Source: Candidatus Woesearchaeota archaeon (GTDB taxonomy: Archaea; Nanobdellota; Nanobdellia; Woesearchaeales; GW2011-AR9). From it: a DNA stretch of 64,000 nt. Positions 1 through 64,000 of the stretch are shown one piece after another. The number at the start of each line of letters is the position of its first letter. Positions within the stretch are counted from its first letter, which is position 1. The notes under the pieces are model-generated. The model saw only the letters and a list, made by a program, of their open reading frames with translations. It was not told the DNA's origin and did not search any database. Position numbers and translations under genes: made by a program. The stretch spans positions 4,144 to 68,143 of the forward strand of contig JAZDQB010000028.1 of assembly GCA_043797205.1 (NCBI GenBank). Reading direction: 5' to 3'.

Positions 1-296
1 CTATCGGTAAGGTATCCCAAGTAGTAATCGAGAACTCTAAATTTATGCCTACGGACTTGCAGGTACAGGCTGGAGATACGGTAGAATGGGTGAATAAAGA
101 TGCAATTGAAAATAAAGAAAATACCACAAAAAATGAGGAAGATACTGCTGAACATACCGTAACTTTCGAGAGCGGAGATTTTGACCAGAAATTGGCCGTC
201 GGCGGAAAAGCCACTTACACTTTCAAAGAGAAAGGAACTTTTGGATACTTCTGTTCGATACATCCGGGGATGAGAGGAACGATTATTGTTAGTTAA
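1..296 (+). CDS. cupredoxin (plastocyanin/halocyanin-like blue copper protein), 5'-partial at window edge
   Basis: Frame is open from nt 3. Translation ...VVIENSKFMPTDLQVQAGDTVEWVNKD...HTVTF...GYFCSIHPGMRGTIIVS carries the type-1 copper ligand pattern (H...C..H..M) of plastocyanin-like domains. Confidence 0.6.
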   Translation, partial: IGKVSQVVIENSKFMPTDLQVQAGDTVEWVNKDAIENKENTTKNEEDTAEHTVTFESGDFDQKLAVGGKATYTFKEKGTFGYFCSIHPGMRGTIIVS

Positions 297-580
297 GAAT
301 ATAAAAAATTATTTTTTATTTTTGCTTTTTATTACCTCATCTTCTTTCTCATCTTTGCCAATTCTTCATAATCAGCTTTAGTTCCACTGCCGCCCTGACA
401 CTTTGCTTCCAATGCTGCCAATTCCTGCTTCCAAACCTTTTCCTTTTTCTCCAAATCCTTTTTGCTCATAGCCATAATGAATCACCTTTTAAGTTAATAA
501 TCACTAAATTCCTTCTGATTATATAAAGATACCTTTTTATACCAAATAATCTTTATCAGTTAAAAAGGAGGTACTTTAAC

Positions 581-1012
581 ATGGTTTATGATATGATGGG
601 TAATTTCGGAGGAATGGCTGCTTTGGGAGGGATGATGGCTTTTTTTGGCGCATTTCTGGTGTTCTTCTTAATATTAGGAGTAGGATTTTATATCTACTCG
701 GGATTCGCTTTCATGGCTATCGGTAAGAAAGCTAAACTAAAAACACCAGGATTAGCTTGGATTCCCTTAGTTGGACCAGCGATTATCGCTTACCAATGCG
801 CTAAGATGCACTGGTGGCCGTGGCTATTAATTATCGGTATGTTCATTCCTACGGTGGGATTCCTGTTCAGCATCGCTTTTGCGGTATTCCACGTCATCTG
901 GCAGTGGAAGATGTTTGAGAAAGTCAAATATCCGGGCTGGTGGGCTGTTCTTTGCCTGATTCCCTTTGTGAATCTAGTGCTGTACGGAATTGCCGCTTGG
1001 GCTAAGAAGTAA
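581..1012 (+). CDS. hypothetical polytopic membrane protein
   Basis: SD-like AAGGAGG 8 nt upstream of the ATG. About 4 hydrophobic helices. No motif recognised. Confidence 0.5.
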   Translation: MVYDMMGNFGGMAALGGMMAFFGAFLVFFLILGVGFYIYSGFAFMAIGKKAKLKTPGLAWIPLVGPAIIAYQCAKMHWWPWLLIIGMFIPTVGFLFSIAFAVFHVIWQWKMFEKVKYPGWWAVLCLIPFVNLVLYGIAAWAKK

Positions 1013-1124
1013 TTTTATTTTTGTTTTTTATTTCTTTATTATGTCTCGAAGGTAAGGCTTACTTTAGACATTAGCTTGTATAAAATACAAAATATTATAA
1101 ACCTAATCTAGTTTTTAAGGAGTT

Positions 1125-2105
1125 ATGATTAAAAGGTCTCTAGTAGGTATTCTGGCTGCTTTAACAGTAATCGGTTGCACTCCTACACCAGATGTTAAAA
1201 AACCGATGGAGGAGATAGGAGATTTTGTGAGAGCCCATCTAAACGATAATACTCCGGCATCGGAATATAAGTATGATGGGAACAATAACATTCTTAACCA
1301 ACTTATTGACGAAGGATTACTAAGACCAAATACTTCTTATGACACTAAAGATAAAGAAAAAATAAGCGCTTCTTTAGTAAAAAAAATAGACCTTATTTGT
1401 GGAGATATGGATTTAGCATTACAAGATAAGAATGTGCCCCAATTCGTAGCCGCGTATCATCGTGCAGTTCAATTTCAGAAAGATTTAGCCGGCATTAGTC
1501 CCGATTTAGCGGGTTTATCATCGGCGCGAATGGAAACTTCCTTAAGGGTTGGTCTAGACGGAAATATTTATACTTTAGTCGCTTCAAATCCAGGAATATT
1601 ACAAAATTGGCCGGAATCATGCTATTCTAATTCCGATACTAAAGATTTAGTTAAAGCCCTAATTGATTTTAATCAAAGAAGATGGGCTGCCACCACAAAA
1701 GAAGAAGAAAGACCCAAACATGTAAGTGGCCACTTAATTTTCCATGATGATTCTCAGTTGCTATTATCCCAGTCAAGACAAATTCCAAATGAACAAGTAG
1801 GAGATAAGGAAAGCGCGTACTTTAAACCCGATAGTACTATTTCTAACTTTAACTATAATCCTCACTCAAAAGTATTCGGCTATAATCTCACCACTTCTAC
1901 CCGAGAAGGAATCTCAGGCAGCCTGACCAGAGAATGTAATTTTATTGACCTCGGCGCGGATGGATTAGACCGGTGCGATGCTTTGTTAAACGGGTTTCCG
2001 GACACTCCGGAAGGTATCGCTTCCGCCAATAGTAAAGCTGCGGCATGCATGAAAAAAACCATTGACGTTCTGAAAGTAAGGTATGCTGGAACCGGTTTTA
2101 TCTAA
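1125..2105 (+). CDS. hypothetical secreted lipoprotein
   Basis: N-terminal signal peptide ending in a lipobox-like VIGC (MIKRSLVGILAALTVIGCTPTP). Confidence 0.5.
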   Translation: MIKRSLVGILAALTVIGCTPTPDVKKPMEEIGDFVRAHLNDNTPASEYKYDGNNNILNQLIDEGLLRPNTSYDTKDKEKISASLVKKIDLICGDMDLALQDKNVPQFVAAYHRAVQFQKDLAGISPDLAGLSSARMETSLRVGLDGNIYTLVASNPGILQNWPESCYSNSDTKDLVKALIDFNQRRWAATTKEEERPKHVSGHLIFHDDSQLLLSQSRQIPNEQVGDKESAYFKPDSTISNFNYNPHSKVFGYNLTTSTREGISGSLTRECNFIDLGADGLDRCDALLNGFPDTPEGIASANSKAAACMKKTIDVLKVRYAGTGFI

Positions 2106-2267
2106 CTATAATACCACTTATTATCACGTCCCTCGAATGAAGGGTTGGTTCTAAAACAATAAAGAAAAATAAACTATAAATTACCAATAGCTATCAATAT
2201 TTTTTCATGTCCAGCAATCAATTTTTTAAACCTATCCAGCTCTTCAGATACTACTTTTAATCTTTGC

Positions 2268-2666
2268 TTATCTTGAGAATTCTCTAACTTTGCCATATTT
2301 AATCCACCCTTTTATTTCTTCATCTGAATAATACCTTTCTCTAATACCCAGCATTACCCGAGCATAATGGAAATCATCCGTTATCCCAAATTTAACCTTA
2401 TTCATTAATAAGAAATCTTTTGTAGTAATAAATGCAGTTCTTCTATTGCCACTAGCAAAGGGGTGCTTTTGAACTAATCCTTTTAATAAAATTACTGCTT
2501 TATCATAGATATCTCCTTCTTTATCTGCGCATTCTTGAACTATTCCTTTTATCCTATCTAAACTTAACACTTTAGGACTATCCGCTCTTTTTACTTTGAT
2601 TAATTCTAGTACCAGCAAGTTATACTCAATAATCCTTTCTGGAGAGGGATATATTATTTTAGCCAT
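2268..2666 (-). CDS. doc: Doc/Fic family toxin (death-on-curing-like)
   Basis: HPFASGNRRTAF matches the Doc/Fic active-site motif HxFx(D/N)GNKR. About 130 aa as in Doc. No upstream antitoxin ORF is visible. Confidence 0.65.
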   Translation of the reverse strand: MAKIIYPSPERIIEYNLLVLELIKVKRADSPKVLSLDRIKGIVQECADKEGDIYDKAVILLKGLVQKHPFASGNRRTAFITTKDFLLMNKVKFGITDDFHYARVMLGIRERYYSDEEIKGWIKYGKVREFSR

Positions 2667-2714
2667 TTTATTAAATAGAGTTAGTAGAAGTATTTAAATG
2701 TTTATTTTCCGAAT

Positions 2715-4478
2715 CTAACAATAATACCACTTATTCATTTCTCTTTGCTCTCGATCTTTGACCGATCCTGGTTTATTAATTCGCGGTCGTTTAGAACTTA
2801 AATCACGTCTAAGGGTAATCCCTAATTCCTTCAAGAACATATTCATCCCTTCTTCCATCTTAAACGGACCATGCAAAGTTCCCTGCTTGGCCGGCTCACC
2901 GCTAAACACCATCAATCTATCAGAAAGATAATCTAAAAACATCAAGTCGTGATCTACCACCAATACCGTAATTCCTCTTTCAAAAGCCAAATTGCCCACC
3001 ACTTTAGAGATAAGTAGTCTTTGTTCTACATCCAGATAAGCCGAAGGTTCGTCCAGCAAAAATAATTCCGCATCTTGAGAAAGACATTTTACAATACTAA
3101 CCCGTTGCAGTTCTCCCCCAGACAATTCTTTCAATTTCTTAGTAAAGAGTTTCTCAATCTCTAACGGACGAATCAACTGATTGGAATATTTGCTTACTCC
3201 TTCCTGTAAGAAAGTCATCACTAATTGATCTGAATCCGTTTCCAGATACTGCGGCTTGTAAGCAATCTTAACCTTTTGATCAATCTCTCCGCTATCTGGT
3301 TCAATCAATCCGGCTAGAATCTTGATAAAAGAAGTTTTTCCGATACCGTTCTCTCCCAAGATTCCCACAATCTCTCCTCGATTCAAAGTACCCGGTTCCG
3401 CTTTCAAATTAAAATTACCCAACTTCTTATTCAATTCTGTCCAAGAGATTAAGGCCCGAGCGAATCCTTGCTGCTTATCCTGAGATTTCTCAAATTTGAT
3501 GTGCGAATCTCTAAAACGGACGTTCTCTTCCTTCAGATATCCATCTAAGAAAGAATTAATTCCTTCTCGAGTGGACTTTAATCCTGAGACTACTCCGTAA
3601 GCTTGTTCTTGTCCGTACATGATATTCAACAGATCAGTCATATAATCTAAAATAATCAGGTCGTGCTCAATGACCATCACCGCAGTTTTTTCATCAGCCA
3701 AAGCGCGGATGAATTTAGAGATATTCACGCGCTGTTTGATATCCAAATAAGAGGTGGGCTCATCAAAAAGAAATAAATTGGCACTTTTTAATACCGTCGC
3801 GGCAATAGCCACACGCTGCAATTCTCCGCCAGAAATATTCTGCACCGGAGTCTCTAAAAAGTTATTCAGCTGCAATTCTTTGCACACTTCTGCTAATCTC
3901 TTCTCATGATCTACCTTATGTAGCAATTCCTTCACCGTGCCGGAGAATTGTTTTGGAATCAAATCTACTTGCTGCGGTTTGTAAGAAAGAGTGATTTCAT
4001 CTTTATGCAACTTTTCTAAGAACCCTTGCATTTCTGTACCTTTAAAATAAGCAATGACTTCTTTAAAATCGGCCGGTTTGCGCCAATCTCCCAAGTTGGG
4101 AGTGATTTGTTTAGCTAAAATTCTTAACGCCGTAGTTTTACCAATCCCGTTCCTTCCCAAAATTCCGGTCACGTTCTTAAATAAAGGAGTAGGTAAAGAA
4201 AACAATTCAAACATATTTTCTCCGTAACGATGTACGGGAGATTTGTTTAGGGCTTCGGGAAGATTGATAATTTGAATCGCTTCATAAGGACAGCGTTTCG
4301 GGCAGATACCACAACCGGTACAGAGCATCTCATCGATCTGCGCTTTTTTAGTAGTTTCGTTGGGAGTAATACATTCCGCTCCGGTCCGATTGATCGGGCA
4401 CAACTTAGCACAAAGGTAACCTCCGCACTCTTGCGGGTGGCATTTCTGTCGTTCAATGATAGCAATGCGCTTAGTCAT
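2715..4478 (-). CDS. abcE1: ABCE1 (RNase L inhibitor homolog, ribosome recycling ATPase)
   Basis: N-terminal Cys-rich FeS region (CPINRTGAECI...CTGCGICPKRCP) followed by two ABC ATPase domains with Walker A GxxGxGKT twice and LSGGELQR twice. Likely start is the internal MTKRIAII. Confidence 0.9.
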   Translation of the reverse strand: MTKRIAIIERQKCHPQECGGYLCAKLCPINRTGAECITPNETTKKAQIDEMLCTGCGICPKRCPYEAIQIINLPEALNKSPVHRYGENMFELFSLPTPLFKNVTGILGRNGIGKTTALRILAKQITPNLGDWRKPADFKEVIAYFKGTEMQGFLEKLHKDEITLSYKPQQVDLIPKQFSGTVKELLHKVDHEKRLAEVCKELQLNNFLETPVQNISGGELQRVAIAATVLKSANLFLFDEPTSYLDIKQRVNISKFIRALADEKTAVMVIEHDLIILDYMTDLLNIMYGQEQAYGVVSGLKSTREGINSFLDGYLKEENVRFRDSHIKFEKSQDKQQGFARALISWTELNKKLGNFNLKAEPGTLNRGEIVGILGENGIGKTSFIKILAGLIEPDSGEIDQKVKIAYKPQYLETDSDQLVMTFLQEGVSKYSNQLIRPLEIEKLFTKKLKELSGGELQRVSIVKCLSQDAELFLLDEPSAYLDVEQRLLISKVVGNLAFERGITVLVVDHDLMFLDYLSDRLMVFSGEPAKQGTLHGPFKMEEGMNMFLKELGITLRRDLSSKRPRINKPGSVKDREQREMNKWYYC

Positions 4479-4553
4479 AAACAGAACTATTCGTTTTAGT
4501 TTTATATTATTTGTGGTAGGATTTTTAAAATCAGATTGTTTTTTACCATAAAT

Positions 4554-4718
4554 ATGACCAAATGCGAGATATGCCACAATAAACTGGAAGAGCTATTTCT
4601 AGACAAGATAAAAGGTACAATCGTAAAAAAGCCCGGTTCCAGTAAACAGTATTACTTCTGTTTCGAATGCCAAAGGAAGTTTAAGACTAAAGAAGAGTTA
4701 TTGAAGCAGATTAAATAA
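4554..4718 (+). CDS. small zinc-ribbon protein (CxxC...CxxC)
   Basis: MTKCEICHNKLEE...FCFECQRKF has two CxxC pairs. Short ORF, weak support. Confidence 0.3.
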   Translation: MTKCEICHNKLEELFLDKIKGTIVKKPGSSKQYYFCFECQRKFKTKEELLKQIK

Positions 4719-5100
4719 GCACTTCTAATCCACACAATCCAATTAGGATTAAATCACCTTTTTTTAATTCTACGGGTGCAGAATTCACTAAAATTTTATT
4801 TTTTCCACGTTGAATCTGTGTTCCCTCACTACTACCCACGTCAACAAGGAAATACTGTTTTTTAAACCATCCTTTACAAGTAATCAAAGCATGCTTACGA
4901 GAAGCCGCACCGTTATTTATAATTAGATTATTTTCGGAAGATCGTCCAACCTGAACGGGAAACTTTTTCAGTTCAATAACTTCCGGAGAAAGGAATAAGA
5001 TATAATTCTTAACCTGGGGCAGATTAGTAAGTTCTTTATGTTTAACTTCATTAGCCGCAGAGAACCACAGACCATATTTCAAAACAAGCTGAAAACCCAT
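4711..5100 (-). CDS. FHA domain-containing protein
   Basis: VGRSSENNLII...ASRKHALI...DVGSSEGTQIQRG...GDLILIG matches the FHA signature (GR, SxxH, S/TxNGT). Confidence 0.55.
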   Translation of the reverse strand: MGFQLVLKYGLWFSAANEVKHKELTNLPQVKNYILFLSPEVIELKKFPVQVGRSSENNLIINNGAASRKHALITCKGWFKKQYFLVDVGSSEGTQIQRGKNKILVNSAPVELKKGDLILIGLCGLEVLI

Positions 5101-5183
5101 AGTTAAGATAACGTGTTTGGAGTTTAAATATTTTTGCCTTATCTAGAAGTATAAAATCGTTCTGCTTGAATTCACCAATACCT

Positions 5184-5192
5184 TTTTAAAAT
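5184..5192 (+). promoter_or_regulatory. archaeal TATA-box-like element upstream of tRNA-Thr
   Basis: TTTTTAAAA lies about 25-30 nt upstream of the tRNA 5' end. Confidence 0.35.
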
Positions 5193-5215
5193 TGTAAGAA
5201 AAGTTAAGGTTAATC

Positions 5216-5305
5216 GCCTCTGTAGCTTAACGGTGGAGCGACTGCTTCGTATATACTTAATAAAGAAAGAGCAGTAGGCTGAGGGTTCAAATCCCTCCAG
5301 AGGCT
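5216..5305 (+). tRNA. tRNA-Thr(CGU) with an 18-nt intron at the canonical 37/38 position
   Basis: Cloverleaf read by eye: acceptor GCCTCTG/CAGAGGC, D arm GCTT-AACGGTG-GAGC, anticodon stem ACTGC/GCAGT with loop TTCGTA[TATACTTAATAAAGAAAG]A, T arm GAGGG-TTCAAAT-CCCTC, discriminator T. A T-run follows. Confidence 0.8.
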
Positions 5306-5426
5306 TTTATTCCTTTTACTTTGGAGTTGATAAGGACACTTTGTCCTTATGTGAAAATCTTCCAGAAGCTTTTATTCTTCTTTCGCTACAGAAATCTTTA
5401 AATAATACCGAGATTTCTTTCTCGCT

Positions 5427-5972
5427 ATGGTGTTTCAATGGATTTGGAAGAAAAGTAAGGACAAAAAAGAAGAGGACCGGGATTTCTTGGACCAAACCTT
5501 AGAAAGAGATATCCGCCGCAGTCTTCCGATAATCAATGAAAAATTCTTGAACAGCTCTAAATCTAAGGATAAAAATAGTACCATCCGCAGCAAGAACGAA
5601 TGGACGCCCAAAGATTCTACTCAAATCTTATTTGATAAGATTTATCGTAAGGACGTAAAAGAAGAATATCGTCCGACTAATTTCTTTAAGGAAATTAAGA
5701 AAGATGAGACATTTAAAGACTTTTCTTCCCGAGTACTTCCCGTGCATCTCTTTTTTACTATCGGCAAATACGCTCAGAAAGAACCGGCCAAGATTATTCA
5801 TCTGGTAATCATGCCCGGATTCAAAGGCAATAAAACTGCTTACAAATTCTTTGGCTACTTTGAAAGCGAAAAAGAGTTGTATACGGGAGAAAAAGACTTT
5901 AATTCCTTGGGAGACGCCGGAGTATATGAAGAATTGGCCAAATTAGCGGAAAGAATCCAGTGGAGAAAGTAA
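5427..5972 (+). CDS. hypothetical protein, tandem paralog 1
   Basis: Shares blocks with the next ORF (PTQILFDKIY / PTQILYDECY; PVHLFFTIGKYAQKE...IIHLVIMPGF / PLHILFFVGEHSKKQ...IRIVVLPSY). Confidence 0.5.
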   Translation: MVFQWIWKKSKDKKEEDRDFLDQTLERDIRRSLPIINEKFLNSSKSKDKNSTIRSKNEWTPKDSTQILFDKIYRKDVKEEYRPTNFFKEIKKDETFKDFSSRVLPVHLFFTIGKYAQKEPAKIIHLVIMPGFKGNKTAYKFFGYFESEKELYTGEKDFNSLGDAGVYEELAKLAERIQWRK

Positions 5973-5973
5973 G

Positions 5974-6531
5974 ATGGTTTTTTCGTTGTGGAGAAAAAGT
6001 TCTTCATCAATACTTTCTGAAGATCAAAAGAAACGATTAGAATCAGATTTAAAAAATGCTGCAGTTACAATTCAAGCTACAATAAAATACCACAAATTAA
6101 ACTCTGGTGGGCAGCGTATTAATCTTCCGCAACATTGGACAGAGTGGGATGGAAATGGGCCTACTCAAATCCTTTATGATGAATGTTATATTGAAGGAGC
6201 AGGTCCCGAAAAAGTTCCAAAAACGGTCTATCTTACAGCAGGAAAAGCATTTGAAGACCTTTCTGATTCGGTCAACCCCTTGCATATTTTATTCTTTGTA
6301 GGAGAACACAGTAAAAAGCAACTAAAAGAGACCATCAGAATTGTGGTTCTTCCCTCTTACCAGAATCAAATACCCACCTATAAAGCAGTAGGTTATTTGG
6401 AGTCATATCAAAAGGACCTTTCCATCCTGGCTAAAATCATTGATTCCAAATCCATTGTTAACATTAAATTTTTCTTAGAGATGATTGAATTCGCAAAGGA
6501 TATCCTTCACCATCATTTCCCGCCGAATTAA
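5974..6531 (+). CDS. hypothetical protein, tandem paralog 2
   Basis: Paralog of 5427..5972, starting 2 nt after its stop. Confidence 0.5.
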   Translation: MVFSLWRKSSSSILSEDQKKRLESDLKNAAVTIQATIKYHKLNSGGQRINLPQHWTEWDGNGPTQILYDECYIEGAGPEKVPKTVYLTAGKAFEDLSDSVNPLHILFFVGEHSKKQLKETIRIVVLPSYQNQIPTYKAVGYLESYQKDLSILAKIIDSKSIVNIKFFLEMIEFAKDILHHHFPPN

Positions 6532-6593
6532 TAGTTATCCAAAAGAAATTTTCCAAACATTTTATAAATTAACGTCGAGAATTAGATAGAAAT

Positions 6594-7595
6594 ATGACTC
6601 CGAAAACAGAGCAGCTCTTACAGCAAGCAGAGAAAGTGTATCAAAAGAATTTTACTAATAGCTGCTGGTTCGAACGCGCCATCTTTTTAAGTTGGTACTG
6701 CGCTTTGGGAGACTGCACTTTCTGCTATATGAGCACCCAAAAGAATAAAATTAAAAATCCTTCCAAAGCAAGACGCACTTTAAGTTCTATTTTAGCAGAA
6801 ATATTAATCACTAAAAAACAGGGATGGAAAATTGAATTCCTTTCCAGCGGTTATGGTGCTTATACTATGGAAGAGATCTTTCAAGTAGTAAAATTAAGTT
6901 CAATCGTAGCCAAAGAAAAATTATGGCTAAATATTGGTTACTTGAATGAAAAACAGATTAAGCCACTGCTTCCTTACATTAAAGGAATTTCTGTATCTAT
7001 CGAAACGGTCAATTGGAAGTTAAGAAAGAAAGTTTGTCCTTCCAAACAGATTAAACCCCTGCTTCAAACTTTAGAATTAGCACAGAAATATGAATTAAAA
7101 AAGGCTATAACTATTATTGTCGGTTTGGGAGAAACGATTAAAGATATAAATGAACTGTTTAAATTCATCAAAAAGTATAATATTAATCGAGTTACTTTTT
7201 ATTCCCTAAATCCGCATCCCGGAACTCCTTTTACTAAGAGCCCAGAAACAGGATACTATTTGCAATGGATTGCTCAAACTCGTTTAAAGTTCCCCACATT
7301 AGAAATCGTCGCTGGAAGTTGGGTCAGTCGTTTAGAAGAAATCCCTTTAGTGTTACGTGCGGGAGCTAACGCTTTCACTAAATTTCCGGCGTTAAAAGAG
7401 CTGGGGGGGAAGAATGCTCGAAAAGTAGAACAAGAGATAAAGAAATCTGACCGAAAGTTAGAAGGAAACTTGAGCCAAACTAAAAAAGCGAATTGGAAGA
7501 AAGAAATTGACACTTTACCCTTAGAAAAAGAGCTTAAAGAACAAATTCTTCTGAAATTAAAGCAATATTTAAAAAGAGCTTCCACTCCTAAATGA
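6594..7595 (+). CDS. radical SAM protein, biotin synthase (BioB/ThiH/HydE)-like, atypical CX4CX2C cluster motif
   Basis: YCALGDCTFCY Cys triad. IIVGLGETIKD resembles BioB GIVGLGETVKD. Also NPHPGTPF and AGANAF, similar to BioB GTPL and AGANS. Confidence 0.55.
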   Translation: MTPKTEQLLQQAEKVYQKNFTNSCWFERAIFLSWYCALGDCTFCYMSTQKNKIKNPSKARRTLSSILAEILITKKQGWKIEFLSSGYGAYTMEEIFQVVKLSSIVAKEKLWLNIGYLNEKQIKPLLPYIKGISVSIETVNWKLRKKVCPSKQIKPLLQTLELAQKYELKKAITIIVGLGETIKDINELFKFIKKYNINRVTFYSLNPHPGTPFTKSPETGYYLQWIAQTRLKFPTLEIVAGSWVSRLEEIPLVLRAGANAFTKFPALKELGGKNARKVEQEIKKSDRKLEGNLSQTKKANWKKEIDTLPLEKELKEQILLKLKQYLKRASTPK

Positions 7596-8350
7596 AAATG
7601 CCCGACGAACAAGAATTAGGCCAAAAATTAGAGCTGAAAATGGAGCAAGAACAGCAGATAGAAGTGCAAAAAGCAGTTCAGTCTGAAGAAGATTCTACTC
7701 CCAGCAACGATAGCAAATCTTTGGTGATTATGCTTATAGTGGTAGTAGGAATATTTGTAATAGCTTTTGGCGGGTTCAAAGTTTATGATTATTTTACAGC
7801 TGCGGCGGTAATTGATGTGGATCAGTTACACCAAGACAACTTGAATGGAGACATAAACGAAAAAGAAGGTTATGTGTATGGGGGATACAGCTTCGTGTTT
7901 GTCGATGGTTTATGGTGGACGGAAGTGAATCGCTTTGGTACGCTATTGAAAATACCTTTACACTTTGGAGCGAGAGAAGTAGACAATGTTTCTATCATTG
8001 GTCAGTTAGATACTAAAGGTTTTAATGCCGGAGACAGCATTTATATCGCTATTGATCCTAATATTGCCAACAAATATTATTCCTTGGCTTTGTCTGAACT
8101 GAGCTTTAACATTGTCAAAGGAGTAGATCGACAGATTGTTACTTCTTGTACTGAAAATAATTCCATTTGTGATAATCGCACTATTATCAATTGTGAAAAT
8201 ACTCAAGGCAAGCCCGTAATCCAGCTAGCGGTAGAAAACACTACCAGAATAGAATTCAAAGGCACTTGCATCAAGATTGCTGGAAACGGCTATGACTTAG
8301 TCCGGGCCACAGACCGAATATTACTGAAGTGGTATGGAATTATGAGTTAA
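7592..8350 (+). CDS. hypothetical membrane-anchored protein
   Basis: Acidic N-terminus, then a single TM helix (LVIMLIVVVGIFVIAFGGF), then a Cys-containing extracytoplasmic domain. Confidence 0.5.
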   Translation: MKMPDEQELGQKLELKMEQEQQIEVQKAVQSEEDSTPSNDSKSLVIMLIVVVGIFVIAFGGFKVYDYFTAAAVIDVDQLHQDNLNGDINEKEGYVYGGYSFVFVDGLWWTEVNRFGTLLKIPLHFGAREVDNVSIIGQLDTKGFNAGDSIYIAIDPNIANKYYSLALSELSFNIVKGVDRQIVTSCTENNSICDNRTIINCENTQGKPVIQLAVENTTRIEFKGTCIKIAGNGYDLVRATDRILLKWYGIMS

Positions 8351-8351
8351 A

Positions 8352-8630
8352 ATGGCAACTGAAGTAGATTGTTTTGAAAGCGGACGTAAATTTGGAGATC
8401 TAGCTCATAGAGTACAAACAATGTTTGAACAAGTTAGAGGTTCTGCTAAAAATCCTGCAACATATGAGATATTTGGTGAATCAGCGTCAAATGCAGTTAG
8501 AGAATTAGAAGAGTTTGGCAGATTATATCCACATCTTCTCAAAGACGCAGAATATAAAGCAAGTATGGGTATGGCTAGAGCTTGTACCTCTAAAGAAAAT
8601 TTTTTGGCTTATTTCAAAGAATGTCTATAA
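8352..8630 (+). CDS. hypothetical small protein
   Basis: ORF only. Starts 2 nt after the previous stop. Confidence 0.4.
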   Translation: MATEVDCFESGRKFGDLAHRVQTMFEQVRGSAKNPATYEIFGESASNAVRELEEFGRLYPHLLKDAEYKASMGMARACTSKENFLAYFKECL

Positions 8631-8633
8631 TTC

Positions 8634-9011
8634 TTATCTTCTAATCCCTAATACTTCTAAATAACCACTTTGGTTGACTGTAACAATTCTGAAATTCAAT
8701 CCTAATTCTAATACTGCTTCCAATACAGCCATGTGTTCTTTCCCATACCCGGAAGCCAGATTCAAAGCAATTTCAAAATCAGAGATCTGTCCATCTAACT
8801 GCTTTTTTATTTGTTCGGTTAAACTAATCACATCAGAATTATCTGCATCCACTACCACTAACCTCACGCTCTCCGAGCGATTCTTGAAGTTTTCTTCTCC
8901 AAATTTGTTGGTGATCAAGAACACTTTATCCCAATTTTGTATTTGAATCAAACGATTGACTTCCATCCAAGTTCCTTTCCCCGTAGATAATAAAGCGATT
9001 AAGGTGGGCAT
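8634..9011 (-). CDS. hypothetical protein (Rossmann/CARF-like N-terminus, uncertain)
   Basis: ORF only. N-terminal LIALLSTGKGTW is reminiscent of CARF/Rossmann strand-loop signatures. Weak. Confidence 0.4.
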   Translation of the reverse strand: MPTLIALLSTGKGTWMEVNRLIQIQNWDKVFLITNKFGEENFKNRSESVRLVVVDADNSDVISLTEQIKKQLDGQISDFEIALNLASGYGKEHMAVLEAVLELGLNFRIVTVNQSGYLEVLGIRR

Positions 9012-9102
9012 GATTAAAAACGGAGTTATTTATTATATAAATCATTCGCTGTATTTTTACATTATAAAAAGTTATATTAACTCAGAGATTTTACTTATTC
9101 TC

Positions 9103-9849
9103 ATGCAGATATCTTTTTTTGAAGAGTTCCCGGACAAAAACAGTCTTTCTAAACTGAAATTTATTCGCTTTCCCACCAAAATATACTTGGCTGCCAAAAG
9201 CCTAAAACAGTTCCAGAAGTTAAAAGTGCAGATTAAAAGCAAGCAAGTAAAAGAAGTGGTCTATTGGCCCATCTTAGAAAACAAAGAGGGATATTGGATC
9301 TCTCCCTGGTCCAAAAGAAAAGCGTTGAAGAGAATCTTTTTGGAATTAGAAGGAAAGAAAATTTCGGTAATGTTGGATTTAGAGCTTCCTTTCCGACGCA
9401 ACCCTTGGTTATTCATTACCCAAAAAGCATATTTCTTTTCAAATAAAAAGTTAATTCGTAATTTCATTGACAACTATTTGGGAGAAGTTTATCTGGCAGA
9501 ATATTATCCGGAAGGGAAGTTTAAAGAGAGTGTGATGAAGTTTTGGGGGTTGCATTACTCTTCCCAAAAAACTAAAATTATCAAGATGCTTTACCATTCC
9601 TTACATCACTTCAACAAAGAATTCTTAGTTAAAGAATTACGGCGAGGAAAACAAGAGTTCGGAAATAACTATTTTCTCGCTTTTGGAACGATTGCCCAAG
9701 GCATTAATGAGAATGAAGCGCTTCTTTCAGCAAAACAATTACAGCAAGATTTACAGCTGGCTAAAGAAATAGGAATTAAAGAGGTTATTATTTTTAGGTT
9801 GGGTGGATTGAATAAAGAATATGTTAAAGTAATAAGTGAATTCGTTTAA
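9103..9849 (+). CDS. hypothetical protein
   Basis: ORF 8956..9849; the start was moved to the internal Met (MQISFFEEF) to avoid an antisense overlap with 8634..9011. Confidence 0.4.
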   Translation: MQISFFEEFPDKNSLSKLKFIRFPTKIYLAAKSLKQFQKLKVQIKSKQVKEVVYWPILENKEGYWISPWSKRKALKRIFLELEGKKISVMLDLELPFRRNPWLFITQKAYFFSNKKLIRNFIDNYLGEVYLAEYYPEGKFKESVMKFWGLHYSSQKTKIIKMLYHSLHHFNKEFLVKELRRGKQEFGNNYFLAFGTIAQGINENEALLSAKQLQQDLQLAKEIGIKEVIIFRLGGLNKEYVKVISEFV

Positions 9850-10931
9850 AACAAAAACTTTCCAAAGCGCCACAATCTCGGCTCTTTAATCAATGCTTTC
9901 AGCACCAAAGGCAAAGGATTCTCGCGAGTATGTTGTTCCAGCAATTTCTGCATTTTAGGCTGCTTGATTATCTCTACCAATCTATCCCAATCTTCATCTT
10001 TGAACTTGTTGAAAGTTTTTCTCAATTTAAGATGTAAATCCATTTTCTTCTTCAGCTTCTTAACCTTTTTATCATAATCCTTATGGTTAATCAGACAATC
10101 TGCCAGAATTTGCGCCTGCTTTAATCCCGGAATCAGACCGCCCAAAGTAGTGGCTTTGACAAAGCCGGAAGCATCTCCCAAAAGATAGCAATTATTTTGT
10201 TTTAATTTTTGTTGAGGAGAATACAAAGGAATCATTCCCGCCTGCATTTCAAGCACGGAAAAGTTGTTGTTAGACATGAATGTATCAAATAACTTTCGTG
10301 CATCTTTAGTTGAGGCTAAACCAACTCTTGCTTTTGTTTCCGATTCCGGCACAATCCACGCAAACAAATCTGGACAAATTTCTGTTCCAAAAAAAGTTTG
10401 ATATGTCTGCGGATTAAATTTTCCTTCTACTAACGCTTGGATTCCTTGATAATTAATTCTCTTAGCATGATAGAATCCATATGCCTTGGCCGTCCTTGAC
10501 AACGGTCCATCAGCGCCGATAACTACTTCTGGCTGCAGTTTCAACTCTTTATTATTTTTAGAGTCTTTGATTATAATATGATCTCCTTCTTTTCTAACAA
10601 AAGTATGCTGCAGATGAATCTTTGCTCCCGCTTCCCGAGCTAAATTCGCAAAGAACTGGTCAAACTTAGTACGATCCACTAAATACTCTTTTTGCCGGAT
10701 TAGAGCGGTATGGTGAGGAGAATTCACTTCAATCTGACTGAAAGTATTGACTAAAAAAGACTCCTTAGATAGTTCAAATTGGTCGAAATCCGCGGTCAAT
10801 AAACCCGTACATTGAATAGGATTACCTATCTCTTTGTGCTCCTCGTAAATATTCACGGAATGACCTGCTTTCGCTAATAAATGTCCACAATAACAGCCAA
10901 TCGGACCCGCACCGATGATGGTAATGTTCAT
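9846..10931 (-). CDS. geranylgeranyl reductase family FAD-dependent oxidoreductase (archaeal lipid saturation)
   Basis: N-terminal dinucleotide-binding motif MNITIIGAGPIGCYCG with overall GGR-like composition. Confidence 0.75.
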   Translation of the reverse strand: MNITIIGAGPIGCYCGHLLAKAGHSVNIYEEHKEIGNPIQCTGLLTADFDQFELSKESFLVNTFSQIEVNSPHHTALIRQKEYLVDRTKFDQFFANLAREAGAKIHLQHTFVRKEGDHIIIKDSKNNKELKLQPEVVIGADGPLSRTAKAYGFYHAKRINYQGIQALVEGKFNPQTYQTFFGTEICPDLFAWIVPESETKARVGLASTKDARKLFDTFMSNNNFSVLEMQAGMIPLYSPQQKLKQNNCYLLGDASGFVKATTLGGLIPGLKQAQILADCLINHKDYDKKVKKLKKKMDLHLKLRKTFNKFKDEDWDRLVEIIKQPKMQKLLEQHTRENPLPLVLKALIKEPRLWRFGKFLF

Positions 10932-11023
10932 AGAAAGAGAAGCAAAATTAAACTATAAAAAGGTTATTAAACAAAAAATAAAGTTAAAAAAAATAAAAAA
11001 TTGGAGGAAGAATCTCGAATTAC

Positions 11024-12289
11024 TTAATAGTAATTCTTACCTTCTTCGTCGTCTTTCTTTAATCTGCTAAATCCTACGATTAAGCCTACGATTACCAAAA
11101 CAACTACTAACACGATTAAAGCAATCTCTAATCCGTTTCTTAAGTTGTAACTGGTATCGATAGCAGCAGGAGCAGCAGCAGCAACTACGTTCGCTTGGAA
11201 AGCCACGGTCTGCAATACTTCGCTACCGGATTTGATGGCTACGGAAGCCACATGAGATCCAGCAGTAGCTGCAGCAGCAACCTTAGCTTCAACGTAAACG
11301 ACTTTATTCTGGCCAGGAGCCAAAACTACTAAGCTGTCACTTAGGCTTAAAGTAGCCCAGTCACTGCCCGCAGTTCCTTCCAATAGATAAGCTTTGGAAG
11401 CGCTTCCAGCGTTGGTTAAAGCAATAGCATAAGTAGCACTAGTTCCAGCAGCTACAGTTTGAGCTTCTGGTCCAACGGCCAAAACTAACTTATCGGATAC
11501 TTGGTAAGCTTCGTTAGCTAATACTTTAATCTTGAAAGTCTTAGTAGCAACTTCATACTCGTCGTATTTAACGGTTACTTTAACGTCATATTCTCCTTCT
11601 TTAGCATCTGCAGGGATAGGTAAGAACATTTCCGGAACGTCTTCGTATTCTACGTTATGATTATCAGTAGCTACAGTGTCTACAAATTCACTCGCAGAAA
11701 CGCCCAATTCAGGAATAGCTACGGTAACTTTAACGTCATTCTGGTCTTTGTCTCCATAATTCTGCAATAATACCGTGGTCAATAATGATCTACCAGCTTT
11801 TAAGGTGGTGCTAGGAGAGAAAGTCACATCGGAAATCTCTATAGCATTTCGAGCAGGTTCTACTGCTAATTTAATATTTACATCCCCTAAAGCGGCAGTG
11901 TTCTGATCCAGAACTCTTAAGCGTAACCAATAGGTCTCTTTGTCTAACTTAGTAGGCAAAGTTACTTCTAAATTTACATATTTGATAGTGTTGGCAGCTA
12001 AATCAAACACATGAGTAGAGTCTCTTAAACTCTCATAATCATCATACTCATATCCGTTAATCTCAGCTTCAACTTCAACATCGCTGGCACCAGCTAGTCC
12101 AACGGCACTTAATCCCACTCTGATATTCAGAGTTTGTCCTTCTTCTACTGCTAAAGTAGAAGTTTGGTCTACAACATCTCCGTCTACCTTAATAGTTCCC
12201 CAAGCTAGGTTAGTATCATCCAAAGCACTAACTAGAGAAACGCATAATAGACTCAATGCCACAAACAACACACTTAACAATTTTCTCAT
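11024..12289 (-). CDS. secreted surface protein with C-terminal TM anchor
   Basis: Signal peptide MRKLLSVLFVALSLLCVSLVSA. T/V/A-rich beta-type sequence. C-terminal hydrophobic anchor followed by a basic tail. Confidence 0.6.
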   Translation of the reverse strand: MRKLLSVLFVALSLLCVSLVSALDDTNLAWGTIKVDGDVVDQTSTLAVEEGQTLNIRVGLSAVGLAGASDVEVEAEINGYEYDDYESLRDSTHVFDLAANTIKYVNLEVTLPTKLDKETYWLRLRVLDQNTAALGDVNIKLAVEPARNAIEISDVTFSPSTTLKAGRSLLTTVLLQNYGDKDQNDVKVTVAIPELGVSASEFVDTVATDNHNVEYEDVPEMFLPIPADAKEGEYDVKVTVKYDEYEVATKTFKIKVLANEAYQVSDKLVLAVGPEAQTVAAGTSATYAIALTNAGSASKAYLLEGTAGSDWATLSLSDSLVVLAPGQNKVVYVEAKVAAAATAGSHVASVAIKSGSEVLQTVAFQANVVAAAAPAAIDTSYNLRNGLEIALIVLVVVLVIVGLIVGFSRLKKDDEEGKNYY

Positions 12290-12416
12290 TTTATTCTTCC
12301 TCCAATGTTTTAAGTTTATTATTTTAATATATGGTTATATTTAAACCTTTCTGTTTTTTTAGTATTCAATAGTAGCTACACTTATAGGCTGCTTCATTAT
12401 GGTTGAAATATATATT

Positions 12417-14723
12417 TTATCCTACCACAAACTGTCTATATGCTACCTCATGAACTTGATCATTGCCGATGTAAACTTCTGCCAAGTACTCTCCCGAGAG
12501 AGCTTCTCCCGGAACCTCGATGAAGTTAGTAATGGTCTTGCCCTGTCCTGGTTTCAAATTGAATTCTCCGCTGGACACTTTGATTCCCAAATCATAAACC
12601 ATCACTGTTACTCGTAAATCAGATAAGACTTTATCTCCGGCATTCTCTACTTTTACAGTAAACTGAGTTTGATCACCTAAACTAACTAGTTCCGGAGTGA
12701 ACTGGGCCTTTACCACTTGCAAGCTAGTATGTAAGTCACGCACGTAAATGGTATACTTCTGGCTAGCCGTCCTTACCCCATCCGTAACGCTGATGCTTAC
12801 CGGATAATGTCCTTCACTCTCTGGTACCCATAAGATCAAACCATTCTGACTGATGCTCATTCCGTCCGGTGCTTGAGTCAAAGAGTAAGTCAAAGCTTTA
12901 TGCTCTCCCCCCACTTGAACTTGGTAACTATATTCTACTCCGATCGTTCCCAGAGTAGGCGGAGCAGAGGTAATAGCAAAGTCGGAATACTTACAGCTAT
13001 CATCATCTTTCTCAGCGGCTGCATCATAATTCAAAGCATTTACATCCGTGCATCCTAGTATATAATAAGTACAACTGTCATCATCATGATTAGCGGCAGG
13101 ATTGTAATTTTTAGCAGTAGCATCAGTACATCCTAACACTTCTATCGAACAAGTATTACTAAAAGTATCCCAGCTATGTCCATCCGCAGCACAGACGCGA
13201 TAATCTTCCGTAGAACCGTCCCAGCATTGAGTTAATTCTTCCGTAGTTCCCGGAACACAGTTAACATTATAAGTACAGCTACCGTCGTCTTTAGTAGCGG
13301 CGAAATTATAATTATTAGCTTGGGGATCAGTACAACCAACAACATCATAAACACAACTTCCGTCGTCTTTAACAGCTTGAGAGTTGTAATTCAAAGCTAA
13401 TGGATCAGTACAACCCATAGCATAAACACAACTACCATCGTCTTGGGTAGCAAAAGGATCGTAATTCAAAGCAGTAATATCCATACAACCTAATACAGGT
13501 TGAACTGGACAAACATTACTAAAAACAGTCCAGCTATGTCCATCCGCAGCACAGACGCGATAATCTTCCGTAGAATCATCCCAGCATTGAGTTAATTCTT
13601 CCGTAGTTCCTGGAACACAGTTAACATCATAAGTACAACTGCCATCGTCTTTAGTTGCTAAAGGATTGTAATTATCGGCCTTAGGATCAGTACAACCAAG
13701 TACGTCAACAGGAGCATATTTACAACTGCCATCGTCTTTAGTTGCTAAAGGATTATAATTAGTAGCTTTAGGATCAGTACAACCAAGCACATCAGGAATT
13801 TTTACAGTAAAGAAAAGAGCCCAAGTAAAAGTAGAAGAACAATCACTAGTAACTGTTACCATAGCCACATAATTTCCTGCTTGAGTGAATTTTCCTTTAA
13901 TTTGATCATTTCCACTAGCCGCAAATCCTGCCGGAACCGCAAAACCATTAGAAGTGTCCCAAGTATAACTAACACTGTCAGTACTGACACTCTTAACCAA
14001 ATTTACTTCTACATAATCATTAACAGTAACAGTATAAGTAGGGAATAAAAGTAAAGTTAAGGAATAATCTATAGATACTCCATTTACTTTTCCGTCAGGA
14101 ACAATCCAAGAAGGTTGTTCACAAACCGGTTGAATTGGACAAACATTACTTTTTCCGATCCAACTCATTCCGTCCGCAGCACAGACTTGATAATCTTTTA
14201 CAGAGCCATCCCAACAAGTATTAATAGTATTAGTAGCTCCAGGAGTACAGATAGGAACCTTACAACTGCCATCATCTTTAGTAGCAGCAGGATTATAATT
14301 GATCGCTTTAGGATCGGTACAACCTAGAATATCATTAACCTTTAATTTTAAAGTATCTTGAGCATTACCATTGGCACTTAAAACACTCGCTACTATATTA
14401 TAGTCTCCAGCAGTAGTGGGAGTATAACTTACTATTTCATAAAATTGATTTAAAAGATGAAGATGAGCATAAGGAGTAGCCACCACTGCTCCGTTAGAAT
14501 CGTACACATTAACGTACAAATTGTAATCTGCTGTTCCGTCGCTAATCACGGCAAATTGTACTGCTTTACCAACTTCAGTAGTTAAAGTAGTAATAGTTCC
14601 ATCCGCTTTGCCGTTGATTATCCACAAAGCCATTACGTCAACTTCTCCCGCTGCACATAACGTCGGAAGGATTGCTAACATCAAGACTGCCACTACCACC
14701 CCTAATAGTTGTGATGTCCTCAT
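12417..14723 (-). CDS. large secreted Cys-rich repeat protein (8 copies of a ~26-aa GCTDPxAxNYNPxAxxDDGSC module plus 3 copies of a ~45-aa Cys module)
   Basis: Signal peptide. The same peptide repeats recur throughout, with near-identical DNA repeats (e.g. ~13130-13290 vs ~13490-13650). Confidence 0.65.
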   Translation of the reverse strand: MRTSQLLGVVVAVLMLAILPTLCAAGEVDVMALWIINGKADGTITTLTTEVGKAVQFAVISDGTADYNLYVNVYDSNGAVVATPYAHLHLLNQFYEIVSYTPTTAGDYNIVASVLSANGNAQDTLKLKVNDILGCTDPKAINYNPAATKDDGSCKVPICTPGATNTINTCWDGSVKDYQVCAADGMSWIGKSNVCPIQPVCEQPSWIVPDGKVNGVSIDYSLTLLLFPTYTVTVNDYVEVNLVKSVSTDSVSYTWDTSNGFAVPAGFAASGNDQIKGKFTQAGNYVAMVTVTSDCSSTFTWALFFTVKIPDVLGCTDPKATNYNPLATKDDGSCKYAPVDVLGCTDPKADNYNPLATKDDGSCTYDVNCVPGTTEELTQCWDDSTEDYRVCAADGHSWTVFSNVCPVQPVLGCMDITALNYDPFATQDDGSCVYAMGCTDPLALNYNSQAVKDDGSCVYDVVGCTDPQANNYNFAATKDDGSCTYNVNCVPGTTEELTQCWDGSTEDYRVCAADGHSWDTFSNTCSIEVLGCTDATAKNYNPAANHDDDSCTYYILGCTDVNALNYDAAAEKDDDSCKYSDFAITSAPPTLGTIGVEYSYQVQVGGEHKALTYSLTQAPDGMSISQNGLILWVPESEGHYPVSISVTDGVRTASQKYTIYVRDLHTSLQVVKAQFTPELVSLGDQTQFTVKVENAGDKVLSDLRVTVMVYDLGIKVSSGEFNLKPGQGKTITNFIEVPGEALSGEYLAEVYIGNDQVHEVAYRQFVVG

Positions 14724-14790
14724 TTTTTACCCCCAAGATTCAATTTGAATATCATTTATTACATATAATTAGTAAAAATAAAAAAATAAT

Positions 14791-16254
14791 TTATTTCCAG
14801 TAAACTCCCAGAACACCCATAATCCCCATATCTTTTTGGGTATCTACTCTGAATTCTGGACCGATTCTTATACTCCATTTGTCACCCTTGCTAACATAAC
14901 CGGTAGTGACTCCTGTCGCAAATTCTCCCACAAAGTCATAATCGGTTTTAGAAACATTATTGGATTTTCCAGCCACAGTAGTAGTCCTTTCTAGAGTAGT
15001 TCTCTTAGCTGCTCCACCTGCTTTAAAGTCAAAATCAAGGTATCCTTTAGACACCGCTCGAACTTTAAGTACTGCACCCGCGCCCACTAAGCGATCGATA
15101 GTTTTAGCCTCTTCAGTTTCTTGAACTGCAAAACCTAAATCATCTGTAGTTTTACTGTCGGCTTTACGGTGATTATAACCACCATTAGCGTATCCACCTA
15201 AACGAACTACACCGTTTTCATCTAAAGCACTGGTTACTTGCACTTCTACTTCTACTCCAACGGCACTAGCTCCATTTCCAAAAGCATACACCGCCTTAGC
15301 GATAGCGTCAACCTGTATTGGTTGCTTTACCGGCTGAACCGGCTCCTTATAATTGCAGCCATGTTCTTTCAAGAAATCGATAGCTGTTTTGAAATCGCTT
15401 ACTGCTTTTTCATACTTATCGTTCTTATCTTTCAAAGCAGCGCCTTGTTCTGGACAAGCCGGAACAGCTTCTGTGTATTTTAAAAGTTCTCTTCCTACCG
15501 GAACTTTTCCCTCTTGAGCCGGAACTTTGTCTAGACATTCTTTTAATCCTTTAGTAGCAGTATCGCGAGTATCGCGAGCATTTCTAACATCAGTAAGCAT
15601 ACCTTTCAAGCGAGCATAATCTTCTTTGCAATTATCTCCGCCTAAGGAAACAAAGAAAGTTTCTAAGTCAGAAAGCTTAGCATCAGCTAATGCTTTTTCT
15701 AAAGGAACTCCTTTTCCGCCAGCATTATCTAAACGATCAGTAGCTGCTTTCAAATCGTCAACAGTAGCAAAAGGTTTGGCCTTGGTGGCATCATAACAAT
15801 GAGTGTTAGCTCCAGTACAATAGCCGTCTACTCTTTCAGTTAATCCAAAAGCACCAGCTAAATTATCGTCTAAACAAGTACCATGTTTATCAAATTGAGA
15901 AAGACAGGAAGGTTTTCCCGCAATTGGTTTCTGATCCGGACAGGTAAAGGTGACCACATCATCGCTGCCTAAGGTAGGTAAAGAATATTTTGCACCAGGA
16001 GTACAAGGGATACAATTTTTCTTTCCTGGAACACAGACTTCCAGGTTGACAGTCCCAATTTTATATACCGGCTTAATGCAAGTTCTATCAGCAGAAGTCA
16101 GTGCCTCTAAAGCTGCAGGAGTTAGAGTATCTACTCCCTCTAGAACACTTTCTTGAGGAGCAGGTGTACAAACACGAGTTTGAGCTACAGCAGTTCCGCC
16201 ATAAGCCAAAGTTGCACCAAGAAATAATCCGCTAACCAAAGTTCTTAATCTCAT
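14791..16254 (-). CDS. secreted Cys-rich hypothetical protein
   Basis: Signal peptide MRLRTLVSGLFLGATLAYGGTAVA. Many Cys in the N-terminal half. C-terminus ends in an aromatic residue (...GVLGVYWK). Confidence 0.55.
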   Translation of the reverse strand: MRLRTLVSGLFLGATLAYGGTAVAQTRVCTPAPQESVLEGVDTLTPAALEALTSADRTCIKPVYKIGTVNLEVCVPGKKNCIPCTPGAKYSLPTLGSDDVVTFTCPDQKPIAGKPSCLSQFDKHGTCLDDNLAGAFGLTERVDGYCTGANTHCYDATKAKPFATVDDLKAATDRLDNAGGKGVPLEKALADAKLSDLETFFVSLGGDNCKEDYARLKGMLTDVRNARDTRDTATKGLKECLDKVPAQEGKVPVGRELLKYTEAVPACPEQGAALKDKNDKYEKAVSDFKTAIDFLKEHGCNYKEPVQPVKQPIQVDAIAKAVYAFGNGASAVGVEVEVQVTSALDENGVVRLGGYANGGYNHRKADSKTTDDLGFAVQETEEAKTIDRLVGAGAVLKVRAVSKGYLDFDFKAGGAAKRTTLERTTTVAGKSNNVSKTDYDFVGEFATGVTTGYVSKGDKWSIRIGPEFRVDTQKDMGIMGVLGVYWK

Positions 16255-16367
16255 TTTTTATATACCTCCATTAAACAGGAATTTTTGTAATACTTCAGAA
16301 CATCTATACCAATACTACTCCAAAGTGAGCATTTATTTATAAATCTTTTGTATTCAACCCGCAAAAA

Positions 16368-17558
16368 TTAAAACAAACGATACATTTCGTAAACTATTCC
16401 TAAAACAAAAATTAAAATAAGTAAAATCCCTAGAAGAGTAAGTTTGGGTAAAGAATATTCTGGAACTCGCTCTCCTTTTTGCTTTGCTTTCCAATAGGTC
16501 AACACTGTAACAATTCCACTTAATCCCCCGGTAAGAGCCCCCACAATTCCCAAAATGGTAATAAAAGAAGTTAAATTCAATATCGTTATCAATAAAGGAA
16601 GAGAGAAAGTAAACAACAATGCCCAACGATGTTTAATTCCATAATCATATTCATAAATTTGCAATAAGACCATGCTTAAAGCCAAGAAAGAAGTAAACAT
16701 AGTCAATATCGCTAAAATATTCGCAAAAATTCCTAACAGAGGATGAGAATAGATGCTTAAAGCAATAGTAGCAATACGTTCGTTTGGCTGCAATAAATTA
16801 AAATTTTGTACTCCCACTAGACCGACCACAAGCACAGCAAACAGAGCATAAAGGATAATTGGAATAATTGAACCTACTAGAATGGCTACTTTCATTTTTT
16901 TCTTTTCTCGCCCCAATTCTTCCGAGATTTCAGGAATGGCTGCAAAGCCCATGTAAGCAAATAAGATTACCCCGTACGGAAGAAAAACAAAACCCCAAGA
17001 AGCAACATTATAATAATTAGTATTAATTTTGTTAATCGAAAAAATTCCAATCGAAACAACGGTGAGGATTAAAAATGAAACTAAAATCAGTTCTGCTTTT
17101 CCCGTCGCTTTCATCCCTAAGTAAACAATAATGAAACCAATTAAAAAGAAAAATAAAGAGTACATCAAAGGTGAACCCCACGAAAATAAAGAATAAAGCG
17201 TGGCTCCTTCCCCAATCAAATAAGCAGTTAACGCACCATAAGTTCCAAAAATTACAGCCACACCCATGGCCAATTTTCCCCATCTGCCTAAATATTTTTC
17301 TGCATATCCCGCTAGTTGATGTTTAGTTTTAGTACGCAAAACAATCTCTCCCACAAACAGATTTAACAACAGAAAAGCTGCTCCCAATCCCAAAATCCAG
17401 AACAGTCCCAACAGAAATCCGCTTTTCGCTACCACATAAGGAATTCCCAAGATTCCTGCTCCAATAATCGTACCCATTAAAGTACAAATAGCAATAGCAA
17501 GACGATGTCGAGCAAAGAATCCCTTATTGTTAGACACTTCACCGCTTTTTTTGAACAT
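16368..17558 (-). CDS. amino acid permease (APC/HAAAP-type transporter)
   Basis: About 11 TM segments. GTIIGAGILGIPYVV resembles aromatic amino acid permease signatures. Confidence 0.65.
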   Translation of the reverse strand: MFKKSGEVSNNKGFFARHRLAIAICTLMGTIIGAGILGIPYVVAKSGFLLGLFWILGLGAAFLLLNLFVGEIVLRTKTKHQLAGYAEKYLGRWGKLAMGVAVIFGTYGALTAYLIGEGATLYSLFSWGSPLMYSLFFFLIGFIIVYLGMKATGKAELILVSFLILTVVSIGIFSINKINTNYYNVASWGFVFLPYGVILFAYMGFAAIPEISEELGREKKKMKVAILVGSIIPIILYALFAVLVVGLVGVQNFNLLQPNERIATIALSIYSHPLLGIFANILAILTMFTSFLALSMVLLQIYEYDYGIKHRWALLFTFSLPLLITILNLTSFITILGIVGALTGGLSGIVTVLTYWKAKQKGERVPEYSLPKLTLLGILLILIFVLGIVYEMYRLF

Positions 17559-17699
17559 CTTCTTCAGAATACATTTTGGATTTATATAGCTTTCTTTGAA
17601 GTAAAATAAACACTATTATGCTTATTTGCGCAAGGTTTAAATAGGTCAAAAGAATACTTAACTTAGCACGTTTAGATTGTCAAAAGGGGGGTGAGTAGC

Positions 17700-17873
17700 A
17701 TGATCTATGAAGAAGATTATTGTGAGCTATTTGAAGAGGAGCTAGCTTTAGGCAGCGGAGAGAAAACTGCCAAATATTGCGAACTGTGCGAACTGCAAAG
17801 AGCTAACGAGAAGATGGTGACGGAAGTAATGGGAGTAGACATGAAAGACGTCAAAAACAAGATGTTAAAATAA
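17700..17873 (+). CDS. small hypothetical Cys-containing protein
   Basis: G-rich SD (GGGGGTGA) upstream of the ATG. 57 aa with CxxxxxxxxxxxxxxC..C. Weak. Confidence 0.3.
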   Translation: MIYEEDYCELFEEELALGSGEKTAKYCELCELQRANEKMVTEVMGVDMKDVKNKMLK

Positions 17874-17900
17874 TTTTTGTTTTTTTATTTCTTAGTATTT

Positions 17901-18968
17901 TTATTTTAGTGATCTATTTATTTCAATAGTAGAAATATCGTGCGGAAATGTCTTTTCGTATTTATCAATCACTTTTTGTCTTAAAATATAAGTATTGTAA
18001 TGGTGAGCGTACGCCAACCATCCTTCAAATACAGCATAAATTTGGTCGTAGTAAATTTTATTTAGCTCGAATTCTTCTTGCAATAAGAATATCTTCCGTT
18101 CCAGTTTTGGTACGTTTCCTTTTTTTAATAAGCGATGGAATGGGAAAATACGCGCACCTAAAAAAGTTATTCCTTGTTTGATAGAACGAATAGATGTTTT
18201 GTGTGGATGCAAGTGTAATTTTAAGTTAATAGTTAAGAAATTACTGATTTCTTGTCGATAAACTCGGAGCTTATCCTTATTGTTATCTAAAATTACAAAA
18301 TCATCTACGTAACGCAAGTAATATCTAATTTTTAATTTCCTTTTGATAAATTGATCCAGCTCATTCAAGTACACGTTCGCTAAGAATTGGGAAGTTAAGT
18401 TGCCCAAAGGCATTCCTTTATCAAAAGAATGGTTTCTTAATATTTTTCTAATTAACCACATCACTTTTTTATCTTTGATCTTTTTTTCAAGAATACGAAT
18501 TAAGATCGAATGATTTACTTCTTCGAAATAATGCTTTATATCTGCCTTTAACACGAATGTGTTTATGATATGGTTATTAGAAACTATCCTTGAAAAGGAT
18601 TCAAATCTTTTTATCGCTTTAAGAGTACCTTTTCCCTTCCGGTTGGCATAAGAATCATAAATGAAAGAAGTTTCAAAAATAGGTTCAATAAGATTACACA
18701 AAGCGTGATGTATCACTCTATCCCGAAAATGAGCTTTACTAATCTTTCTGGTTTTGGGATCGCGTACAATAAAGGTTTGCAATGGTTTTGGTTGATAAGC
18801 GTGTAAGAGCAGTTCTGTTCTAAGCAAAGAAAGATTATTTTGTAAATCCTTCTCAAATTCCAATACATAAGGCTTTTGCGTTTTATGTTTTCTCGCTTTC
18901 TTGTAAGCAAGATATAAATTATCTTCGCTGCATAATTTATCCCATAAATTACGATAAGTCTTCATGAA
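17901..18968 (-). CDS. DGR reverse transcriptase
   Basis: RT motifs include YVDDFVIL (YxDD) and LGNLTSQ, the DGR-type motif-4 signature I/LGxxxSQ. It lies immediately downstream of the TR. The track ORF extends to 19073 only because the TR is read in frame; the true start is probably MKTYRNLW. Confidence 0.85.
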   Translation of the reverse strand, partial: FMKTYRNLWDKLCSEDNLYLAYKKARKHKTQKPYVLEFEKDLQNNLSLLRTELLLHAYQPKPLQTFIVRDPKTRKISKAHFRDRVIHHALCNLIEPIFETSFIYDSYANRKGKGTLKAIKRFESFSRIVSNNHIINTFVLKADIKHYFEEVNHSILIRILEKKIKDKKVMWLIRKILRNHSFDKGMPLGNLTSQFLANVYLNELDQFIKRKLKIRYYLRYVDDFVILDNNKDKLRVYRQEISNFLTINLKLHLHPHKTSIRSIKQGITFLGARIFPFHRLLKKGNVPKLERKIFLLQEEFELNKIYYDQIYAVFEGWLAYAHHYNTYILRQKVIDKYEKTFPHDISTIEINRSLK

Positions 18969-18991
18969 CAAAAATCCTAGCCCAGCCAAGG

Positions 18992-19082
18992 TTATTCCGA
19001 GAAAACGGGCATTGTTGTTGAGATTGTTGTTGCCATTAAGGTTGTTGTTATGGTTGTTGCCCAAGACCAGCAAGCGCCCGCC
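18992..19082 (-). repeat. DGR template repeat (TR), ~91 nt
   Basis: Coding-strand sequence GCGGGCGCTTGCTGGTCTTGGGC(AAC AAC CAT AAC AAC AAC CTT AAT GGC AAC AAC AAT CTC AAC AAC AAT)GCCCGTTTTCTCGG. Twelve AAY codons. Identical to the VR except at adenines. Coordinates +/-2 nt. Confidence 0.85.
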
Positions 19083-19280
19083 TCTGTGTAGCTCTTTTAT
19101 CGTTATGCCACTGCTGCTTCGGTCTTTCCTTGCGTACTAGAGGTCGCAGCTGTATTTATCCTATTAGAACGTGTCTAATCGAAAGATTTTATGATGAGTC
19201 GCCTCAATCGTGATGAAAGAGCATGTAACCTTAGTATTGGCGGCATAACCGCTGTGGCTAAGATGAAGAAAAGTAAAGAA

Positions 19281-20087
19281 TTATCCTTTATATTGTTTTC
19301 TCAAATCACGACGTACTGCAGCTTCGTATTGCTTACGAACTGCTTCAGGAACGAATCTTTGTGAAGAAGCAAAAACCGTATTTAAGACCGTTTCTAAACT
19401 AGGAACAGTTCCTTTTTGCACTTCGCGCCCTGCGGGCGCACTCTCACCTACGACGCCTATCCGACGTACCCCGAGAAAACGGGCATTGCCGTTGAGAACG
19501 TAGTCGCCAACAAGGTTGCTGCCATGGCCGTAGCCCAAGACCAGCAAGCGCCCGCGAGGTTCTTCCGCCAGATCATCGCTATGCCAAATCCCAATATTGT
19601 CTCCATAAACTTTACGATGTTTAGCTAAATATCTCTTGGCAATATCTTCTCCACCTAAAAAAGGAATGGTTTGGGGATGCTCTAAAGCCGCATCAACAGA
19701 AATAACTTCAGAAGTAGATCTCTTCAAAACATCATAATCAACTTTGAAAACTTTACCATCGTCAATACGACCAGCTAAAGCATCAAATTCTTCTTGAGGA
19801 AAAGGTCCGGCACCATTTCGATGATGTTCTCGAGCATATTTTAGTTGTTCTGAATCATTCCAAGAAGTTTGGTCCTGAACGTAAAGAACGATCTTGCTGC
19901 CCCCTTTAGTAGTTCCCGTAATTCTTAAACTAGGAGTAGTCCACCAATTGGTAAACAAGTAGCTGTCATTCTTAGCTTTGATTCTTTTTTCAGCCAGTTC
20001 GGGCATATAAACAGCATCGTGAGCAACTTGACAAGCACGCAGAGCTTCTTCCATTATAGCATTGTAAAAAGGTTGATTTTTATTCAT
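19281..20087 (-). CDS. DGR target protein (variable protein), fold unknown
   Basis: 268-aa ORF containing the VR at about residues 178-207 (...GRLLVLGYGHGSNLVGDYVLNGNARFLGV...). No signal peptide. Confidence 0.8.
   Translation of the reverse strand: MNKNQPFYNAIMEEALRACQVAHDAVYMPELAEKRIKAKNDSYLFTNWWTTPSLRITGTTKGGSKIVLYVQDQTSWNDSEQLKYAREHHRNGAGPFPQEEFDALAGRIDDGKVFKVDYDVLKRSTSEVISVDAALEHPQTIPFLGGEDIAKRYLAKHRKVYGDNIGIWHSDDLAEEPRGRLLVLGYGHGSNLVGDYVLNGNARFLGVRRIGVVGESAPAGREVQKGTVPSLETVLNTVFASSQRFVPEAVRKQYEAAVRRDLRKQYKG
19425..19439 (-). other. GC-rich hairpin ~27 nt downstream of the VR 3' end (candidate DGR target-recognition hairpin)
   Basis: GCGCCC-GCA-GGGCGC on the coding strand (6-bp GC stem, 3-nt loop), in the position where DGR VR-proximal hairpin/cruciform elements are found. 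Confidence 0.5.
19466..19555 (-). repeat. DGR variable repeat (VR)
   Basis: 90-nt match to the TR with 16 mismatches. Every mismatch is at a TR adenine (AAC->TAC, GGC, GGC, AGC; AAT->GTT; AAC->GAC, TAC; AAT->GTT; AAC->GGC; GGA->GGG; ATA->GTA). Confidence 0.85.
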
Positions 20088-20312
20088 TGTTTCACCGAAG
20101 CTAACAAAAAGGGAGGTAATATTTAAATGTTTTGCTACTTTAAAGTTGTAATCCAGAAAGGAGCTGTTGGGAAAAAGCCACTACCCACTGGTCACAAGAA
20201 ATAAGAAAACTATCTTATTTCTGTGCAGAAATGAAGAGTTCCCCTTCATTTCTTGCAAGTCCGGCTAAGGTATATAAACCACCTCTTCTTTAAGCTTAAT
20301 CAGGTGGTTGAA

Positions 20313-20705
20313 ATGGAAAACGCTTTAGCCGTATTTGAAGGTAAGAAAATTAGAAAAACTTGGCATAATAATGAATGGTGGTTTGTAATCGAAGATGTAG
20401 TTCAAGCTTTGACCGATTCTAATGACCCTAAGCAGTATATCAATAAAATGAGACAAAGAGATGAAATTTTGTCTCAAGGGTGGGTACAAATTGTACATAC
20501 CTTTTTGGTAGATACTTCTGGTGGTAAGCAGAATATGAATTGTTCTAATACAGAAGGATTATTTCGTATAATCCAGTCTATTCCTTCTATAAAAGTTGAA
20601 CCTTTCAAATTATGGTTAGCTAAAGTGGGTTATGAACGTGTTCAAGAGATTCAGAATCCGGAATTAGCTCAAGATAAAGTTAAACGATATCCATTATTTT
20701 GTTAA
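20313..20705 (+). CDS. Bro-N domain protein (phage/virus antirepressor-like)
   Basis: ALAVFEGKKIRKTWHNNEWWFVIEDVVQAL...NTEGLFRIIQSIPSIKVEPFKLWLAKVGYERV matches the Bro-N architecture. SD AGGTGGT lies before MENALAV. Confidence 0.65.
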   Translation: MENALAVFEGKKIRKTWHNNEWWFVIEDVVQALTDSNDPKQYINKMRQRDEILSQGWVQIVHTFLVDTSGGKQNMNCSNTEGLFRIIQSIPSIKVEPFKLWLAKVGYERVQEIQNPELAQDKVKRYPLFC

Positions 20706-20870
20706 TTACAACTAGAAAAAAGAGGTAAGGTCAGAACTCTTAACAAAAACTTTTCCCTTTGAACAAGGTCGTCAGACTCCTACCTAAAAGTTTTTTGTGA
20801 GTTCTGCCAAACTACCTCCTTTTCCGAATACTCTAGGCTTTAATGCTTGAAAAGCTTAGAGGTGAAATAA

Positions 20871-21503
20871 ATGGAAAATAAATTAAAATTAGCAGAAATC
20901 GTTGGAATAATGCTTGGTGACGGATGTTTGTATAAAGAAAAGCGACGTAATCGTTATCAAACAACTATTTGTTTTCATAAAAAAGAAACAGATTACTTAA
21001 GTCATGTTAAGATACTATTTGAAGATTATTTTAAATACAAATTTTACGTAACTGAAATAGCGCATGAAATGTTGCTTAGAAACGGTAGTTTAGTAGTAGG
21101 AGAAAAGTTAATCAGCTTTGGATTATATCCTGGAAGTAAGATTGATAACAAAGTAGTAATCCCTTCTTGGATATTTAGTAATAAAGAATTCATTAAAAGA
21201 ACAGTGAGAGGACTTTTTGATACGGATGGATGCGTTTACAAGAAATATGATAGATATGCTCAGATTGTCTTTAAATTTGGATGCAAAGAAACTACTAACT
21301 CTTTAAGAGAAGCTATAATTATTTTGGGTTTTAATCCAACTAAAACCGAGAAGGGATATAATAAAGCGAAGCACACCTTTTTTCATAAATTCTATCTATC
21401 CAGACAAGGTGAAATTAAGAAGTTCTTTCAAAAGATAGAACCAAAAAATCCAAAGCATGTTAAAAGGTATGAGAAAATAAGAGGTGGGGACGCCGCGATT
21501 TGA
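20871..21503 (+). CDS. free-standing LAGLIDADG homing endonuclease (double-motif)
   Basis: Two LAGLIDADG motifs: IVGIMLGDGCL and VRGLFDTDGCV. SD AGAGGTGA upstream. Confidence 0.8.
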   Translation: MENKLKLAEIVGIMLGDGCLYKEKRRNRYQTTICFHKKETDYLSHVKILFEDYFKYKFYVTEIAHEMLLRNGSLVVGEKLISFGLYPGSKIDNKVVIPSWIFSNKEFIKRTVRGLFDTDGCVYKKYDRYAQIVFKFGCKETTNSLREAIIILGFNPTKTEKGYNKAKHTFFHKFYLSRQGEIKKFFQKIEPKNPKHVKRYEKIRGGDAAI

Positions 21504-21659
21504 ACGCGGATCCGAAGCTAGCTTCAGGAAAGTTTTGTCATCGCCGAAGCTCAACTCTCCAATTCTGGAGGCTCCTATTTTGGTCAGTGACTTTTAAATC
21601 ACTTCTAGCCAAGATGCACCCAGATGCCGCAAGGCAATGTGGATTATACTACGTCCCCA
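21485..21659 (-). tRNA. tRNA-like element: candidate intron-containing tRNA (tentatively anticodon CCA/Trp, at least 2 introns), or a tRNA-derived remnant
   Basis: Minus strand: 5' GGGGACG-TA... and 3' ...CCGCG-TTCAAAT-CGCGG-CGTCCCC-A-CC give a perfect 7-bp acceptor and T arm. A possible anticodon arm GGAGC-CTCCAG[45-nt intron]A-GCTTC fits. The D-arm region only folds if a further ~50-nt intron is assumed. Confidence 0.4.
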
Positions 21660-21713
21660 CAATCTACAAAACAAGAGAATTGTTTATTAAGTTTTTGCTC
21701 TTTTTACTCAAAA

Positions 21714-22802
21714 ATGATCGAATTAGACGGATCTCATGGAGAAGGCGGCGGTGCCCTAGTTCGAGTAGCTCTTGCTCTCAGCACCCTCACCGAACAAGAA
21801 TTTAAAGTAACCAACATCCGTGCCAACCGCCCCGAACCGGGATTAAAAGCACAACATCTGGAAGCGATTAACGCTCTGAAACAGATCTGTGATGCCGAAA
21901 CTAATGAGATTAAGATTGGCACTACAGAATTATATTTCAAACCAGGAAAGATTAAACGCGGAATTTATGAAATAGATATCGGTACCGCCGGCAGCATCAG
22001 CTTAGTATTACAAGCATTAATTCTACCCTGCATGTTCGCTCCGGGAAAAGTGACTTTAAAGATTAAAGGAGGAACTTGCGGTAAATGGCAAGCTTCCGTT
22101 TATTACTTACAAAATATTTTACTTCCCCATCTGCAGAAATTTGTCGATAAGATTGAATTAAAGATCTTCAAGCCCGGATATTATCCGCAAGGAGGAGGAG
22201 AAGTGCAACTGGAAATTACTCCAAGATTTAACATTCGTAAATACCAGTATGTAGAAGATTTCCTGAAAGAATTGAAAGTGCCACGGATTAAATTATTAGA
22301 AGCAGATAAATTAGAGCAAATTCGTGGAGTGGTCAATGTTTCTTCAGAACTGCAAGAAAAAGAGGTAGGTGAAAGAATTAAGAAAACAGCAGAGATGGCT
22401 CTAAGAAAATATGATGTTCCGATAAATGTCCGCTCCGAATACGCCAAAACTCTTAATGTTGGTGGAGAGATAGTATTATGGGCTTTATTCAGTGAAAAAG
22501 GTAAAGTTGATTCGGATAATCAAGTAATTATAGGAGCAGATGCTTTAGTAGAAAAGAACAAGAGTTCTGAACAAGTGGGAAAGGAAGCGACAGAAGCCTT
22601 AAGCAAAGAAATTAATAAAAAGAATGTGACTGACCATTACTTATTAGACCAATTAATTCCTTTTATGGCCTTGCTTCCCGGATCAGAAGTCCAAACCACC
22701 GAAATTAGCGAGCATGCTTATACTAATATGCATGTATGCAAACAATTCGTTCCCATCACCTTTAAAGTGGTTAAGGGAAAGATTAAGGTGGAATTAAGAT
22801 AG
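21714..22802 (+). CDS. rtcA: RNA 3'-terminal phosphate cyclase
   Basis: MIELDGSHGEGGGALVRVALALSTLTEQEFKVTNIRANRPEPGLKAQH matches the RtcA N-terminal signature. Start moved to the internal Met. Confidence 0.85.
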   Translation: MIELDGSHGEGGGALVRVALALSTLTEQEFKVTNIRANRPEPGLKAQHLEAINALKQICDAETNEIKIGTTELYFKPGKIKRGIYEIDIGTAGSISLVLQALILPCMFAPGKVTLKIKGGTCGKWQASVYYLQNILLPHLQKFVDKIELKIFKPGYYPQGGGEVQLEITPRFNIRKYQYVEDFLKELKVPRIKLLEADKLEQIRGVVNVSSELQEKEVGERIKKTAEMALRKYDVPINVRSEYAKTLNVGGEIVLWALFSEKGKVDSDNQVIIGADALVEKNKSSEQVGKEATEALSKEINKKNVTDHYLLDQLIPFMALLPGSEVQTTEISEHAYTNMHVCKQFVPITFKVVKGKIKVELR

Positions 22803-22848
22803 AATTTCTCGTAACCTTTATAAAATAGATAAGGTTTAAATCTAAACT

Positions 22849-23019
22849 ATGACTGAAAAAACCTGTATCTCTTGTAAAAAGAGAGTCGTTAACAAAGTAG
22901 GTAGTGTTACTATTAAATGTCCCAAATGCAACAAATACGAATTGGTGCGTTGTGAGAATTGCCGGGCTAACGGAACCAAGTACACTTGCCCTAACTGCGA
23001 TTTTGTGGGACCAAATTAA
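22849..23019 (+). CDS. small four-CxxC zinc-finger protein (HVO_2753/COG2888-like)
   Basis: MTEKTCISCKKR...KCPKCNKY...CENCRAN...CPNCDF; 56 aa, directly upstream of EF-1beta, as is common in archaea. Confidence 0.6.
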   Translation: MTEKTCISCKKRVVNKVGSVTIKCPKCNKYELVRCENCRANGTKYTCPNCDFVGPN

Positions 23020-23299
23020 AATGGCTAAAGCAATAATCACTTTTCGACTGATGCCGGAATCTCCCGAAACCGATCGCAAAGAGATTGCCGAAACGGCTCT
23101 GAAGATTGCTAAAGAGAATAAAGCTATCGGACAGATGCAAAGTAAAGAAGATCCCATCGGCTTCGGTATCGTCGCTGTTCTTGTTTTAGCTATGTATGAT
23201 GTGGACAGTTCTGATTTTGAAGCCATTGCCGCCCAGATGAAAGAGATTAAAGGAGTAGAATCAGCCGAAGTTGCTAAGATGGATTTAGCGCTGGGTTAG
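23020..23299 (+). CDS. ef1b: translation elongation factor 1-beta (aEF-1beta)
   Basis: MAKAIITFRLMPESPETD...IGFGIVAVLV...VESAEVAKMDL; about 93 aa, typical aEF-1beta. Confidence 0.8.
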
Positions 23300-23310
23300 T
23301 AAAACAGAGA

Positions 23311-24255
23311 TCATAATTTAAGAAGCGTTCTGCGACAATTTTTACAAAGAGGATTATCTTTTGGATGCAAACACCATAACCAAAAATCAGGTTGATACAA
23401 TAATACAAATCCATTATTACGAGCTAACTCAGATGCCCGGGTAGATGTCATGGCTATAGCTAGAGCACTTCCTCGTAAGCATTCATCTTTTAGATTTTGT
23501 ATTAATGAAGTTCCCAAATTAGATTTTTTCTTCCAGAACCTTACACTTAAACCAATATTATTTATATCAAAAGTAGGACAGGGTTGGTTCAAGAAACCAC
23601 CCTTAGGTTTGAAAGTTACTTGCATTCCCGCAAGAACCTCTTCGTCTACACCAATAGCAATTACTTCTCTATCATAATTAGATTCATATCCTCCGCCAAC
23701 TGCCCCTTCGCGAAAGATTTGGATTAATTGTTTTTTTTCTTCAACCGTTTCAACATTTTTAATTCGAAATGGAGGTTTGATTTCTGCAATTTCTCGATAA
23801 ATAATGGAAACACATTCAACTTTAGACTCTTGCAAACAAAACAATAATTGATCGACAAGAGTAATTTCTTTAGAAAGAAGGGTTGTTCTTACTAACCGAT
23901 TCTCATTAAATAATTGGTTTTGTGAGGATAATAAATTATAATAGGCAAAACATAATCTTCTGAAACCAAGTAATTTTGTAGCTTTTTGTTCCGCAAATGA
24001 ATTTAGAAGCTTCTTTTCTTTACTGCTCAAAACAGAAATAGAATCAAAAAGTTTAGATTCACTCACTAGTTTCACTGATTTAAAATATTTTAGTTGATTC
24101 CTTATGATTAGAAGTACATTTAATCTGCTATTCTTCTTATTGGTTGAATACAAAACCTCTTTCTTTGACGCTTTTGTGGATAAGTCGTAAATTACTGTCT
24201 CTAATTTTCTAAAAATCTCTCTTAATTGGGTTTCTTTCTCTAACATTTCGGGCAT
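23311..24255 (-). CDS. hypothetical protein (third gene downstream of the HEPN-like/MNT pair)
   Basis: ORF only. GGGYESNYDREVIAIGVDEE block. Cys-containing C-terminus. Confidence 0.45.
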   Translation of the reverse strand: MPEMLEKETQLREIFRKLETVIYDLSTKASKKEVLYSTNKKNSRLNVLLIIRNQLKYFKSVKLVSESKLFDSISVLSSKEKKLLNSFAEQKATKLLGFRRLCFAYYNLLSSQNQLFNENRLVRTTLLSKEITLVDQLLFCLQESKVECVSIIYREIAEIKPPFRIKNVETVEEKKQLIQIFREGAVGGGYESNYDREVIAIGVDEEVLAGMQVTFKPKGGFLNQPCPTFDINNIGLSVRFWKKKSNLGTSLIQNLKDECLRGSALAIAMTSTRASELARNNGFVLLYQPDFWLWCLHPKDNPLCKNCRRTLLKL

Positions 24256-24335
24256 TATTCAAGAAGGATTATTATTTATATAAATATTACCTAAATAAAG
24301 TTAACGGAAGTAGCCAAGATGAATCTGACACTTGG

Positions 24336-24959
24336 TTAAAAAGAATCAGAAAAAATCTCATTAATCTTATAAATTACTTTATTCTTATTTAAGAATGTCA
24401 TGATTTCCTGGCGATGCTCCATCGGCACCAAAAAAATGGCTTTACCTAATTTTTTTCCGCCTGATTTTTCTATTAGACCTTTGCCAATGTAAATTTTCTT
24501 GCCAACTTTTTGGGTATAACCATAAAGTTTTCTCCAAATCGTCATTTGTTGGTTATTTTTCATCTTTGACACATCAATATTAACTAGTAAATAATATTTA
24601 ATGTTAGGTGGAATCTCTTGATATTTACCATAAAGAAGAATACCTGAACTAATCACTTCCCGATGCAAAGACCACTTTTGTAGCTCCCCCACTTTCAAGG
24701 AAATCTCATTCCTTATCCCCTTTAATCTCCAAATTTTTCCTGCTTGAGAACTCTTAAAGAGAGCCAGATTCTTTTCAACTTCCTTTTCTAAAGTTTCATC
24801 AGCATCAACAAATAAGTCAATATCACTCTCAGCATTAAAATCCCCCCTAGCTACAGACCCAAAGAGAATAATCTTCCTTATTTCCGGCCCAATCTTACTA
24901 TCTAATAAAAAAGAAGAGAAATTGAGTGCATATCCAATTAAATGGTTTTTATTCAACAT
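24336..24959 (-). CDS. nucleotidyltransferase (MNT/pol-beta superfamily) with C-terminal extension
   Basis: ILFGSVARGDFNAESDIDLFVDADE is the GS...DxD minimal nucleotidyltransferase motif. Overlaps the upstream ORF by 11 nt. Confidence 0.7.
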   Translation of the reverse strand: MLNKNHLIGYALNFSSFLLDSKIGPEIRKIILFGSVARGDFNAESDIDLFVDADETLEKEVEKNLALFKSSQAGKIWRLKGIRNEISLKVGELQKWSLHREVISSGILLYGKYQEIPPNIKYYLLVNIDVSKMKNNQQMTIWRKLYGYTQKVGKKIYIGKGLIEKSGGKKLGKAIFLVPMEHRQEIMTFLNKNKVIYKINEIFSDSF

Positions 24960-25353
24960 TGAGCATACCTTTTAGAATATTTTCTAAAGTTTCAAACAAA
25001 TGCAAAGCTTCTTCTACTCTCTCTATTGGTCGAGGAGCCCCATAAGAAAGTTTTTCACAAATAATCTCTAACTGAATCATTAAGCTGACAATCTCTTCCT
25101 TCCTTTCAAACTCAGGTAAGCGCCGGAAAACAGTATCGGACTTAAACCAAGCATGATTTAACTGGAACCCTTCTTCTACTTTATTTTGCTGATGCAAATA
25201 AGCAGAGAGTAATTCCGTGATCGCTTTAGAAGCATTATCTCCGATAATTCGCTGCGAGTTCTCTATCCCTCTCACCTCTACCGCCCACTTAAAGATGGTT
25301 TCTTTTCTCTCTTCAAAAGCCTGCAGGTGCATTTCTATTCGCATAACGTTCAT
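24949..25353 (-). CDS. HEPN-like / nucleotidyltransferase substrate-binding-like partner protein (putative)
   Basis: 134-aa helical protein translationally coupled upstream of the MNT gene. A canonical Rx4-6H motif is not obvious. Confidence 0.45.
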   Translation of the reverse strand: MNVMRIEMHLQAFEERKETIFKWAVEVRGIENSQRIIGDNASKAITELLSAYLHQQNKVEEGFQLNHAWFKSDTVFRRLPEFERKEEIVSLMIQLEIICEKLSYGAPRPIERVEEALHLFETLENILKGMLNVE

Positions 25354-25380
25354 TTATGTTAGTAACTATATAAATCTTTT

Positions 25381-25393
25381 GTAAGTAACTTAC
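25381..25393. promoter_or_regulatory. inverted repeat GTAAGT-A-ACTTAC (candidate operator) in the promoter of the HEPN-like/MNT operon
   Basis: Perfect 6+6 inverted repeat, followed by the related direct repeats ACTTACATAAAA / AATTACATAAAA, 30-70 nt upstream of the 24949..25353 start. Confidence 0.3.
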
Positions 25394-25460
25394 ATAAAAA
25401 TATGTTAGTTAATTACATAAAATATTGCTGTTTTAAAAAGTAAATTGAGTTTCTACCGCT

Positions 25461-26225
25461 CTAATCCTTCGCTATTTTCCACATCATTTGAAAGTATTCT
25501 AAAAAGCTTTGCGCAACTTCTTCAGATTTAATATAAATAGAAGTAATTTTCTTACCAAATACAATAATTACAGTCCTATCGCGATAGATATTTATCGCTA
25601 CAGGAGAAGTATGCTCAATATACTTGTTCTTAGTTCCAGGAAATTGTTTGTTAGAGTACAAATCTTCAGTCGTCTTTCTCTGTCTCCTATTAAAGAGCAT
25701 ATGCGTCCTAATTTTCTTTTGCTCACGCAAAATATGAATTTTCCGAAAAAAAGACCATACTGCTTCTTCATCCATTCCTTTAGTTCCACCGATGACATAA
25801 CAAACTTCACCAGATTTAAGCATCTCTACCTGTTCACGAAAGATTATCTCTAATCCTTTCATTCCTAAAAGAATTTCTACTTCCTGCTCCTCTTTAGAAG
25901 AATTAAACAAAGACAAGAGCCCAGGGATGGCTAATTTAGCTTGTTTCTCTAAGGAAGAGATATCTTCTTTTTTCTTTTCCAAATAGTTTAACAATTGGTG
26001 AGGATTGGTAGGCTTAAAATTTTTTATCTTATTCTCGATAAAAGTAGAAGTCAATCCTTTCTCCTGTAATTTCTCTAAAACTTCATAGACTTTTGAACCT
26101 GAAATTCCCGATTCTTTCACGATGTTATTACGAGTCGAAATTCCTAAACTAAGCAGAGCTAAATAGACCTTCTTTTCTGATTCAGTTAATCCTATTTCTT
26201 TCAAGAGTGGTTCAAAGTCTTTCAT
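25461..26225 (-). CDS. TrmB family transcriptional regulator
   Basis: N-terminal HTH LTESEKKVYLALLSLGISTRNNIVKESGISGSKVYEVLEKLQEKGL is typical of TrmB. Confidence 0.7.
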   Translation of the reverse strand: MKDFEPLLKEIGLTESEKKVYLALLSLGISTRNNIVKESGISGSKVYEVLEKLQEKGLTSTFIENKIKNFKPTNPHQLLNYLEKKKEDISSLEKQAKLAIPGLLSLFNSSKEEQEVEILLGMKGLEIIFREQVEMLKSGEVCYVIGGTKGMDEEAVWSFFRKIHILREQKKIRTHMLFNRRQRKTTEDLYSNKQFPGTKNKYIEHTSPVAINIYRDRTVIIVFGKKITSIYIKSEEVAQSFLEYFQMMWKIAKD

Positions 26226-26280
26226 AGGTACCCCTCAGGGGGAGCTAGTATTTAAATATTGCTTTGTTGCTGAAGAAGAG

Positions 26281-26784
26281 ATGGAAAACTTAGAAAAAAA
26301 AGTAAAAGAAAGCTGGATTAAAAGATCTTATCAAAAAGAATGGGTAACGATGGGGAACAACGTAGTTGCGGCTGCCACATCTATAGGTATTACTGCTGTA
26401 GTAACTCATCTCGCTAAAAAATATTTTAATGTTGAATCTGATGAAGCTTTAACCTTGACGGCCACAGTAACAGATTTATCCAGTTATTATATTACTTTAT
26501 TCGGACAATTTCTTTATAGAGATAGAGAAGAATTAAAAGATAGGGAAGATAAACTAAGTTTAAGAAAAGTTGGAAGAAAATTAGGGGAATATGGCAGTTT
26601 CTTTGGGGTTTTGACCGCAGCATATACTGGAGCAAGAGTAGTGGCACAATATGCTTTACAAAAATTAGAAGTAGACCCTGTTGCCGCATCAGTAATAACG
26701 CAGGTAGGCCTTACTGGAATATTTACCGGAATAATGCCCATGCTCCGTTATGGAATTAAGAATTTGTGGTCTTCTGGAGTTTAA
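26281..26784 (+). CDS. hypothetical protein
   Basis: ORF only, divergent from trmB. Confidence 0.4.
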   Translation: MENLEKKVKESWIKRSYQKEWVTMGNNVVAAATSIGITAVVTHLAKKYFNVESDEALTLTATVTDLSSYYITLFGQFLYRDREELKDREDKLSLRKVGRKLGEYGSFFGVLTAAYTGARVVAQYALQKLEVDPVAASVITQVGLTGIFTGIMPMLRYGIKNLWSSGV

Positions 26785-26835
26785 ACCGAAAGGTTTAAAT
26801 ATGTGTTAACAAATAGCACACATAACATGGTAAAT

Positions 26836-27045
26836 ATGACTTTATCGATACCGGAAGAAGTACACAAAGAGATGCAATTCCACACCGAAATTAAGTGGAG
26901 TGATGTAGCCAGACAGGCTTTTGAGAAGAAGATTAGGGAACTGCATTGGATGGATAAGCTTCTGGAAAAGAGTACTTTAACCGAAGAAGATGCCGAAAGG
27001 ATCGGTCACAAAATCAAACATGAAATAGCCAAAAGATTCCGATGA
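26836..27045 (+). CDS. ribbon-helix-helix/CopG-like antitoxin (VapB-like)
   Basis: MTLSIPEEVHKEM resembles an RHH N-terminal strand. 4-nt overlap with the downstream PIN gene. Confidence 0.5.
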   Translation: MTLSIPEEVHKEMQFHTEIKWSDVARQAFEKKIRELHWMDKLLEKSTLTEEDAERIGHKIKHEIAKRFR

Positions 27046-27449
27046 AACTGATCATCAATACCAATAGAATCATGGCGGCTTTAATTAAAGATTCTTTTTC
27101 TAGATATATTATCTTTCATTCCAATTGGGAATTAATCTACTTAACTTTCTCAGAACAAGAGATTGAAAAACACCAAGATGAACTTTTAAAAAAATCAGGG
27201 TTAAACAAGGAGAAATTTGAACTGGTTCTGTCTAAACTAAAGGAGAAGTTTATTCTTCTAAATGATGATTTAATTAAAGGAAATATGATCGAAGCGAGTA
27301 AAATTATGGATGAAGTAGATCCTGACGATACTCCCTTCATCGCTGCGGCTTTAGCTACCGGTTCGGATATTTGGTCAGATGATTCTCATTTTAGTCAACA
27401 AAAGAAAATAAAAGTATGGAAAACCAAAGATTTGATAAAGTTACTTTAA
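27042..27449 (+). CDS. PIN-domain nuclease (VapC-like toxin)
   Basis: LIINTNRIMAAL ... DPDDTPFIAAALATGSDIWSDDSHF carries the acidic PIN residues. Confidence 0.65.
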   Translation: MKLIINTNRIMAALIKDSFSRYIIFHSNWELIYLTFSEQEIEKHQDELLKKSGLNKEKFELVLSKLKEKFILLNDDLIKGNMIEASKIMDEVDPDDTPFIAAALATGSDIWSDDSHFSQQKKIKVWKTKDLIKLL

Positions 27450-27455
27450 AAAAGA

Positions 27456-28514
27456 TTAAACCTTAATTCCATGAACACTAAAGTGCGTCCTTACTCCCTT
27501 ATATTTTTTTAGTGCATCTTCCATCTTGGAAGGATTCTTCTTTTGCAAGCTGGCAGTTTCATGCACATCAATAAAGCCTACTTGTTTGCTCTGTGATTCT
27601 TCTAACAACAATTCTAAAAACTTCTGTTCTTCTAAGAATTTGTTCTCAGAAACCATCTTTTTCAGCAAATCAGAATTAGATAATGTTCCAGTCCATAATG
27701 GACCGGAGAAAATAAATTCTGCTCCACACCTACATTTTTCCTTATTATAAATAGATGTCTTAAAATTCAAACATTTTTTACAGAACAAAAAGTATTGGTG
27801 CTGTTTCAAGAGAGTATCGCAATCATCTTTGCCCCGACGATTCTGAAAATAAACCCTAAAATAATGGTCTTTGTGATAAGCAAGTATCGGCACAAGAGCT
27901 TTATCAAATTGTATCCCTTGCAATTGAATTTTTCTAATTAATATTCTTAATCCCAATTCATGCATCAGATAATTCTTGAAAGAAGTAGCCCAATATTTTC
28001 TTTTAGTAACCGAAGGGTAAGTTCCAGTTAATGCTGCTGTATCGGTAGCAGTAACTGCAATAATTCCTCCTCGAGAGATTCTGGCTACGGCTGTGGCTAG
28101 AAAAGGATTGGGAGAACCAAAAGGATCTATTTCGATATAATCAAAGCCAATCTGTTCCTGCATAAAGAGGTTGGCTTCTTTATTGAAGATAAAACACTTA
28201 TTTTTATCTAGCTTTACTTTATTCAGCTTAGCGTTCTCTAAAAAGATTTTACTAAAATCATCTTTCATATCGTTAACGTACAGATGTTTAATCTTATTCT
28301 TCTTCAACTCTTTCAAGAATCGTAAAGAGCGAATTCCACTTCCGGCCAAAGGATCGCAGAGGTTCATCTCAATATTTTCTAACGAATTAAGTAAGGTAAT
28401 AGAAATATTGCGATTAGAAGCCATTACTGGATTATAGAACACATCCATCTCTTGAGAAACAATCTTAGGCAGTTCTGCTTTGATTTTAATGGAATGTTCG
28501 GTAGTTAAAGTCAT
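27456..28514 (-). CDS. trm1: tRNA (guanine(26)-N2)-dimethyltransferase
   Basis: FYNPVMASNRNISI and the SAM-binding region LCDPLAGSGIRSLRF are Trm1 signatures. Confidence 0.85.
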   Translation of the reverse strand: MTLTTEHSIKIKAELPKIVSQEMDVFYNPVMASNRNISITLLNSLENIEMNLCDPLAGSGIRSLRFLKELKKNKIKHLYVNDMKDDFSKIFLENAKLNKVKLDKNKCFIFNKEANLFMQEQIGFDYIEIDPFGSPNPFLATAVARISRGGIIAVTATDTAALTGTYPSVTKRKYWATSFKNYLMHELGLRILIRKIQLQGIQFDKALVPILAYHKDHYFRVYFQNRRGKDDCDTLLKQHQYFLFCKKCLNFKTSIYNKEKCRCGAEFIFSGPLWTGTLSNSDLLKKMVSENKFLEEQKFLELLLEESQSKQVGFIDVHETASLQKKNPSKMEDALKKYKGVRTHFSVHGIKV

Positions 28515-28566
28515 AAGACCGGAAAAATAGAATAACTTTAAAAACCATTCTAATTCTATAAAGGAT

Positions 28567-30354
28567 ATGGCTTTACGTAAAGTGTTAGTAGCAACAATGG
28601 GACATGTCGATCATGGCAAGACTTCCTTGTTAGACAAGATTAGACGAACTGCCGTTTGTTCGGGAGAAGCCGGCGGCATTACTCAAGCCATCGGCGTTTC
28701 TATCATTCCTATTGAAACTATCAAAAAAGTGTGTGGTAAGCTTTTAGATTCCATGAAAGGAAAACTTACTGTTCCGGGATTATTGTGCATTGATACTCCC
28801 GGTCATGCCGCTTTTACTACTTTAAGAAAACGTGGCGGCTCTCTGGCAGACATTGCTATTATCGTAGTTGATATCAACGAAGGTTTTAAACCGCAGACTT
28901 TAGAATCTATCGAGATCCTTAAGGCTAATAAAGTTCCTTTCATCGTTGCTGCTAATAAAATTGATTTAATTAACGGCTGGAATTATGATCCAGAAAAATA
29001 TTTGTTAGACAACCTCATTAATTTAGATATCAAACTGCAAAGTTTATTTGAAACTAAGATGTACGAATTGGTAGCAAAGTTTGCGGAGTTAGGATTAGAA
29101 TCAGAACGCTTCGATCGCGTGCAGGATTATACTAAACAATTGGCTATCGTCCCCATTTCTGCGAAAACGGGAGAAGGAATTCCAGAATTGTTAATGGTCC
29201 TTACCGGATTAGCGCAAAAATTCTTAGAAAAGAAATTAGAGATAGAAGAAGAAGGAAATGCTAAAGGTACCGTTCTAGAAGTAAAAGAAGAACAAGGTTT
29301 AGGTACTACTTTAAACGCTATCTTATACAACGGAACCTTAAAAGTCAACGACACCATCATTATCGGCGGAATTGACGGAGCCATTGTAGCTAAAGTCCGC
29401 GCTTTATTAGAACCGGCAGAATTAGCGGAGATGCGCGAGAAAAAAGCTAAATTCCAAAATGTGAAAGAGGCGGTTGCGGCGACTGGAGTAAAAATTTCTG
29501 CACCTGGATTGGAAAAAGCTCTTGCCGGTATGCCTCTCCGTTCTTGCACTGGAAAAGTAGAAGAAATAGAACTGCTTAAAGCCGAAGTGCAATTAGAAGT
29601 AAGCGAAGTGATTGTGGAATGTGATGAATGTATCGGAATCCTTATCAAATCAGATACGATCGGAGGATTAGAAGCTCTACGCAACCTTCTCCTCTCTCGT
29701 GAAATTCCGGTCGCTTCTGCTTCCCTCGGCGATATTACTAAAAAAGATCTTTCTCAATTAGAATCATTGCGGGATAAGGATGAATTTGTGGGCGTGATTC
29801 TAGGGTTTAACATTAACATACCGGTAGACTTGGAAGAATACATCAAAGCTAAAAAATTTAAAATTATTACCAATAATGTCATTTACAAAACTATTGAAGA
29901 ATATGAAGCTTATATCCAAAACCTGAAGAAAGAGATTGAACTGAAAGAATTATCGAAAATTGTCCGTCCTTGTAAATTCTTATTCTTGGAAGGTTACGTC
30001 TTCCGTCAGAACAATCCAGCTATTATCGGAGTAGAAATTGAAGTGGGACAGATAAAAAGCGGCGATCCGGTTATGAACGGAGAAGGTAAGGCTCTCACTA
30101 CCGTCAAAAGTATGCAGGAAGAACAAGAAAATGTCAGTTTAGCGGCGCAAGGAAAGCAGTTAGCTATGGCTCTGGATGGAATGACAGTGGGCAGACAAAT
30201 CAACGAAGGAGACTTCTTATATACTGACTTACCGGAAGATGATTTCAAGAAATTGAAAGAGTTAAAGAAACATCTTTCTAAAACCGAATTGGAAGTATTG
30301 CGCGAGATCGCTGAGATTAAGCGCAGAAATAATCCGGTATGGGGAGTGGGATGA
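28567..30354 (+). CDS. infB: translation initiation factor aIF5B (IF-2)
   Basis: VATMGHVDHGKTSLLDKIR is the G1 motif. DTPGH is also present. About 595 aa, matching aIF5B. Confidence 0.9.
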   Translation: MALRKVLVATMGHVDHGKTSLLDKIRRTAVCSGEAGGITQAIGVSIIPIETIKKVCGKLLDSMKGKLTVPGLLCIDTPGHAAFTTLRKRGGSLADIAIIVVDINEGFKPQTLESIEILKANKVPFIVAANKIDLINGWNYDPEKYLLDNLINLDIKLQSLFETKMYELVAKFAELGLESERFDRVQDYTKQLAIVPISAKTGEGIPELLMVLTGLAQKFLEKKLEIEEEGNAKGTVLEVKEEQGLGTTLNAILYNGTLKVNDTIIIGGIDGAIVAKVRALLEPAELAEMREKKAKFQNVKEAVAATGVKISAPGLEKALAGMPLRSCTGKVEEIELLKAEVQLEVSEVIVECDECIGILIKSDTIGGLEALRNLLLSREIPVASASLGDITKKDLSQLESLRDKDEFVGVILGFNINIPVDLEEYIKAKKFKIITNNVIYKTIEEYEAYIQNLKKEIELKELSKIVRPCKFLFLEGYVFRQNNPAIIGVEIEVGQIKSGDPVMNGEGKALTTVKSMQEEQENVSLAAQGKQLAMALDGMTVGRQINEGDFLYTDLPEDDFKKLKELKKHLSKTELEVLREIAEIKRRNNPVWGVG

Positions 30355-30830
30355 TGCAAACCCTTACCATCCTCAATTCCAAAGAGATCCGGCAGTTAAA
30401 ACAGCAGCTAGAAATAGAATTTGGCTATGCTCCGCCGGAAGATTATGCTTATCTTAGAACTGAAAAAGAGAAAATATTCTTAATCAACAAAGATGTAGCT
30501 AAAGTAGATTGGGATAAACTGATTGTAGATAAAATGGGACTCTATTTTGGAGAAGATTTGGGAGAAGAGTTTCGCTTAAGCAAAGAAGGAGCTCAATTGC
30601 TAGGAACAGAAGCTCAGAAACATAAAGTCCAACTAAAAAATGTAATAGAATTATCAAAAGAAGAACTGAAACATTATTTTACCGGTGCAGACCTTCCAAA
30701 AGAATGCGGTAAAGAAAGCAGACTAATATTATTAAAGTACAAAGAAGACATTTTAGGCTGCGCCAGATATAAAGAAGGCAAGATTCTCAACTTCATGCCT
30801 AAGATTCATCGCGGCGAAGTTATTCTTTAA
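30339..30830 (+). CDS. putative PUA-domain RNA-binding protein (Nip7-like)
   Basis: C-terminal ...RLILLKYKEDILGCARYKEGKILNFMPKIHRGEVIL looks like a PUA domain. Weak. Confidence 0.4.
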   Translation: MGSGMMQTLTILNSKEIRQLKQQLEIEFGYAPPEDYAYLRTEKEKIFLINKDVAKVDWDKLIVDKMGLYFGEDLGEEFRLSKEGAQLLGTEAQKHKVQLKNVIELSKEELKHYFTGADLPKECGKESRLILLKYKEDILGCARYKEGKILNFMPKIHRGEVIL

Positions 30831-30951
30831 GATAAAAGTTCATCTTTCTAAAACAAGTCATCACTAGATAGTACTTATTTCTCCGAAACATTTATAAATG
30901 TGTTACTATTCTATAGTAGAAATCAACTTAAAAATTAAGGAGCTATTAACT

Positions 30952-33786
30952 ATGGGAAGAAAAAACTTATTTGTTCTGGTGTTAGGGGTTTTATTGTTAA
31001 GCGTTCTTAGTTCGTTTTCTCTAGCCGAAAGCAGAACCGTAGATTACCAAGAAATCAATCAGGGTTTAACTGCCATTACAGAATCTATGAACAGCTTAGA
31101 AGAAGATATAGACACCACTATTCAAAGAGATTATGGAATCGGTGAAGCTAAGAAACTACAGAAGGAAGTTTACAATATCCAGAAGCAGATTATAGAATTA
31201 GAATCAAAGTTTGAAGCACCACCGGTCTTTTCAAAAGGATTTGTGAGTCGAGAGATAGCAGAGATTATCACAAAATTTGCAGATTTGAAACAGAAAAGCC
31301 GCGATTTACTCGCTAAGTTGAGAATATATACAGAGCAAGAGAATAAGGAAGCCCAGATTGAAGCTTTAAAGAACGATCTAGCTACTTTAAATCAACATTA
31401 TAAAGATTATAATCAGCAATTGATTGTTTTAGGTAACGCTGTTAACACTGCTATTACTAAACAAGAAGATGAATCAGTAGTACAACAGTTACAAGAAACG
31501 ATTCAAAAACAAGAAGCTAGCATTTCTGCAGACTTAGAAAAAGCTAAAACGGATTATCAATTAGCCGATTATTATAAACAAACTGATTTGTGGTATGGTT
31601 TCAAGACCGTTATAGACATCTTTACTCAAGATCTAACTGATTTACAGAACATGATAATCAAGTTGGAAAATTACCTAGCACAATCCAAGGTAGACTTTGA
31701 TTTTGATGGTGTTCCTAATGACCAAGACAATTGTATGTGGGAACCAAACTCTGACCAAAAAGATACCAATGGAGACGGAATGGGAGATGTTTGCGATGTA
31801 GATATTGATGGAATTCATAACGGTGACGACAATTGCCTTGACGTTTACAATCCCGACCAATTAGATGATGATTATAACGGATTAGGTAATGCTTGTGATT
31901 CAGAATATGTTGATTGTTTTGATTCTGATGGAGAAGACGCCTATACCAAAGGTTATACTACTAACGGACAGAAAGAAAATATTATTTACGACCATTGTGA
32001 AGGGGATGCCGTAAAAGAAGAAATGTGTGTAGAAGGAAAACAAGGTTTTACTTATTTATTCTGTAAATCCGGAGAAACTTGTCAAGACGGAGCCTGCGTA
32101 GAAATAGTTGTTCCGGTAGATACCGATAAAGACGGAATCGAAGATACTAAAGACAACTGTCCTACTGTAGCTAATGCTGATCAAAAAGATACCAACGAAG
32201 ATGGAATGGGAGATGCTTGTGATAGTAATTTGCAGAAATACGAACAGCTATTAACTTTATACACTATCGAATATAATACCGTTGATCAATTAATTGAAGA
32301 TAGTGCAGACCAACTTCAAAACAGTTGTTCTCCCGGGGTACAAGAATTTCAAAAGGGAATGATCACTTCTGGGATTATACGTGCTAATAATGCTTATTTA
32401 TCCTTAACAGAAGTTACTTTGGCCGCCAAATCTAAAGGATACACAGAATTAGCAGATAGAATCGAAGCCTTAGCTCACCAATTTGAGACCTTAGCCTCTG
32501 CTACTCAAAGCTACTTAGATAGTTGGAAACCAGCAGACATTTGTATTACAGAAGTAATCGATACGGATAAAGACGGAATTGAAGATACTAAAGATAACTG
32601 TCCTACCGTAGCTAATCCTAATCAGGAAGATTCTGATGCAGATAGAATTGGAGATGCTTGCGAGATTTCTGATTGTGTTGACTCCGATAATGGAATAGAT
32701 ATACACACCAAAGGAAGCATTACCGTCAAAGGAAACACTATTCTTGACGTTTGTGAAGGGGATCTGGTCAAAGAGCAAATTTGTACTGGAGAGTATGGAG
32801 GATTCACTTTACAGATGTGTCCTAATGGAGAAACCTGTCAAGAAGGAGCTTGTGCAGAAAGAATCAGACCTCCCGTAGATACTGACAAGGATGGTATCGA
32901 AGATACTAAAGACAACTGTCCGACTGTGGCTAATGCTGACCAGAAAGATACTGATGCAGATGGAGTAGGAGATGCTTGTGAACCAATTATACCCCCTACC
33001 GACACTGATAAGGATGGCATCGAAGATAGCAAAGATAATTGTCCTATTGTAGCTAATCCCTTGCAGGAAGATACTGACAAAGATGGAGTAGGAGATGCTT
33101 GTGAACCAATCGTACCTCCTACCGACACCGATAAGGATGGCATCGAAGATAGCAAAGATAATTGTCCCACTGTAGCTAATCCAGATCAAAAAGATTCTGA
33201 TGGAGATAAAGTTGGAGATGTCTGTGATCCTACTCCTCTTCCGGTAGATACTTTCGTTACCCAGTACAATGAATTAAACGCGAAATTACAAGGGTATGGA
33301 GATGATTACGTTGATTACAGAAAAGAATATCTTAAAGCTAAAGATAAAAATGATGCTAAGGATATCAAGAAGCATAAGAACGAATTAAATGATCTTACTG
33401 ACTCTTTAGACAGCTTAGAGGAAGACGTAGACGACTTAATCAACAAAGTTGAACATGCTTCCGGGGATTACAGACAATTACTAGACAATCTAGACTCTTT
33501 ACAAGAAGATATCACCAAACTTAAGGGTAAGATTGAAAAGTTATTGGATCAAGGAAGCAGCAGTACTGGCAGTACTACCGTGGTTCAGAGTAAACCGGTT
33601 TCTGTCCCTAGCTTGAAGTCTAACTCTCCGGTAGAAGTGCATAAATTAAACTTTGTTCTTCCGGCAGCTCCAGTTACTCCTCCCGCGAACACCGCTTCGG
33701 AAGGAGAAGTTATGCCTTTAGTAGTATTAGGAGCAGGGATTGTAGCCGTTTTAGCCGTAATTATCTTCTTGCTAATGCTGTTATAA
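30952..33786 (+). CDS. large surface protein: signal peptide, coiled coil, >=6 thrombospondin type-3-like Ca-binding repeats, C-terminal TM anchor
   Basis: Repeated DTDKDGIEDTKDNCPTVANxDQKDTDxDGxGDACE modules. Start taken at MGRKNLFVLVLGVLL. C-terminal VVLGAGIVAVLAVIIFLLML. Confidence 0.7.
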   Translation: MGRKNLFVLVLGVLLLSVLSSFSLAESRTVDYQEINQGLTAITESMNSLEEDIDTTIQRDYGIGEAKKLQKEVYNIQKQIIELESKFEAPPVFSKGFVSREIAEIITKFADLKQKSRDLLAKLRIYTEQENKEAQIEALKNDLATLNQHYKDYNQQLIVLGNAVNTAITKQEDESVVQQLQETIQKQEASISADLEKAKTDYQLADYYKQTDLWYGFKTVIDIFTQDLTDLQNMIIKLENYLAQSKVDFDFDGVPNDQDNCMWEPNSDQKDTNGDGMGDVCDVDIDGIHNGDDNCLDVYNPDQLDDDYNGLGNACDSEYVDCFDSDGEDAYTKGYTTNGQKENIIYDHCEGDAVKEEMCVEGKQGFTYLFCKSGETCQDGACVEIVVPVDTDKDGIEDTKDNCPTVANADQKDTNEDGMGDACDSNLQKYEQLLTLYTIEYNTVDQLIEDSADQLQNSCSPGVQEFQKGMITSGIIRANNAYLSLTEVTLAAKSKGYTELADRIEALAHQFETLASATQSYLDSWKPADICITEVIDTDKDGIEDTKDNCPTVANPNQEDSDADRIGDACEISDCVDSDNGIDIHTKGSITVKGNTILDVCEGDLVKEQICTGEYGGFTLQMCPNGETCQEGACAERIRPPVDTDKDGIEDTKDNCPTVANADQKDTDADGVGDACEPIIPPTDTDKDGIEDSKDNCPIVANPLQEDTDKDGVGDACEPIVPPTDTDKDGIEDSKDNCPTVANPDQKDSDGDKVGDVCDPTPLPVDTFVTQYNELNAKLQGYGDDYVDYRKEYLKAKDKNDAKDIKKHKNELNDLTDSLDSLEEDVDDLINKVEHASGDYRQLLDNLDSLQEDITKLKGKIEKLLDQGSSSTGSTTVVQSKPVSVPSLKSNSPVEVHKLNFVLPAAPVTPPANTASEGEVMPLVVLGAGIVAVLAVIIFLLMLL

Positions 33787-33894
33787 GAAGATTCTTTTTC
33801 TTTTTTATTATTCTTTCTTAATTAATTATAATAAGATACAATGATATTCTAAAGTAAACAAATCTTTATATATCCCCTTCCACCCAGATAGTTC

Positions 33895-34572
33895 ATGAAA
33901 AGATACTGTTATGGATTCTTGATTTTGGCCATATTCTTGGCACTGCCGGCAGTTTGGGCTGCTACTGACTTCGAAGACCAATACCGCGATTTAAGGAGTG
34001 AATATTATAATTTGGTGGACAAATACACCCATTACAAAGAAGGATATCTCGATGCCCAAGATTCTGATGAGTACTATGAATTAAAATATGAAAGAGATTT
34101 AAGAGACGTTAAAAGCGATTTTTCTTCTTTAGAAGATGATGCTATTACTTTAATTGGAGACATCCGAGACGCTGATGGTTCCGAAGCACTTATTGATGAC
34201 GTCAAAGACCTGCGAGACAATGCCGCTGATTTTCAGAATAGAATTGAGGATTTAATCGGAGGAGATTACTATGGCCATTCTGATTATGATGATCATTACT
34301 ACAACCATTACGATTATTATTACGATGAATATGGATATTACGTCAAAGAACCGGTTAAAGCCGCTGCTCCTGAGCCCTCGGTAACGGTGGAGCCATTAAA
34401 CGTTTATTTCGTTTCTAGTGTTCCTAGTAATCCTGCTCCGACTGCCCCAGTTGCTGCACCTAAAATAATCACTGCTCCGGCAGACTTTGGAATCGTGTGG
34501 TTATTAGCCGGAATTGTAATGCTATTAGCAACGATAATCTTCTTAATCTCCGCAGGTATAAAGAAGAAGTAA
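33895..34572 (+). CDS. acidic D/Y-rich secreted protein with C-terminal TM anchor
   Basis: Signal peptide, D/E/Y-rich body, and ...IVWLLAGIVMLLATIIFLISAGIKKK. Confidence 0.5.
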   Translation: MKRYCYGFLILAIFLALPAVWAATDFEDQYRDLRSEYYNLVDKYTHYKEGYLDAQDSDEYYELKYERDLRDVKSDFSSLEDDAITLIGDIRDADGSEALIDDVKDLRDNAADFQNRIEDLIGGDYYGHSDYDDHYYNHYDYYYDEYGYYVKEPVKAAAPEPSVTVEPLNVYFVSSVPSNPAPTAPVAAPKIITAPADFGIVWLLAGIVMLLATIIFLISAGIKKK

Positions 34573-34626
34573 AAAATATTTATTATTTAAGTTTATTTTA
34601 AAATTTATAAAAACAAGAAGAAAAAA

Positions 34627-34863
34627 TTATCTAAGAACGTCTTCAATCGGTTTCTTGCCCTTGAGCTTCTTAGTATCGTCCTTAGCTTCTTTGGCCATCG
34701 CTACTAAATCTACACCCAAATCTTTTAACTCTTTGATATGCATCTGCATTAGTTGTTCTACAATCTGTAAGATGCGCATTAATTCTTCTCGTTCTTTGGT
34801 TAAAGTAGCTAAAGAGCCCTTATGAAAGCCCACTTTTTCAGTTTTATCCATTTCTTTTGCCAT
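34627..34863 (-). CDS. small helical hypothetical protein
   Basis: ORF only. Confidence 0.35.
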   Translation of the reverse strand: MAKEMDKTEKVGFHKGSLATLTKEREELMRILQIVEQLMQMHIKELKDLGVDLVAMAKEAKDDTKKLKGKKPIEDVLR

Positions 34864-34960
34864 AAGCTTAAGAGAGAAAGGAGGTTTATAAGCTTTTGCT
34901 CTAAATCTGTCCTTAAAACATAGAAATATTTTTAAAGTAAATAAAGTAATTATAAATTAT

Positions 34961-35503
34961 ATGACTGAACATTTATTTCGACTGAATACGATTTTGTGGA
35001 TCGAAGACCAATGGGAACACGTTATGTATGATTGTGCTTGCGTTCTCATAGAACATGACAAAATTTCTCGAGAATACGGTTCAGGAATGAAAATAAAAAC
35101 TTTAGATATAATGACTAAGCTCCCTCCCGAAGAGGCGCAGAGTGAAGTGGAGCGGGTAATAAGAGAATGTGAAGATAATCCCTTTGTTGTTAATGTACAT
35201 ACCGCCCAATTGGCTCGAACATACTTAGAAAGAATTACTCCTGGAGCAATTATTTGTGATTCTAGCTTTCCACTTAATGGAAAAGCAGTAGTAGGGTGGC
35301 TAAAGGAGCATGGGCTTCCAAGTTATCCTTTAATCGGACTTTCCGCAAAATATTTCTTTGATTTACCGCCAGAAATGCAAGATTTCTTTACTAGCACTTC
35401 TGCGGTATACATAGAAAAAACCAGATTAAAGATTGATGACCTAGTGGAAAAATTGGTGTTCTCCCACCGCTACGTTCAAATAGCTACACAGCATCAGTCA
35501 TGA
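34961..35503 (+). CDS. hypothetical protein
   Basis: ORF only. Confidence 0.4.
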   Translation: MTEHLFRLNTILWIEDQWEHVMYDCACVLIEHDKISREYGSGMKIKTLDIMTKLPPEEAQSEVERVIRECEDNPFVVNVHTAQLARTYLERITPGAIICDSSFPLNGKAVVGWLKEHGLPSYPLIGLSAKYFFDLPPEMQDFFTSTSAVYIEKTRLKIDDLVEKLVFSHRYVQIATQHQS

Positions 35504-35538
35504 AAACCTTTTAAAACCCCAAGGTTATTCTATCTAAT

Positions 35539-35925
35539 ATGAGCCTATTCAGCAAACTAGCCTTTTGGAAAAAAGAGGACGAGTTCAATTTTGATCAAGT
35601 AGCAGAAAGAGATATGAATAAACCGGATCCTTTTGCTCAAGGATTTGAACAGAATCAGGAACAAGAAGGATTCCCTCCAGAACAATCTGCTTTCGATCAA
35701 CCGCAAACTGCTTCTCCGGGAGCTTCTCCACAACAATATGCCCAAGCTTCCCGCTCCGCTCTTTATCCCGGTTCTTCTAAACCTGCTATGGGTCCTTCTG
35801 GAGATCGCGATCTAGATTTAATCAATAGCAAATTAGATACCATCAGAGCCATGCTCAGTGCCATCGAGCAGAGATTAGACAAAATAGAACGGGGAGAACC
35901 TAAAGCTCCGCCCAGATTATGGTAA
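35539..35925 (+). CDS. low-complexity Q/P-rich hypothetical protein with C-terminal coiled coil
   Basis: ORF only. Confidence 0.4.
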   Translation: MSLFSKLAFWKKEDEFNFDQVAERDMNKPDPFAQGFEQNQEQEGFPPEQSAFDQPQTASPGASPQQYAQASRSALYPGSSKPAMGPSGDRDLDLINSKLDTIRAMLSAIEQRLDKIERGEPKAPPRLW

Positions 35926-36371
35926 AAGAACCTTTTATTTCTAAGTATAAGTTTCCCTTATGGTTTACGGGAATCACTTTACTGATAGTTCTATTGGACC
36001 AATTAATCAAATACTTTATTCTAACCTTAACTCCTAATTGGAATCTTGAAATCTTACTAATCCACTTGGTTAAAAATACTGGAGCCGGATTCGGTATCTT
36101 CCAGAATCAAGCTTTGTTCTTAGGAATCATTTCCGCCCTTGCCGCGATACTAATCTTATTCAACTATCAAAAGATTGATAAGAATTATCGGACGCAAATC
36201 CTTTTTGCAGTATTGTTGGGGGGGGTTTTAGGAAACATGATCGATCGCTTCTTCCGCAGTTTTGTAATTGATTTTATTGACTTTGGTTGGTGGCCTGCAT
36301 TTAATCTAGCAGATGCTTGTATCTCAGTTTCAATAATAGGATTAGTTATTTGGTATTGGAAAAAGAAGTAG
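35919..36371 (+). CDS. lspA: lipoprotein signal peptidase (signal peptidase II)
   Basis: VKNTGAGFGIF, LGGVLGNMIDRF and FNLADACI match the three conserved LspA boxes. Confidence 0.75.
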   Translation: MVKEPFISKYKFPLWFTGITLLIVLLDQLIKYFILTLTPNWNLEILLIHLVKNTGAGFGIFQNQALFLGIISALAAILILFNYQKIDKNYRTQILFAVLLGGVLGNMIDRFFRSFVIDFIDFGWWPAFNLADACISVSIIGLVIWYWKKK

Positions 36372-36395
36372 AAATAATCTTAAAAAAGAGATTAA

Positions 36396-36992
36396 TCAAT
36401 TCACACAACTATGTTGCCGATAGCCCTTCTTCTTAGCTTCTTCCTTGCTTTCGAACCAAATCCTTCTTCCATCACGAATCTTCTTGGCCCAATCGCACTT
36501 AGGTTCATGATAAACATTAGAAGATTTGCTGGCTACATATTTTCCAGGAGTAAAAGTTACTTCTTTAGCTACTTCTGCTTTCTCTCCTTTCACCTTACTG
36601 GTTTTAGCTTCTGGAACCGCTTTACCCGGATCAAACACTTCGCTGTGCAACTCTTCTTCTGCCGGAACCGACTTAACCTTTCTTTTCTTGGGAAGGGCTA
36701 AGATTAATCCCATCAAAGCCAAAATTAAAAGCACTACACTGACGCTGCCTAAAAGGAACCACAATCCTAGTAGGTTCATCAGGTAGAACAAAAACACCCA
36801 AAATAACACCTCTTCTCCCAAAGTTTTATAGCCCACCAATCCCCCTAAAGTTAAAGCTAAAAATATGATGAAAACAAATAGTTCTAAATTGAACAGATTT
36901 CCACCCACACTTAGAATCATACGAATCAGTCCAAACAGAAGTAACGTTAACAATAAAGCATAAACGAATAATCTTAATGATGATTTTGCCAT
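36396..36992 (-). CDS. membrane protein with C-terminal Cys/His-containing domain
   Basis: Four TM helices, then ...VYHEPKCDWAKKIRDGRRIWFESKEEAKKKGYRQHSC. Confidence 0.45.
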   Translation of the reverse strand: MAKSSLRLFVYALLLTLLLFGLIRMILSVGGNLFNLELFVFIIFLALTLGGLVGYKTLGEEVLFWVFLFYLMNLLGLWFLLGSVSVVLLILALMGLILALPKKRKVKSVPAEEELHSEVFDPGKAVPEAKTSKVKGEKAEVAKEVTFTPGKYVASKSSNVYHEPKCDWAKKIRDGRRIWFESKEEAKKKGYRQHSCVN

Positions 36993-37108
36993 GTTTTAAG
37001 TTCAGTAACGAGAATATATAAGCATTTCTATCCTCTATTTGTTATGATAAGAAACAATATATTTGTTTATAGCGTTAAAGATGCCAAACAATTATTAAGA
37101 AAAACAAC

Positions 37109-37444
37109 TTAAAACTCCGCTTCCAGATTCTTCAGATAACCTTTCTTCTTCAAGAATTCTACTTCAGATTTGCTTTTATATTTGTGCACCACGTCTCCCT
37201 TTTCATCTCCACCCAATTCCCACGGCTCGATAATGACCACATCATTTTCTCTTACCCATAAGGCTCTTCTTAATCTTCCTGGGATGCGGCAGATTCTTTC
37301 TTTCCCGTCCAAACAAAGCACCCTCATTCTGCTTCCACCCAAACGTTGTTGCACCACGCCTAGAACTTCTCTACCTTGCGGAACCCTCACTCTAATCATA
37401 ATCTGTTCTTCACTAGGTGGTTGTTCTGCCATTACTAATATCAC
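37109..37444 (-). CDS. eif1a: translation initiation factor aIF1A
   Basis: IRVRVPQGREVLGVVQQRLGGSRMRVLCLDGKERICRIPGRLRRALWVRENDVVIIEPWEL is the S1-like OB fold of aIF1A. Confidence 0.85.
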   Translation of the reverse strand: MILVMAEQPPSEEQIMIRVRVPQGREVLGVVQQRLGGSRMRVLCLDGKERICRIPGRLRRALWVRENDVVIIEPWELGGDEKGDVVHKYKSKSEVEFLKKKGYLKNLEAEF

Positions 37445-37525
37445 AGCACACTTTATTTATAAAGCTTTGCTCCTCTGAATAAATCTCCCAAAGATTTAAT
37501 AATCTGTTAATGAAAATCATTCTTT

Positions 37526-38461
37526 ATGTCCACTCAAATCTTCATCAAGAAGGAAGCCCAAGGAATATACGGAAAATATCCTAATGAAAGAACCCCAGAA
37601 GAATTGATTAAATGCGGCATCGTCAATTTAGACAAGCCTAAAGGACCCACTTCTCATCAAGTTTCTGATTACGCGCAAAGGATTCTGGGAATAACTAAAG
37701 CTGGCCATTCCGGAACTTTGGATCCGCAAGTGACTGGAGTGCAGCCGATTGGATTGGGAAGAGCCACCAGAATTACGGAATTCTTGCTCACTGCGCCCAA
37801 AGAATATGTTGGGATTATGCATTTGCATAAGTTGATAGAAGAATCCTTATTGCAAGCAGGGGTAAAAAAGTTTATCGGAAAGATAAAACAACTTCCGCCC
37901 ATCAAAAGTGCGGTGAAAAGGGAAGTTAGGATTAGAGAGATTTATGAATTTGAACTTTTAGAAATAAAAGGACAGGAAGTTCTCTTCCGCGTCAAATGCC
38001 AGGCCGGAACTTACATCCGAAAGTTGTGCCATGACTTGGGTCAAGAACTAGGTATCGGAGCGCACATGGCTGAATTAAGAAGAACTCAAGCCGGCCCCTT
38101 TACCGAGAAAGATCATCTAGTTACCTTAAACGACTTGGATGATGCTTATCATTTTTATAAGGAAGAAAACAACGATAAATTCATTAAATATTGTTTGCAG
38201 CCGGCTGAATCTGCTCTAGTATATCTCCCAAAATGCTGGATATTAGACAGCGCCATTATCAGTATTACTCATGGCCGAGATTTAGCTATCCCCGGAGTCT
38301 GTAAATTAGAAAATTTCCGTAAAGAAGAAGTAGTCGCCATCCTCAGTTTGAAAGGAGAATTGGTAGCCATGGGAGAAGCCCAAATGTCGGCAGTAGAAAT
38401 TAATACCAAAGATAAGGGTATTGCTATCAAAGTGAAGAAAGTGTTTATGGAGACGGAATAA
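37526..38461 (+). CDS. cbf5: H/ACA RNP pseudouridine synthase Cbf5 (TruB family with PUA domain)
   Basis: GIVNLDKPKGPTSHQV...GHSGTLDPQVTGV is the TruB catalytic motif with its Asp. The C-terminus is PUA-like. Confidence 0.85.
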   Translation: MSTQIFIKKEAQGIYGKYPNERTPEELIKCGIVNLDKPKGPTSHQVSDYAQRILGITKAGHSGTLDPQVTGVQPIGLGRATRITEFLLTAPKEYVGIMHLHKLIEESLLQAGVKKFIGKIKQLPPIKSAVKREVRIREIYEFELLEIKGQEVLFRVKCQAGTYIRKLCHDLGQELGIGAHMAELRRTQAGPFTEKDHLVTLNDLDDAYHFYKEENNDKFIKYCLQPAESALVYLPKCWILDSAIISITHGRDLAIPGVCKLENFRKEEVVAILSLKGELVAMGEAQMSAVEINTKDKGIAIKVKKVFMETE

Positions 38462-38478
38462 GAGATTATAAAATATTT

Positions 38479-39075
38479 TTAATTCAGTTCAATAACCATC
38501 CCTTCCCAACCGGGATTAACCACTTTAGTTTCTCCAATCTTATCCATGGCACCGGCATTTTCATGGATATGTCCGCAAATAGCTAGTTGAGGTTTGATTC
38601 TTTCAATAAAAGCGCGAAAATCCCTATTTCCGACATGATTTCCTTCGATAAAATCAGCGGTAGTGTTGTGAGGCGGCCCATGAGTAATTAGCACTGTTTT
38701 TCTTTCTTTATGTTTACCATACCATTCTCGCGCTATTTTTCTAAATTCGGCATCTTCTCGAGCAAAGCCTCCTTCCCCATAGCCGAGAAAGATATAATTT
38801 CCAATTTCTAAATCCTTTTGGTGAAGATTCATACAGTTAGGATAATTAGGTAAAATGTTATTAAACACTTGATCGCTCTCGTGGTTTCCGGGAATTAAGT
38901 ACATCTTTTTTCCCAAGTTATCCAACTGCCTTAAGACATAACCCAAATTATGTCCGAACTGGCTTAGATCCCCGGCACAAACTAAGAAATCAATATCTTC
39001 TTGCTTAGCTCTTTCCAGTAACTTTTGTAAAACCTTTCTATCTTCATGCAAATCCACAAAAGCCAGAAATTTCAT
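38479..39075 (-). CDS. metallophosphoesterase (calcineurin-like)
   Basis: MKFLAFVDLHED...FLVCAGDLSQFG...LIPGNHES...ITHGPPH...ICGHIHE. Start moved to the internal Met to remove the overlap with S3Ae. Confidence 0.75.
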   Translation of the reverse strand: MKFLAFVDLHEDRKVLQKLLERAKQEDIDFLVCAGDLSQFGHNLGYVLRQLDNLGKKMYLIPGNHESDQVFNNILPNYPNCMNLHQKDLEIGNYIFLGYGEGGFAREDAEFRKIAREWYGKHKERKTVLITHGPPHNTTADFIEGNHVGNRDFRAFIERIKPQLAICGHIHENAGAMDKIGETKVVNPGWEGMVIELN

Positions 39076-39091
39076 AATAAAAGAATAAAAA

Positions 39092-39799
39092 TTATTCTTC
39101 CTTCTCTTCAGCAGCAGTTTCAGGAATCTCTTCTTTTTCTTCCACTTTTTCGGTATTTTCCGGAGCGGAATGGTCTTCAACTACTACTTCTTCCTGAACT
39201 AATCCTTTTTCTTCCAATTTAAGCACGCGGATGGACAAATCTCGTAAAGGATAAATTTTATTCAATCTTTTACGAGCTCCACTCTGAACTTTCTGCGTTA
39301 CTAGGTTAGAAACAAAATTATCAAAACCGGAATTGTTGATTTCTTCTTGAAGAACTTCTTTCAGCTTACTACGTAACATCGCTCCGCGAGAACGTTGAAT
39401 TTTGTTCACCGTAACCATTAAAGTCTTAACAATAACTGCTCGGCCACTTTTAGTTTTAAATTTAAAAGTATCATCTAGACGATTAGCATTTTTACGGATG
39501 GCTCTTTTCACTCCGGCAGTACTTAATTCGTATCCAATTAATACTGTGTTTAAATTACTTCCCATTGCCTTATTGATTTGTAGAACGATATAATTATTCT
39601 GGTCTTTCATATTATTGGTTAATTCTCTTAAACTAACCTTAACTGTTCTTCCAATAGCACTTTCGGGAGAACTTAAATAAGATTCTCCCACTTCCTTATT
39701 GGCAAAAATCTTAGGAGCGATAATTTTGTACCATAATTTCTTTTTAACTTTAATTTTGCTAACTTTCTTTTGTACCTTTTCTTCTTTCTTCTCAGCCAT
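39092..39799 (-). CDS. rps3ae: 30S ribosomal protein S3Ae (eS1)
   Basis: KKKLWYKIIAPKIFANKEVGESYLSSPESAIGRTVKVSLRELTNN is typical of S3Ae. Acidic C-terminal tail. Confidence 0.85.
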   Translation of the reverse strand: MAEKKEEKVQKKVSKIKVKKKLWYKIIAPKIFANKEVGESYLSSPESAIGRTVKVSLRELTNNMKDQNNYIVLQINKAMGSNLNTVLIGYELSTAGVKRAIRKNANRLDDTFKFKTKSGRAVIVKTLMVTVNKIQRSRGAMLRSKLKEVLQEEINNSGFDNFVSNLVTQKVQSGARKRLNKIYPLRDLSIRVLKLEEKGLVQEEVVVEDHSAPENTEKVEEKEEIPETAAEEKEE

Positions 39800-39940
39800 T
39801 TTTATTGAAACCTCAATGATTGTTTAATAATTATTATCTTTAGGGTTATAACTAATAGCTTAGATACCCCATTTAAGTTTAAATTAGAAAGCTATTTAAA
39901 AAGGTTGTGGGCAAAAAATATATTTACCCCCGTTCCCTTC

Positions 39941-40750
39941 TTAAGGTTGTAAGGTCAACCCTTCTGGTAGGCTTACTTCTACTGGACTAACTGCTCCCGC
40001 TCCGGCAGAAATAGAAGTAAAAGTATGCGTTTCCAAAATCACTTCTTCGTCGTTATTATTCAAGATATAAACAATCCGTTTGATGGGCAAGCCATAAAAG
40101 TTATCTACCCACAACTTTTCTAAAGTTCCGTCCGGTAGTTTAGAAACAATTAAAGTTGCTTCACGATTATCAAACAGCTCCTCGCTGCTTAAGGATTTAG
40201 CGGTTCGATCCAGCTTTTCTACCAAATCTAACGGAGTAATCTTCACCAATTCTTCAAAATAGTTGAGAATTAAATATTTCCCTTCCATTTCATCACAAGA
40301 AATACCTTTTAGAGTGCAAGTTCCATAAGCAGTATGCTTAACATTATCTAGATATACTTCATTATAAGAAAACCTTTTGTTAAGGAATTGGGTTTGAGAA
40401 TACTCTTTTTTTACCTTTGTATTGTAAACATAAACTTTATAACTGTTATCTTCAATATACAACCCGTTAGGATTACGATAATTAGAGATATAATAATAAT
40501 GATAATTTTTAATATTACTACTTTTCAACTTTAATTCTTGTACCCAGATGTTGGTAGGAAGAGACTTTTCTTCTACTTCTTCTGTTAAAACTCCTACTGC
40601 TGCTCCCGTAATTCCGCTCGGAATATCCTCTTTCGGAGAAGTATCTACAGGAGTATTAGCTGTCTGTTGATCAGAAACCGTACTGCTACAGGCCGTTATT
40701 AAACTCACCACTAGCAACAATCCTAAAACCATTAAAATATTTATTTTCAT
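39941..40750 (-). CDS. hypothetical lipoprotein
   Basis: Signal peptide ending in the lipobox LITAC. Confidence 0.5.
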   Translation of the reverse strand: MKINILMVLGLLLVVSLITACSSTVSDQQTANTPVDTSPKEDIPSGITGAAVGVLTEEVEEKSLPTNIWVQELKLKSSNIKNYHYYYISNYRNPNGLYIEDNSYKVYVYNTKVKKEYSQTQFLNKRFSYNEVYLDNVKHTAYGTCTLKGISCDEMEGKYLILNYFEELVKITPLDLVEKLDRTAKSLSSEELFDNREATLIVSKLPDGTLEKLWVDNFYGLPIKRIVYILNNNDEEVILETHTFTSISAGAGAVSPVEVSLPEGLTLQP

Positions 40751-40833
40751 CTTATCCCTCTTTAGAAAAAGAAGAACTATGCCTATTTAAACGTATCGCT
40801 AGTGAAGAAGATAATTAAAAATAATATCCCAAA

Positions 40834-41979
40834 TTAAATTACCTTAAACCCTTTCAATTCCAGAATCTTCTTTACGGAAGCATCGATCTGCTCCAAGGAA
40901 ATTTTTCCTTCTTCCACTGCTGCCCTTACCACTTGAATCATATGATAGATCTCGTTAGGATCCTCATTAAAATTAATTATTACATCATTTCCAGCCGCGA
41001 ATACCGCCAGGTACAACTCGTCTGGAGAAGAATAATAATCTTTCAATCCGAGCATGTTCACTTCATCGCTAAAGATTATTCCATAAAAACTACTTTTCAA
41101 ATCGTTTAAAGCTTCTACAGAAACTACGGCTGGTTTTCCAAAGGAGTCCACCGCCCCGCTAGAGATGATGTGGCTGACCATCATCCCTTTTAATTCTTTA
41201 TCTTGAGATAAGATAGTAAAGGGATAAACGTCATTAGCTTCTATCTCCGCCGAAACGATATATTTATGCGGATCACGCACTACTAACGTCTTTCCGGGAT
41301 AATGTTTAGCCGTAGCGATGATACTTTCGCTGTGCAAACCATTAATATAAGCTTGAGCTAGTTTGGTAACTTCTTCTTTATCTCCCGGAAAACTGCGACA
41401 GTTCCAAATTTCGTCTTTAAGATCTACCACGGGAGAAAAGTCTACTGTAAAACCAAGTTGGTGTAAAAATGCTCCTTCTTCTTTACCAGCAGCATAGGCT
41501 TCTTCTTCCGTAGAAATATCTCTTAAAGCAGTAAAATTGCGGAAATAAGAGAAAGGATTCCAACATCCTTCCAAATCGGCAGTAACTAAGAACGGAATAG
41601 TGACATTTTCTTGATATTTAGAAATCAGTTCTTGATATAGTTGTGCGTCCTTCATAGCAAATAGATGTATTCCGCCTATTTGCATCTTTTTCCAGGCTTC
41701 CAAGTTCCATTGGCCCCCATGCACAATCACCATTTGAGCAATTTTTTGGTCTAAAGTGAGTGAATCTAAAGAAATCACCTTATCTTTAATTTCGATTGGT
41801 TTCTGAGAAGGAATGAGCCAACCACTAGCTTTAGCTACGTTCAAGAAAGCCAAAGCAAGAACTACCATCAATAGTCCAAAAAATAATTTCTTATGGACGT
41901 TCCACTTTTTATCTTTAACTTTCTGGTTTTGGTTCTTTTTTTTGCTTTTGGTTTTGTTCATAAAATATTCTATCTCCAA
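40834..41979 (-). CDS. glycoside hydrolase family 3 N-terminal-domain protein (NagZ-like beta-hexosaminidase)
   Basis: N-terminal TM. Blocks KHYPG, VSHIISSGAVD and GIIFSDEVNMLG are GH3-like. Confidence 0.7.
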   Translation of the reverse strand: MEIEYFMNKTKSKKKNQNQKVKDKKWNVHKKLFFGLLMVVLALAFLNVAKASGWLIPSQKPIEIKDKVISLDSLTLDQKIAQMVIVHGGQWNLEAWKKMQIGGIHLFAMKDAQLYQELISKYQENVTIPFLVTADLEGCWNPFSYFRNFTALRDISTEEEAYAAGKEEGAFLHQLGFTVDFSPVVDLKDEIWNCRSFPGDKEEVTKLAQAYINGLHSESIIATAKHYPGKTLVVRDPHKYIVSAEIEANDVYPFTILSQDKELKGMMVSHIISSGAVDSFGKPAVVSVEALNDLKSSFYGIIFSDEVNMLGLKDYYSSPDELYLAVFAAGNDVIINFNEDPNEIYHMIQVVRAAVEEGKISLEQIDASVKKILELKGFKVI

Positions 41980-42329
41980 TAACTCTGTTGCTGACAGTAG
42001 CGGTAAACTTTGCTGTTCAAACCATAACTTACACTGCCACTTCCGGTTTTACAGATCCAATCGATTCTTCCTAAATCCGTCTGCTGTTGGTAAAAGAAAC
42101 ATTCTAACTGTTTTCTTGCTTCTAAGCAGCAAGAATCTATTTCCGGCCAGGAATTAAGTTGTCCTTGCCAATTAACTACGCACAAAGGTTCTTCTCGATC
42201 TAACACATATTGCACTTGACCTAAGGAAGGAAGAGTGATTCCAAAGAAACTTAGAAGCAGAAGCAGAGCTATTACACCTAAAGAGACATTAACCACTATC
42301 CACACTTTAGAAGGAACCTCTTTTAACAT
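41970..42329 (-). CDS. small Cys-rich secreted/membrane hypothetical protein
   Basis: Signal-anchor plus 8 Cys. Confidence 0.4.
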   Translation of the reverse strand: MLKEVPSKVWIVVNVSLGVIALLLLLSFFGITLPSLGQVQYVLDREEPLCVVNWQGQLNSWPEIDSCCLEARKQLECFFYQQQTDLGRIDWICKTGSGSVSYGLNSKVYRYCQQQSYWR

Positions 42330-42444
42330 ATCTTAAATAAAAAGAAAAATTATATATAAAACTATCCCCTTTCTAGCTAAAGTATCTTAAATTGAACAAT
42401 TTAAGTTTAAAATCAACAAAATCAATATCTTGAGGTAAAAATCC

Positions 42445-42699
42445 ATGGAAGTCAAAATTTACAGCACCCCTACCTGCACTTGGTGCCAGAAGGCTAAAGA
42501 GTGGTTCAAAAAGAATAAAGTTTCTTTTCAGGATATGGATATTACTGAAAGCGACACTTATCGTGATGAACTGATTGAGAAATCACACCAAATGGCCGTT
42601 CCCGTAATTGATATTGATGGTAAGATATTTGTAGGATTCCAAGAAAAAGTGATGGAAGGAATCTTTCCCAAGGAAGAGAAGAAAGGAAAGAAGAAGTAA
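42445..42699 (+). CDS. glutaredoxin-like protein
   Basis: KIYSTPTCTWCQKAKEWF carries the CxxC thioredoxin-fold motif. 84 aa. Confidence 0.7.
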   Translation: MEVKIYSTPTCTWCQKAKEWFKKNKVSFQDMDITESDTYRDELIEKSHQMAVPVIDIDGKIFVGFQEKVMEGIFPKEEKKGKKK

Positions 42700-42717
42700 A
42701 ATAATTATTTTAAAGTC

Positions 42718-43674
42718 TTAAATATTTTTTAATATTTCCTTAACATCCTTATTCTCATACAAGATTTGTTGTACTCCTTGAATAATGGGCAGTTTAAGAT
42801 GAAACTGTTCTGCCAGAATTAAAGCAGATTTTAAGGATGTAACTCCTTCCGCCACCATTTTCATTTCTGCTAGAACCTCATCCAATTTTCTGCCTTTGCC
42901 TACCTGCTCTCCCACATAAAAGTTACGGGAATGCACACTGGTACAGGTTACAATCATGTCGCCTAATCCGGCTAATCCATAAAAAGTTTCTTTCTTCGCT
43001 CCCAATTTCAATCCTAAGGTCTTTATTTCTTCTAAACCTTTAGTCAATACATAAGCTCGAGCATTGTCCCCTTCTCCCTTTCCAGCTAAGATCCCTAGCA
43101 TAATGGCTAAGATGTTCTTTAAGGAAGCGGCTATTTGCACCCCAATTATATCATTACTTAATTCAACTCGCAGAGAATCGTCTTCTAGCATTTTTTTGAG
43201 TTTTTGCTTTCCTTTACCTCCCGCCAACACTATTCCAGAAAATTTGCCATGGCACACTTCTTCCGCATGCGTCGGACCATATAAGCAATAAACGTTTCCG
43301 GAATATTTTTCTTGCACTGCTTCACTTAAGAGCTTATTTCTGGAAGCGAATCCTTTCGAACAAATGAGCAATGGAACTGCTGATTGCTGCTGTAAGTGCG
43401 GTAAAGCGTTCTCTAATGTTGCTTCCACCTTATCCGAAGGAACCACCATTAACACTAAACTACATCCAGGAAGAACTTCTTCCATCTTCGAAGAAATAAA
43501 AACGTTTTCGGGAATGTGCGCTTGATGCAGTAACGGACACACTCTCTTTTCCTGCATCTCTTGTGCTTGTTCTACTACGAATTCCCACACTTTAACTGGA
43601 TGTTTTTTAGCGAGATGAATAGCTAGAGCGGTACCCCAGCTTCCTCCACCCAGAATAGCGATGTATTTTTTCAT
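42718..43674 (-). CDS. gpsA: NAD(P)H-dependent glycerol-3-phosphate dehydrogenase (GpsA-like)
   Basis: MKKYIAILGGGSWGTALAIHLAKK is the Rossmann GxGxxG. GpsA-like length and blocks. Confidence 0.75.
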   Translation of the reverse strand: MKKYIAILGGGSWGTALAIHLAKKHPVKVWEFVVEQAQEMQEKRVCPLLHQAHIPENVFISSKMEEVLPGCSLVLMVVPSDKVEATLENALPHLQQQSAVPLLICSKGFASRNKLLSEAVQEKYSGNVYCLYGPTHAEEVCHGKFSGIVLAGGKGKQKLKKMLEDDSLRVELSNDIIGVQIAASLKNILAIMLGILAGKGEGDNARAYVLTKGLEEIKTLGLKLGAKKETFYGLAGLGDMIVTCTSVHSRNFYVGEQVGKGRKLDEVLAEMKMVAEGVTSLKSALILAEQFHLKLPIIQGVQQILYENKDVKEILKNI

Positions 43675-43726
43675 TAGAGCTAAATAAATCAAATTTGTTT
43701 AAAAGGATTGTGGAAGAATAGGAAAT

Positions 43727-44050
43727 TCACTTCACCAACGTCAATTTCAGTCTCTGCTCCCAACGATATTGATAAGTAAAACCCACATAAAAGGTAGTAG
43801 AATAAGAAGTACCTTCTTTTATCGTTCCTTTACAGATCAATATTCCTTCCTGCTGTTTATCGGAGAAAGATAAACTTTTTTCCTCGTTCTTTCCGGAAAA
43901 ACTGCACACCAACTTTTCTCCCCCTAATTGAGAATTGATTAAAGTAACATTCTGTACTTTTCCTTGACCCTTATTCTTTATCTGCAAACGGAACTCTACT
44001 TCTCCCCCATTACCGGTGTCGGGATAAATAATTTCTTCCATACTAGCCAC
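43727..44050 (-). CDS. hypothetical small protein (last gene of a 4-gene surface-protein cluster)
   Basis: ORF only. Own SD GGTGG. Same frame as the upstream gene, separated by a single TGA. Confidence 0.4.
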   Translation of the reverse strand: MASMEEIIYPDTGNGGEVEFRLQIKNKGQGKVQNVTLINSQLGGEKLVCSFSGKNEEKSLSFSDKQQEGILICKGTIKEGTSYSTTFYVGFTYQYRWEQRLKLTLVK

Positions 44051-44053
44051 CGC

Positions 44054-44596
44054 TCAAGGAGCTCCCTGCCCAGCATAACTATTTTTGTTCTTAATCTTAC
44101 AGCCGGCATCAAAAACATCATAAGAATTGGGATTTAAGCACACCGTATCCACAAAATCAAACTTGGAATCGTAGCTTATCTCTAGAAAATAATTTCCCAT
44201 ATATTGTTCAGAGTTAGAGAATAACTGTCCGGCTGCGCCGATAAACTCGATTCGTTCCTGTCCTCCCAAAGGAGTTAAAGCGGTTCTTCCTTCCAAAGAA
44301 GAAAAAGTTTCGCTATTATGATCTAATCGAAAATACTTTTCATCCAATCCTATTATTTCTACCTTCCCATTAGTTACCGGATAAGCCGCTTCATTAGATA
44401 GGTCCATAATCATCCGAAAAGAGGAATAGGGATAAATTTTTTCAGGAGGAGCATTGGGCAGGAAAGTTACTTTCAGTTCGCTTACTCCGGTCTGAAAATT
44501 ATAACTAGTTTTCTTCATCGGAACAGAAGAACCACATCCGAGCAGAAGTAAAGCTACGACCAAAAGTACCATGAAATGTAGATTATTTTGCCTCAT
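44054..44596 (-). CDS. hypothetical lipoprotein
   Basis: Signal peptide with lipobox LLLGCGSS. Confidence 0.5.
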   Translation of the reverse strand: MRQNNLHFMVLLVVALLLLGCGSSVPMKKTSYNFQTGVSELKVTFLPNAPPEKIYPYSSFRMIMDLSNEAAYPVTNGKVEIIGLDEKYFRLDHNSETFSSLEGRTALTPLGGQERIEFIGAAGQLFSNSEQYMGNYFLEISYDSKFDFVDTVCLNPNSYDVFDAGCKIKNKNSYAGQGAP

Positions 44597-46542
44597 GAAA
44601 CCAAAGTCACCCGGATGGATTCTTCTTTCTTAATTTTATAATCGTATTTTAATTCCGCTTCAAACTCTCGATAAATATACATTTCGGGGTTAGTAAATTC
44701 CAAAGGTAAACTTTGGATGATACATCCTGGAAGGTAAATATCTTTTTTTAGTTTCTTAGACGAAGGAGCAACATCGCCATTTAAACATTTACTATCAGCA
44801 GGATCGGGTAAAAATCCGTCCAAATTTATTTTATACTGCCAAACTTTAGTAATCTCTCCCGGACCGACATTCTCGATCATTGATTGCAATAAAATAGTCT
44901 TTCCGCTTTCAATAATCGGATAACTTCCTGAATGACCAAAAGCAAAGTTCAAACGAGCAAAATCTTCCGGACCTACCGAAGTATAAACCTTATTGGGAAA
45001 ATGAGCGTCAAATATTTTATTGCTACTAATCCAATCTTTTTTCCACTGTTCGCTTTTAGTTCCGATAAATACTCGTGCCAGACGCGAAGTAGTATTTAAT
45101 CCAGTTAATTCTGCCGTAAAGGTTAGCTTATACGAACCATTCAATTTGGGTTCACCAGGATAAGTGCAATAGATCAATTTACTTTGCGTCGCTTGATCCA
45201 CGTAAAACTTGTTATCTCCGGCAGTTCCGGCTTCGAGATAATTGATTCTGTCTCCCCCGCTAATTTTTCCCAAGAAAGATTTAGGATTGGATTTAGTTTC
45301 AGTAAAATTACAGTTAACTTCCACCATAAACTGCTGCTCGCGGGGATTAGTAATCTTCACTTCTACCGGATATTGAATTTGATAATTGTCTGTAGAATAA
45401 ATAGTTGATTCTCGCGGGAAGAATTTATCCGTAACTAATTCTGCTCGCGTCGGCATCTTGATGGTGGGATCATTTACTCCTGTAACTTGAATTAAATCTT
45501 TCTCTCGTTTATCTTTTCGATCTTTCAGACATTGGTCAAACTGAGGAGTTCCTTTATCAATTTCTTCCACGTTCTTACAGTAGAATTCGTCTTCAGCTAA
45601 ATCTTGTCTTTCCTTCACGCATTGAGCCACATCCGATCTCCCATCAAAGATACAAATCATATTAGAAACAAACGGATTTTCTCCGCTAAATTTTTCGGTG
45701 GCTTGTTTCTGAGCATTAGCCAGAGTTTCTGGAGTAGGCAGAATAGATTCGTTACCAAAAGCAGGAACAGCAGAACCCACGCAGACAATAACAATGTACA
45801 TTATACCCACCACTCGCACCACTTCCATAAAAGTGCTAAGCTTGCTTTTCTCTTCCGTAGGAAAACAGAACAGTCCTAACAGGGACCACCAGGGCATGTA
45901 TTGAATTAAATTATTAATAATGGTCGTCAACCTTAACTCTATCCCTCCGAAAAGCAGCGCCAGCAAGCCCATGTCCAAAAACAAAAAAATAATTGGAACG
46001 AAAGCCCAAGCTGCCGCCTTAAATCCTTCTCCTTTAGTAGCGATACCTAAAATAAGAATTATCGCCCCGGTGATTATCCCAAAATACGTTAAATTAGAAA
46101 GAGTAGAACCGTAAATAAAGTACCACACCATAAAAGCAAAAATAACTATCCAGCCACCGATTTTCTTTTCTATCATTTTCTTTTCTTCTAAGAAAGTAAA
46201 AAATACGTACGCTCCAAATAAAAACATTAACAAGGTGAAATAATTAATTGCTCCGGTATTCGTTCTCAAGAAGAAAAAATGTACTAATCCCACTAAAAAG
46301 AGCAAAAAACTTTGCTGTTTGAGCAAGTTCATTACTCCTTCGCCCACTGTAGCCCCCGCACCCCACAGCGCTCCTTGCGCGGCACTCCCTCCCGCACTTA
46401 CTGCTCCACCCACCTTACTAGCAGCTTTTCCTAAAGCCGGAGCTAGAGCTTTTCCAATTCCAGTAGCAGCAGCCTTTTCCGCCACCTTTCCTCCTGCTCC
46501 GGATGCTGCTGCACCCTTACCAAACCAACTACTTATACCCAT
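44593..46542 (-). CDS. polytopic membrane protein with Gly/Ala-rich N-terminus and large extracellular C-terminal domain
   Basis: About 70 aa of G/A/K-rich N-terminus, about 8 TM helices, then about 400 aa of soluble Cys-containing domain. Confidence 0.5.
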   Translation of the reverse strand: MGISSWFGKGAAASGAGGKVAEKAAATGIGKALAPALGKAASKVGGAVSAGGSAAQGALWGAGATVGEGVMNLLKQQSFLLFLVGLVHFFFLRTNTGAINYFTLLMFLFGAYVFFTFLEEKKMIEKKIGGWIVIFAFMVWYFIYGSTLSNLTYFGIITGAIILILGIATKGEGFKAAAWAFVPIIFLFLDMGLLALLFGGIELRLTTIINNLIQYMPWWSLLGLFCFPTEEKSKLSTFMEVVRVVGIMYIVIVCVGSAVPAFGNESILPTPETLANAQKQATEKFSGENPFVSNMICIFDGRSDVAQCVKERQDLAEDEFYCKNVEEIDKGTPQFDQCLKDRKDKREKDLIQVTGVNDPTIKMPTRAELVTDKFFPRESTIYSTDNYQIQYPVEVKITNPREQQFMVEVNCNFTETKSNPKSFLGKISGGDRINYLEAGTAGDNKFYVDQATQSKLIYCTYPGEPKLNGSYKLTFTAELTGLNTTSRLARVFIGTKSEQWKKDWISSNKIFDAHFPNKVYTSVGPEDFARLNFAFGHSGSYPIIESGKTILLQSMIENVGPGEITKVWQYKINLDGFLPDPADSKCLNGDVAPSSKKLKKDIYLPGCIIQSLPLEFTNPEMYIYREFEAELKYDYKIKKEESIRVTLVS

Positions 46543-46600
46543 CCTTACCTCTTTTTTAATGTTATTAAACTAATGATTAAATGAAGATTAAAAATAAAAT

Positions 46601-47791
46601 TTAGGAAATCAAATCCGCTCTTAACTCTCGTACTTCTACCGTCTTGCGCGGCTTGATTTTAATGGCATTATTCCCCTGCACTACATCCGAACTAATATTC
46701 ATTTTCATAGAGAGTGCTTTAGTATCAAAGCCGTAATAATGACCATTAACCAAGATATCTCCATACTTGCTTTCTCCATCATCCACAAAGTAAACTTTCA
46801 ATTCTACCGACTTGCTTCCGTTAACGATATCACTATAAGTCTCGTGAGATAGTCCGAAGTAATAAGTAGGAAAATCCAACTCTTTAAGTTTTGAAGTTAT
46901 AGAAACATGTGATAAGACATAACTGCCTCTTTCCGTCTGGAAGACTAAACTGTTTTCATTCTCTTGAATTAAATTTGGAGCAATCTCTATTGGTACTAAA
47001 GCCAATTCGCAGTCGGGAATACTGTTATAAATCTCATTATTGTTGAGAGCGACTCTTAATTTTCCCACCTTTCCATTTTTGCATTCCGGTTGGAAACGCA
47101 AAACTACTTTTTCCAGGTTACGCTTTTCCGTCTCCGAAACTAAGAACACTTGTTTAGAATATTGCCCTTCTAAGTTAGTAATTTGTCCCACCACTTTCGC
47201 TTCTTCAATGGAAACTTCGTTAGTAGCCCAGAAGGCCATTCCGGGAGAAGAAACTCCAAAAATCAATTCGTTACTCTCCTTCAAGCTGTTCTGGGGAAGA
47301 TTTAAGGTAAGAGAATTATCTGCTTCCACTGGAGCATTAAAAACGGTTTCTCCGTTAAGAAGAATATTCAAGCGACCACTAACTTCTTTAACTTTAAAGT
47401 TAAGCATCACTTCTTTAGTATTAACTAAATCGTTAACTTCAAATTTAAATATACTTTCTTCATGGCCGAAAAGATTTTTGCGAGCGTAAATCAAACTTTT
47501 TTCCGCTAGAATTTCACTTTGTGCTTGAGTAAACACTTGCACTACCGGCAAAGGATGCTCCATATCCCGGCGAGCTAAATAATCTATTTTTCCGGGAGAA
47601 GTTAACAACAAATTGGACGCTCCACTTCCACTAGAAGAGCTGATAGAACTGCTAGAAGATTTATCTCCCAACAATTCCGCCCGCTCTTGGGGCGGCATTA
47701 ATACAATAAACATAATTAATAATCCAGCCACGATAGCTAGAAAAAGGGCTGCTCCAGCCGCAGATTGTCCTCTTTTTGTGTACGATACCAT
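46601..47791 (-). CDS. secreted protein with possible class III (type IV pilin-like) signal peptide
   Basis: MVSYTKRGQ|SAAGAALFLAIVAGLLIMFIVLM has a basic segment, then G-Q, then a hydrophobic stretch, as in archaeal prepilin signals. Tentative. Confidence 0.45.
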   Translation of the reverse strand: MVSYTKRGQSAAGAALFLAIVAGLLIMFIVLMPPQERAELLGDKSSSSSISSSSGSGASNLLLTSPGKIDYLARRDMEHPLPVVQVFTQAQSEILAEKSLIYARKNLFGHEESIFKFEVNDLVNTKEVMLNFKVKEVSGRLNILLNGETVFNAPVEADNSLTLNLPQNSLKESNELIFGVSSPGMAFWATNEVSIEEAKVVGQITNLEGQYSKQVFLVSETEKRNLEKVVLRFQPECKNGKVGKLRVALNNNEIYNSIPDCELALVPIEIAPNLIQENENSLVFQTERGSYVLSHVSITSKLKELDFPTYYFGLSHETYSDIVNGSKSVELKVYFVDDGESKYGDILVNGHYYGFDTKALSMKMNISSDVVQGNNAIKIKPRKTVEVRELRADLIS

Positions 47792-47844
47792 AATACCCTA
47801 ATAAAATCAAGGGATATATAAATTTAATCTGTTTTCAAGCTAAT

Positions 47845-48021
47845 ATGAACCCCTCGCCAAGGGGCCAGCGCCGAGCGGAAGCTTCAAGTCACTCCGCTAA
47901 AGCTTCGTTCGTGACTTTGCTGCGCAAAGCTTCGTAAGAGGACTAGCTTCCCGTTCACCTTAGTACTTTAGTAAATGTTGGAACGGGTCGGCGCGAGAGG
48001 GTTTCATATCCCTGCCCTGTT
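47845..48021 (+). ncRNA. structured GC-rich ncRNA of unknown family (~175 nt)
   Basis: GC-rich island in an AT-rich intergenic region. TATA box GATATATAAATTT about 25 nt upstream. Terminal helix ATGAACCCCTCGCC / GGCGCGAGAGGGTTTCAT. Internal stems include AGCGG/CCGCT, GTCAC/GTGAC and CCCGTT/AACGGG. Ends in CTGTTTTTT. Confidence 0.4.
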
Positions 48022-48084
48022 TTTTGGAATAAAAACGAGAATGGATAGAAACAAATATATACCTTAGAATACAAATTAAAACCA

Positions 48085-48798
48085 ATGGTCACCTTAACTT
48101 ACCAAGAACGCTTCCGGACGGAGAACGGGGTATTTGACAATACTACCGAAAGGAATCTGTTTGAACTGCAAAGTCGAGGATATTTCGACCAGTTGATCGG
48201 CCCCCATGAAGTAGGTAAGGAAAGTAACGTTTTTCTAGCTGAGAAAGGCCAAAAGAAGATTATCGTCAAGATTTATCGCGTGCAGAATTGCGACTTTAAA
48301 CGCATGTTTAATTATATCAAAAAAGATCCGCGCTATGATTTTCTCAAAAATAAACGTCGAGAAATCATTTATGCTTGGACTCAAAGGGAATACAAAAACC
48401 TTTACCGGGCCCAGGAAGCCCAAATCAATTCTCCCCGACCGATAGTATGGCGAGCTAATATACTTATAGAAGAAATGATTGGCACGGATCAGCCGGCCTT
48501 GACACTCAAAGATCAACCACCTCGGAATCCCGCTAAATTCTTTCAGGAAGTGCTCAAAAACATCGAAAAACTGTATCGAAGTGGAATAATTCATGGTGAT
48601 TTATCTGCCTTTAATATCCTTAATTTTAAGGAAAAACCGTACTTTATTGACTTCTCCCAAGCTACTTTGGTCAAGACACCTAATTCTTTAGAGTTATTGG
48701 AAAGAGACTTACGTAATGTGGTTCATTTCTTTAAAAAATTAGGAGTTAAAGCTGATTCAGAGGAAATATTTAAAAAACTGACCCAGGATAGAGAATAA
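48085..48798 (+). CDS. rio1: RIO-type serine/threonine protein kinase
   Basis: VGKESNVFLA...VKIYR...IIHGDLSAFNIL...IDFSQA are the RIO kinase motifs. Confidence 0.85.
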   Translation: MVTLTYQERFRTENGVFDNTTERNLFELQSRGYFDQLIGPHEVGKESNVFLAEKGQKKIIVKIYRVQNCDFKRMFNYIKKDPRYDFLKNKRREIIYAWTQREYKNLYRAQEAQINSPRPIVWRANILIEEMIGTDQPALTLKDQPPRNPAKFFQEVLKNIEKLYRSGIIHGDLSAFNILNFKEKPYFIDFSQATLVKTPNSLELLERDLRNVVHFFKKLGVKADSEEIFKKLTQDRE

Positions 48799-48800
48799 TC

Positions 48801-49403
48801 ATGACTAATTCCAACAGCAGCTTAATTGATTCAGTAGAAGATTCAAAGTTAGAAAGTTCTTCTAGCTCCGACTTTTCCTACGATTTAAGGATACCGCAAG
48901 AGAGAGTAGCAGTGCTTATCGGCAAGGACGGAGAAACTAAAAGCTTAATCGAAGAGCAAACCGGTTGCAAGCTAAACATTACTACGGACGGAGAAGTGAA
49001 CATCGCTGGAACGGACGGAATGCGTATGTACACCACTAAAGAGATAGTTAAGGCCGTAGCCCGCGGTTTTAATCCTAAGACTGCTCTTCTTTTACTTAAA
49101 ACTGATTATGCTTTAGAGATAATTGACTTGAAAGATGTGGCGGGAAAAAGCAAGAATGATTTAGAAAGAATCAAAGGAAGAGTAATTGGTAAGGGCGGCA
49201 AGTCTCGAGAAGAGTTGGAAAGATTAACTGACACTTACATTTCTGTTTATGGCAAGACTATTGGCATTATTGGAGAATTAAATCAAGTAGTGATGGCTCG
49301 GCAGGGAGTAGCCAAATTATTGGAAGGAGCTATGCACACTACTGTTTATCGTTTCTTAGAAAGAAAGAAAAAAGATCAATTGTTCGGCCAGCAACCGGTA
49401 TAA
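48801..49403 (+). CDS. KH-domain RNA-binding protein (Dim2/Krr1-like, the usual archaeal RIO neighbour)
   Basis: Two KH GxxG loops (LIGKDGETK and VIGKGGKSR). Start overlaps or abuts the rio1 stop. Confidence 0.7.
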   Translation: MTNSNSSLIDSVEDSKLESSSSSDFSYDLRIPQERVAVLIGKDGETKSLIEEQTGCKLNITTDGEVNIAGTDGMRMYTTKEIVKAVARGFNPKTALLLLKTDYALEIIDLKDVAGKSKNDLERIKGRVIGKGGKSREELERLTDTYISVYGKTIGIIGELNQVVMARQGVAKLLEGAMHTTVYRFLERKKKDQLFGQQPV

Positions 49404-49419
49404 TTTTCTAGTTTGTACT

Positions 49420-49675
49420 TGTTTAGCATCCTCCGGTCAACGCTACTCTTATTTCACTTCCGGCAGACAAGAGGGTTGCCTCCCAAACTTTAACTAAAGT
49501 TTGAACAAAGGTAATGGGACATAAAGTCCCATATCGCGACCCGCTGTGTACTAGCAAGGTCGCGCTTGAGGGCTTCATGCCCTCAGTTGCATACCAGATG
49601 TGCATAACCATCTGACGGAGAACGTCTGCTCTCGAGGAAAACATTCAACAGCGTTGAAGATGCTAAACAAATAAT
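49420..49675. ncRNA. structured ncRNA of unknown family (~255 nt), strand unresolved
   Basis: No credible ORF; the 73-aa track ORF is GC-island noise. An ~18-bp terminal helix pairs GTTTAGCATC...GTCAACGCT with AGCGTTGA...GATGCTAAAC. At least 5 internal hairpins (TGGGAC/GTCCCA, GAGGGC/GCCCTC, GACG/CGTC and others). GC content well above the flanks. Confidence 0.4.
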
Positions 49676-49759
49676 TTGGTATTAATCCCTTTTCTTAGAA
49701 AAATTTAGCCTCCTGCCTTACCAACAAAAATTAAAAAGAAAAAATAAAGCCTTAAAGGC

Positions 49760-52315
49760 TTATTCAACTACTGGGGTTTCTGCAACTACCGGAGCAGCTA
49801 CAACTACTGGAGCAGGGGCACCAACCTTAGCATCAGTGTAAGTAGTTCCTTCCACTTCAACTTCAGTTCCCTTCATTTCTTTCCATCTGTTGGCTACAAC
49901 CTTACCAGCCAGTCTAGTGTCTTCACCAGTGTAACCAGCTACTAACATCGCTACGCTAGCACCGTTCTCGAACAACTTAACTTGAGCTTTACCAGCAGTA
50001 AATCCGTCTGCACAGGAAGCCGGGTTGCCTAACAAGCTCGCTGCAACCGTGTTCACACAAGGTCCACCCACTACAATCAAATTCTGCGCCTTGAAGTCAG
50101 CTACTTCGCTGTCCAACTTAGTGGCATCCACAATGGCTACCGGAGTCCAGGTTCCGCCCGTACTGGTAGCACTAGTTACTGCACCACTAGTTACGTACAC
50201 TTGAGGCAAGATTTGCTCTTCTGGATAGTTATAAGTAAACTCATCCGGACTTGAAGTGGGCTCGTTGAGAGTTATCTTTCCGCCTTGGACAGTATAACCA
50301 TAACCCACGTCGTTCATTCCTTCTGGTGTTACCAAAGTATAACCTGATTGAGCAGCTCTAACTTCGGTATCGGAGTTAACTGAAATGGTTAACACTATTG
50401 GGTCTGCGTTCAAGTTGTCGTAGTCAGTATCACTAGGCGTATCTATTGAAAGCACAACAGATCCGGCATTAGCAACAACACCGTTAGTTCCGGTGTTATC
50501 AATTACAGCTATTCTTCCACCGTAGTAGTCTCTAATACCAACTAAATCAGGACCAGTAACGTCATTATCTCCATCCAAATCAACCTGTATGGTCCAGTCG
50601 TCTGTGGCATCAGCAGCGGTTACGTTTTGTACTATAAACGAATAACCACCTAACTTGATGGTTGCTCTGGGGTTAGAGGTTGCTGCGCTATACTCTAAGG
50701 TCTCACCATTACCGATGTTCTTGAACTTTAACTTAGCATCGCTCTTGTCGGTATCATCTGAACCTTTGAACTGTAACAAGAAGGACTTTTCTTCTCCCTG
50801 TCCACCAGTAGCAGAACCGTCGGTCAAAACAAAGTAATCGTTTTTCTCAATAGTCTTAGACTCGTTTAAGATTACTTTCTTATCATCCGACTCTTCTCCT
50901 AACGTCATGTTATAAGAAGAGGTGTTAGCAAAAAGCTCAGAATAAGCTACAGGCATATCAACCTTGTCGTTGCTACCATCATACCAAGTCAACATATATC
51001 TTCTGTCAGTACTGGAAGATAACTTAAGATCATGAGTGGTTTCAACAGTCAATCCCTTATATTCAATGTCCCAGTTACCGGTGAACAATACTTCTGACTC
51101 ATCTCCCTCAGCTTCGATGATATCACTTAACTTAGCGTTGGCAGGTACAAAGTAGTCATCTTCTGCTGTCATGTTCAACTCGATAGTGTTTAACCTAAAA
51201 GTAGAGTTGTCATCAGTTCCTGTAATGATTACATTAGCACCATCAATAGAATCTGAACCAACTACTAGTTCATGAGATGAAGTACCAGTGATGATACTAT
51301 CATCTCTCAATTCTAGCTTATTAGCTCCCAAGAAGAAAGTGGCAGAGTGTACTCCTCCCGCATAAGCTTGGTACAAAATTTCGGAGACACCTACTTCTTT
51401 GCTATCGGATAATTTTTTAGTCTGTCCAACCTGCATCTTGTCGGTACCTTCACCATTTACTACAAACTTAACCTCATCCTCGTCAACATAGACCAACTTA
51501 ACCTTATATTCCTTTCCAGATAAAGTGTAAGTCTTTTCTTCACCTTCTAAGATAGTATCACTAGTAGCTCCGCCCATTAAAATTAATTTAACACTATCTT
51601 CTCTTGCTGCAAGAGGTCTTGTGGCCAAGACAATAGTATATTCCTTACCCAATAAATTAATCTTAGTCGAATCTAAGTCACTCAAATACTGACCGGTAGA
51701 GGAAGCAGTTCCAGACAAGTCTGAAGCAACGTCACTTTCAACCGGAGAAGTGAACTCTAACTTATATTTAGCAATCTGACTACCTGAAGTAAAAGTTAAG
51801 AAATCTGCAGTTACTTCATTATCATCTTCAGCGAATCTTACCACTCTACTTGTAGCTGAGCTATCAAGATCAAAATATAGATATTGGTTATAACTATAAT
51901 CTTTTTCGCCAGTAGCGTAAGTTCCGCTAGTTAAAGCAATAAGCTCATCTTCACTAATATAAGTCACAATATCTGTAAAGGTCTCATTATTAGGGGTAGT
52001 AGTCTCACTAGGAGTCATCTCCAATGCCTTAGCAGAAGTTCCAACCATCCATGCATCTCCTTCTACTGTAGTCGTAGCCGTTTCACCTGCTTTCAGGTAT
52101 TTCATACCGGCAGCGATATCGGTCATAGCTAAATTATCCACCGCAGCAGCATTCTCTCCAACGACTAAATAACCGTTAAAGGTTCCGTTCTTAACGAACA
52201 TAGCTGGGTAGTCTTTTAAATCTACTGCAGCTAAAGCGCCCATGGCCGTGGCCCCGAGCATTAACGCACCGGTTCCGATCGCGAACAAGCGCTTAGTTAC
52301 TTTTTTTATTTCCAT
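49760..52315 (-). CDS. large S-layer-like secreted surface protein
   Basis: Signal peptide MEIKKVTKRLFAIGTGALMLGATAMGALA. T/S/V-rich beta-type composition. 465-bp leader region upstream. Confidence 0.6.
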   Translation of the reverse strand: MEIKKVTKRLFAIGTGALMLGATAMGALAAVDLKDYPAMFVKNGTFNGYLVVGENAAAVDNLAMTDIAAGMKYLKAGETATTTVEGDAWMVGTSAKALEMTPSETTTPNNETFTDIVTYISEDELIALTSGTYATGEKDYSYNQYLYFDLDSSATSRVVRFAEDDNEVTADFLTFTSGSQIAKYKLEFTSPVESDVASDLSGTASSTGQYLSDLDSTKINLLGKEYTIVLATRPLAAREDSVKLILMGGATSDTILEGEEKTYTLSGKEYKVKLVYVDEDEVKFVVNGEGTDKMQVGQTKKLSDSKEVGVSEILYQAYAGGVHSATFFLGANKLELRDDSIITGTSSHELVVGSDSIDGANVIITGTDDNSTFRLNTIELNMTAEDDYFVPANAKLSDIIEAEGDESEVLFTGNWDIEYKGLTVETTHDLKLSSSTDRRYMLTWYDGSNDKVDMPVAYSELFANTSSYNMTLGEESDDKKVILNESKTIEKNDYFVLTDGSATGGQGEEKSFLLQFKGSDDTDKSDAKLKFKNIGNGETLEYSAATSNPRATIKLGGYSFIVQNVTAADATDDWTIQVDLDGDNDVTGPDLVGIRDYYGGRIAVIDNTGTNGVVANAGSVVLSIDTPSDTDYDNLNADPIVLTISVNSDTEVRAAQSGYTLVTPEGMNDVGYGYTVQGGKITLNEPTSSPDEFTYNYPEEQILPQVYVTSGAVTSATSTGGTWTPVAIVDATKLDSEVADFKAQNLIVVGGPCVNTVAASLLGNPASCADGFTAGKAQVKLFENGASVAMLVAGYTGEDTRLAGKVVANRWKEMKGTEVEVEGTTYTDAKVGAPAPVVVAAPVVAETPVVE

Positions 52316-52792
52316 TCTAAAACACACCTCCGTGTTTGAATATTAGTCAGCCGGTCCTTTCCCTTTTCCAGCCGTCACAAAAATTCCGAAAGAGGCACCA
52401 TTCTTACCGATACTTCTTTTCGATTTTGGAGACGACCGTCCGGGTCAGATTCTCAACTGTAACCTTAGTTTTAGGAGGTAGCTTTTATAAAGCTTTCGCA
52501 AACCAAACGGTTTCTCCTCGCACTTTTGAGGCAATACGGGCTAATTCGCCAAAATTTGCGACAAATAGCCGTTCACTATCTGATAATAATAAAACTAAGA
52601 AACAGAACTTAGTTCTAACTTTCGTTAAATGCAATCCGGGCTTTCGACGTATTAGAAATACGCTTAACTACCATAAAAAAGTAACAAAAATAAGTGCATT
52701 TAACGCAAATTCGGTTTAAAGTGACAACAAAAATAAAGCAGAAGCCTGCTGAACCACAAAAGATATAAAAACCAGTAAATCTACTTAATTTT

Positions 52793-53443
52793 ATGCAATT
52801 TTCCCAACTGTCCTTGCCTGAATTTTTCCAGAAATATTATACTAAATTTCCCCTTCTGACTCCGGTGCAAGAAAAGGCCGTTCAAGCGGGCTTATTAAAC
52901 AATACTTCCTTATTGGTATGCGCTCCTACCGCTTCTGGAAAGACCCTCATTGCGACCATGGGGATAGCCCAACACCTTGAACAAGGGCACAAAACTATCT
53001 ATCTAGTCCCGCTCAAAGCTTTAGCCAACGAAAAATTCAAAGAATTCCAACAATTACTGGCTTCCACTCCCTACAAAACGGTAATTTCTACCGGGGAGAT
53101 GGATTCTGAGTCCAATTACCTGGCTAAATATGACCTTTTGATCCTGACTACAGAAAAGCTCGATTCCCTCTTAAGACACCGCGTGAGTTGGCTAGAGCAA
53201 GTTAAATTGGTAGTAGTGGATGAAATCCATCTTTTGAACGATGCCAGTCGGGGACCTACCTTAGAAATCATCTTAACCCTCCTCAAATCCCTAATTAGGC
53301 CGCAATTGATCGGTTTAAGTGCTACCATTGGCAACCCGCAGGAGTTAGCGCAGTGGTTAGGAGCAGAATTGGTGCAGGATTCCTGGCGACCGGTAGAATT
53401 AAAGCAAGGAATTCGAGTGAAGGATGAAACAGAGTTTTATTAA
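52793..53443 (+). CDS. Ski2/Hel308-like helicase, N-terminal RecA1 domain only (truncated gene, split gene or pseudogene)
   Basis: Motif I CAPTASGKT, motif II VVVDEIHLL, motif III LSATIGN. The ORF stops after 216 aa and motifs IV-VI are absent. A convergent gene follows. Confidence 0.55.
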   Translation: MQFSQLSLPEFFQKYYTKFPLLTPVQEKAVQAGLLNNTSLLVCAPTASGKTLIATMGIAQHLEQGHKTIYLVPLKALANEKFKEFQQLLASTPYKTVISTGEMDSESNYLAKYDLLILTTEKLDSLLRHRVSWLEQVKLVVVDEIHLLNDASRGPTLEIILTLLKSLIRPQLIGLSATIGNPQELAQWLGAELVQDSWRPVELKQGIRVKDETEFY

Positions 53444-54639
53444 TCTCTAAGCAACAACTTTATCTTTTCTATCCTTTCCTTCAGCCCTTCCTTAACATAA
53501 TCTAACTCCAACGCTCGTTGATAACAACGTAAAGCTAGCTCCAGATGCAACTGTTTTTCATGAAGTACGCCTAAATTATAATACGTCCGAGGGTTTTGGG
53601 GAGAAAGTTGTAACGCCTTGGAAAGCTCCGCTTGAGCTTTATCATAAAACCCTTGTTTCTCATAAATCGCCCCCAAGTTAACATAAGCGTCAAGAGAAGA
53701 GGGATTAAGTTGAATTACCTTCTTAAAATAATTTGCTGCTTGAATCAAATCCAGTTCACAAAAGAAACACATCCCTAACCCAAAGAGAACCTCAGAAGCA
53801 ATAAACATTGGAAGTGGTTTTTCCAAGAGCGAAAGATAATTTTTCTTCGCTTCTTTATAATTATTCTGTCTTTGCTGGACTAGAGCTAGGTTTAATCGAG
53901 GTTCAACAGGAAGAGGGTTAAGCTCTACTGATAGTTTCAACTCTTTTTCAGCCAGATTGTTCTCCTCTTTCTCTTTATATTGCACCCCAAGCTCAAAGTG
54001 AGCTTTAGCATCATTAGGATTTTCTTCTACCTTTTTGATTAAAAGTCGTAAATACTCCTTTTTTTTCCCCTCAGAATCTTTCAGTTCACCATAATGGTGG
54101 ATTGCTACCAGAAGAAGAGGAAAATCCAATTTTTCCTCAGTGTCAAACTTAATCATTTCATGGATCCTTCCAATAAAATAAAAATTCTTCTTGTTACGGA
54201 AGAGCCGTATTTTTACTGAAGGATACCACCCCGGAAAATTAAATGTATATTTACCTGGAGAGCAGGACTGCCATCCACTGAGGGAAGAGTTAAGGGAATA
54301 ATTTTTAGTAAGAATTGAATATCCCCCTACTTCAGCATTAGAGATTGCTTCTTTTATTTTTAAGTATTCTTCTTTTGTAACCAGCTCGTCCGCATCTAAA
54401 ATTAAAATCCAATCTTTAGTAGCATGCTTTAAAGACTCATTTCTAGCTGCAGAGAAGTCATCGCACCATTGAAAATCAAAGATCTTCTCTGTAAATTTAG
54501 AAGCAATTTCTTTAGTTTTATCAATGCTTCCGGTATCCACAATAATAATCTCATCTACTAAATTTTTTACTGAATTTAGACATTGTTCTAGGAACTGCTC
54601 TTCGTTTTTCACGATCATGCATAAAGAGAGGGTGGTCAT
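53440..54639 (-). CDS. family 2 glycosyltransferase with C-terminal TPR repeats
   Basis: LSLCMIVKNEEQFLEQCLNSV...DEIIIVDTGSIDKT...ILDADE is the GT2 DxD architecture. The C-terminal half is TPR-like. Confidence 0.7.
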   Translation of the reverse strand: MTTLSLCMIVKNEEQFLEQCLNSVKNLVDEIIIVDTGSIDKTKEIASKFTEKIFDFQWCDDFSAARNESLKHATKDWILILDADELVTKEEYLKIKEAISNAEVGGYSILTKNYSLNSSLSGWQSCSPGKYTFNFPGWYPSVKIRLFRNKKNFYFIGRIHEMIKFDTEEKLDFPLLLVAIHHYGELKDSEGKKKEYLRLLIKKVEENPNDAKAHFELGVQYKEKEENNLAEKELKLSVELNPLPVEPRLNLALVQQRQNNYKEAKKNYLSLLEKPLPMFIASEVLFGLGMCFFCELDLIQAANYFKKVIQLNPSSLDAYVNLGAIYEKQGFYDKAQAELSKALQLSPQNPRTYYNLGVLHEKQLHLELALRCYQRALELDYVKEGLKERIEKIKLLLRD

Positions 54640-54659
54640 TAAGAGTACCTGCTTAACTT

Positions 54660-55877
54660 CTAGGTAGAAGAATAGTTTATAATCATTTCCCGTATTTCTT
54701 TAAACTTTTGTACAGAATAGTTGGATTTGTATTCTCCACTTAATTTTCTCATCCTTTCCACTTCAACCTTTACTCCCCTTTCTTCCAATTCTTCCTTCAT
54801 CCGACACAAACATTCTAAGAACTGAGTAATGTTAGTAGGTTTCTCCGTTTCTTTGCAACGTTCAAAATCTATCAACACTGGCTCCCCAAAATTGGTAATC
54901 AAAATATGTTTGTAAGGATGATGCAACTCTTCCTTGTTCACTTTCAATTGATCTAAGCGGAAGAGTTGTTTCAAGATTTTGATTATTACTTCTCTAATCT
55001 CTCCCTTACCCTTATCCTTCAACCATTCCCCCCAACGTTCTCCTTCCACTAATTCCATTACCAAATAGTTAGTTCCGGAAAAATATAATTTGGGTCCAAT
55101 ACCTTCCCGATTCAATCTTTCTAACCATTTGACCTCGTTTTCCATTCGACTAAGAGCAGTGCTGCGGGGATTTTCCATTTTGATTGCTACTTTCAGCAAT
55201 TTTTCTTGGGCAAAATGTGATTTTACTTGATTTTGCGTTTTCCAAACTCCGGAATATACTACTCCTCTTTTTCCCTTAGCTAAATAATGTACTTGTGCGA
55301 TTCCTTTTCGTTCCAACTCCCGCAGCAATTCGCTTTTTTCAATCAGATAAACAAACAACTCTTCAAAGAAAGGGAACTTTTTGCTTTCCAATTCTTTAAA
55401 CTGCAATAAATTATGCTGCAGAATTTCTTCAATCTTCTCTTTGTTGGTGTAAGAAGAAAACAAAAAGAGAATTTTTCCTTTCGCTGCCAGATATTTTGAT
55501 ACTTGGTTAAAGAAACGTGCGGAAATTTCCCATCCTTTCTTCCCCCCATACAAAGCAGGATCTTCGATTCCGGGGTCTTGCGGCAGATAAGGTGGATTAA
55601 AGATAATAGTATCAAATTGGCCGGATACATTTTGGAAAAGGTCACCCACTCTAGCGGTAATTTTGCGCCGGTTTTCTTTCTGAATTTCTGAGTTTAAGGT
55701 TTTTATCACTTCTTCATTAATATCAATGGCTAGAATCTCTTTCATATCCTTATTTTCTGCTGCTGTAAGTGCTTGAATTCCCGAACCCGTTCCTACATCT
55801 AAGACTCTTCCTGAAGCTAATTCTCTCACCCACTTTTGTAAAAGGTAAGAATCTTCTTGTGGTTCGTAAATGTCCAT
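54660..55877 (-). CDS. fusion protein: HemK/PrmC(Mtq2)-like SAM methyltransferase + Bud32/RIO-like small kinase domain
   Basis: N-terminus VLDVGTGSGIQAL...DTIIFNPPY is the NPPY MTase. C-terminus LAKGKRGVVYSG...LVMELVEGERW...ILITNFGEPVLIDFERC resembles Bud32-type kinases. Confidence 0.55.
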   Translation of the reverse strand: MDIYEPQEDSYLLQKWVRELASGRVLDVGTGSGIQALTAAENKDMKEILAIDINEEVIKTLNSEIQKENRRKITARVGDLFQNVSGQFDTIIFNPPYLPQDPGIEDPALYGGKKGWEISARFFNQVSKYLAAKGKILFLFSSYTNKEKIEEILQHNLLQFKELESKKFPFFEELFVYLIEKSELLRELERKGIAQVHYLAKGKRGVVYSGVWKTQNQVKSHFAQEKLLKVAIKMENPRSTALSRMENEVKWLERLNREGIGPKLYFSGTNYLVMELVEGERWGEWLKDKGKGEIREVIIKILKQLFRLDQLKVNKEELHHPYKHILITNFGEPVLIDFERCKETEKPTNITQFLECLCRMKEELEERGVKVEVERMRKLSGEYKSNYSVQKFKEIREMIINYSST

Positions 55878-55998
55878 AAATTAAGAAAAAGTAAGGGGTA
55901 ATAAAAAACTATTGATGTTTCTTCAGTAAATTACAGAAGTAAAATACTTTTTCATTCTTGTTCTAATTCTTGCTAAATATTGATAAAATAAAAAGAGA

Positions 55999-56280
55999 TT
56001 ATAGATATATTCTTTCTTCTTTCCCGATTTTAACATCCATTGCCCGAAGTTTTGCTTGAAGTCCTAAAGGAGTGTTATGCCCAATTCCGCATCCGCCCAC
56101 TGCGCCTTCTGGTACTCCTTCATTATTTCCTAAATAACCACCTTCTTTAAGAGTTCCAGCAATGTCCATCCGAACAGGACCAAACCCCAATCCTTTTGTA
56201 ACAGTTTCCTCAATAAGACGTTGCAAAACAGTAGTAGGTACGGCCGGAACTCTTTCCTGATAAGTTATGTTGTATTCCAT
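55999..56280 (-). CDS. hypothetical protein
   Basis: SD AAGGGG before MEYNITYQ. Gly-rich ...GVPEGAVGGCGIGHNTPLG. No family assigned. Confidence 0.4.
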   Translation of the reverse strand: MEYNITYQERVPAVPTTVLQRLIEETVTKGLGFGPVRMDIAGTLKEGGYLGNNEGVPEGAVGGCGIGHNTPLGLQAKLRAMDVKIGKEERIYL

Positions 56281-56498
56281 TTTTAAACCCCTTATTTTCA
56301 ATCTTTATGACTATTCCTACTAAAAACAGTACTTATATTTAAACTTTTCCATAAATTCACCACTTAATAATAGTAAACCGGGTCGCTGGCCTCGCCGCTT
56401 CCTAATTGTAATATTAAAAAACGTAACCAACTATTTTATTAAAACTTAATTAGCTCAGCAGGCACTAATTAACCTTACCTAAAAAATTTTAATCAAGG

Positions 56499-57836
56499 TT
56501 ATTGCTCTAATCCTCTCCGCGTAGCCAATAACTGATTAGTCTGCTCTAGATTCAGAATTAATTCTAAAAAATACTTCTCGCGCTCTTCAGCATTCCGGAC
56601 TACGCTGCGCACCGCTTGCACTAATTCTTGAATTTCATTATTTCGGTCCAACAGCACCGCACAAATTTTACTCTGCGACGGCTTTTTCAAACGTTCCCAT
56701 TCTCGGCGCATATTCAAACGATACATCTCTTCTAATCTCAACACTGCTTCACGGAAATCATTCTCGTCTGCCTTCTGTTTTGCTCCTTTGGCCAGATCTT
56801 CCATGGTAGCGAAGAATTCAAACACAAATTCAGGAACATCGGAAGGCAAAAGAGTATTTTCCAATTCCTTACTGCTGCGGTTGAAATAACCGTTAAGATT
56901 AAGTAAAGAAGATCTTAAAGCATCTCGCTGAGAAAGGGGAATGATCAGATTGAAAGCCCGGGTTTGAAAGGTGACAAAAATTTCTGCCAATTCCTCTTTA
57001 GCCGCTTCTAACTGTTCGGGAGAATAAACTACGTTTGCTTCCATCAGACGGAAAATCGCTTGGGCTGTTTCCATCAACCCCCCTTCTAAACGAGTAAGAG
57101 CATTCTGACGTGATTGTAATAGTTCTACTTCTACCTCTAAAGAAGCATTACTCTCTTCATAGTAAGCTTCTATCTCCGGAACAATCCCGGCTTTCCAGAA
57201 CAAAAATCCTTTTCCCAATAGATTCTTAATACTATTTTGCAATCCTTGCACTAGTTCTGTTCCGTTAACTCCTTCTTTGAATTGTGCCGATTCGTTTTTA
57301 GTCAAAGTGTTGGTTAAAAAATCTTTCAACCTCTGCAGGGAATTATTGTAAGCCAAAACATCTTGCCGCTCTTCTTCCGGTAAATGCTGTTCGACTAATT
57401 TAGTATGCTCATAGCGACCGATCAACATCCCAAAGTTAGGATCCAACAGTTCTTGTTCCAAAGTACGGATAGCTAGAGGAAAATTTCCTTCCTGCAAGTA
57501 AGAAGAAATTTTATTCAGAAAACTTTCGATTTGATATTTGTTTAAGAAAGGTAAAGAATTCTTTAAGCGCTGCGCATTCTCTCGTTCTTTAGTTAAATTA
57601 ATGTAATCTAATGCTGAACGTTCTAAAGCCGCTAGACGCTGCGAGATCTCTTTTTCCATTTGCAGCGACTTGTTTAAATTATTATTAGTATTTTCTTTCT
57701 TTTGTACCGCAGATAAAGAATTATTAGCATTACTATTAATCAGCTGGATGGTAGCCAGAGCTTCTTTCAGCCAGAGCATCTGTTTCTGTTCCAATTCTGA
57801 GATTCCAATTACCGGAGTATTAAACACTTTAACCAT
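56499..57836 (-). CDS. coiled-coil hypothetical protein
   Basis: ORF only. Strongly helical, with heptad-like repeats. Confidence 0.45.
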   Translation of the reverse strand: MVKVFNTPVIGISELEQKQMLWLKEALATIQLINSNANNSLSAVQKKENTNNNLNKSLQMEKEISQRLAALERSALDYINLTKERENAQRLKNSLPFLNKYQIESFLNKISSYLQEGNFPLAIRTLEQELLDPNFGMLIGRYEHTKLVEQHLPEEERQDVLAYNNSLQRLKDFLTNTLTKNESAQFKEGVNGTELVQGLQNSIKNLLGKGFLFWKAGIVPEIEAYYEESNASLEVEVELLQSRQNALTRLEGGLMETAQAIFRLMEANVVYSPEQLEAAKEELAEIFVTFQTRAFNLIIPLSQRDALRSSLLNLNGYFNRSSKELENTLLPSDVPEFVFEFFATMEDLAKGAKQKADENDFREAVLRLEEMYRLNMRREWERLKKPSQSKICAVLLDRNNEIQELVQAVRSVVRNAEEREKYFLELILNLEQTNQLLATRRGLEQ

Positions 57837-57976
57837 ATGACCCTCTTTTCATTTGAGGAGAAAGACGTATTTAAACATTTATATCGTTGAGTCGTATATT
57901 GTTAAATATATGATTTTCATATATAACGATTACTCTCGAAACGTTTTTAAATAAAGTTCTAAAATAGGTTTAAGGT

Positions 57977-58136
57977 GGGCCCATGGTCTAGCGGTTATCT
58001 TCCTAAGGAAGACTGCATATGATGTCTCCCTTACATGCACAGCTTAGCTGGGCGACCAGCACCGCAGTGCTGAGTACGGAGAATGTCCCCGGTTCGAAAC
58101 GCAGCAATAACTGCCACGAAAGTCCGGGTGGGCCCA
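57977..58136 (+). tRNA. candidate multi-intron tRNA (tentatively Val, anticodon UAC; introns in the D-loop region, at 37/38 and in the T-loop)
   Basis: GGGCCCA...TGGGCCC-A acceptor. T arm CCCGG-TTCGAA[24-nt insert]T-CCGGG restores TTCGAAT. Anticodon arm TCTCC-CTTACA[41-nt insert]C-GGAGA. D stem GTCT with AGCGGTTA loop. A TATA-like TTTTTAAATAAA lies about 30 nt upstream. Confidence 0.45.
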
Positions 58137-58156
58137 TTCATTTTTCTTTAATATAA

Positions 58157-58486
58157 CTAACTTATTCCTTTAATTAATAAATTAACCGAATAGAGAAGAA
58201 GAATCGTTTCAAGCACCAATAGAATACAAAAGAGAAGCTGCATAGCAATATATCCATTCATAACCAAAGCCATATCTTGCTTAGCAAAAACAATATCTCT
58301 CTCGTTGGTGGTATTCGTTACACTCATCCTTTCTTCAAGAAATGGATCAATATTAGCTCGGTTAAAAGTAGAGAAAACCCCTCGGTCGGAAAAATATTCC
58401 AAAGTAAGATAGATTCCAGCAATGGTTATGAGCAAAAAGACTATGCCTAAAACAAGTTGCAATCTTTTGACCGCCTCTTTTTTCAT
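58157..58486 (-). CDS. small membrane protein
   Basis: Two TM helices. Confidence 0.4.
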   Translation of the reverse strand: MKKEAVKRLQLVLGIVFLLITIAGIYLTLEYFSDRGVFSTFNRANIDPFLEERMSVTNTTNERDIVFAKQDMALVMNGYIAMQLLFCILLVLETILLLYSVNLLIKGIS

Positions 58487-58581
58487 AACTCTGAGAAATA
58501 TATTTTAATATATAAACCCTTTCTTCTATGAGCCAGCTAAAAACAAAACCTTAAAAAGAGGTAAGGTTATTCTCTCCCTAT

Positions 58582-59340
58582 ATGGCTGATGCGGTAGCCC
58601 AGACAACTCAAGAAGAGGTAATGGATTTACTTCTAGAACAGGATGATGTTACTTGGCGAACTATTCTGTTAGACTTAGTCAAAAACGAGCAGATGAATCC
58701 CTGGGACGTTAATTTAACTTTGCTTACTAGAAAATATCTGCAGACTATCAAAGAGATGCAGCAGCATGACCTAAAAATATCTGGAAAAATCTTATTAGCG
58801 GCGGCACTGCTGCTGCGCATCAAATCTACACACTTTATCGACAAGGATCTAGCGGAATTTGATCAATTGTTATACCAAACCGGAGAGGAAGACGAAAATT
58901 GGGATAATCTAACTGAAGAACAAAAAGAGCAACGCGTAAAAGAGAAATATAAATTAATTCCTCGCAATCCTCAACCCCGCAGCAGAAAAGTTTCTATCCA
59001 TGACCTGATTGAAGCCTTGCAGAAAGCGATGGAATCTAAAAAAAGAATCCTGGCCCAGCAACGTCCGGTAAAATACGTTATTCACAAAAAAGGGATGGAT
59101 ATTGTGGAAGTTATTTATGATTTGTACCATAAGATTATGTATTATTCTAATAAGGAAGAGAATCAGGACAAAAGAATTACTTTTACTCAGCTTTTGCCGC
59201 CCAAATCTGGAAAGCAGGAGAAAGCCTTTACTTTCATCCCTTTATTACATTTAGAAAACCTGCAGAAGATTGAGACCGAACAGAAGAAACCTTTTGATGA
59301 GATTTATATTACGCTACTGGGGAAGAAAGTGGCTAAATAA
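58582..59340 (+). CDS. scpA: segregation and condensation protein A (kleisin)
   Basis: EEVMDLLLEQDDVTWRTILLDLVKNEQMNPWDVNLTLLTRKYL is the ScpA N-terminal signature. Confidence 0.75.
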   Translation: MADAVAQTTQEEVMDLLLEQDDVTWRTILLDLVKNEQMNPWDVNLTLLTRKYLQTIKEMQQHDLKISGKILLAAALLLRIKSTHFIDKDLAEFDQLLYQTGEEDENWDNLTEEQKEQRVKEKYKLIPRNPQPRSRKVSIHDLIEALQKAMESKKRILAQQRPVKYVIHKKGMDIVEVIYDLYHKIMYYSNKEENQDKRITFTQLLPPKSGKQEKAFTFIPLLHLENLQKIETEQKKPFDEIYITLLGKKVAK

Positions 59341-59420
59341 GAGCAATTCTCTTTAAACTATAGAAAAACTCCTCTTTACTCCATAAATCTTTTAAAACCA
59401 CCCCCTTATTAATATAAAGT

Positions 59421-61289
59421 ATGAAGTCTACTAAAGAAATTAAGGTTCCGGATAAGATTGTCGACCAGGTTATCGGACAGGATGAAGCCGTTAATACTAT
59501 CAGAAAAGCGGCTTTACAGCGTCGGCACGTCCTTCTAATCGGCGATCCCGGTACGGGAAAAAGCATGCTGGGATTAGCTTTAGCGGAACTGCTGCCCCAA
59601 TCAGAATTGAAAGACTTGATTGCCTATCAAAATCCTAATGACGAAAATAATCCTTCCATCAAAGAAGTCAAAGCTGGAACGGGCAGAGATGAAGTCAAGC
59701 TGCGTTTATTGGACGGCAGCAAAGGCAACCGCAACAATAATTTCTTGATGTTTTTTGTAGCTATTTTAACTATGATTGCTCCGTGGTGGGTAAGATATCA
59801 TTACAAATCCGATTTAATGTTCACCGCTTTCTTTTTGGGAGGAATGCTTTTCTTAGCTGCCTTCGCCATTATGTTAGGAATGGGACAGAGAATGTTCCGC
59901 GCTAATGCCGAAATCACTCCGAAACTAATTGTCGACAACTTCGGTCGGAAAACTGCACCTTTTTTTGACGCCACGGGAGCCCATGCTGGAGCTTTACTCG
60001 GTGACGTCTTGCACGATCCTTTCCAATCAGGAGGTTTAGGCACTCCCGCCAATCAGCGTGTCGTAGCGGGAATGATCCATAAAGCTCACCTAGGGGTATT
60101 GTTTATTGATGAAATCGCTACTTTACATCCCCGTACTCAGCAAGAATTATTATCCGCTTTACAAGAGAAGAAATTTCCTATTACCGGTCAATCAGAAAGA
60201 AGCGCCGGAGCGATGGTTAGAACTGAACCTGTTCCGTGCGACTTTGTATTAGTTGCTGCCGGAAATTACGAGACGGTGAAAGATATGCATCCGGCGTTGA
60301 GATCGAGAATCAGAGGTTATGGATATGAAGTGTACATGAATGAAACTATGATCGACACGAAAGATAATCGTTTGAAGATTGCCCGTTTTGTAGCGCAAGA
60401 AGTTAAAAAGGAAAACGGCAAAATTCCCCATTTCTCAGAAGAGGCAGTTAATGTTATTATCGAAGAAGCACGCAAGCGAGCCAATCGCAAAGGACATTTA
60501 ACTCTTTACCTGCGCGGATTAGGTGGACTAGTACGCGCCGCCGGAGATCTAGCTAAAGAAGACAAAGCAGAACTAGTATTAGAGAAACACGTCAAAGAAG
60601 CTAAAAAGTTAGCCCGTACTTTAGAACAGCAGATGGCTGATAAATATATCGAACGCAAGAAAGAGTATGAAGTGATTGTAACTTCGGGAAGAAGAGTGGG
60701 CCGCGTGAACGGCTTGGCCGTGATTGGAAGTGGAGCAGCCTTCTCCGGAATCCTTTTACCGATTGAAGCAGAAGTTACCGCCGGAGGAAAGAAAAATCAG
60801 ATTGTGGCTACCGGAAAATTAGGCGAGATCGCTAAAGAAGCCATCATTAATGTTTCTGCTATCATCTTAAAATATTTCGGAGAAGATATTGTCGAAACCA
60901 AAGATATCTTTGTACAATTCCTGCAAACTTATGAAGGAGTGGAAGGAGATTCCGCTTCCATTGCTGTCGCTACCGCCATTATCTCTGCCTTGAAAAATAT
61001 TCCTATCAAACAAGAAATTGCTATGACTGGAAGTTTATCGGTACGGGGAGAAGTCCTGCCCGTAGGTGGAGTCTCTTCCAAAGTCGAAGCAGCCATTGAA
61101 GCCGGAGTGAAAACAATTATTGTCCCAAAAAGCAATTTGCAAGATATTGTTGTTGATGCCGACAAGCTAAAGAAAGTGACTATTATACCCGTAGTAAGTT
61201 TGGAAGAAGTTCTCGAGTTTGCTTTAGATTGGGAAGGAAATGAGAAGTTAAGAGATCAGATTGTTAATGGAAAGAAGAAGAGGAAGTAA
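59421..61289 (+). CDS. lonB: archaeal membrane-bound ATP-dependent Lon protease (LonB)
   Basis: AAA+ Walker A GDPGTGKS. Two TM helices inserted in the ATPase domain. C-terminal protease domain with [12 protein letters not shown] and the catalytic Ser. Confidence 0.9.
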
Positions 61290-61293
61290 AAAA

Positions 61294-61632
61294 TTATTTC
61301 AATGCTTCAATAAATTTATCCAGGCTAGAGATCGAAGCGGCTTGGACTTTCATTATGTCTTCAAGTTTCTTCAACGTGCCAGAATCTGTTATAATCATTT
61401 TGCTGATCTGCATTTGTGCTAGATGATCTGTTGATCGCTCCTTTAAATAAGACACTGCCTCCACTACTTCTCCTACAGAATGTCCTAAAGATTCTGCCTG
61501 TTCAAATCCTTTGATGTTTACGGAAACATAATACTTAGCATCCAAAAAGTCTTCTGGAACTAATAATCCCACGGAATGGAACAACTTCACTTCGTCTTCC
61601 ACATCAATTTTTCTTCCATACATTTCTATCAT
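61294..61632 (-). CDS. hypothetical protein (shares identical leader and first codons with the next gene)
   Basis: SD AGAGGA before the ATG of MIEMYGRK. The track ORF starts at an in-frame TTG inside the repeat. Confidence 0.45.
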   Translation of the reverse strand: MIEMYGRKIDVEDEVKLFHSVGLLVPEDFLDAKYYVSVNIKGFEQAESLGHSVGEVVEAVSYLKERSTDHLAQMQISKMIITDSGTLKKLEDIMKVQAASISSLDKFIEALK

Positions 61633-61681
61633 TTTTTTATCCTCTTGTTTTAAGCCCAAGGAAGGCAGTTATTTGATTTAT
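61629..61681. repeat. 53-bp perfect direct repeat, copy A
   Basis: TCATTTTTTTATCCTCTTGTTTTAAGCCCAAGGAAGGCAGTTATTTGATTTAT is identical to 62023..62075. Confidence 0.8.
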
Positions 61682-61705
61682 ATTAATTGCAAGAAGTGTT
61701 AAAAA

Positions 61706-62026
61706 TTATTTTTTCTTACTGGGATTTAAGATGGCATCATCAAGTGTTCTTTGATTAACGGCTTGATATTCAAATTCTCCTGCACAATCCCTATAATTTC
61801 TCAAGTATTGGGTTTGGCTTTCATTAACTAATAGTCTTCTTCCATCAAAATCAACCATAATCCAAGGTTTATCGTGTTGGTATCCACTATTTAATCCAAA
61901 AATCAATCTTTCTGCGACTTGAACTAAACTATCAATTTTTAGTTGAGTATGAGCTAATGCACTCATATGCATTCCACCAATATGGCGAATTCCTTCATAT
62001 TTAACACAAACATTGATTTGGGTCAT
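61706..62026 (-). CDS. hypothetical protein
   Basis: Same 53-bp leader as 61294..61632; begins MTQINVCVKYEG. Confidence 0.45.
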   Translation of the reverse strand: MTQINVCVKYEGIRHIGGMHMSALAHTQLKIDSLVQVAERLIFGLNSGYQHDKPWIMVDFDGRRLLVNESQTQYLRNYRDCAGEFEYQAVNQRTLDDAILNPSKKK

Positions 62027-62075
62027 TTTTTTATCCTCTTGTTTTAAGCCCAAGGAAGGCAGTTATTTGATTTAT
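62023..62075. repeat. 53-bp perfect direct repeat, copy B
   Basis: Identical to 61629..61681. Confidence 0.8.
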
Positions 62076-62170
62076 GATTAGTAATAGCATTAATAACATA
62101 ATTAAATCTTCTGAGCGAAATATTTATAAAAAAGCCCATTTTATCTATTAATTGGTAAAAAGGATAAAAA

Positions 62171-63124
62171 ATGAACTTAGATATTAAAGATAAGCGGATA
62201 TTATATGCGCTGGATAAGAATGCTAGGATTAGTTATAGTCAGTTAGCCAGAAAAACCCAGTTAAGCCCCGAAGTGGCTTTATATCGAGTAAAGAAGTTGG
62301 AACAATCCGGTATCATCACTCAATATCAAACCTCCGTCAACTATTGGAAATTAGGATTGATCCATTTCAAGATCTGCTTAGTTTTCAATGGTATTTCTTT
62401 GCAAGCCGAAGAAGAATTGTATGTTAAACTGAAAGAAATACCTCAAATAATTTGGATAGCTAAATGTCAGGGAGAATATGATTGCTTGCTTTCTTGTACA
62501 GTTAATAATATGGAAGAATTGGATTCTGTTAAAGATAAAATCTTAGCGCTAGCTAACAAACATCTCCTCAATAAGACTATTTCACTCTCTTCGAAAATAT
62601 GGTCTTTTCCAAGAAGATATCTTACCGCCCAAAAAGAAGAATTACTCGAAAAAGAGGACCACCATCCGGTAGAATTAGACCGATTAGATATAGAATTGTT
62701 GAGAATATTATCTTTAGAAGGAAGATTGTCGGTGGTCCAGATTGCAAAAAAATTAAAGTCCACTATTAAAATTATCACCAACAGAATAAAAAAATTACAG
62801 CAAAGTAAGACCATCAACAATTACCGCTTGGTGATTGATTACGAAAAATTAGGAGTTAAGTTGTTTAAAACCTTCATCTCTTTAAAAAACCCAGAAAATA
62901 ACAGATTGAGACAACTAATTACTTATCTTAATACCAATAAACATCTGGTTCATAATCTCAAAGTGATTGGTGCTTGGGACTTAGAGCCAGAATTTGAATT
63001 TGAAAAAGAAGAGGAATTCCAGAAAGAGATCCAAAAGATAAAAAACAAATTTTCAGATATCATACAAAAGATTAGTGTTATTAATGTTATTAAAGAGTAT
63101 AAGTACACTTTCTTCTACAAGTAA
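62171..63124 (+). CDS. tandem (duplicated) Lrp/AsnC family transcriptional regulator
   Basis: Two HTH_AsnC modules (DIKDKRILYALDKNARISYSQLARKTQLSPEVALYRVKKLEQSGII and LDRLDIELLRILSLEGRLSVVQIAKKL), each followed by a RAM-like domain. Confidence 0.7.
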   Translation: MNLDIKDKRILYALDKNARISYSQLARKTQLSPEVALYRVKKLEQSGIITQYQTSVNYWKLGLIHFKICLVFNGISLQAEEELYVKLKEIPQIIWIAKCQGEYDCLLSCTVNNMEELDSVKDKILALANKHLLNKTISLSSKIWSFPRRYLTAQKEELLEKEDHHPVELDRLDIELLRILSLEGRLSVVQIAKKLKSTIKIITNRIKKLQQSKTINNYRLVIDYEKLGVKLFKTFISLKNPENNRLRQLITYLNTNKHLVHNLKVIGAWDLEPEFEFEKEEEFQKEIQKIKNKFSDIIQKISVINVIKEYKYTFFYK

Positions 63125-64000
63125 TCACTTCTTACTATAAATCTCCTCCACCAGCCCCATAATCCTTTCTGCGGTCTTCTCTCCGATACCTTTAATCGCA
63201 GTCATCTCTTCTTTAGTAGCATTCACTATATTCTTAATGGTGCCGAAATGTTCTAGCAGCAAACGAGCCGTCTGCACTCCTACTCCTGGAAACGCAGAAA
63301 CAAAAAATTCTTGCTGCTCTTTCATGCTTCTGGGCTTTCGATCATGATAAGAGAAATCTCTTTCTTTGTTCTGCTCGCGCTGGGCCATCACCGCTAACAA
63401 CCCGGCCGTATCACGCGAATTCTTAGTGTAAAGGATTGGCACACCAAAATCCAATACAATCGAAGCGAGCATCCCACGAATAGCGTTAGCATGCACTTTG
63501 CGTACCGAATAAATATCTTCTTCCCCTTCAATGATAACCACGGCCCGTTCAAAATTCTTTTTCAGATCCCGTACTTGCTCCAACAATCTTCCGTCAATAA
63601 TGGAAGCCACAAAATCCGGCACTTGTTTCAGTTCCACTCCTACTCTTCCGGAGACAAGGTAATCTGCCGATTCTAATTGTGCCGTCTTTACACTTATGCC
63701 TAGGTCAATCAACTCTTTTACGATACGATTATTCTTTTCGCGATGATCAGCCAGTACGGCTGTTACTGGTTCTTCTGGTTTAGTAAAATTAAGAAGAGAG
63801 GCATTTCCATTACTGACTGCTTTGCTATCAAGATTATTTTCTTTCGGATTAAAAGTGAACTCCTTTTTAATTTCAGTTAGATTACGGTACATTTTCTTTT
63901 CCTTATGAAAAGAACTCCAGCGATAAGCTTCATCTCGTGTTCCTTCCGTCACTAAAATCGTTACTTCCCCTTTTTCCAATCGACCGGTTCTACCTCTTCT
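63125..64000 (-). CDS. hef: Hef/XPF-family nuclease (ERCC4 nuclease + HhH2), 5'-partial; the helicase part lies beyond the window
   Basis: ERCC4 block AVLADHREKNNRIV...ADYLVSGRVGVELK. C-terminal HhH2 GVGVQTARLLLEHFGTI...IKGIGEKTAERI. The frame stays open to the window edge and reads ...RRGRTGRLEKGEV, like helicase motif VI. Confidence 0.75.
   Translation of the reverse strand, partial: RRGRTGRLEKGEVTILVTEGTRDEAYRWSSFHKEKKMYRNLTEIKKEFTFNPKENNLDSKAVSNGNASLLNFTKPEEPVTAVLADHREKNNRIVKELIDLGISVKTAQLESADYLVSGRVGVELKQVPDFVASIIDGRLLEQVRDLKKNFERAVVIIEGEEDIYSVRKVHANAIRGMLASIVLDFGVPILYTKNSRDTAGLLAVMAQREQNKERDFSYHDRKPRSMKEQQEFFVSAFPGVGVQTARLLLEHFGTIKNIVNATKEEMTAIKGIGEKTAERIMGLVEEIYSKK

Follow-up and report, generated by a model that had tools for sequence, protein, structure and literature searches.

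We found that positions 57977–58136 of the window (the whole 64,000-nucleotide stretch of DNA that was analyzed) very probably constitute the gene for a tRNA-Val(UAC) of a Woesearchaeota archaeon (DPANN), in which four exons are separated by BHB introns at tRNA positions 20/21, 37/38, and 59/60 (Table 1). A three-intron tRNA-Val(UAC) with one of the introns in the T-loop had been suggested in a first-pass annotation, and the suggestion was borne out: the form with the introns removed was called tRNA-Val(tac) by ARAGORN, and the orthologous genes of related genomes agree with it. We consider the comparison with these orthologues, as far as sequences can settle the matter, to be the decisive evidence for a three-intron gene (Table 2).

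Table 1. Features of the tRNA-Val locus (positions are those of the window)
Feature	Position	Strand	Description and evidence
tRNA-Val(UAC) gene (very probable)	57977–58136	+	160 nt, four exons and three BHB introns
TATA-box-like element	57944–57955	+	TTTTTAAATAAA; centered ~27 nt upstream of the first tRNA base; putative promoter
Exon 1, tRNA positions 1–20	57977–57996	+	GGGCCCA, U8 G9, GUCU, D-loop AGCGGUU
Intron 1, D-loop 20/21	57997–58018	+	22 nt; AUCUUCCUAAGGAAGACUGCAU; BHB scan, MFE fold, orthologues
Exon 2, positions 21–37	58019–58035	+	A21, UGAU, G26, UCUCC, C32 U33, U34 A35 C36, A37
Intron 2, canonical 37/38	58036–58076	+	41 nt; BHB scan, orthologues
Exon 3, positions 38–59	58077–58098	+	C38, GGAGA, variable loop AUGUC, CCCGG, T-loop UUCGAA
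Intron 3, T-loop 59/60	58099–58122	+	24 nt; ACGCAGCAAUAACUGCCACGAAAG; BHB scan, MFE fold, orthologues
Exon 4, positions 60–73	58123–58136	+	U60, CCGGG, acceptor UGGGCCC, A73
T-rich run	58141–58149	+	TTTTTCTTT; just 3' of the gene; likely archaeal oligo-T terminator, putative function

The sequence TGGGCCCA is present twice, at 57976–57983 and at 58129–58136, and the ends of the gene form an acceptor stem of 7 bp (GGGCCCA/UGGGCCC) followed by the discriminator A73; CCA is not encoded. The T arm reads CCCGG-TTCGAA[24 nt]T-CCGGG and the anticodon arm TCTCC-CTTACA[41 nt]C-GGAGA. The acceptor ends and the two arms, with anticodon UAC, U33, and A37, had been pointed out in the first-pass annotation and are present where it placed them, and the TATA-like element that it reported upstream was located as well. 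The GC content of the element is 56%, versus 38% for the window.

Removal of the three introns in silico leaves the 73-nt sequence GGGCCCAUGGUCUAGCGGUUAUGAUGUCUCCCUUACACGGAGAAUGUCCCCGGUUCGAAUCCGGGUGGGCCCA, which ARAGORN called tRNA-Val(tac), while the unspliced form and the partly spliced forms that keep a noncanonical intron received no correct call. The spliced tRNA keeps 20 of the 21 cloverleaf stem pairs and has the expected loop signatures: U8, A14, G18G19, U33, a UUCRA T-loop, and the discriminator. The D stem contains a U13–U22 mismatch and a G10–U25 pair, the mismatch being shared by every orthologue, also by those without introns that Rfam recognizes. The valine identity elements are A35 and C36 of an NAC anticodon and the discriminator A73. 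Anticodon UAC and A73 are both in the sequence, and ARAGORN assigns the intronless orthologues to Val; the gene is thus predicted to encode a tRNA with valine identity.

Standard searches did not report the gene. ARAGORN, run on the whole window, made no call at the locus; the only tRNA that it called in the window was a tRNA-Arg(TCG) with a canonical 20-nt intron at 5216–5305. A search of the whole window with Rfam at the gathering threshold gave no match at the locus, and a search of 57900–58220 on both strands with relaxed filters matched no family at E ≤ 10. The window holds a second tRNA-like element, on the minus strand at 21485–21658, for which the removal of BHB candidates followed by ARAGORN produced approximately 20 solutions with conflicting isotypes. 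Since brute-force splicing of that element gave such conflicting answers, we relied on orthologues for the tRNA-Val gene.

The host is a tiny uncultured Woesearchaeota archaeon, apparently from groundwater, the closest relative (L019/L020) coming from groundwater metagenome assemblies. The LonB protein of the window is 100% identical to a protein of a "Candidatus Woesearchaeota archaeon" MAG, and its relatives form a dense series from 99% down to 79% identity. Downstream of the tRNA gene lie scpA (58582–59340) and lonB (59421–61289), and upstream, on the opposite strand, an ORF of 445 aa and a methyltransferase/RIO-kinase fusion. The order of methyltransferase-kinase, ~449-aa ORF, tRNA, scpA, and lonB is found in related Woesearchaeota, where it persists in genomes whose LonB is at least 87% identical, L017 and L018 showing a partial rearrangement. 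The window also encodes a reverse transcriptase, a LAGLIDADG endonuclease, and RtcA (3'-phosphate cyclase).

We collected orthologues of the gene from the syntenic gap upstream of scpA in six related genomes and by an exon-pattern scan of species-representative genomes. Introns were placed with a script that allows them only at 20/21, 37/38, and 59/60 and assumes a mature tRNA of 73 nt; on these terms, every orthologue reduces to 73 nt with 20 of 21 cloverleaf pairs. The intron content of the genes varies widely (Table 2).

Table 2. Intron lengths (nt) at the three sites in the window gene and its orthologues
Gene	Found by	LonB identity	20/21 (D)	37/38 (anticodon)	59/60 (T)
W (window)			22	41	24
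L019/L020	synteny	99%	42	0	24
L001	synteny	92%	19	19	42
L015/L016	synteny	91%	0	42	30
L004	synteny	89%	19	0	0
L002 (= L006)	synteny	87%	23	0	0
L017	synteny	82%	15	16	33
L007	exon-pattern scan		0	0	42
L008	exon-pattern scan		0	0	42
L010	exon-pattern scan		0	0	52
L009	exon-pattern scan		0	38	41
L011, L012–L014	exon-pattern scan		0	0	0

The predicted mature sequence is identical in the window gene, L019, L002, and L007, and these four genes carry four different intron sets. L002, which has no introns at 37/38 and 59/60, is contiguous exactly at the predicted junctions; L007 is likewise contiguous at 20/21 and 37/38, and L019 at 37/38, the exons of all three being identical to those of the window gene. 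Given identical exons and four intron sets, each of the three inserts of the window gene is absent precisely at its junction in at least one gene. The intronless genes L011 and L012 were called tRNA-Val(tac) by ARAGORN and scored 62.7 and 69.9 bits, respectively, with the Rfam tRNA model. All orthologues with at least one noncanonical intron were missed by both ARAGORN and the Rfam model, L004 being miscalled as tRNA-Ser by the former.

Individual introns also have counterparts among the relatives. A homologue of intron 2 with the same ends is present in L015/L016, and L019/L020, from other samples, have the identical intron 3; the T-loop site holds different introns in L001, L015, L017, and L007–L010. 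Outside the gene, a promoter block, CTCGAAACGTTTTTAAATAAAGTTCTAAAATA, encloses the TATA-like element and is near-identical in the window, L001, L002, L004, L015, and L019; it is absent before L017, the most distant of the syntenic orthologues. A T-rich trailer (TCATTTT...) is found similarly 3' of the orthologues. After splicing, 10 distinct sequences remain; 95.2% of their cloverleaf cells are paired, and compensatory changes occur at six pairs (7–66, 12–23, 27–43, 29–41, 49–65, and 52–62). None of 500 shuffles reached the observed score, and slid registers collapse.

We then scanned the junctions for BHB motifs, defined as a helix H of 4 bp with a 3-nt bulge on each side, cut after the second base of the bulge, and found an in-register H helix at all three. 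At intron 1, H is GCGG/CUGC, the 5' bulge UU|A, and the 3' bulge AU|A, with an h' of 6 bp (UCUUCC/GGAAGA) and an h of 2 bp. Intron 2 has a strict hBHBh' motif, with the anticodon stem as h (5 bp), CUUA/UGAG as H, GCAC/GUGC as h' (4 bp), and the bulges CA|U and UA|C. At intron 3, the 3' half is canonical, with the T stem as h (5 bp), UUCG/CGAA as H, and the bulge AG|U, and the 5' half has a relaxed splice site, which lies in a 4x2 internal loop beside the helix GCAG/CUGC and has no canonical 5' bulge. In strict register h' is 0 bp there, and the motif is a relaxed hBH. When the letters of the introns were shuffled, an in-register H arose in 1.5–3% of the trials per intron (~0.02), and all three H helices together in 0 of 20,000 trials.

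The unspliced precursor has an MFE of −66.9 kcal/mol (z = −4.36). Its MFE fold contains the helices of the D intron, a T arm lengthened by UUCG/CGAA, and an extended anticodon-arm hairpin whose register is slightly off the canonical H helix. As the splice helices of the D intron and the T-loop intron coexist in this fold, no obligatory order of splicing is needed for at least these two.

Could the locus be a decaying tRNA pseudogene, its inserts junk that is never removed and its product no working tRNA? We judge this to be quite unlikely. The failure of ARAGORN and Rfam to recognize the gene, the imperfect BHB of the T-loop insert, and the mobile-element genes of the window (those for the reverse transcriptase and the LAGLIDADG endonuclease) would fit such a relic, but its exons are 100% identical to those of orthologues with fewer introns, its cloverleaf pairs are intact but for one of 21, and the splice helix is in register in all three inserts. 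The compensatory substitutions in h' among the orthologous D introns and the conservation of the promoter block also speak for a functional gene. Furthermore, in the 1.56-Mb contig of the L002/L006 relative, the exon pattern is matched only by the syntenic gene, which itself contains an intron.

An artefact of assembly or binning, by which different alleles of the tRNA would have been joined in a chimeric contig, is very improbable. It would have to be considered in any metagenome-assembled genome, such as the source of the window, and alleles that differ in intron content do co-occur in similar groundwater samples; however, the exons are complete and in colinear order, the T intron and its flanks are identical in the independently assembled contigs L019 and L020, and the anticodon intron has the same ends as that of L015/L016. 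Three-intron alleles are, moreover, found in L001, L017, and L123. We give practically no credence to the element being another structured RNA with tRNA-like ends, such as a fragment of RNase P RNA: it is long and GC-rich and contains GAAAGUCCGGG, which resembles the P4 region of RNase P, but this likeness, doubted already when it was first noted, is unsupported by any Rfam match at E ≤ 10 in 57900–58220 on either strand, and among the orthologues the element contracts to an ordinary tRNA of 73 nt. Assignment to another Rfam family, which the first-pass annotation had named as grounds against the tRNA, was thus not found for this interval. A self-splicing group I or II intron can be set aside in the same way, the inserts being only 22, 41, and 24 nt long and matching no Rfam intron family.

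The D arm deserves separate treatment. The first-pass annotation had postulated a third, short insert here; an insert does exist, but the arm itself had to be corrected, the stem being GUCU/UGAU, its strands separated by one 22-nt BHB intron at 20/21, and not using the AGAC inside the insert. Pairing with AGAC would also yield a tRNA, with a perfect D stem (GUCU/AGAC), and would turn the region into two micro-introns of 12 nt (57998–58009) and 10 nt (58015–58024), making four inserts in all and implying a mature read that contains GCGGUUAAGACU. Neither micro-insert has a BHB, whereas the single 22-nt intron has an H of 4 bp and an h' of 6 bp, and the D introns of L004, L001, and L019 contain no internal strand resembling AGAC. 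In L007 and the genes without introns, the sequence runs uninterrupted as GCGGUUAUGAUG or GCGGUUAUGAC. In the register of the single intron, the pair 12–23 covaries across the intron site, being CG in six sequences and UA in four. BHB geometry and the orthologues together leave the four-insert arrangement ruled out for practical purposes.

The single D intron, in turn, has a consistent structure among the relatives. Orthologous D introns keep the H helix GCGG/CUGC, and their h' varies by compensatory substitutions (UCUUC/GAAGA, CGCC/GGCG, CGCA/UGCG, and UC/GA), while the D arm of exon 1 is identical to the intronless D arm of L007 and L012–L014.

The gene structure, BHB geometry, and exact junctions were observed, as was the conservation of exons and promoter block; a processing pathway can be proposed from established archaeal tRNA biology (PMC4090602, PMC4033280, PMC5829648). 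Transcription would proceed from the TATA-type promoter and end at the oligo-T run, giving a precursor in which every exon–intron boundary would lie in a short bulge beside a helix of 4 bp. All three BHBs would be cut by EndA, the tRNA-splicing endonuclease of archaea, an RtcB-type ligase would join the four exons, and CCA, because none is encoded, would be added post-transcriptionally. Before this addition, the product would be a tRNA of 73 nt with A73 and anticodon UAC.

The gene for EndA would have to lie in another part of the genome. No tRNA_int_endo (EndA) domain was found in 50 ORFs of the window scanned with Pfam, a set that did not include the larger ORFs, and tblastn with an approximate Methanocaldococcus EndA query, a weak test, gave no match. 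As intron 3 has neither a canonical 5' bulge nor an h', a strict α4-type EndA might not cut it. For the enzymology, the relaxation at the 5' end of this intron predicts that the splicing endonuclease of Woesearchaeota may be one of broad specificity.

The tRNAs that carry several BHB introns, up to three, have been amply described, for the most part in Thermoproteales, and three is the recorded maximum per tRNA gene (PMC4033280, PMC8450103). Every testable defining feature of multi-intron BHB tRNAs was found at our locus, and the gene is therefore of a kind that is known, though uncommon, and not a new one. The multi-intron genes of Thermoproteales, from Pyrobaculum, Thermofilum, and Caldivirga (Sugahara et al. 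2008, Fujishima et al. 2010, as summarized in PMC4033280, PMC4090602, and PMC8450103), are described as having a relaxed BHB at some sites, as being hard for standard tRNA finders, and as showing evidence of rapid intron gain, all of which applies to the window gene. Unlike the hyperthermophilic crenarchaeal Thermoproteales, whose EndA is of the (αβ)2 type with a crenarchaeal loop, the host here is a DPANN Woesearchaeota with a GC content of 38%. The first-pass annotation had called the arrangement rare and reported so far mostly from Thermoproteales; the host lies outside that group, and three introns are not rare in its own surroundings, being present in three of the seven distinct syntenic orthologues.

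Within DPANN, ARMAN-2 has an EndA of the ε2 type, and noncanonical tRNA introns are known (PMC3239211, PMC3488258). Kaneta et al. (2018, PMC5829648), in the text available, ran tRNAscan-SE 2.0 on one Woesearchaeota MAG, associated the L3-loop α4 EndAs of DPANN with more tRNA gene disruption, and noted incomplete tRNA sets in this group. The introns that they describe belong to the same superphylum as those of the window gene; their main text, as far as it is available, gives summary proportions and contains no specific Woesearchaeota three-intron gene, junctions checked against orthologues, or polymorphism among strains. This summary account was the only report on tRNA disruption in a Woesearchaeota genome that we found in the literature open to search.

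The likeness to two other arrangements is partial. A tRNA gene of the red alga C. merolae has introns in its D arm, anticodon arm, and T arm with BHB-like motifs at the junctions, as here, but that gene is eukaryotic and nuclear, differs in isotype and exact intron positions, and is processed by the Sen complex. The split and permuted tRNA genes of Nanoarchaeum equitans, Caldivirga, and Thermofilum (PMC3218864, PMC3491384) would share with the window gene the BHB, EndA, and ligase machinery; unlike theirs, its exons are contiguous and colinear on a single strand within 160 nt, which excludes it from this class.

The comparison of close relatives bears on the turnover of the introns. Between the window and L019, LonB is 99% identical, and the promoter block, the exons, and the T intron are 100% identical, yet L019 has no counterpart of the 41-nt anticodon intron and carries a 42-nt D intron that is unrelated to that of the window and resembles the L001/L004 type in its 5' part. 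We propose only tentatively that in the tRNA genes of Woesearchaeales BHB introns may appear, disappear, and be exchanged for others within the time over which strains diverge. A test for transposition found no paralogous copies of the three window introns in the window or at any of the loci, the only match being the orthologous T intron of L019/L020.

In a scan of metagenomes for exon 1, the matches listed contained at least 59 distinct Val tRNA genes, at least 28 of which have one or more introns at 20/21, 37/38, or 59/60, with a few of the metagenome genes mis-solved or left unsolved by the intron-placement script (for L073, for example, it gave a 98-nt "T intron"). This tRNA family commonly has introns at the three sites.

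The findings may matter for tRNA inventories. Among 208 complete Nanobdellota genomes, all 20 tRNA types were found in only 96 with tRNAscan-SE (2026 preprint, bioRxiv 10.64898/2026.05.13.725050), and split tRNAs or loss have been suggested for the incomplete tRNA sets of DPANN (PMC5829648; bioRxiv 10.64898/2026.05.13.725050). If strain-level turnover of introns were general, heavily interrupted genes would explain part of the missing tRNAs of DPANN and Nanobdellota; such genes are a simpler candidate explanation than split tRNAs or loss. For annotation, it matters that the window gene escapes both ARAGORN and the Rfam tRNA model, which are detectors in common use. The existing BHB models are based on Crenarchaeota, Euryarchaeota, and Thaumarchaeota (PMC8450103), and the gene, with the orthologues that fix its junctions, could serve as training data for such models. 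The locus, at which introns are independently present or absent at three sites in close relatives, also offers a compact natural experiment on intron gain and loss.

A possible route of gain is suggested by L115, L073, and L123, three alleles of another tRNA-Val(UAC). L115 has introns in the D and anticodon arms only. L073 has the same two introns and, downstream, an insert of ~95 nt, after which the 3' end of the tRNA is repeated, and in L123 a homologous insert forms a 55-nt intron within the T loop. A T-loop intron may thus arise when an insert that duplicates the 3' end enters downstream of the gene and a deletion then leaves the intron in the T loop. Natural-population alleles of one tRNA gene that differ in intron number have been described for Caldiarchaeum (2012, PMC3293823), where tRNA fragments near the gene are a further likeness. 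That system belongs to a different phylum. In ours, at least 12 orthologues show independent variation at three sites, and we saw no element with a recombinase beside the window gene. The series formed by L115, L073, and L123 resembles the gain of introns by insertion followed by recombination that was proposed for Caldiarchaeum (PMC3293823).

The comparison loci suggest how an intron can come to lie in the T loop. Three alleles of another tRNA-Val(UAC) gene can be arranged in a series. The first (L115) carries introns in the D and anticodon loops. The second (L073, 5096-5343, minus strand) has, in comparison with L115, an extra insert of ~95 nt located 3' of the gene, after which UCCGGGUGGGCCCA and the trailer are repeated. 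The T loop of the third allele (L123) holds an intron of 55 nt that is homologous to the L073 insert. A similar insert of ~100 nt with repeated GGGCCCAGT is found 3' of the tRNA in L004 (3016-3115), a syntenic orthologue of the tRNA-Val gene of the window. Together, the three alleles and L004 suggest that T-loop introns can originate via insertion or duplication at the tRNA's 3' half, followed by a deletion.

A tRNA-Val(UAC) with introns at 37/38 and 59/60 was also found on contig CAYYLB010000044.1 (L009, from the exon-pattern scan of species-representative genomes), labelled "uncultured Methanosarcinales". Either T-loop introns are present outside DPANN too, or this contig has been mis-binned.

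Two genes of the window encode tRNA-modification proteins (table below). G26 is the usual target of Trm1 and U55 that of the Cbf5/TruB pseudouridine synthase. Both nucleotides are present in the spliced tRNA-Val encoded at 57977-58136. In C. merolae, removal of the T-loop intron must precede the modification of U55 (PMC9602550), an order that may also apply to this tRNA-Val.

Features annotated in the window.
Feature	Positions	Strand	Details
tRNA-Arg(TCG)	5216-5305	+	single canonical 20-nt intron; ARAGORN, Rfam
Reverse-transcriptase ORF	17901-19073	-	
RT-16 RNA	19083-19263	-	Rfam RF03019, 53.7 bits
Bro-N domain ORF	20253-20705	+	
LAGLIDADG endonuclease ORF	20871-21503	+	
Second tRNA-like element, 174 nt	21485-21658	-	acceptor GGGGACG/CGUCCCC + A; intact T arm CCGCG-UUCAAAU-CGCGG
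RtcA, RNA 3'-terminal phosphate cyclase	21624-22802	+	Pfam match starting at residue 39
Trm1 (m2,2G26 methyltransferase family)	27456-28514	-	tRNA modification
Cbf5/TruB pseudouridine synthase with PUA domain	37526-38461	+	tRNA modification
GC-rich intergenic island 1	47846-48020	+	TATA-like ATATATAAATTTAA upstream, T6 run downstream
GC-rich intergenic island 2	49515-49640		

The only tRNA that ARAGORN and Rfam found within the 64-kb window was tRNA-Arg(TCG). The second tRNA-like element, probably the other multi-intron tRNA candidate of the first-pass annotation, matched nothing in either search; its fold gave z = -4.0, and brute-force BHB removal produced many mutually conflicting isotypes. 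The element lies between the LAGLIDADG ORF and rtcA, the mechanically called start of the latter overlapping it.

On the LAGLIDADG side extends a cluster of mobile-element genes (17901-21503), in which the RT-16 RNA is located directly upstream of the reverse-transcriptase ORF on the same strand. A GC-rich stretch (66%) at 19388-19597 falls within an ORF (19281-20087). Of the two intergenic islands, the first had no match in Rfam at E <= 1 and its fold was not unusual (z = -1.4); the sole match of the second was a chance hit to a miRNA, far under the threshold.

A segment of ~1.8 kb (61294-63124) separates lonB from the hef (ERCC4/HhH) gene and is absent from the syntenic relative with 99% LonB identity (L019). 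It contains two small ORFs sharing the N-terminus MGLKQEDKKM and also encodes an Lrp/AsnC-type regulator with a double winged-helix.
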